21,508 nucleotides of DNA. It comes from Pseudomonadota bacterium. Its GTDB lineage: Bacteria > Bdellovibrionota > FAC87 > UBA2466. The stretch is from the NCBI GenBank assembly GCA_043767805.1, contig JAYUGC010000177.1, forward strand, positions 1 through 21,508, given 5' to 3'. Within the stretch, counting starts at the first letter, position 1, and every line of letters starts with the position of its first letter. Positions 1 through 21,508 of the stretch are shown piece after piece. Both the position numbers and the translations under genes were made by a program. The notes under the pieces were generated by a model. The model did no database searches. It saw only the letters and a program-made list of their open reading frames with translations, and was not told the origin of the DNA.

Positions 1-2
1 CT

Positions 3-566
3 TTCGCGGGAGGCATCGGATTCCTCCCCGACCTAGTGGACGGGACTTCGGCGGGAATAAACAAAAAGATTTTATCCCCCGCGGTGCTCGCCACGTTCCC
101 CTCGGTCTATGCGTTCTTTCCCGAAGCAGGCCAGAGCTTGGTAAGCGCCGAGGGCACGCCCATACGGGTCGATTTTTATTCCGCCGAGTCTTGGGAGAAC
201 AATCGCCTCGGCCTCTACGCCCAAAACGAGGCTCCGCCCGCGGGTTTCAAGGCCTTCCTTGGGGAGGCCTTAGCGCGAGCTAAACTATTTCGCGCGTCCC
301 TAAAGGCCACGAAGACGGCTTACCCTAAGATCCTCGTCGTCAACAGCCGTTCCATTCCCACTCTGAGCCGCGCGCAAGCCAAGGCCACCGAGCCTCTCGC
401 TTGGGATTTCGCGAGCCTTCCCAAAGAGGCGGGCGACGGCCGCGTCATTCAGGAGCACTCCCTGCCGCCCGCGCCCATTGCCTACGATATTTTCCTTTCG
501 GAGCGGGATCATGCCGATCTTCTAAACGACCCCAAGGTGATCGAGCGCCTCCGCAGTTTCCCCTAA
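3..566 (+). CDS. Alpha/beta-hydrolase, LCAT/lipase-like, C-terminal part (5' end outside window)
   Basis: Frame is open from base 3 (FAGGIGFLPDLVDG...). C-terminal GDGRV...S and DHADLL motifs match the catalytic Asp and His regions of LCAT/PGAP1-like hydrolases. The nucleophile Ser would lie upstream of the window. Confidence 0.6.
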   Translation, partial: FAGGIGFLPDLVDGTSAGINKKILSPAVLATFPSVYAFFPEAGQSLVSAEGTPIRVDFYSAESWENNRLGLYAQNEAPPAGFKAFLGEALARAKLFRASLKATKTAYPKILVVNSRSIPTLSRAQAKATEPLAWDFASLPKEAGDGRVIQEHSLPPAPIAYDIFLSERDHADLLNDPKVIERLRSFP

Positions 567-568
567 AA

Positions 569-583
569 TGCTATAGTTACCCC
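569..583 (+). promoter_or_regulatory. Extended -10 promoter (TGcTATAGT), probable leaderless transcript
   Basis: TG at 569-570 and TATAGT at 572-577, 6 nt before ATG 584, with no Shine-Dalgarno. Confidence 0.5.
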
Positions 584-1015
584 ATGTCGAAAAAGCAGAG
601 AGATCTTGCCCTGTGCGGAGCCGTGTTGTTCGCGGTCGGGATGGTCTTTGGGCTTTGGGCCGGGCTCGCTCTCGCCGGAAAGATCGCTTTGAAACTTCCG
701 CGGCTTGCCCTCGCCGTGCACTTGAACGGGCTCTTAGGCGGGCTCTGGCTGCTCGCCGTCGCCTTTACTTTTCCTTTTCTGCGGTACGGCGAAGCCCAAC
801 TCACTCGCCTCACCCGCTGGGTCGCTATCCCCGCCTGGGCGAACGTGGCCATCACCTTCTTGGCGGCGCTGGTCGGCCAAAATGGGCTTAGTTACACGGG
901 CGATCGCGCCAACGACGGCGTGGCCGTCCTGCTTCAGCTTTTCGTAGTGCTTCCGACTCTCGTGGGGTCGGCGTACTGGGTCAGAGGTTTTGCTTACAAG
1001 GGAGTGGCAAGTTGA
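584..1015 (+). CDS. Four-TM membrane protein, styrene-oxide-isomerase (StyC)-like
   Basis: 143 aa from ATG 584 with four hydrophobic segments. RLALAVHLNGLLGG resembles the His-containing motif of StyC-like membrane proteins. Stop overlaps the next start (TTGA). Confidence 0.5.
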   Translation: MSKKQRDLALCGAVLFAVGMVFGLWAGLALAGKIALKLPRLALAVHLNGLLGGLWLLAVAFTFPFLRYGEAQLTRLTRWVAIPAWANVAITFLAALVGQNGLSYTGDRANDGVAVLLQLFVVLPTLVGSAYWVRGFAYKGVAS

Positions 1016-1860
1016 GCTCGACGACGATGACGACGACTGCGTTTGCTTCGGTTCCCGCACCAGTAGATTCCTGGGCGGAAGAGACGGAACGTTACCTGGC
1101 TGTATCAAACAAGCTTTTTACCGACGATATCGACTGGGAGCTCGCGCGCCGGCACGGCCTGACGGAACAGGAAGTCTTCATCCTAACCTATTTTTCCGAC
1201 ATCGAAGGCCAGACCATCATGTACATGAAGGATCTGCTCAACACCGAGGCCTCCAAGGAAGCCGACGTGGTCGCGTTCCTCACCATGTGGAACTACGAAG
1301 AGTTCTTTCACGGCAAAGTCCTGGCTCGCCTTCTCAAAGAATGTGGCCACTCGCTCGAAGAGGCTCGTCTGGTCGAGGTGAGAAAGCAGGCGAGCTTTTC
1401 CGAAAAGCTCGAGTCCATCGCGGCAACCATCCTCTCGAAAATCTTTTGGAGGGAGTTCCCGGCGGTTCACGCCGCGTGGGGGGCCGTGCAGGAAATCACC
1501 ACGCTTCACGGGTACGAGGAGCTGCAAGAGAGCACCACCAATCCCGTGCTGAAAATCCTTTGCGAGCGCATCGCCAAACAAGAGCGGCGGCATTTCGCTT
1601 GGTACTACAACAAAGCCAAGGAACGGCTCCAAAAGTCGACGAGAGCGCAGAAGCTCACGCGCTTTCTGCTCAGCCGCTTCTGGTCGCCGGTCGGAGCCGG
1701 AGTAAAGACCGATAAGGAAGTCGCCGCGCTGATTGGCTCGTTGTTTCCAGGCGAGTCGGCCCTGCGGATGGCGGGCAATGTCGACGGTAAGATCGGTAAC
1801 TTGCCGGGCTTGAGCGGTATCGGCCTTATGGGGCCTTACACGAAGCGGGCATTTGGCTGA
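1012..1860 (+). CDS. Ferritin-like di-iron carboxylate protein (acyl-ACP desaturase-like)
   Basis: Four-helix-bundle ligand pattern DIEGQT ... EEFFH ... VQEITT ... QERRH with two ExxH motifs. GGAG lies shortly upstream of TTG 1012, and the start is coupled to the upstream stop. Confidence 0.75.
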   Translation: MSSTTMTTTAFASVPAPVDSWAEETERYLAVSNKLFTDDIDWELARRHGLTEQEVFILTYFSDIEGQTIMYMKDLLNTEASKEADVVAFLTMWNYEEFFHGKVLARLLKECGHSLEEARLVEVRKQASFSEKLESIAATILSKIFWREFPAVHAAWGAVQEITTLHGYEELQESTTNPVLKILCERIAKQERRHFAWYYNKAKERLQKSTRAQKLTRFLLSRFWSPVGAGVKTDKEVAALIGSLFPGESALRMAGNVDGKIGNLPGLSGIGLMGPYTKRAFG

Positions 1861-2416
1861 GCCCTTTGGCGGCAAGGCCCAAAATTCCCGCTTTGACGTC
1901 CTCGCTGGGCGGATTGCCCAGGAAGTTGGAGAGGATTAGATCCGCGAAGTCCCGCCCTTTAAAGGTCTCGGGCGGAAGCCCTTCCAAATTCATGACGAGA
2001 TGATCCGGGTGGAAATAGAAACGCACCACGGACCCCTTCTTCAAATCACGGCTTAGAGCCTTTAGCCGGTCGAGCCGTTCCTTGAAAACGTCACACCCCG
2101 TTTTGCAGTTCTTCTCGAAACCCTCGTCCCACGAATTGGCGATGTCATGCGCCGTCACGTTGCGCATGAAGTGAATGTCGAGCTCTTTGATATCCGGGGA
2201 ACCGAGAATCGCCCTATCGTTCTGACATGGAGCGCTAAGATAGAGCACCGCAACATACACCTTCACCTGAAACACGGTTTTTTTGCGAAGCCCCAGACCG
2301 TTCAAAACCAGCATTTTACCGTCGATAACCACCGAGTCCGGAGCCTTCAGTCCGGCTAGCTCGGCCGCGCGGGAGGAGAAGGAAAAAACCATCAAGACGA
2401 AAAGAAAATGGCGCAT
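1826..2416 (-). CDS. Chalcone-isomerase-fold (CHI-like) exported protein
   Basis: N-terminal signal peptide. LVLNGLGLRKKTVFQVKVYVAVLYL and FLGNPPSEDVKAGILG are typical of bacterial chalcone-isomerase-like proteins. Confidence 0.85.
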   Translation of the reverse strand: MRHFLFVLMVFSFSSRAAELAGLKAPDSVVIDGKMLVLNGLGLRKKTVFQVKVYVAVLYLSAPCQNDRAILGSPDIKELDIHFMRNVTAHDIANSWDEGFEKNCKTGCDVFKERLDRLKALSRDLKKGSVVRFYFHPDHLVMNLEGLPPETFKGRDFADLILSNFLGNPPSEDVKAGILGLAAKGLSQMPASCKAP

Positions 2417-2465
2417 GCCTTACCTTTATCGGTCCGTAATTAATAATGATTTAGCGGCTTTCAGC

Positions 2466-2494
2466 TTGTCGCCTCGGGGGCGGCCCAATATGAT
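2466..2494 (+). promoter_or_regulatory. Sigma70-type promoter for the reductase-AGPS operon
   Basis: TTGTCG (2466-2471), 17-bp spacer, TATGAT (2489-2494), 9 nt before TTG 2504. Confidence 0.55.
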
Positions 2495-2503
2495 TGAGGC
2501 TTC

Positions 2504-3757
2504 TTGGGGAAACTAGCAAACCAATTTTCGGCAAAGAGGGTGGGATTGGACTGCGACCAGATCTTTTTGACAGGTGCCACTGGGATCTTGGGAAGCCGTT
2601 TTTTGAAGCTTCTCCTTACCGAGACCAAACATTCGATCTTTTGTTTGGTGCGGGCGGACAACGCCGAAATGGGCGCGCAACGCCTGCTCGACGCGCTCGC
2701 CCACTACGGCTTGGACGATTCGCTAATCTCCGCGTTCTGCACGCGCGTGACGCCGGTTGCGGGAGATGCCGCGAAGCCGCACTTCGGCCTTTCTCTCCAC
2801 GAGTACGAACGAATTGCCGCCGAGACCGATAGAGTCGTGCATGTCGCGGCTTTGACCGATCTCTTTCTGCCCTACCGGCGCATCCACCCCGTGAACGTCG
2901 GCGGCACCATCCATATCATCGACTTCACGCTCGGGACCAAAGCAAAAACCCTCTGCCACGTTTCGACCCACACCGTGATGGGCGATCGCACTTTCGACAA
3001 GAGCCTCGTCTTCCGCGAAAGCGATCTGGATGTCGGACAAGGCTTTCATTTTCTCAGCTATCAAAAGACCAAGTTCGAGGCGGAGCAACTCGTGCGTGCG
3101 GCCGCCGAGCAAGGGCTCAACTGGACGATCGTCCGGCCCGGACAAATCTTCGGGGATTCCGAGGACGGGTCTTACCCCATGGGCCAGGACAGCAACGTCA
3201 CCGGCCTTTTCTACGATATTTTCAAGACGGTCTGCGAGACCGGACTCGCCTTTCGCGCCAACACCCACTTCGACGTGGTACCGGTCGATTACGTGAGCCG
3301 CGGCATCCTCGAGCTCGGGATCAGATCGCCTGCGATCGGCGAGACGTTTCATCTCGTCAACCCGGACGTCAAACGGTACACCGAGGTGGTGGAGCTTCTC
3401 ATCGCCCAGGGGTACCCCATCCGGCTCGTCTCCCAGGACGAGTACCGCGAGCGACTCATGTCGAAGACCGTGAATTGGGATTTCACCGACTATAAGAGCC
3501 CGACGACCTCGGCGTTTCGCTGGTGGTTCAAGCGCGGCATCAATTTCGAAGAGGGCGGCTTCACCTGCTCGGCTTTCACGCAGGAAAAGCTGGCCGCGCG
3601 CGGCGTGATCTGCCCTCCCATCGACGCCAAATTGATTGGCACTTATCTCAAAGCGGGAATTGCCTCGGGTTTTTTCAAGACCCCGCGCAAAGCCGAAGAC
3701 GCTTCGCTCTCGCCTGAGAATAGAGAACCGGATCCAGAAGTAGAGGTAAACGCATGA
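2504..3757 (+). CDS. Stand-alone thioester reductase / fatty acyl-CoA reductase-like extended SDR (NAD_binding_4)
   Basis: IFLTGATGILG Rossmann motif, CLVR, GDAAKPHFGL, VVHVAA, VNVGGT, HVST, YQKTK (YxxxK) and IVRPG: the motif order of NRPS terminal reductase/FAR domains. Confidence 0.85.
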   Translation: MGKLANQFSAKRVGLDCDQIFLTGATGILGSRFLKLLLTETKHSIFCLVRADNAEMGAQRLLDALAHYGLDDSLISAFCTRVTPVAGDAAKPHFGLSLHEYERIAAETDRVVHVAALTDLFLPYRRIHPVNVGGTIHIIDFTLGTKAKTLCHVSTHTVMGDRTFDKSLVFRESDLDVGQGFHFLSYQKTKFEAEQLVRAAAEQGLNWTIVRPGQIFGDSEDGSYPMGQDSNVTGLFYDIFKTVCETGLAFRANTHFDVVPVDYVSRGILELGIRSPAIGETFHLVNPDVKRYTEVVELLIAQGYPIRLVSQDEYRERLMSKTVNWDFTDYKSPTTSAFRWWFKRGINFEEGGFTCSAFTQEKLAARGVICPPIDAKLIGTYLKAGIASGFFKTPRKAEDASLSPENREPDPEVEVNA

Positions 3758-5475
3758 TGAAGTGGTGGGGCTGGGGCGATCCCAAGCTGACGTTCCCGAT
3801 GAAAGACAAGCCCGACCTCTGGCCCTGGATCCGAAAAACCCTGGGCATTCAAACGGAGCGGCAGACTCCGCCCGTCCATCGCGTGGCCATTCAGCTGCCC
3901 CCTCCTCGGTCGAGCTCCGCCTTCGTCACCGGGCTATCCGCGATTCTGAAGCCTGAGCAAATTACGACAGACGAGGAAGAGCGTCTCTTACACAGCTACG
4001 GCAAGAGCTACCCCGACCTCGTGCGTGTCCGCCGCGGGGAAGTCGAGCGAGCACCCGATATGGTTTGCCTGCCTGATAGTCACGAAGAAGTGCAGGCCTT
4101 GGTAAATCTAGCGCACACTCACGACGTCGTCGTCATTCCTTTTGGCGGCGGTACCAATATCGTCGGCGCGGTCAATCCATTGGGTGACCGCGGCCGCATG
4201 GTGGTGAGCCTCGACTTGCGCCACATGAATCGTTTGATCTCAGTCGACCCGAAGTCTCGCACGGCCGTGCTTCAAGGCGGAGCGCCCGGCCCGAAGCTCG
4301 AAGCCGACTTACAAGCCCAAGGCTTTTCCTTGGGTCATTATCCGGACTCTTTCGAGTACTCGACCTTGGGAGGCTGGCTTGCGACCCGTTCGGCCGGCAT
4401 GCAATCCGACGCTTACGGCAAGATCGAGGACATGTGCGTGGCTTTGAAGCTGGTCACGCCGTCGGGTACCATCGCCACGCGTCCGGTACCGCAATCTTCC
4501 GCGGGCCCGGATCTCAACCGCGTCGTCATGGGATCGGAAGGCACGCTCGGAGTCATCACCGAAGCGACCATGCGCATCCACCGCACGCCTCCCGTGAAAG
4601 ATTACCGCGGCTTTCTCTTTCCGAACTTCGAGCTGGGGATAGCTGCCATCGAGGAATGCTTGGAGCGCGGCTACACCCCAAGCATGATTCGCCTCCAAGA
4701 CGAAGGAGAGACCGAGCTTGCCTTCAACATGAAGTCCCCCAAAAAGGGGCTTGAGGCGTGGATTCAAAAGCCCATCAAGGCGTATTTAAAACGCGCGGGC
4801 TACCACCGGCCCTGCATCATGGTGATGGGCTTCGAAGGGGAGCCGGGACCGGTCGCGCACACCCGGCAAGGCGCGCTGAAGATTTTGAAAAAGTTCAAAG
4901 GCTTTTCCCTCGGTACCAGCGTGGGAAAAACCTGGTCGAAGGACAAGTTCAACATCCCTTACCTTCGCGACTTCATCATGGACTACGGTTGCATGGCGGA
5001 CGTGTCGGAAACTTCCGCCACGTGGTCGAAGCTCCTCCCGCTCTACCGCGGTGTCATCGCCACGGTGAAGGCGAAGTTCGCGACGGAAACCGGCGCGGGC
5101 TACGTGGGCTGCCACATCTCCCACACCTACAAGACGGGCGCCTGCCTTTATTTCACCTACGCGGCTCAGCAGATTCCCGGCAAAGAGCTCGAGCAGTACT
5201 ACCGCTATAAGAAATTCGTTACGGACACTATCATGGAGTTCGGCGGGACGGTGTCTCACCATCACGCCATCGGCTACGAGCACTTGCCGTGGATGAAGGA
5301 AGAGATTTCGCCTGCCGGCTTGCAAGTCTTGCGGGCCGTAAAGCAATCTCTCGATCCGAAAGGCATCTTCAATCCGGGTAAGCTCATTCCGCAGGAAGAC
5401 TTGAGTTCCGAGCTCTCGACGACAAAACCCTCGGAGCTTCGTCGCGAGGAGCCAGCTTTACAGCCGACTCTTTAA
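3754..5475 (+). CDS. FAD-linked oxidoreductase, alkyldihydroxyacetonephosphate synthase (AGPS/ADPS) homologue
   Basis: MKWWGWG N-terminus, PFGGGTNIVG, GHYPDSFEYSTLGGWLATRSAG, GSEGTLG, IRLQD, CHISHTYKTGACLYF, SHHHAIG and DPKGIFNPGK. ATGA overlap with the reductase stop. Confidence 0.88.
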   Translation: MMKWWGWGDPKLTFPMKDKPDLWPWIRKTLGIQTERQTPPVHRVAIQLPPPRSSSAFVTGLSAILKPEQITTDEEERLLHSYGKSYPDLVRVRRGEVERAPDMVCLPDSHEEVQALVNLAHTHDVVVIPFGGGTNIVGAVNPLGDRGRMVVSLDLRHMNRLISVDPKSRTAVLQGGAPGPKLEADLQAQGFSLGHYPDSFEYSTLGGWLATRSAGMQSDAYGKIEDMCVALKLVTPSGTIATRPVPQSSAGPDLNRVVMGSEGTLGVITEATMRIHRTPPVKDYRGFLFPNFELGIAAIEECLERGYTPSMIRLQDEGETELAFNMKSPKKGLEAWIQKPIKAYLKRAGYHRPCIMVMGFEGEPGPVAHTRQGALKILKKFKGFSLGTSVGKTWSKDKFNIPYLRDFIMDYGCMADVSETSATWSKLLPLYRGVIATVKAKFATETGAGYVGCHISHTYKTGACLYFTYAAQQIPGKELEQYYRYKKFVTDTIMEFGGTVSHHHAIGYEHLPWMKEEISPAGLQVLRAVKQSLDPKGIFNPGKLIPQEDLSSELSTTKPSELRREEPALQPTL

Positions 5476-6249
5476 AGGGTTCACGCCCCGGATTTGGTTG
5501 ATGAGCCGAAGCAGGCTCGAGACGAGGTTAGACGGCAAATGCCGCACGACCAGAACGAAAATGCGGTTCCAAAAGCCAGGCACCGCTAGTCTCCGGCCGG
5601 CCAGAGCGGCCCGGCACCCGATGACGGCCACCGCTTCGGAAGTCATCCCTGAGTCACCGCGTTTCGCGCGCATCCCGGCTCGTAAGCGGAACTCCGTCTG
5701 CGTAATTCCCGGACAAAGGGCGGTGACGCTTATCCCGTGCGGCGCGAGCTCGGACGCGAGAGACTGAGAGAAGGAAAGCTGAAACGCCTTCGTCGCCGCG
5801 TAAATCGACTGAAGCGGCACCGGAGAAAAAGAATAGACGGAAGCCACGTTCAAGATATGCCCTGAACGCCTGGCCAGCATCGCCGGCAAAAACAGCTTCG
5901 TGAGACGCATCAGCGCCAAGACCTGAAGCTCGACCATCGCTTCTTCCCGGGCGAGATCGGTCTCAGCGAACTCCCCGTGCACGCCGAAGCCCGCGTTATT
6001 GACTAGAACGGCCAAAGCCTCGCCGTTCAAAGCGGCGGCCAGTCGGCCCGGCGCCCCACTATCGGTGAGGTCTTCCGCCAGGACGAGGGCAGTGCGCCCA
6101 TGAGTGCCGCGCACGGTTTGCGCCACTTTTTCGAGGCGATCTCCGTCTCGCGCGACCAGAATCAAATCGTAACCAAGAGAAGCCAGCTCGAGCGCGATGG
6201 CTTGACCGATACCCGAGGAAGCCCCGGTAACGAGCGCTCTGCCGTTCAC
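5458..6249 (-). CDS. Classical short-chain dehydrogenase/reductase (likely NADP(H)-dependent)
   Basis: ALVTGASSGIG, LVAR (basic residue after beta-2), NNAG, YAATK and CPG motifs. GTGA overlap with the upstream acyltransferase stop. Confidence 0.9.
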   Translation of the reverse strand: MNGRALVTGASSGIGQAIALELASLGYDLILVARDGDRLEKVAQTVRGTHGRTALVLAEDLTDSGAPGRLAAALNGEALAVLVNNAGFGVHGEFAETDLAREEAMVELQVLALMRLTKLFLPAMLARRSGHILNVASVYSFSPVPLQSIYAATKAFQLSFSQSLASELAPHGISVTALCPGITQTEFRLRAGMRAKRGDSGMTSEAVAVIGCRAALAGRRLAVPGFWNRIFVLVVRHLPSNLVSSLLRLINQIRGVNPLKSRL

Positions 6250-7064
6250 GGAGAGAGGCCTTTGAAGTAATCGGACTCCATCCCCTGCAAAGTGTCGGCG
6301 ATTTGGGTGGCGAGCTCGAAGTATGCGGGCCGGCCCCTGAGCCCGGTCACGGGATGGATCACTTTCAACGAGACGCGGAAGCGAGAATGCTTAGGCGGAA
6401 AATCGGTATAAGTCTCTTGTTTATCTCCGCGAAGATAGACGCAAAGCACGCGGCAACCGGGAAGCGTCGAGAGCACTTTGCCGACGCCAAAGGTGATCTT
6501 CTCCCGATCGAAGCGGCCCGATCGGCTACGGCGCCCCTCGGGAAAAACACTCACCAACTCTCCCCGGGAAAGCAGATAGCGGCACATGCCGAGAACCGCG
6601 TCCTTGTGGGACTTGGAGCCGTCGCGATGAATGAAAATGCACTTGTTGAGAAAAGCGATAACCCGGTAGACGAACTTCTTCTTGAAGAAGTCCCCGGCCG
6701 GCAGATTCCAGGAAAAAGCGCGGAAGTTAGAAAAATACCAAAGGTTCGATCCGAAGGCCCAGATCATCAGCGCCGAGTCGATGAAAGTGAGATGGTTCGC
6801 GCAGATGAGCAGCGGTGTGCCTTCGCTCGTGACAGTGCGAAACTCTTTCCTCAGCCGCGAGAGGTCCTCGATTTGATACCCTCGGAAATACCGCATCAAA
6901 AAGACGAGAAAACCGGCGAAAGGCAGAAGAAAGATCCAACCCACGGTCCTCTGCACTTTCAGGGCGAAGATCGCGAGCCCCTCGGGCTCGGGCAAGACGG
7001 AAGCCGCGGGCGCGCCGAACTCGAAGTCACTGGAAGAAAGCGGTGAGTCTAGAAACGTTTCCAC
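6246..7064 (-). CDS. Lysophospholipid/glycerolipid acyltransferase (PlsC family)
   Basis: NHLTFID (HxxxxD), FIHR and FPEGRRS acyltransferase blocks, one N-terminal TM helix. GTG start overlaps the upstream TAG. Confidence 0.88.
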   Translation of the reverse strand: METFLDSPLSSSDFEFGAPAASVLPEPEGLAIFALKVQRTVGWIFLLPFAGFLVFLMRYFRGYQIEDLSRLRKEFRTVTSEGTPLLICANHLTFIDSALMIWAFGSNLWYFSNFRAFSWNLPAGDFFKKKFVYRVIAFLNKCIFIHRDGSKSHKDAVLGMCRYLLSRGELVSVFPEGRRSRSGRFDREKITFGVGKVLSTLPGCRVLCVYLRGDKQETYTDFPPKHSRFRVSLKVIHPVTGLRGRPAYFELATQIADTLQGMESDYFKGLSP

Positions 7065-9442
7065 TAAGGCCCAAGTCTAACACCGCCTTTAGACGGAAAG
7101 AAACGGGCTAATCGGTTTAAGTCTTCGTCGATCAAGCGGCGGTTCTTCTCTCTTTGCTCGGCGGTGGGCGGGGAGAAGACGCCGTCCTCGAAGCCATAAT
7201 CCCGGCGGTTGACCCCGTCCGCGATGTAGAACGACTTACCCTCGTTCGAGAGAATGCCGAAGACCGCGCCGTAACTCGCCGCGAGAAGATAATGCTCCCG
7301 CCGATACCGCTTTTGCTCATCCAAGGAATGCGTGAAGAGAGGCCGGCCCGTGAGCGGGGTCTGTCGAATCGGCTCATGGCCCAGAAGGTAATAGAGACTC
7401 GGCGTCACGTCGGTGAGAAAAGCGAGGGCCGACGGATCGGCTTGCAACGTGGCCCGCATCGATTTCGGCAAATGGACCAAGAGCGGAATGCGCACGACCT
7501 CGGGAAAAAGATTGTAGGAGTGGCCGAATCGCCCCTCCTCGCCGAGCGAGTCTCCGTGATCGGCCGCGACCACGATCAGGCTTTCGTCGTATTGCCCTTT
7601 GGCCTTCAATCCGTCCACGAAGTTGCCAAAGCAAGAGTCGACCCGTTCCAGGGCGGCGGCGTAAGGCCCGAAAAACCCCTGGTAGCGGTCTAACTTCGGA
7701 TCCACCGGCGCCTTCGGTAACGAAATGTGCAAGTTCTGGGCTTGGGTGTACACGAACGTCGGACCCTCTCCTGGAACGGAGAGCTTTTGTTCGAGCTCTT
7801 TCAACGTGCGGCAGAAATCGATCTTTTGCGTCGGAATCCCGTAATCCAGTTCGACCAGCTTCGGCCAAGGCGAGACGATCCGGCTCAGAATGGAATCGAG
7901 ACTCACGTAGCTGCGATACCCCTCCACTTCCAGGAGCTGCTGCAAGCTGTTCAAGGGATGAAAGGGCGACACGTAAAAGCGATGGGGCACGAGGCCGCCC
8001 ACCCAAAGGGAAGGCTCCGACAATCCCGTGCCGCCGTACTGAGTAAAGGCGTTCGTGAAGGCAACGCCGTCTTTGGCGAAGGCGTCGAGCCGCGGCGTGA
8101 AAGGCGACTTCGGATTGAAGGCTCCGACGTAATCCCGGCGCAGGCTATCCACGACGAAGATGAATACGGGAGGCTTGGGGCCAGGCTTCGCGGTGAGTTT
8201 GTCGACGAGACGGACGGGGCTTGCTTCCAGCCCAAACTCGGGCGCCACATCCGTTCGTAGGCGAAGGGCGCTATAGAAAGGCAAATCGGGAGGCGGCGGA
8301 CGAAGGAGCTCGCTGGCGACTTGCAACGAAGGGTCGTGTCCCCAATAGAAGGCGACGGCGGCGGGCGGTGTAGCCCAAAGTAGAGCCGACAGAGAGACGA
8401 ACGCCGGAACGCAAGCCACCTGAGGCTTCACCCGGCGCAGCGCCAGGACACCGTACCAACCTCCAAACGCGATCGCCCAGGCCACGGCGGCGGAAAGGCG
8501 CTGCATGAGAAAGTTCCAGTCCACCAAATAGATGGCGGCGGGAAAAGCATAAGCGATACCCACGAGAAGAACCGCCGCCACCGCGAGCCCGATCGAAGGG
8601 GACGCCACCACTGCCGTAAAAGGCAGCAGGAGGAGACTCAAACCATTGTCGACGGGTTTATTGGCTAAACGAGTGGCCAGCCCTATCAAAAACAGCAAAA
8701 TGGAAGCCGCCCCCGTGGCGCCGATGACGAAGCCCCAAAGGCTGAAATAGGAAAAAGCTCCCAAAATTTCCTGCCGAATTCCCAGAGTCAGGGCAAGTCC
8801 CACGACGAGCGCGACCGAGAACGTTTCGCCCCGCAACTGCGGCTTGAAGCGGCCGCCAAGCGAGAGTGCAAAGGTCACCCAAGCCGCTCCCAGCGAAAAT
8901 AAAAAGAGATGCTGCAGAAAGCTCCACGCAAAAATGGGAAAGGTGGGTACGCCGCCCCGCGCGGTACCGACGGCAAAATAGACCAGGGTGACGCAAACCG
9001 AGGCCAAGGCGGCAGGAAGAAATATCCCGTTCCCCTCCCCTTCCTTTCGCTCCCACGTAAACTTGCCCCCGAACAAATCCAAAATCCCGACGATAAACGG
9101 GGGCAAGAACCAAAAAAGGCACCAGAGCAAGCTTTCGAAGCGGCTCTGCAAGCCAGGCAGGAGCGGATAGAGGGCGATCCCAAAACCGTAAAGCCCTGCC
9201 GGAATCGTAAACCCGAGAAGGATCCGCCGCCCCAAGGGCCGAAGCGTTAGGGCCACCGGGAGCAGGCAAAGCAGAAACCCAAAGCGGTGATACTTAACGA
9301 CCCAAGGCACCCACGGAAAGAGCTCGTTGCGTATGAACTGCTCGTAAAGAACAGGAACATAGGCGATGAAGGCGTAAATTCCAGTGGCGAGGCAAAAGAC
9401 GAGAAATGGCAGACGACAAAGAAGCAACGCGAGCGGCGACAT
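7064..9442 (-). CDS. Multi-TM membrane protein with C-terminal sulfatase/alkaline-phosphatase-superfamily domain (LtaS/phosphotransferase-like)
   Basis: About 10 hydrophobic segments followed by FVVDSLRRD, FTNAFT, GTGLSEPSL, ADHGD and GH. ATG 9442 is preferred over 9454 because an extended -10 sits 7 nt upstream of it. Confidence 0.8.
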   Translation of the reverse strand: MSPLALLLCRLPFLVFCLATGIYAFIAYVPVLYEQFIRNELFPWVPWVVKYHRFGFLLCLLPVALTLRPLGRRILLGFTIPAGLYGFGIALYPLLPGLQSRFESLLWCLFWFLPPFIVGILDLFGGKFTWERKEGEGNGIFLPAALASVCVTLVYFAVGTARGGVPTFPIFAWSFLQHLFLFSLGAAWVTFALSLGGRFKPQLRGETFSVALVVGLALTLGIRQEILGAFSYFSLWGFVIGATGAASILLFLIGLATRLANKPVDNGLSLLLLPFTAVVASPSIGLAVAAVLLVGIAYAFPAAIYLVDWNFLMQRLSAAVAWAIAFGGWYGVLALRRVKPQVACVPAFVSLSALLWATPPAAVAFYWGHDPSLQVASELLRPPPPDLPFYSALRLRTDVAPEFGLEASPVRLVDKLTAKPGPKPPVFIFVVDSLRRDYVGAFNPKSPFTPRLDAFAKDGVAFTNAFTQYGGTGLSEPSLWVGGLVPHRFYVSPFHPLNSLQQLLEVEGYRSYVSLDSILSRIVSPWPKLVELDYGIPTQKIDFCRTLKELEQKLSVPGEGPTFVYTQAQNLHISLPKAPVDPKLDRYQGFFGPYAAALERVDSCFGNFVDGLKAKGQYDESLIVVAADHGDSLGEEGRFGHSYNLFPEVVRIPLLVHLPKSMRATLQADPSALAFLTDVTPSLYYLLGHEPIRQTPLTGRPLFTHSLDEQKRYRREHYLLAASYGAVFGILSNEGKSFYIADGVNRRDYGFEDGVFSPPTAEQREKNRRLIDEDLNRLARFFPSKGGVRLGP

Positions 9443-9485
9443 TGCCCCTATCATAGCAAATGAGTCAGGAGTGAGCCTTGCCAGC
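9430..9485 (+). repeat. 56-bp direct repeat, copy 1 (covers the promoter and start codon of the sulfatase-like gene)
   Basis: CGAGCGGCGACATTGCCCCTATCATAGCAAATGAGTCAGGAGTGAGCCTTGCCAGC, 51/56 identical to 10576-10631. Confidence 0.9.
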
Positions 9486-9630
9486 TAGCGGCTTCAAGGA
9501 AATGCCGCTTAACAACCCCAACACCTGTCCCTCTAGGGCAGCCAAGCGGCAGCAAAGGCCACGAGCGCGGAACCGAACCACACCACCGCGAGAACTAATT
9601 TCACAAAATAGCCGCCTTTCGCTAGGTGCC

Positions 9631-10257
9631 CTACTTCCAAAAGTAACAATAGGATTCTTGGCTAAACAACGGACCCCTATCCAGTTCGAATCGGTACGGG
9701 TAACTCGATTCAAAATACCGTGACTCCGTTACATAGCGAACCCATACAGAAATTTTATCGTCCGCTCCTCCCCGGAATTCGAGAGAGTTCCGGGTCCGGG
9801 TTCTATAAATAATATTCCCCCCGTGTGCACCTGCAGAAGCCTTCGCCGTAGTTTCGTCGTGAAGGAGAGAGTGATCCACGCGAGGCCTAATGGCATTAAA
9901 CCAAATACCTTCTTTTACCGTGGCGATATCGACGGTGAAAACCGAATCGAAATCTACCGTTTTTAGATTTGCCTTATAGGCCCCTCCCAAAACCGGATCC
10001 ACCGGTTGGGCTTCGATAAATAACAAAGCGCCCGTTTTAAAAAACCGTTTCGTCTCAAGCCGATCGGTTTCGAAACAACGCCCGCGGAGCCACTTGCCAC
10101 TCACCGTGTCCACCATTTCGTAAGCGGCGGGATTTTTGCCCCAGCCACTTACCACTTTGTTATATTCGTCAAGGGAGGCGGATTGCGCCGCAATCAATGG
10201 CCGCATCACCACAATACCGAGAGCGACCAGGCAAACCGTCAGATAATTTCGTTTCAT
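9631..10257 (-). CDS. Hypothetical secreted protein
   Basis: 208 aa with a signal-peptide-like N-terminus (MKRNYLTVCLVALGIVVM...AAQSA) and an AAGGA RBS. Visibly more AT-rich than its flanks. Confidence 0.7.
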   Translation of the reverse strand: MKRNYLTVCLVALGIVVMRPLIAAQSASLDEYNKVVSGWGKNPAAYEMVDTVSGKWLRGRCFETDRLETKRFFKTGALLFIEAQPVDPVLGGAYKANLKTVDFDSVFTVDIATVKEGIWFNAIRPRVDHSLLHDETTAKASAGAHGGNIIYRTRTRNSLEFRGGADDKISVWVRYVTESRYFESSYPYRFELDRGPLFSQESYCYFWK

Positions 10258-10575
10258 GTTTTTCCTTCGTCCTTCCTTAGTTGGCCTACCCTGTGTAACA
10301 CAAAATCAGCGAGCAAATCACACGGGATCGTCACTATTGACCCATAAGGTCACGAAATCGATAGCGACTTCGTCGCGCGGTAGCGCGCTGTCCGTCGGAT
10401 TCACGCGTAGCGTCCGGTAATGGGCACGATCGTGCCGCAATTTTTTCTCTCCCAACCGTCGGAGATCGCGGCCAAATGAAACGAACTTTTCGGGGGCGCG
10501 CTTTCAATAGCGTAAAAAAGCCTGCGCCCCCAATGACTTAATTCCCTTTCACCCCCACTCAAGGGGACCGGGTAT

Positions 10576-10631
10576 CGAGCGGCGACATTGCTTCTATCCT
10601 AGCAAATGAGTCAGGAGCGACCCTTGCCAGC
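10576..10631 (+). repeat. 56-bp direct repeat, copy 2
   Basis: CGAGCGGCGACATTGCTTCTATCCTAGCAAATGAGTCAGGAGCGACCCTTGCCAGC, 5 mismatches to copy 1. Confidence 0.9.
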
Positions 10632-10675
10632 GCGCGGGCGTGGGCATTACGCTCTTCTCAACAGGGAGGTTTTGA

Positions 10676-11074
10676 ATGTCCGTCGAACTAAGTATGCTCA
10701 GGTGTTCCGTCTGGCTGGGAATCGTTCATCTCTTAGTGGCGACCTCAGCCTCCATGAAACAAAGACCTTTCAAATGGAACCTAAGCCCGCGAGACGTGAA
10801 GTTGCCCGACCTCGCCGGCGTTCCCGGCCGGCTCGATAGAGCTTTCAAGAATTTCAAAGAAACTTTCGTTTTCTTCGTCGCCGCCGTTTGCCTGGTTACT
10901 TTTACCAAAACGGAAAACTCGACGAGCGCGTTAGGCGCGCAGCTCTACCTCTGGGCGCGGTTACTCTACGTACCGATTTATGCGGCGGGTATTCCCGTCC
11001 TTAGGACGATAGTCTGGTTCGCGGCAACCGTTGGCATCGGCATGGTCCTCTGCGCGCTCTGTTCGGCGGTTTGA
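10676..11074 (+). CDS. MAPEG family membrane protein
   Basis: GGGAGG RBS, four TM helices, RLDRAFKNFKETF and YLWARLLYVPIY motifs. Confidence 0.85.
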   Translation: MSVELSMLRCSVWLGIVHLLVATSASMKQRPFKWNLSPRDVKLPDLAGVPGRLDRAFKNFKETFVFFVAAVCLVTFTKTENSTSALGAQLYLWARLLYVPIYAAGIPVLRTIVWFAATVGIGMVLCALCSAV

Positions 11075-11151
11075 GATCCATGTCCCTTTCCACCGCATTT
11101 CCCAAACGACTGGGACTAAGAGGTCGTGGGCGTGCTAACTTCCTCGTCCAT

Positions 11152-11901
11152 ATGAAACGTTTGGCACTCGTCGCGCTGGCTCTAACGAGCGGTTTGGTTC
11201 TGTTGCTCTCTTTGCGAGCGGGCCGGTCTTACGACGGCTACAATTACGCGTCTTGGTGGCAGAAGCGCGTCAATCGAGGCGGGAAGGCCAATTTTCCCAC
11301 CTGCGGTCAAAAGGCCGATGCGTCTTGGAACGTGACCGACCTTTCCGGCACGCGACTCCTGCTGTCGTCTTACTGGCGGGAAAAGCCCCTGGTTCTGGAG
11401 TTCGGCAGCCTGTCCTGCCCCATCTACCAGGACAACGGCCACTCCATGGAGGATCTTTTCTCCGAGTTTCAAACGAGAGCGAACATTGCTCTCCTCTACA
11501 CGCGCGAGGCCCATCCGGGATGGATACGATCCTCGCTGACCTCGGACGCGGAAAAACTCGCCAGGGCGCGGCAACTCCCGCACAAAGGCATACACCGTCT
11601 CATTTTAGTCGACGATATCGCGGGCACCATTCATCGATCTTTGGGCGCCTATCCCAATTCAGTGGTCGTCATCGGCACGGACGGCGCCATCGCTCATTTC
11701 GCGGTTTGGAATCAGCCCGTGCGCACCCGCGAAGTGCTAAAGAAGCTCCTCGACGGTAAACGTCCCGCCTGCCAAGCCGATCTGGAAACTCAGCCCGTAC
11801 ATCTCGGCTGGTTCGGTAACCTCCGCATGCTGACCGCCATAAATTGGGTCGGCGGAACGGACGCCTTTTTCGATTTTCTGAGCTACCTCATATCGGGTTG
11901 A
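11152..11901 (+). CDS. Iodothyronine-deiodinase-like thioredoxin-fold (redoxin) protein with N-terminal anchor/signal
   Basis: KPLVLEFGSLSCP, LLYTREAHP, VDDIAG and GAYPNSVVVIGTDG. ATG 11152 begins a signal-like MKRLALVALAL segment. Confidence 0.75.
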   Translation: MKRLALVALALTSGLVLLLSLRAGRSYDGYNYASWWQKRVNRGGKANFPTCGQKADASWNVTDLSGTRLLLSSYWREKPLVLEFGSLSCPIYQDNGHSMEDLFSEFQTRANIALLYTREAHPGWIRSSLTSDAEKLARARQLPHKGIHRLILVDDIAGTIHRSLGAYPNSVVVIGTDGAIAHFAVWNQPVRTREVLKKLLDGKRPACQADLETQPVHLGWFGNLRMLTAINWVGGTDAFFDFLSYLISG

Positions 11902-11921
11902 GCCGGCTTCAATCAAGCGCC

Positions 11922-14900
11922 TTAAGAGTTCGCCTCGACGAGGCGAAGCACCGCTTCGCCGTAGCGAGCGACGAGCTTCGGACCGAGGCCCGAGACTTCG
12001 AGGAGCTCGGGCTCGGACGATGGTCTCACTTCGCAAATCCCCTTTAGCACGGCGTCGGTGAGGACGCGGAAGGCGGGCATCCGCTTTTTCCGGGCTTCGC
12101 CCAGCCGCCACTCCTTGAGCGCCGCCAAGAGCCCAGGGGTCGCCGCGGGTGAGCCTGGCTTGCGGTGCCGGCGTCGCTTCGTGCCGCCGCGGGTCTCCGT
12201 CGACGAGCGGCTCTTGCGCGGTTTGCGACGAGCTTTGACTGCTTTGTCTCTGACCTGAAACTTCGCAAGATCGTCGCCGGTCGCTTTCTCGCCGGCGTCC
12301 GACAGGAACACTTTGCGGAAGGCAATGGTCTGGCCTTCCTTCTGAAAGCTTTCGTGTTGAATTTTGAGCCATCCCTGGGCAACGAGCCCCGAAAGAATGT
12401 TCTCGAACTCTTTGCGATCCACCGGCTCGCCGGTGTCGCTCAAGTCTTGGTGAAGCCGGCCGACCGCGTAACCCTGCCGGTGCGAGACGACCGACAGGAT
12501 GCGAATGGCGATGGCCTGCTCTGCTACCGTCGCTTGGTGACGGGCCGCTTTGAAGCCGCAATCGGAAGGCTGGCACACGTCGCAAATACCGCAGGGCTCG
12601 CCGGAATCATTTTGATCGCCGAAATGCTCGACCAGGTAGCGCATGCGGCATTGATGGCCGTCGGTAAAGGCGATAATTTGGCGAAGCTGCAAGAGGCGAT
12701 GCTCGCGTTGATCGAGATAAGGCTTTTCCCAGTCGTCCGTGCCCCGCACCACGTTCTCTTCCGGATCGATAATCGCACCCTTATGAATCCACAGCTTGTC
12801 GATGGCCCGCTCGAAAGTCTCGTCGTCAAGGGACCGAATCTGGCTGCGTAACGCATCCTTAGCGATTGCCTTGTCGGAAAGCTCCCGATGGATTTTTCTC
12901 AAGACCAAAGGATCCGGATAAGACTTCTCGAAGAAAAACTCGTGCGTTTTTCGGTCGGCGAAAGCGTGAAAGAGCACCGCGCGCGAGGGCTTCCCGTCTC
13001 GTCCCGCGCGGCCGATCTCCTGATAGTACCCCTCGACGCTGCCGGGAAGCGCCGCGTGCACCACGGTGCGGACGTTCGCTTTATCGATCCCCATCCCGAA
13101 GGCGATGGTCGCGACAATCACCTCGAGATCGCCCCGTAGGTAGCGCTCCTGCACTCGCTCTCGCGCTAGAGCCGACATGCCGGCGTGATACGCTTCGGCC
13201 CGAAACTTTCGAGCGAGCGTGTCGGCGAGGCTGTCGGCGATTTTTCTAGTCGGCGCGTAGACAATGGCGGGAAGCCTTCCCTCGCCTTTGAGCAGCAATG
13301 CTATCGCGTCGGGCCGCTCGGCCGTGCTGAGCTCCGCGAGCTGAATGGCGATGTTCGTCCGTCTAAAGCCGTGAATGGACTTGAGCCCCCGGCGAAGCCC
13401 GAGCTGGCGCGCGATATCTTGCTGCACGAGCGGAGTCGCGGTCGCGGTCAAAGCGATGACGGGCGCCGGGCGAAACTCCCCGAGGCGCTCCCCGAGCAGA
13501 CGATAATCGGGCCGGAAATCATGCCCCCAGTGGGAGATGCAGTGGGCCTCGTCGATGGCGATGAGCGAAATCGGCCGCTTTTGCAACATCTCGGTAAAAC
13601 CGCGAACGCCAAGGCGCTCGGGCGCGATGAAAAGAAAATCGAGTTTCCCCGCGAGGTACTCGTGGCAAACCGCGCGCGATTCCTCGCGCTTACGGCCGGA
13701 GTGAATCCGCTCGGCGGCAAGCCCGGCTCTTTGCAGCTTCTCGACCTGGTCGTCGATAAGCGCGACGAGCGGGCTGATGACGAGCGTGGTCCCTCCGCGT
13801 GCAAGACCCGGAAGCTGATAGCAGAGCGATTTTCCCGCGCCCGTCGGCATGACGAGCAAGACGTCTTTGCCCTGGGTGACCGCGCGGCACACTTCCTCCT
13901 GGTGCGGCCGAAAAGAAGTGAATCCAAAGACGTCTTTCAACAGAGCTTTGGGGTCACGATTGCGACTGCCTGAGTCCACCCGTTTCGCTAAAGACGGTTG
14001 CGGACGTGAAGCCTCCGGCGCTTCCGATCGAGGGGCAGGACGGGGTGACGGGGAAGCCGAAGGCGGGCGAGGCTTGTGAGGCGGCGCGGCCTTCACCACT
14101 TCTTCCACCCGCTCGCGGATTTCCTTTTCGAGAGCGCCCATGAACTCGGCGAGCGTCCGCTTACCCGCTTGGATTTGCCCGAGCTCTTTTTCCCAGCGTC
14201 CCGTGAGCTCCGCGCTTTTTACCGTCGGATGAACGGTATCGATAAGCCGGCTTCCGAGCTCGGTCGCCCGCAAAAGTTTGCCGTCTCGGGCGAGGTACCC
14301 TCGGCGAAGCAGCGCCTCGATGATTCCCGCACGCGTGGCCGCGGTGCCGAGGCCGGAATCCCGCATCGCGAGCCGGAGCTCGCGGTCCTCTAAATTTCTT
14401 CCCGCGCTTTCCATCGCGGCCAGAATCGAAGCGTCGTTTAAGAAAGGCGGCGGCCGCGTGACTTTTTTCAGCGGTTTCACGTCGGCTACATCGACCGCGA
14501 CGCCCGTCGCCAGGGACTCGGGTAAAAGGAGAACGGCGGTATCCGCTTCTCGCTTCGTATCGCCGATTTCGAGAGCCTTCCAGCCTCTCTCGACGACGAG
14601 TGTTCCTTGCGTGCGAAAGTAATCGGCGGGAGTGGCGAGCGTCAGCACGGTGGTGACCGCCGTCACGTAGTCGCCTTGCCATAGGGCAAGAAGACGGCGG
14701 CAAATCAGATCGTAGATATTTCGCTCGTCCGCGGTGAGCCGGGCCGTTTGCGCTCGCACGTCCGTCGGCAAGATAGCGTGGTGATCGCTGACTTTCGAGT
14801 CGTCCACGTAACGCGTGCTCAGGGACTCGAGACCCGTCTCGGGACGAAGCAGAGCCTTATACGGGGCGGAGATCGCCGCCACGATCCCCTTAAGCGTTTG

Positions 14901-15887
14901 CTCGACGGTTTTTGAAAGATGACTCGAGTCCGTGCGGGGATAACTGATGAGTTTATGGCGCTCGTAGAGCGCCTGCGCGACTTCCAAAGTTCTCGCCGCG
15001 GAAAGACCAAAGAGCCGGTTCGAATGGCGCTGCAGCTCGGTCAAATCATAGAGAACCGGGGGCGGCTGCCGCACGTTGCGCGACTCGAGCTTTTGCACCC
15101 GCGCGGCCGCCTTTTTCACGCGGTCAGTGATTTCACTGGCGAGCTTCCCGTCGGGAGGAAGCCTTGCGGTCCGCGAGGCACCTGGATCGTCTCCTAGAAA
15201 AAGTCCTGTGTAGGAAGCCTCCCCCAACCCGAATTTTCCTTCGAGCTCGATGTAGTCTTCGGGCTTGAACGCCTCGATCTCCCGATCGCGTTTCACCACG
15301 AGCGCCAAAGTCGGCGTCTGTACGCGGCCCACGAAAAAGCGATCCCCGTGGGTAATCGCGTAAGCCCGGGACAAATTCATGCCTACCAGCCAGTCCGCCC
15401 GGCTTCTCGCTCTCGCGGCGTCGGCGAGCGAATCGTAGCGCGACGCTTCCTTCAGATCCTTCATACCCGCGCGGATCGCGTCGGGAGTCAGCGAAGAGAT
15501 CCACAAGCGGCGGACTTTTTTGCGGCAGTGGGAGGCCTCGTAGATATAGCGGAAGATGAGCTCGCCCTCGCGCCCGGCGTCCGTCGCGCAGATGACGTCT
15601 GCGCACTCAACCAAGAGTTTTTTGACGACCTTAAACTGATCTTGAGTCGCTTCCACCACCTTCAGCGGCCAAGTGGCGGGGAGCATCGGCAGCGACGACG
15701 TGCGCCAAACTTTCCATTCCAGCGAGATTTCGTGGGGCTCGGGCAGAGTGACGAGGTGGCCTATGGCCCAAGTGACGACGTAGCCGTTCCCGCTGAGGCT
15801 TCCTTGGCGCGACTGAGTGGCCCCCACCACCCGAGCGATATCGCGGGCCACTGAGGGCTTTTCCGCGACGATCAAGGTGTCTGGCAT
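11922..15887 (-). CDS. DNA topoisomerase III - RecQ helicase fusion (TOPRIM/Topo IA + RecQ core + RQC + HRDC)
   Basis: Topo IA part: AEKPSVA, ATDAGREGE, GRVQTPTL, ISYPRTDS (catalytic Tyr) and GLGTAATR. Pro-rich linker. RecQ part: MPTGAGKS, DEAH, TATA, ATIAFGMGID, QEIGRAGRDG, Zn site CRM...CGICDVC, and HRDC LKEWR...PAFRVLTDAVL. One uninterrupted ORF. Confidence 0.95.
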   Translation of the reverse strand: MPDTLIVAEKPSVARDIARVVGATQSRQGSLSGNGYVVTWAIGHLVTLPEPHEISLEWKVWRTSSLPMLPATWPLKVVEATQDQFKVVKKLLVECADVICATDAGREGELIFRYIYEASHCRKKVRRLWISSLTPDAIRAGMKDLKEASRYDSLADAARARSRADWLVGMNLSRAYAITHGDRFFVGRVQTPTLALVVKRDREIEAFKPEDYIELEGKFGLGEASYTGLFLGDDPGASRTARLPPDGKLASEITDRVKKAAARVQKLESRNVRQPPPVLYDLTELQRHSNRLFGLSAARTLEVAQALYERHKLISYPRTDSSHLSKTVEQTLKGIVAAISAPYKALLRPETGLESLSTRYVDDSKVSDHHAILPTDVRAQTARLTADERNIYDLICRRLLALWQGDYVTAVTTVLTLATPADYFRTQGTLVVERGWKALEIGDTKREADTAVLLLPESLATGVAVDVADVKPLKKVTRPPPFLNDASILAAMESAGRNLEDRELRLAMRDSGLGTAATRAGIIEALLRRGYLARDGKLLRATELGSRLIDTVHPTVKSAELTGRWEKELGQIQAGKRTLAEFMGALEKEIRERVEEVVKAAPPHKPRPPSASPSPRPAPRSEAPEASRPQPSLAKRVDSGSRNRDPKALLKDVFGFTSFRPHQEEVCRAVTQGKDVLLVMPTGAGKSLCYQLPGLARGGTTLVISPLVALIDDQVEKLQRAGLAAERIHSGRKREESRAVCHEYLAGKLDFLFIAPERLGVRGFTEMLQKRPISLIAIDEAHCISHWGHDFRPDYRLLGERLGEFRPAPVIALTATATPLVQQDIARQLGLRRGLKSIHGFRRTNIAIQLAELSTAERPDAIALLLKGEGRLPAIVYAPTRKIADSLADTLARKFRAEAYHAGMSALARERVQERYLRGDLEVIVATIAFGMGIDKANVRTVVHAALPGSVEGYYQEIGRAGRDGKPSRAVLFHAFADRKTHEFFFEKSYPDPLVLRKIHRELSDKAIAKDALRSQIRSLDDETFERAIDKLWIHKGAIIDPEENVVRGTDDWEKPYLDQREHRLLQLRQIIAFTDGHQCRMRYLVEHFGDQNDSGEPCGICDVCQPSDCGFKAARHQATVAEQAIAIRILSVVSHRQGYAVGRLHQDLSDTGEPVDRKEFENILSGLVAQGWLKIQHESFQKEGQTIAFRKVFLSDAGEKATGDDLAKFQVRDKAVKARRKPRKSRSSTETRGGTKRRRHRKPGSPAATPGLLAALKEWRLGEARKKRMPAFRVLTDAVLKGICEVRPSSEPELLEVSGLGPKLVARYGEAVLRLVEANS

Positions 15888-15893
15888 CCCTCC

Positions 15894-15922
15894 AAGTTAA
15901 CTAGCCCGGCTTCTCCCGTCAA
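15894..15922 (-). promoter_or_regulatory. Sigma70-type promoter of the topoisomerase-RecQ fusion (probably leaderless)
   Basis: Minus strand TTGACG (15922-15917), 17-bp spacer, TAACTT (15899-15894), then 6 nt to the ATG. Confidence 0.6.
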
Positions 15923-16359
15923 AGTTCGTGGGGAGCGCGTTGGCCCGAGTATTAGTGAGTCGGCACGTCGGTCGCGGGGGCTTTCGAGTGGGAAGGCTCG
16001 ACGGTCCCCGGCTTATCCTTTTCGCATTCGGGACCGAAAATCGTGTAGGTACCGGTCATTACCGCGCTGGCTGCGGCACGAGCTGCCTTCGAAGTGGCGC
16101 ACGCGTTTTCCGTATGCGTAGAAGGAGGAACGGAATTTTTTGAGGATCGCCTTTTGGGCGACGGTCTCGCATTTGAGGGGCGAGGCGAAAGAAACAGTAG
16201 AAATCGCCAAAAGAATCACGAGAGACAGAACGCCGCATCGGTAAAACCCACCCGAGCCAGAGTAGACCGAATTGTGAAGCTCAAGTAGCCAGGATATCTG
16301 CCGCCCGCCTCGTCGCTCAACGCCTCGAGGCGCGTCTTTCCCATCGGTATCTCCTCTCG

Positions 16360-17718
16360 CTATTTCGACTTGCGGCGGGGAGTATCGCCGAGTTTTCGAC
16401 TCGCTCTGGCGCAGAGATCGGTGGCGGCCTCGGGCCAGCTGGCTCGGATGGTATAGGTTTTCCCGAACGTTCGTGCGTAGGACTTCTCTTCTCCGCCGTA
16501 TCTTTTGCTTTCGAGTGAAACCTCGCCCGGCAAAATAAATCCCGCGCGAGCCACGGAATCTTCGAATTGGGAGTAGTAGTGCTCGGCCCAGCCGTCGTAT
16601 TCCTTGGGGGAAAGCCAGGACGGAGCATTGAGGGTGGGATTGTGACCGAGGGGCCAAATTTCGTGGGTTACCAGGCGGCCCTCCGTCACCCAGGGATAGG
16701 GGAACTCCTTGCGAAGGTCTTTGGCTGATTTCCCCCAAAGAGGCACGGCATGGGAGTTTATCACCGTAAATTCTTGCAGGTCCCGAATGGCGATGCGCCC
16801 GGTGGGGACCAGCTTCTTGCCCTCTCTTCTCATCTCGATCAAGTAGTTCTGACCATGAGGAGAAAGCGAGGTCAGTCCATAGCGAGCGAAAAGATCCGCA
16901 TTGGCTCGGGCCAGGGGCTCAATGAAATGCTTTTTCCAATATTCCGCCGGGTTGTTGCTTCCGTTGCTTTTGGCGATGGCTTTCCCCAGCTTATTGTCGA
17001 AAGCGGAGAAAGCGGGAAGGTATTCGAATTCCTTCGAGAGAAGAGGGTCTAGTGAACGAATCGCTAAGCCCTGGGACATCCAGGGCCGTTGGGTGAAGGC
17101 CTCGTTCAGCCCGAAGGCCCCTACCTCGGGGAAGAGAACCAGGTGGGGAGAAGGGTTCTGTACCAGCTGCTGTTGCAAGAAATCAGAAATTCTCCTGGCC
17201 ACCCTCGCCTCGTCGATTTGCAGACTCTTTTTTTCCCGCTTCCCAAGCAAGTGGTTCGTAGCCACCTTGGCTGAAAAGAGGGCCTCCGAATTGGGATCGC
17301 GAACAATGAGACTGCGGGACGCGGTGTACCACCCTTCAAAGTATTTTTTGGGCCGGAGCGAGATCTTTTGTTCCTTGGCATACAACGCGATTAGTTCAGG
17401 AAGGCGGGTGTCCTCCGGATGGACGATCCAGCGGAAGTATTTCTTGCCGGCCTTTTCGAAAATCAGGGATTGGAGAACTTCCGGTGGCATGGAGGCGGAG
17501 ACGTCTTGATAGATGAACTCCAAAGGGATCTCGTAGTGGGTGAGCGCCACCGCGGGCTCCTCGCGGCCGCGGCCGTTATTGGCCTGATTCTCCCATTCCA
17601 CCAACGTTCGCACTGCGGCGGGCTCGGACCAGCAGGAAGAGGCAAGAAAGACCGCAAGGAGGAGAAGCCCCTTGAGCGCCAGTGAAATCAGCTTGAACTG
17701 GCGTTGAGTGGCATTCAT
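16360..17718 (-). CDS. Exported protein with IucA/IucC (NIS synthetase)-like motifs
   Basis: IVHP, TASRSL, SAKVATN, HGQNYLIE and IRDL follow the order seen in IucA/IucC-like folds. Hydrophobic signal-like N-terminus from ATG 17718. Confidence 0.55.
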   Translation of the reverse strand: MNATQRQFKLISLALKGLLLLAVFLASSCWSEPAAVRTLVEWENQANNGRGREEPAVALTHYEIPLEFIYQDVSASMPPEVLQSLIFEKAGKKYFRWIVHPEDTRLPELIALYAKEQKISLRPKKYFEGWYTASRSLIVRDPNSEALFSAKVATNHLLGKREKKSLQIDEARVARRISDFLQQQLVQNPSPHLVLFPEVGAFGLNEAFTQRPWMSQGLAIRSLDPLLSKEFEYLPAFSAFDNKLGKAIAKSNGSNNPAEYWKKHFIEPLARANADLFARYGLTSLSPHGQNYLIEMRREGKKLVPTGRIAIRDLQEFTVINSHAVPLWGKSAKDLRKEFPYPWVTEGRLVTHEIWPLGHNPTLNAPSWLSPKEYDGWAEHYYSQFEDSVARAGFILPGEVSLESKRYGGEEKSYARTFGKTYTIRASWPEAATDLCARASRKLGDTPRRKSK

Positions 17719-17886
17719 GGATGCAATACGGAGGTATAGGAATGATAAATTATCAGCAATCAACCCACCAGAGCCGCTTATGGCGCAGTGGCCCACCTGC
17801 GGACTTCACTCCACGAAAAATTCAGTTCAGGCGTACAACTACGAGGGTCGTGCCAACAGTACCGCCGGAGGTGCTAAACTATCCGA

Positions 17887-18873
17887 GTGTGTAGTGTAAA
17901 ACGATTACTTCTCATCGTCTTGGCAGCTTCCGGGTGGGTCTTGCCGGCCGCCGCGGAACCCCGCCCTGACTCTCCCCTAAAAGAGAGCGTTCCCTATCAG
18001 GTTAGTATCGGATGGCGCGAATTATCAGGACCGGCCACGCTCACTTTGCGAGACGGCGTCTACCACCTAAAAGCAAAAGTCGGATTCATCGGAGCGGGCC
18101 TGTTCGCCAGAACCACACCAAAGCTCGTGCAGAAAGCGGCTCATCTCAGCGAGCCACCCCCCAAAGAAAGATTCGTAAAAGGGGAAACGTCCTTCGAGAA
18201 CGTGCCGGCCGTGCGTCAGCGACTCACGGAGCTCACCACCGAAATTGGCACGTACTACGAGACTCCATTTTTCAAGCTGGAGCTGGAGCCGGTTTTTCTA
18301 GATGAAAAAAAGTTACTCTCCGATGAAGACCGCTTGGAGAAAAACTATGGAATTTATCAGTCACGGCTCTTCGATGCCATGGCTCGATACGTGACTACAA
18401 GCCCGGAGGCGGTACCCATTCTCGTGCCGGCCATTCCCAACCAACAGATAATTACGCCGACGATTTGGGACCTGGACGCGCCCACCGTGCTGCTGGCCCA
18501 TGAGGTCGGTCATCTTCTTGGGACTCACACCGAAGGCTACGAGCTGGAAGATTACCCGGCCAACGGGCTTATGAATGACGAGTTGGTTTTCAGGGAGTTG
18601 GCCAAGGAGGGACTCAAGCCGGTCTTCTTGCGGTCGGACTTTAATGAAATCATGCGGGCGCTGCTAGAAAGAGCAAAGCCAAAAATCGCGAAGGGAAAAA
18701 TCATGAAGGCTTTTTCTCCCACCAGCGAAATTTACGCGAACGACTCTGCGGAAAACTACTGGCAACTTACTCAAGAAGGGCGCCTCGAGTGGGCGAGGGA
18801 AAAAGTGAGGCGGTTTAAGCTCTCCAGCGATTGCGGCCCGAGCTGGCAAAAGGTCGGCTCCGAAAAGGGATAA
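17887..18873 (+). CDS. Secreted zinc metallopeptidase (HExxH, metzincin-like)
   Basis: Signal peptide, LAHEVGHLLGTH (HExxHxxGxH) and a downstream LM Met-turn (NGLMN). Extended -10 TGcTAAACT lies 6 nt before the GTG. Confidence 0.7.
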   Translation: MCSVKRLLLIVLAASGWVLPAAAEPRPDSPLKESVPYQVSIGWRELSGPATLTLRDGVYHLKAKVGFIGAGLFARTTPKLVQKAAHLSEPPPKERFVKGETSFENVPAVRQRLTELTTEIGTYYETPFFKLELEPVFLDEKKLLSDEDRLEKNYGIYQSRLFDAMARYVTTSPEAVPILVPAIPNQQIITPTIWDLDAPTVLLAHEVGHLLGTHTEGYELEDYPANGLMNDELVFRELAKEGLKPVFLRSDFNEIMRALLERAKPKIAKGKIMKAFSPTSEIYANDSAENYWQLTQEGRLEWAREKVRRFKLSSDCGPSWQKVGSEKG

Positions 18874-18891
18874 CGCTCGCCCACGGGCATT

Positions 18892-18978
18892 CAGCTCACC
18901 CGTAGAAAACGCCGCTACCCCTGGCCCACGGTTATCGGCATCGACGAGCAAAGCTTCCGACGTAATAAACAGTTCGGG
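18892..18978 (+). mobile_element. ISL3-family transposase remnant
   Basis: Intergenic frame reads QLTRRKRRYPWPTVIGIDEQSFRRNKQFG. The VIGIDE-x-S-F-RR motif matches the first catalytic Asp region of ISL3 transposases. No start codon and no remainder of the gene. Confidence 0.6.
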
Positions 18979-18990
18979 CCTGCACGGCTT

Positions 18991-19299
18991 CTACCGCATC
19001 AAGGGCAGAGGCAAGCCTTCGGATATGGCCACTTTTTTCTTCAGCCGCTCAATTTCCCGTTCCATTTTCTCCAAGCGCGTCTCCATCGCTTCTTCTCCCT
19101 TAAGGGCCTCTTTCAGAATCTGATTGAGGAGCCTTTGGTAGGGCACGCCGGTCTTATCCGAACGGGTCCTAAGGCGGTTCAGACTTTCCTGATCGATATT
19201 GATCGTGATCTTCACCTTGCTGCTCTTCGCTGCCGACTTACGCATAAGACGGGTTCCATTCGTATCGATAGTAAGACTATTTAACTTGGGCTGTCTCAT
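18991..19299 (-). CDS. brnA: BrnA/CopG-like ribbon-helix-helix antitoxin
   Basis: KVKITINIDQESL...GVPYQRLLNQIL motif, AGGAGA RBS before ATG 19299, overlaps the end of a brnT-like toxin. Confidence 0.75.
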   Translation of the reverse strand: MRQPKLNSLTIDTNGTRLMRKSAAKSSKVKITINIDQESLNRLRTRSDKTGVPYQRLLNQILKEALKGEEAMETRLEKMEREIERLKKKVAISEGLPLPLMR

Positions 19300-19554
19300 A
19301 GAGTCTCCTGAACTTTCTCCAATTTCCGCTTCCAATGATCCTGATTTTTGAACTCCGGCGGGTGAAGCAGGTCGTCAATACTTTCCCCGACATCGTCTTT
19401 CCGACCCAGTAGAGCCGAGGTTCCTGATTGGAATGTTTCTCATCGCTCAACAGCACGCTCCTGGGATCAGAAAAGTCTCCGTAGCCTCCAGGAACGTGAC
19501 CCCATGCTGCCTGATGTTCTTAGATTCCTTGGTGAGGTCCCATTCGAAGTCCAC
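19277..19554 (-). pseudogene. brnT: BrnT-family ribonuclease toxin, frameshifted
   Basis: GTG 19554 gives MDFEWDLTKESKNIRQHGVTFLEATETF. Adding one base at the A4 run (19471-19474) continues as xDPRSVLLSDEKHSNQEPRLYWVGKTMSGKVLTTCFTRRSSKIRIIGSGNWRKFRRLYETAQVK*. Span is 278 bp, one short of 93 codons. Confidence 0.8.
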
Positions 19555-19563
19555 CGGTTAGAC

Positions 19564-19583
19564 TAACCATACTTGTATGGTTA
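19564..19583. promoter_or_regulatory. Palindromic operator upstream of brnTA
   Basis: TAACCATAC-TT-GTATGGTTA, a perfect 9-2-9 inverted repeat about 10 bp upstream of the toxin start. Confidence 0.65.
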
Positions 19584-19897
19584 ATGCCATATTTCTTTAT
19601 TCGAACCATCAACCATTGCCGGGAGTGCCCGGCCCAGTGGACTAGTGGGTTTAGGCTTGCCAAGATTTGCGGGGCATCTGTGGGAGTGGGACTCGAGGGC
19701 GGAGCGGGTGAGCGAACAGGTTTCATACAGCGACCAAACTTGAAGCAGCCGGAAATTGCCGAATGAGGTTCAGACCTTGCTTCGTATCCTTTCGGTGTTC
19801 GGTCCTAATAATTGCCTGAAAGAGGGAGCCCTTCGCCGATAAACAGATGTGGTCCTCGCTTTGCAGCTTAGGGAAACTGCAACCAGGAGATCACACC

Positions 19898-20296
19898 ATG
19901 TTTAACGACGGCAACTCACTCTTCCTTCTAAAACGGCTGACCTTCATCGTTACCGTACTATCTCTTTTTTTCGGTTCGCAGAGGGCGCTCGCCTGGGGCT
20001 CACAGGATATGGCTTGCTGGGTCCCTAGCAGCTGTGACGACACGATAAGCGGAAACCGGGCGACCGAGACGATGGGATGCACCAGCAATTGCCTCGAGTA
20101 CCATGCGAAGGAGTCCCCGGGATGCTCCAATCCGGAGCCCGCGTGCTCCGCAGCCTGCCGACTGCTCTGCGAAGAAAACGGAAGTACCTTGGGTTTCAAC
20201 TTTGAAACTCTGACGGGAGCTCCGCCTCCCACCAATCCTGGTGCTCCTCTCGATCCGGGCATGATTAGAAATGGTGAACTGCTTCGCGGACTGTAA
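19898..20296 (+). CDS. Small secreted cysteine-rich hypothetical protein
   Basis: AGGAGA RBS before ATG 19898, hydrophobic signal ending ALA, 8 Cys in the mature part, Pro-rich tail, followed by a terminator. Confidence 0.65.
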   Translation: MFNDGNSLFLLKRLTFIVTVLSLFFGSQRALAWGSQDMACWVPSSCDDTISGNRATETMGCTSNCLEYHAKESPGCSNPEPACSAACRLLCEENGSTLGFNFETLTGAPPPTNPGAPLDPGMIRNGELLRGL

Positions 20297-20332
20297 ACCG
20301 ATTTTCAAGCGATTCTCAATTTTCGATTTTCT

Positions 20333-20356
20333 AAAATTTCGCGGCAGCGAAATTTT
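20333..20356. terminator. Bidirectional intrinsic terminator hairpin
   Basis: AAAATTTCGC-GGCA-GCGAAATTTT, a perfect 10-bp stem with A/T tracts, between the convergent secreted gene and the tRNA 3' end. Confidence 0.75.
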
Positions 20357-20401
20357 TGGGGTAGGTGACGGGATTTGAACCCGCGACACTCAGAGTCACA
20401 G
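20357..20401 (-). mobile_element. att site: 3' half of tRNA-His(GUG), from the anticodon loop to CCA
   Basis: Minus strand CTGTGAC TCTGA GTGTC GCGGG-TTCAAAT-CCCGT CACCTAC C CCA gives a GTG anticodon loop, T-arm, C73 discriminator and encoded CCA. The 5' anticodon-stem strand and D-arm are absent. Confidence 0.85.
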
Positions 20402-20568
20402 ACAGTTCAGGCAACTCTTCGGAAGTTCGGCAAGATCGCGAAAGCCCTAACAAAATAAAAGTAAAACAGTTGGTTGGCTCGGGCGGCACGCTGGGTTGTT
20501 TGGGTTTTCCTTCGATAGTTTTTGAAAGTTGTGTTCCCAAAATGTTTCCACGAGAATAGAAGTAACTT

Positions 20569-20760
20569 ATGGGAGAAGAGTCAGCGGCCGGGATGGCTAC
20601 CACCGAGACCAAAGGCATCGACCTGTCCCTCGTGGAGCATCACCTTCGTTTATCGTACGAGGAACGGATCGAAGCCCACGAGTCCGCCCGTCAGCTAGTC
20701 GACGACCTTCAGGAAGCCGGGCGCCAGTATCGTGCAAACCAATCTCAAACAGCTGCTTGA
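20569..20760 (+). CDS. Small partner (putative antitoxin) of the downstream nucleotidyltransferase
   Basis: 63 aa. GIDLSLVEHHLRLSYEERI resembles small proteins found upstream of minimal nucleotidyltransferases. Overlaps the next gene. Confidence 0.6.
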   Translation: MGEESAAGMATTETKGIDLSLVEHHLRLSYEERIEAHESARQLVDDLQEAGRQYRANQSQTAA

Positions 20761-21220
20761 AAGACTGCTCCAGCACAATATCGACTTCGTATTAGCCGGG
20801 GGATTTGCCTGCGTCGTTCACGGCTCACCGCTCGTCACCCAGGACATCGACATTTGCCTTGCCATCAACGAGGAGCAGATTGGGAAGCTACGGTTGGCTC
20901 TTAAGGGCCTCAACCCTCGCCATCGCATGAACCCCAGCTTCAAGCCTTCGTTCCTGGAGTACCCTCCGACTCTGGAAGGGGTTAATAACATCTATCTGGA
21001 AACGGACTTGGGGGTTCTCGATATTCTGTCGGAACTGCGCCCCGTCGGTGGTTTTGAAACAGTCAAAGGAAACTCCATCCCCATCTCGCTCTACGGACAG
21101 ACTTGTCGGGTCGTTTCAATCGAAGACCTCATCCGCATCAAGGAAACGATGACGCGTGCAAAGGATAAGGAAACTCTCCTTTATCTGAAGCAGCTTCTCG
21201 ATAAGCAGAAAAAGCGATGA
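20732..21220 (+). CDS. Pol-beta-superfamily nucleotidyltransferase (DUF6036-like)
   Basis: FVLAGGFACVVHG...TQDIDIC (GG...DxD), LDIL and SIEDLIRIK...RAKDK motifs. Confidence 0.8.
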   Translation: MQTNLKQLLERLLQHNIDFVLAGGFACVVHGSPLVTQDIDICLAINEEQIGKLRLALKGLNPRHRMNPSFKPSFLEYPPTLEGVNNIYLETDLGVLDILSELRPVGGFETVKGNSIPISLYGQTCRVVSIEDLIRIKETMTRAKDKETLLYLKQLLDKQKKR

Positions 21221-21319
21221 ATCGACGCCGGCGGAGGGCTACGCAGTTACGTTTCTCGAAGATGAGGCTTGCGGTGAGCCTGCCCGACGATAAAGGAGAT
21301 TAAAACGCTGCGCAAAACC

Positions 21320-21415
21320 CTCGTCGTCAAACGAACTTGAGTGGAAGATAAAGAGGCCTCCCTCTTTGGCAACGGCCACTGGGAATACTACGGCATCGTC
21401 ACTGCTTTACCGTAA
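21320..21415 (+). pseudogene. Possible IS1380-like transposase fragment
   Basis: Reads LVVKRT*VEDKEASLFGNGHWEYYGIVT with an internal TGA at 21338. Resembles the 'SLF...W.Y..IVT' segment of IS1380-type transposases. Confidence 0.3.
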
Positions 21416-21508
21416 ATCGTCGACCTGCCCCGCATGCCGTTAATGAGTGGTGAGGGATGCCGGGGTGTAGGGGGCTTTGCCTTGGTGGATATCTTCGGTG
21501 AGCTGTTT

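Follow-up and report, generated by a model that had tools for sequence, protein, structure and literature searches.

This locus raises the question of whether a type IA topoisomerase and a RecQ helicase are really carried by one polypeptide in a member of the Bdellovibrionota, and what such a protein would do. The window, that is, the whole stretch of 21,508 nucleotides that was analysed, holds at 11922..15887 on the minus strand a single uninterrupted open reading frame of 1321 amino acids (P0001), with an ATG start and zero internal stops; all features given below lie on this strand. It is confirmed that both enzymes encoded by this gene, topoisomerase III (Topo III) and RecQ, are complete and that a disordered Pro/Ala/Ser linker lies between them; its 120 fused homologues are 51-62% identical. 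The preliminary description had claimed an intact frame with these domains, which is what was found, and its order of topoisomerase, linker, RecQ, basic patch and HRDC was correctly read, as judged by Pfam and by predicted models. A GGAGGG hexamer resembling a ribosome-binding site lies immediately 5' of the ATG (15888..15893, from reading of the sequence), and 125 nt separate the frame from the upstream ORF on the same strand. The promoter that had also been ascribed to the gene is unsupported: upstream there is a weak TTGACG-17 nt-TAACTT, and a consensus scan of 11500-16500 returned 0 promoter-like sites versus 0.9 expected by chance. The composition of the gene is ordinary, at the 94th percentile for GC and the 67th for GC3 among long frames.

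The topoisomerase half has the tested marks of a bacterial Topo III (TopB) in its domains, family cut-offs, catalytic residues and fold. A Toprim domain (residues 4-132, 15492..15878; PF01751, 51 bits), with E9 and with D103/E107 in TDAGREGE, is followed by the topoisomerase IA core, Topoisom_bac (residues 151-583, 14139..15437; PF01131, 350.7 bits). This half passes topB TIGR01056 (541.2 against a cut-off of 515.75) and the NCBIfam Topo 3 model PRK07726 (641.3 against 597), and aligns to residues 3-605 of E. coli Topo III with an E value of 1e-90. Foldseek places its model in the type IA toroidal fold (TM 0.87 for the 1d6m target and 0.83 for 2o19, at ~31% identity). The catalytic Tyr316 of SYPRTDS (codon 14940..14942) was located by alignment to E. 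coli Topo III and homologues, and aligns with the active-site motif of the E. coli enzyme. D103, E107 and Y316 are invariant in the 120 fused sequences, while E9 is invariant in an alignment of 24 sequences and at least 90% conserved among the 120. The Toprim motif reads DAGREGE in the fusion and DPDREGQ in E. coli Topo III; the fusion has Gly in place of the second Asp of DxD, like 25 of the 26 ordinary stand-alone Topo III compared, the other having Ala. The segment ~502-519 of E. coli Topo III, which we take to be the Topo III-specific decatenation loop, aligns to the fusion protein with one 1-residue gap. Unlike the E. coli enzyme, the topoisomerase half is without a C-terminal tail of its own.

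The second half is a RecQ family helicase of the TIGR00614 subfamily (recQ_fam, 391.7 against 219.8), with a predicted winged helix and an HRDC domain. Its core aligns to residues 13-345 of E. coli RecQ and comprises helicase lobe 1 (DEAD, residues 660-818, 13434..13910; PF00270, 95.6 bits), with Walker A K686 and DEAH 779-782, and lobe 2 (Helicase_C, residues 867-965, 12993..13289; PF00271, 75 bits). Before the zinc cluster there are ~65 extra residues in comparison with E. coli RecQ; alignment and models delimit this subfamily-specific insertion to residues 993-1050 (12738..12911), with three helices, a beta-hairpin and the motif LWIHGG. The zinc cluster itself (RecQ_Zn_bind, residues 1059-1106, 12570..12713; PF16124, 35 bits with a cut-off of 25) contributes Cys1080, 1099, 1102 and 1105. 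These four cysteines, K686 and the DEAH are invariant in the 120 fused homologues, as is Y316, and the catalytic motifs are thus as intact as had been described. Pfam gives no RQC match in the fusion protein, and the predicted RQC-like winged-helix domain (residues 1116-1209, 12261..12542) is seen at the level of fold, by comparison of the model: residues 141-234 of model me0692fca0462 match winged-helix proteins with Z of 10-12, and residues 139-346 match BLM 1071-1286. A basic Lys/Arg patch (residues 1218-1243, 12159..12236), predicted disordered with pLDDT < 50 for 1231-1246 and with a net positive charge in 23 of 24 homologues, precedes the HRDC domain (residues 1252-1317, 11937..12134; PF00570, 60.4 bits), whose model superimposes on the E. 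coli RecQ HRDC 1wud over 74 residues with an rmsd of 0.9 and a Z of 14.6. A canonical RecQ identity was considered and rejected, given that the scores fall below the equivalog cut-offs (TIGR01389, 497.7 against 640.2; PRK11057, 391.8 against 1015) and that this half groups apart from canonical RecQ in the tree (SH-aLRT 99). It thus differs from E. coli RecQ in its clade, its insertion and the basic patch before the HRDC.

The two halves are joined by a disordered Pro/Ser/Ala-rich linker (residues ~598-647, 13947..14096; pLDDT < 50 for 604-635), with 13 Pro, 8 Ser and 7 Ala in 50 residues. Its length ranges from 15 to 168 residues among the 120 homologues (median 41.5) and, together with the disorder, this fits a tether. 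The predicted models have high confidence (pLDDT 90.3 and 88.5), and their folds agree with those of E. coli Topo III, the RecQ core and the RecQ HRDC; the model of residues 1-1200, with a pTM of 0.64, is compatible with a fixed arrangement of the halves but does not demonstrate one.

The architecture is not a one-off. All of the best 120 database matches, query included, share it, and 117 of them have the HRDC. Fused frames were found in at least 4 of 301 genomes sampled in the phylum of the window, Bdellovibrionota, in at least 5 of 201 Acidobacteriota and in at least 23 of 201 Myxococcota genomes sampled; the fusion is a family conserved in three phyla, and the surmise that similar proteins exist in myxobacteria-like genomes was right. 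By their source names, the hosts belong to soil, sediment and freshwater lineages and are not hyperthermophiles. Within the family of the window none of 32 other genomes showed the fusion, the one of the same genus included, and such a patchy distribution means that it does not serve a core function. The genome has no stand-alone topB: the fusion is its only Topo III, the other type IA gene being topA (TIGR01051, 805.6 bits). A stand-alone recQ candidate is present, as one RecQ-family gene besides the fusion.

In the topoisomerase tree, all 44 fused halves fall, with 14 short Topo-only database proteins, into a single clade (SH-aLRT 100). The 26 ordinary stand-alone Topo III all lie outside it, a topology that fits a fusion that arose once. 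The RecQ-half and the Topo-half trees each place P0001 and P0002 as sisters, and the same 14-member clade is recovered in both. These matching groupings indicate that the modules stayed together under selection; the two halves have co-evolved. Stand-alone 'long RecQ' orthologues of ~680-750 amino acids occur in Bdellovibrionota, Acidobacteriaceae, Myxococcota and one Ktedonobacteraceae genome. They belong to the same clade as the fused RecQ halves and are 42-57% identical over the entire half, including the insertion, winged helix, basic patch and HRDC, but differ from the fusion in having no Topo III module. They are nested among the fused forms (AU test, p 2.3e-5). No Topo III was found within 1.5-6 kb upstream of them in 17 loci, and a genome-wide search found none in any of the 7 genomes tested that carry them, whereas the Myxococcota genomes G539, G563 and G694 have an unlinked ordinary Topo III instead of the fusion module. 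The nesting and the lack of Topo III in 7/7 genomes fit repeated loss of the topoisomerase module; the latter also indicates that a RecQ of this subtype can function where Topo III is missing, and linking the two activities may be dispensable.

Functional cooperation is established for RecQ and Topo III of E. coli and for BLM and Top3a. As Suski and Marians are said to have described in 2008, the E. coli pair uses helicase-made single-stranded DNA and the type IA gate in catenation, decatenation and the resolution of converging forks. The fusion unites the same enzyme families and would be expected to share the chemistry of E. coli RecQ and TopB with SSB, with the difference that those are separate proteins and this is one polypeptide with a disordered linker. 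In BLM/Sgs1-Top3-Rmi1 an HRDC-bearing RecQ-family helicase is likewise physically joined to a Topo III-type enzyme, and the presumed shared role is crossover-free dissolution; there, however, the partners are held together without a covalent bond, by RMI1 and the N-terminus of the helicase, whereas here a peptide bond links them. By analogy with both partnerships, the fusion is likely to be a flexibly tethered, single-chain RecQ-Topo III decatenase or dissolvase, its biochemistry and cellular role being in all respects predicted. The RecQ half would load on branched or gapped DNA through the winged helix, basic patch and HRDC and unwind it 3'-5' with ATP, exposing single-stranded DNA on which the tethered Topo III could cleave with Tyr316, pass a strand and reseal. 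In this way hemicatenanes, converging replication forks, precatenanes and double Holliday junctions might be unlinked without crossovers, with the covalent tether taking the place of recruitment by SSB in E. coli or by RMI1 and the BLM/Sgs1 N-terminus in eukaryotes.

A stricter coupling, in which RecQ is rigidly docked on the Topo III gate and, beyond presenting single-stranded DNA, introduces or removes supercoils or drives directional strand passage with ATP, is suggested by reverse gyrase, which is also a natural covalent union of an SF2 helicase-like module and a type IA topoisomerase. The shortest linkers, of only ~15 residues, a pTM somewhat higher than two free halves might give and the retention of LWIHGG in 37 of 44 fused forms versus 9 of 37 stand-alone forms all point in that direction. 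Nonetheless, in reverse gyrase the helicase-like module is N-terminal, whereas in the fusion the topoisomerase comes first and is followed by a genuine RecQ that has the zinc cluster, the winged helix and the HRDC, not the helicase-like domain of reverse gyrase. Identity with reverse gyrase was rejected, given the opposite domain order and a TIGR01054 score of 108.5 against 471.7, covering residues 79-591, in the topoisomerase part, only; this agrees with the distinction from reverse gyrase, by domain order and helicase type, that had been drawn beforehand. The LWIHGG difference disappears in a test on phylogenetically independent pairs (7 pairs, p about 1). Because the linker is disordered and its length varies tenfold, and because conservation of the RecQ half does not depend on whether a topoisomerase is attached, save in one 15-residue window, ATP-dependent supercoiling is weakened as a reading; a docked machine is distinctly improbable and less likely than the tethered decatenase or dissolvase. 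A broader version, in which the family is a mesophilic counterpart of reverse gyrase in reversed order, performing ATP-driven, directional strand passage for unlinking or supercoiling, of one origin in three phyla and repeatedly dismantled by loss of the topoisomerase module, is also improbable; in it, the RecQ motor would be mechanically coupled to the Topo III gate, possibly through the winged-helix-like insertion with LWIHGG. The same long, variable linker, the equal conservation of the RecQ half and the repeated module loss would suit the opposite case, in which the fusion secures co-expression and 1:1 stoichiometry only and each enzyme works on DNA by itself, without a mechanistic hand-off. 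This seems rather unlikely, since an architecture of one origin has persisted across three phyla with its halves co-diverging, and since the two enzymes it unites are the one pair whose functional cooperation was already established.

Two further readings concern the gene rather than the enzyme. The PADLOC-DB profile PDLC02865 'DpdF' (1499 positions) matches the whole protein with 1431 bits and the topoisomerase half alone with 650 bits, which, together with the patchy distribution even inside its own family, could mark a mobile or anti-phage component, namely a DpdF-like helicase of a Dpd 7-deazaguanine restriction cluster, instead of a housekeeping repair enzyme. The profile spans the full architecture (Topo half at 28-676, RecQ half at 748-1343 and HRDC at 1414-1497), and a match that includes the topoisomerase half means that it was evidently built from proteins of this kind. 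PADLOC profiles come without a score threshold and depend on the genes around a match, and for NF041063, the curated equivalog model of DpdF in NCBIfam, the score falls below the cut-off (207.9 against 550). The name denotes the helicase of Dpd defence clusters, yet no Dpd or defence gene lies near the fusion: none of 16 neighbouring ORFs in the window matches any PADLOC model, and across the window and 6 other fused loci the Pfam domains of the neighbours reveal no conserved neighbourhood that would point to a pathway, but unrelated metabolic and transport genes, with an IstB-like gene at one locus. The ordinary composition of the gene and of its contig also speaks against a defence role, which is very improbable, and the 'DpdF' label most likely arose as a side effect of grouping RecQ-like sequences into clusters. 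That a sequencing error merged two adjacent genes, or that the bin holds a foreign contig, could be thought of because the assembly has 204 contigs with an estimated contamination of 2.8% and the same-genus genome shows no fusion. The intact frame recurs, however, in a further 119 protein clusters, and dozens of genomes have it, in some cases on contigs of megabase size. The junction was examined in Logan contigs, which are assembled and not raw reads, of three runs from one study, two of which, X1 and X2, may come from the source sample: contigs of X1 and X2 span 13532-14193 with 0 differences, X3 covers the region with two overlapping contigs (13527-14020 and 13951-14173), and no insertion or deletion across the linker is listed for any of the three, so at the level of contigs the linker is bridged. 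The contig is typical of its genome (GC 0.5755 versus 0.5789; tetranucleotide distance rank 89 of 161), and an artefact has next to no probability.

How DNA is handed between RecQ helicases and type IA topoisomerases is still debated. In eukaryotes the contact is mediated by RMI1 and the disordered N-terminus of the helicase, and we know of no stable RecQ-Topo III complex in E. coli, where SSB is required. A natural single chain is independent evidence, from gene fusion, for an ancient partnership that has been under selection in bacteria. The abstract of PMC7245102 presents reverse gyrase as the only fusion to unite these two functional units, a statement that the present protein corrects. 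A literature search found no published study or description of a topoisomerase III-RecQ fusion, in line with the earlier remark that no biochemical characterisation was known. Source annotations call the protein only "DNA topoisomerase 3" or "RecQ family helicase" and these names, like the PADLOC "DpdF", hide its architecture in public annotation. The fusion offers a one-protein system of fixed stoichiometry for structural and single-molecule studies, for which linkers of different length within the observed range, HRDC-less variants and lineages without the topoisomerase module provide natural controls.

The fusion gene lies on the minus strand at 11922-15887 as a single open frame of 1321 codons, with an ATG start and, in the sequence as read, GGAGGG immediately 5' of it. 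Pfam places Toprim (residues 4-132), Topoisom_bac (151-583), DEAD (660-818), Helicase_C (867-965), RecQ_Zn_bind (1059-1106) and HRDC (1252-1317) along the protein (P0001). Among the NCBIfam models, residues 4-611 pass both curated thresholds of DNA topoisomerase 3 (641.3 against 597 and 541.2 against 515.75) and residues 649-982 pass that of the RecQ family (391.7 against 219.8), while the strict RecQ equivalog cut-off is missed (497.7 against 640.2). The whole Topo half aligns with residues 3-605 of E. coli Topo III, including the segment that we take to be the decatenation loop. For the helicase core the counterpart is residues 13-345 of E. coli RecQ; compared with that protein, about 65 additional residues separate the core from the zinc cluster. 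The SYPRTDS motif (with Tyr316), the Pro/Ser-rich linker, the basic patch (K1218-K1243) and the HRDC domain named in the preliminary description were all found. That description had also given the gene its own promoter, which found no support, as a consensus scan of 11500-16500 returned no site and the 125-nt gap, when read, holds only a weak TTGACG-17-TAACTT. Its observation is thus confirmed except for the promoter, and its interpretation is partly supported.

In the Toprim acidic motif, TDAGREGE (window 15561-15590, residues 100-109), a glycine replaces the second aspartate of DxD; the corresponding motif is DPDREGE in TopA of the same genomes and DPDREGQ in E. coli Topo III. This was considered as a special trait of the fusion and rejected, given that none of 26 ordinary stand-alone Topo III proteins carries the second aspartate (25 have Gly and one Ala).

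An AlphaFold2 model of residues 1-1200, built with 120 sequences, has a pLDDT of 90.3 and a pTM of 0.64, with pLDDT below 50 only at residues 604-635, in the linker, and 788-790. In Foldseek comparisons the Topo half resembles E. coli Topo III (target TM 0.83-0.87), and the RecQ half finds its matches among RecQ catalytic cores (0.71). None of the solved chains spans both halves, the highest query TM being 0.45. A second model, of residues 976-1321 (pLDDT 88.5), shows the zinc region, a winged helix at residues 1116-1209 that matches BLM and winged-helix proteins with Z 10-12, a disordered basic patch at 1231-1246, and an HRDC domain close to that of E. coli RecQ (Z 14.6, rmsd 0.9). The insertion in the RecQ zinc-binding region (residues 993-1050, window 12738-12911) is predicted to form three helices and a beta-hairpin, is winged-helix-like as judged by predicted secondary structure, and carries an LWIHGG...RG motif. 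It is described by secondary structure only and no fold is assigned to it, because the winged-helix and HRDC domains filled the wide fold search. Of 24 homologues, 23 have a basic patch with a net positive charge. Natural variants that lack HRDC and end after the basic patch occur among both fused and stand-alone forms (proteins P0036, P0044 and P0097; genomes G217, G127 and others).

The same architecture was found in all of the best 120 matches listed, the query among them, from a search of 5.8 billion proteins, with 51-62% identity and lengths of about 1250-1480 residues; HRDC is present in 117 of these 120. Two alignments of fused proteins, one of 24 and one of 120, show no variation at D103, E107, Y316, K686, the DEAH box at 779-782 and Cys1080/1099/1102/1105; E9 is invariant in the smaller one and at least 90% conserved in the larger.

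RecQ and Topo III are, to our knowledge, the only helicase and topoisomerase whose cooperation is known from E. coli to humans, and the architecture has stayed under selection with its active sites all intact. On these two points, the best-supported reading is that the fusion would act as a flexibly tethered RecQ-Topo III decatenase/dissolvase. An origin of the gene as an assembly artefact has a negligible probability. The linker is crossed by Logan contigs of three sequencing runs with no insertion or deletion; two of them (X1 and X2) each span 13532-14193 without any difference and the third (X3) crosses the linker in two overlapping pieces, the three runs belonging to one study and two of them possibly being the source sample. 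The contig that carries the gene is also typical of its 4.52-Mb, 204-contig genome, with a GC content of 0.5755 versus 0.5789 for the genome and a tetranucleotide distance of rank 89 of 161. In the homologues among the 120, the linker measures 15-168 residues (median 41.5) and is composed of 18.5% Pro, 15% Ala and 11% Ser. It is unlikely that the fusion amounts to the mere co-expression of two enzymes.

Slightly less probable still is a docked, ATP-driven machine resembling reverse gyrase. Conservation of the RecQ half is equal in fused (44) and stand-alone (37) forms in all 15-residue windows except 1031-1045, which holds the LWIHGG motif of the insertion (0.70 in fused versus 0.55 in stand-alone forms), and at least four of W1033, H1035, G1037, R1048 and G1049 are intact in 37/44 fused versus 9/37 stand-alone proteins. 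With relatedness taken into account, this difference does not reach significance (independent-pairs test, 7 usable pairs, p about 1), and LWIHGG would be a candidate interface motif as a lead only. A complex prediction between Topo residues 1-600 and RecQ residues 975-1205 (insertion, zinc cluster and winged helix), control-free and with 24-row alignments, scored 0.00 and 0.00, the mark being 0.32, and bears neither way on docking. A DpdF-like defence helicase was considered because the PADLOC-DB profile PDLC02865, named 'DpdF' (1499 positions), covers the entire architecture of P0001 with 1431 bits. The protein misses the curated DpdF cut-off (207.9 against 550), and neither a dpd or other defence gene nor any match to a defence model was found among the window neighbours, so that such a role is very improbable; with PDLC02865, a defence library includes a model of this fusion, under a name that probably does not fit it. 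The tethered decatenase/dissolvase is the reading retained here.

The origin of the fusion was examined with trees of both halves. In the Topo tree, a quick IQ-TREE run with LG+G4 on 89 rows, one clade with SH-aLRT 100 contains all 44 fused halves together with 14 short Topo-only database proteins, some of which may be truncated or split copies since many are annotated "partial". All 26 ordinary stand-alone Topo III proteins of the same phyla lie outside it. A single origin of the fusion fits these data, given that the fused Topo halves form one clade apart from ordinary Topo III. In the RecQ tree (90 rows), the fused halves are separated from canonical RecQ with SH-aLRT 99, in a clade shared with stand-alone proteins of a distinct subfamily, here called "long RecQ" (about 680-750 aa; loci L014-L020, L031, L033-L039, L043, L091 and L109-L128). 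These are 42-57% identical across the entire RecQ half, and its insertion, winged helix, basic patch and HRDC are all present in them. Since both trees give matching groupings, the two halves have co-evolved.

The stand-alone forms are nested among the fused ones, the well-supported branches of the RecQ tree forcing at least seven changes, and their monophyly is rejected by an AU test for a group defined by architecture after the tree was seen (delta lnL 463.6, p 2.3e-5). No Topo III was found within 1.5-6 kb upstream at the 17 stand-alone loci checked, nor anywhere in the seven tested genomes with a stand-alone "long RecQ", which have a topA-like gene only. The simplest reading is a single fusion event, after which the topoisomerase module was lost repeatedly and some transfer took place between phyla. 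A basal Myxococcota clade of stand-alone forms, in which some genomes have an unlinked ordinary Topo III (G539, G563 and G694), may represent the pre-fusion state. The root region of the RecQ tree lacks a firm branching order, and two fused forms on long branches (L041 and L042) are deepest in it and placed elsewhere in the Topo tree; because of these long branches and the disagreement between the trees, the fused state is not claimed to be ancestral to the whole long-RecQ clade.

Among sampled species genomes, a fused frame was found in at least four of 301 from the phylum of the window (G000, its own genome, and G294, G087 and G017, with two more ambiguous rows), which we infer to be Bdellovibrionota because the G087 protein is identical to one whose source is given as "Bdellovibrionia bacterium". 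At least five of 201 Acidobacteriota, plus one ambiguous, and at least 23 of 201 Myxococcota (1200 aa or more; one with an internal TAA) also carry it, these two counts being floors since a stricter first look was used. Named carriers include Solibacteraceae, Bryobacterales, Polyangiaceae and Oligoflexus, and source annotations read "DNA topoisomerase 3" or "RecQ family ATP-dependent DNA helicase". In the 32 other genomes from the family of the window, one of them of the same genus, the fusion was not seen. Recent horizontal transfer, judged by composition, was not supported.

The genome was also checked for separate copies of the two enzymes. Its only type IA topoisomerase genes are the fusion and topA (825 aa, TIGR01051 805.6 bits), so that a stand-alone topB is absent, and one further RecQ-family gene is present (544 aa, with DEAD, Helicase_C, zinc-binding and HRDC domains). 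A single GyrA/ParC-family gene (G000:C140:51492-52811) was found, and no Topo IV was found in this genome or in nearly all sampled family members. The missing Topo IV was rejected as a reason for the fusion, given that most of 33 relatives without the fusion likewise have a single GyrA/ParC-family gene, which is a lineage trait independent of the presence of the fusion.

In a search of the full-text literature, with subscription journals and supplementary files outside its scope, no description of a Topo III-RecQ fusion was found. In its abstract, PMC7245102 describes hyperthermophiles as having "uniquely" fused helicase and topoisomerase units, as reverse gyrase, and the excerpts of PMC8185306 and PMC2647321 mention no helicase-topoisomerase fusion other than reverse gyrase. 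In PMC10969213, "RecQ" has 0 occurrences and no helicase domain apart from the one in reverse gyrase is mentioned. The fusion joins known enzymes whose partnership is also known, in a covalent form that is undescribed and has a wide, patchy distribution.

Some features of the assembly data and of the surroundings of the gene can also be recorded. Summed contig depth rises to 69-150x at 15466-15606 and 14-17x at 13492-13632, against a background of ~6-8x; the motifs with the highest conservation (Toprim TDAGREGELIFRY and the DEAH box) lie in these two bins, as do many loose contig ends, and the spikes probably reflect contigs of homologues from other organisms in the same metagenomes. At 13530-13809, in the helicase lobe, one contig each in X1 and X2 skips 278 bases, with a shorter side of 27 letters, and most likely is chimeric or comes from a related organism; a deletion variant is less likely. 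The window neighbours are lipid-metabolism, sulfatase, MAPEG and deiodinase-like genes and unknowns. No conserved neighbourhood was found in seven loci, the six other fused loci sharing no neighbour with the window or with one another. On the upstream side, three ORFs at 16013-17796 (minus strand, the first two, overlapping) and 17887-18873 (plus strand), of 241, 478 and 328 aa, have no match in Pfam or PADLOC. At 18991-19335 (minus strand), 3 kb away from the gene of the fusion, a 114-aa ORF gives weak Pfam matches of CopG/BrnA antitoxin-like type, just below the cut-offs (27.2 and 25.1 bits), and is a possible toxin-antitoxin remnant.
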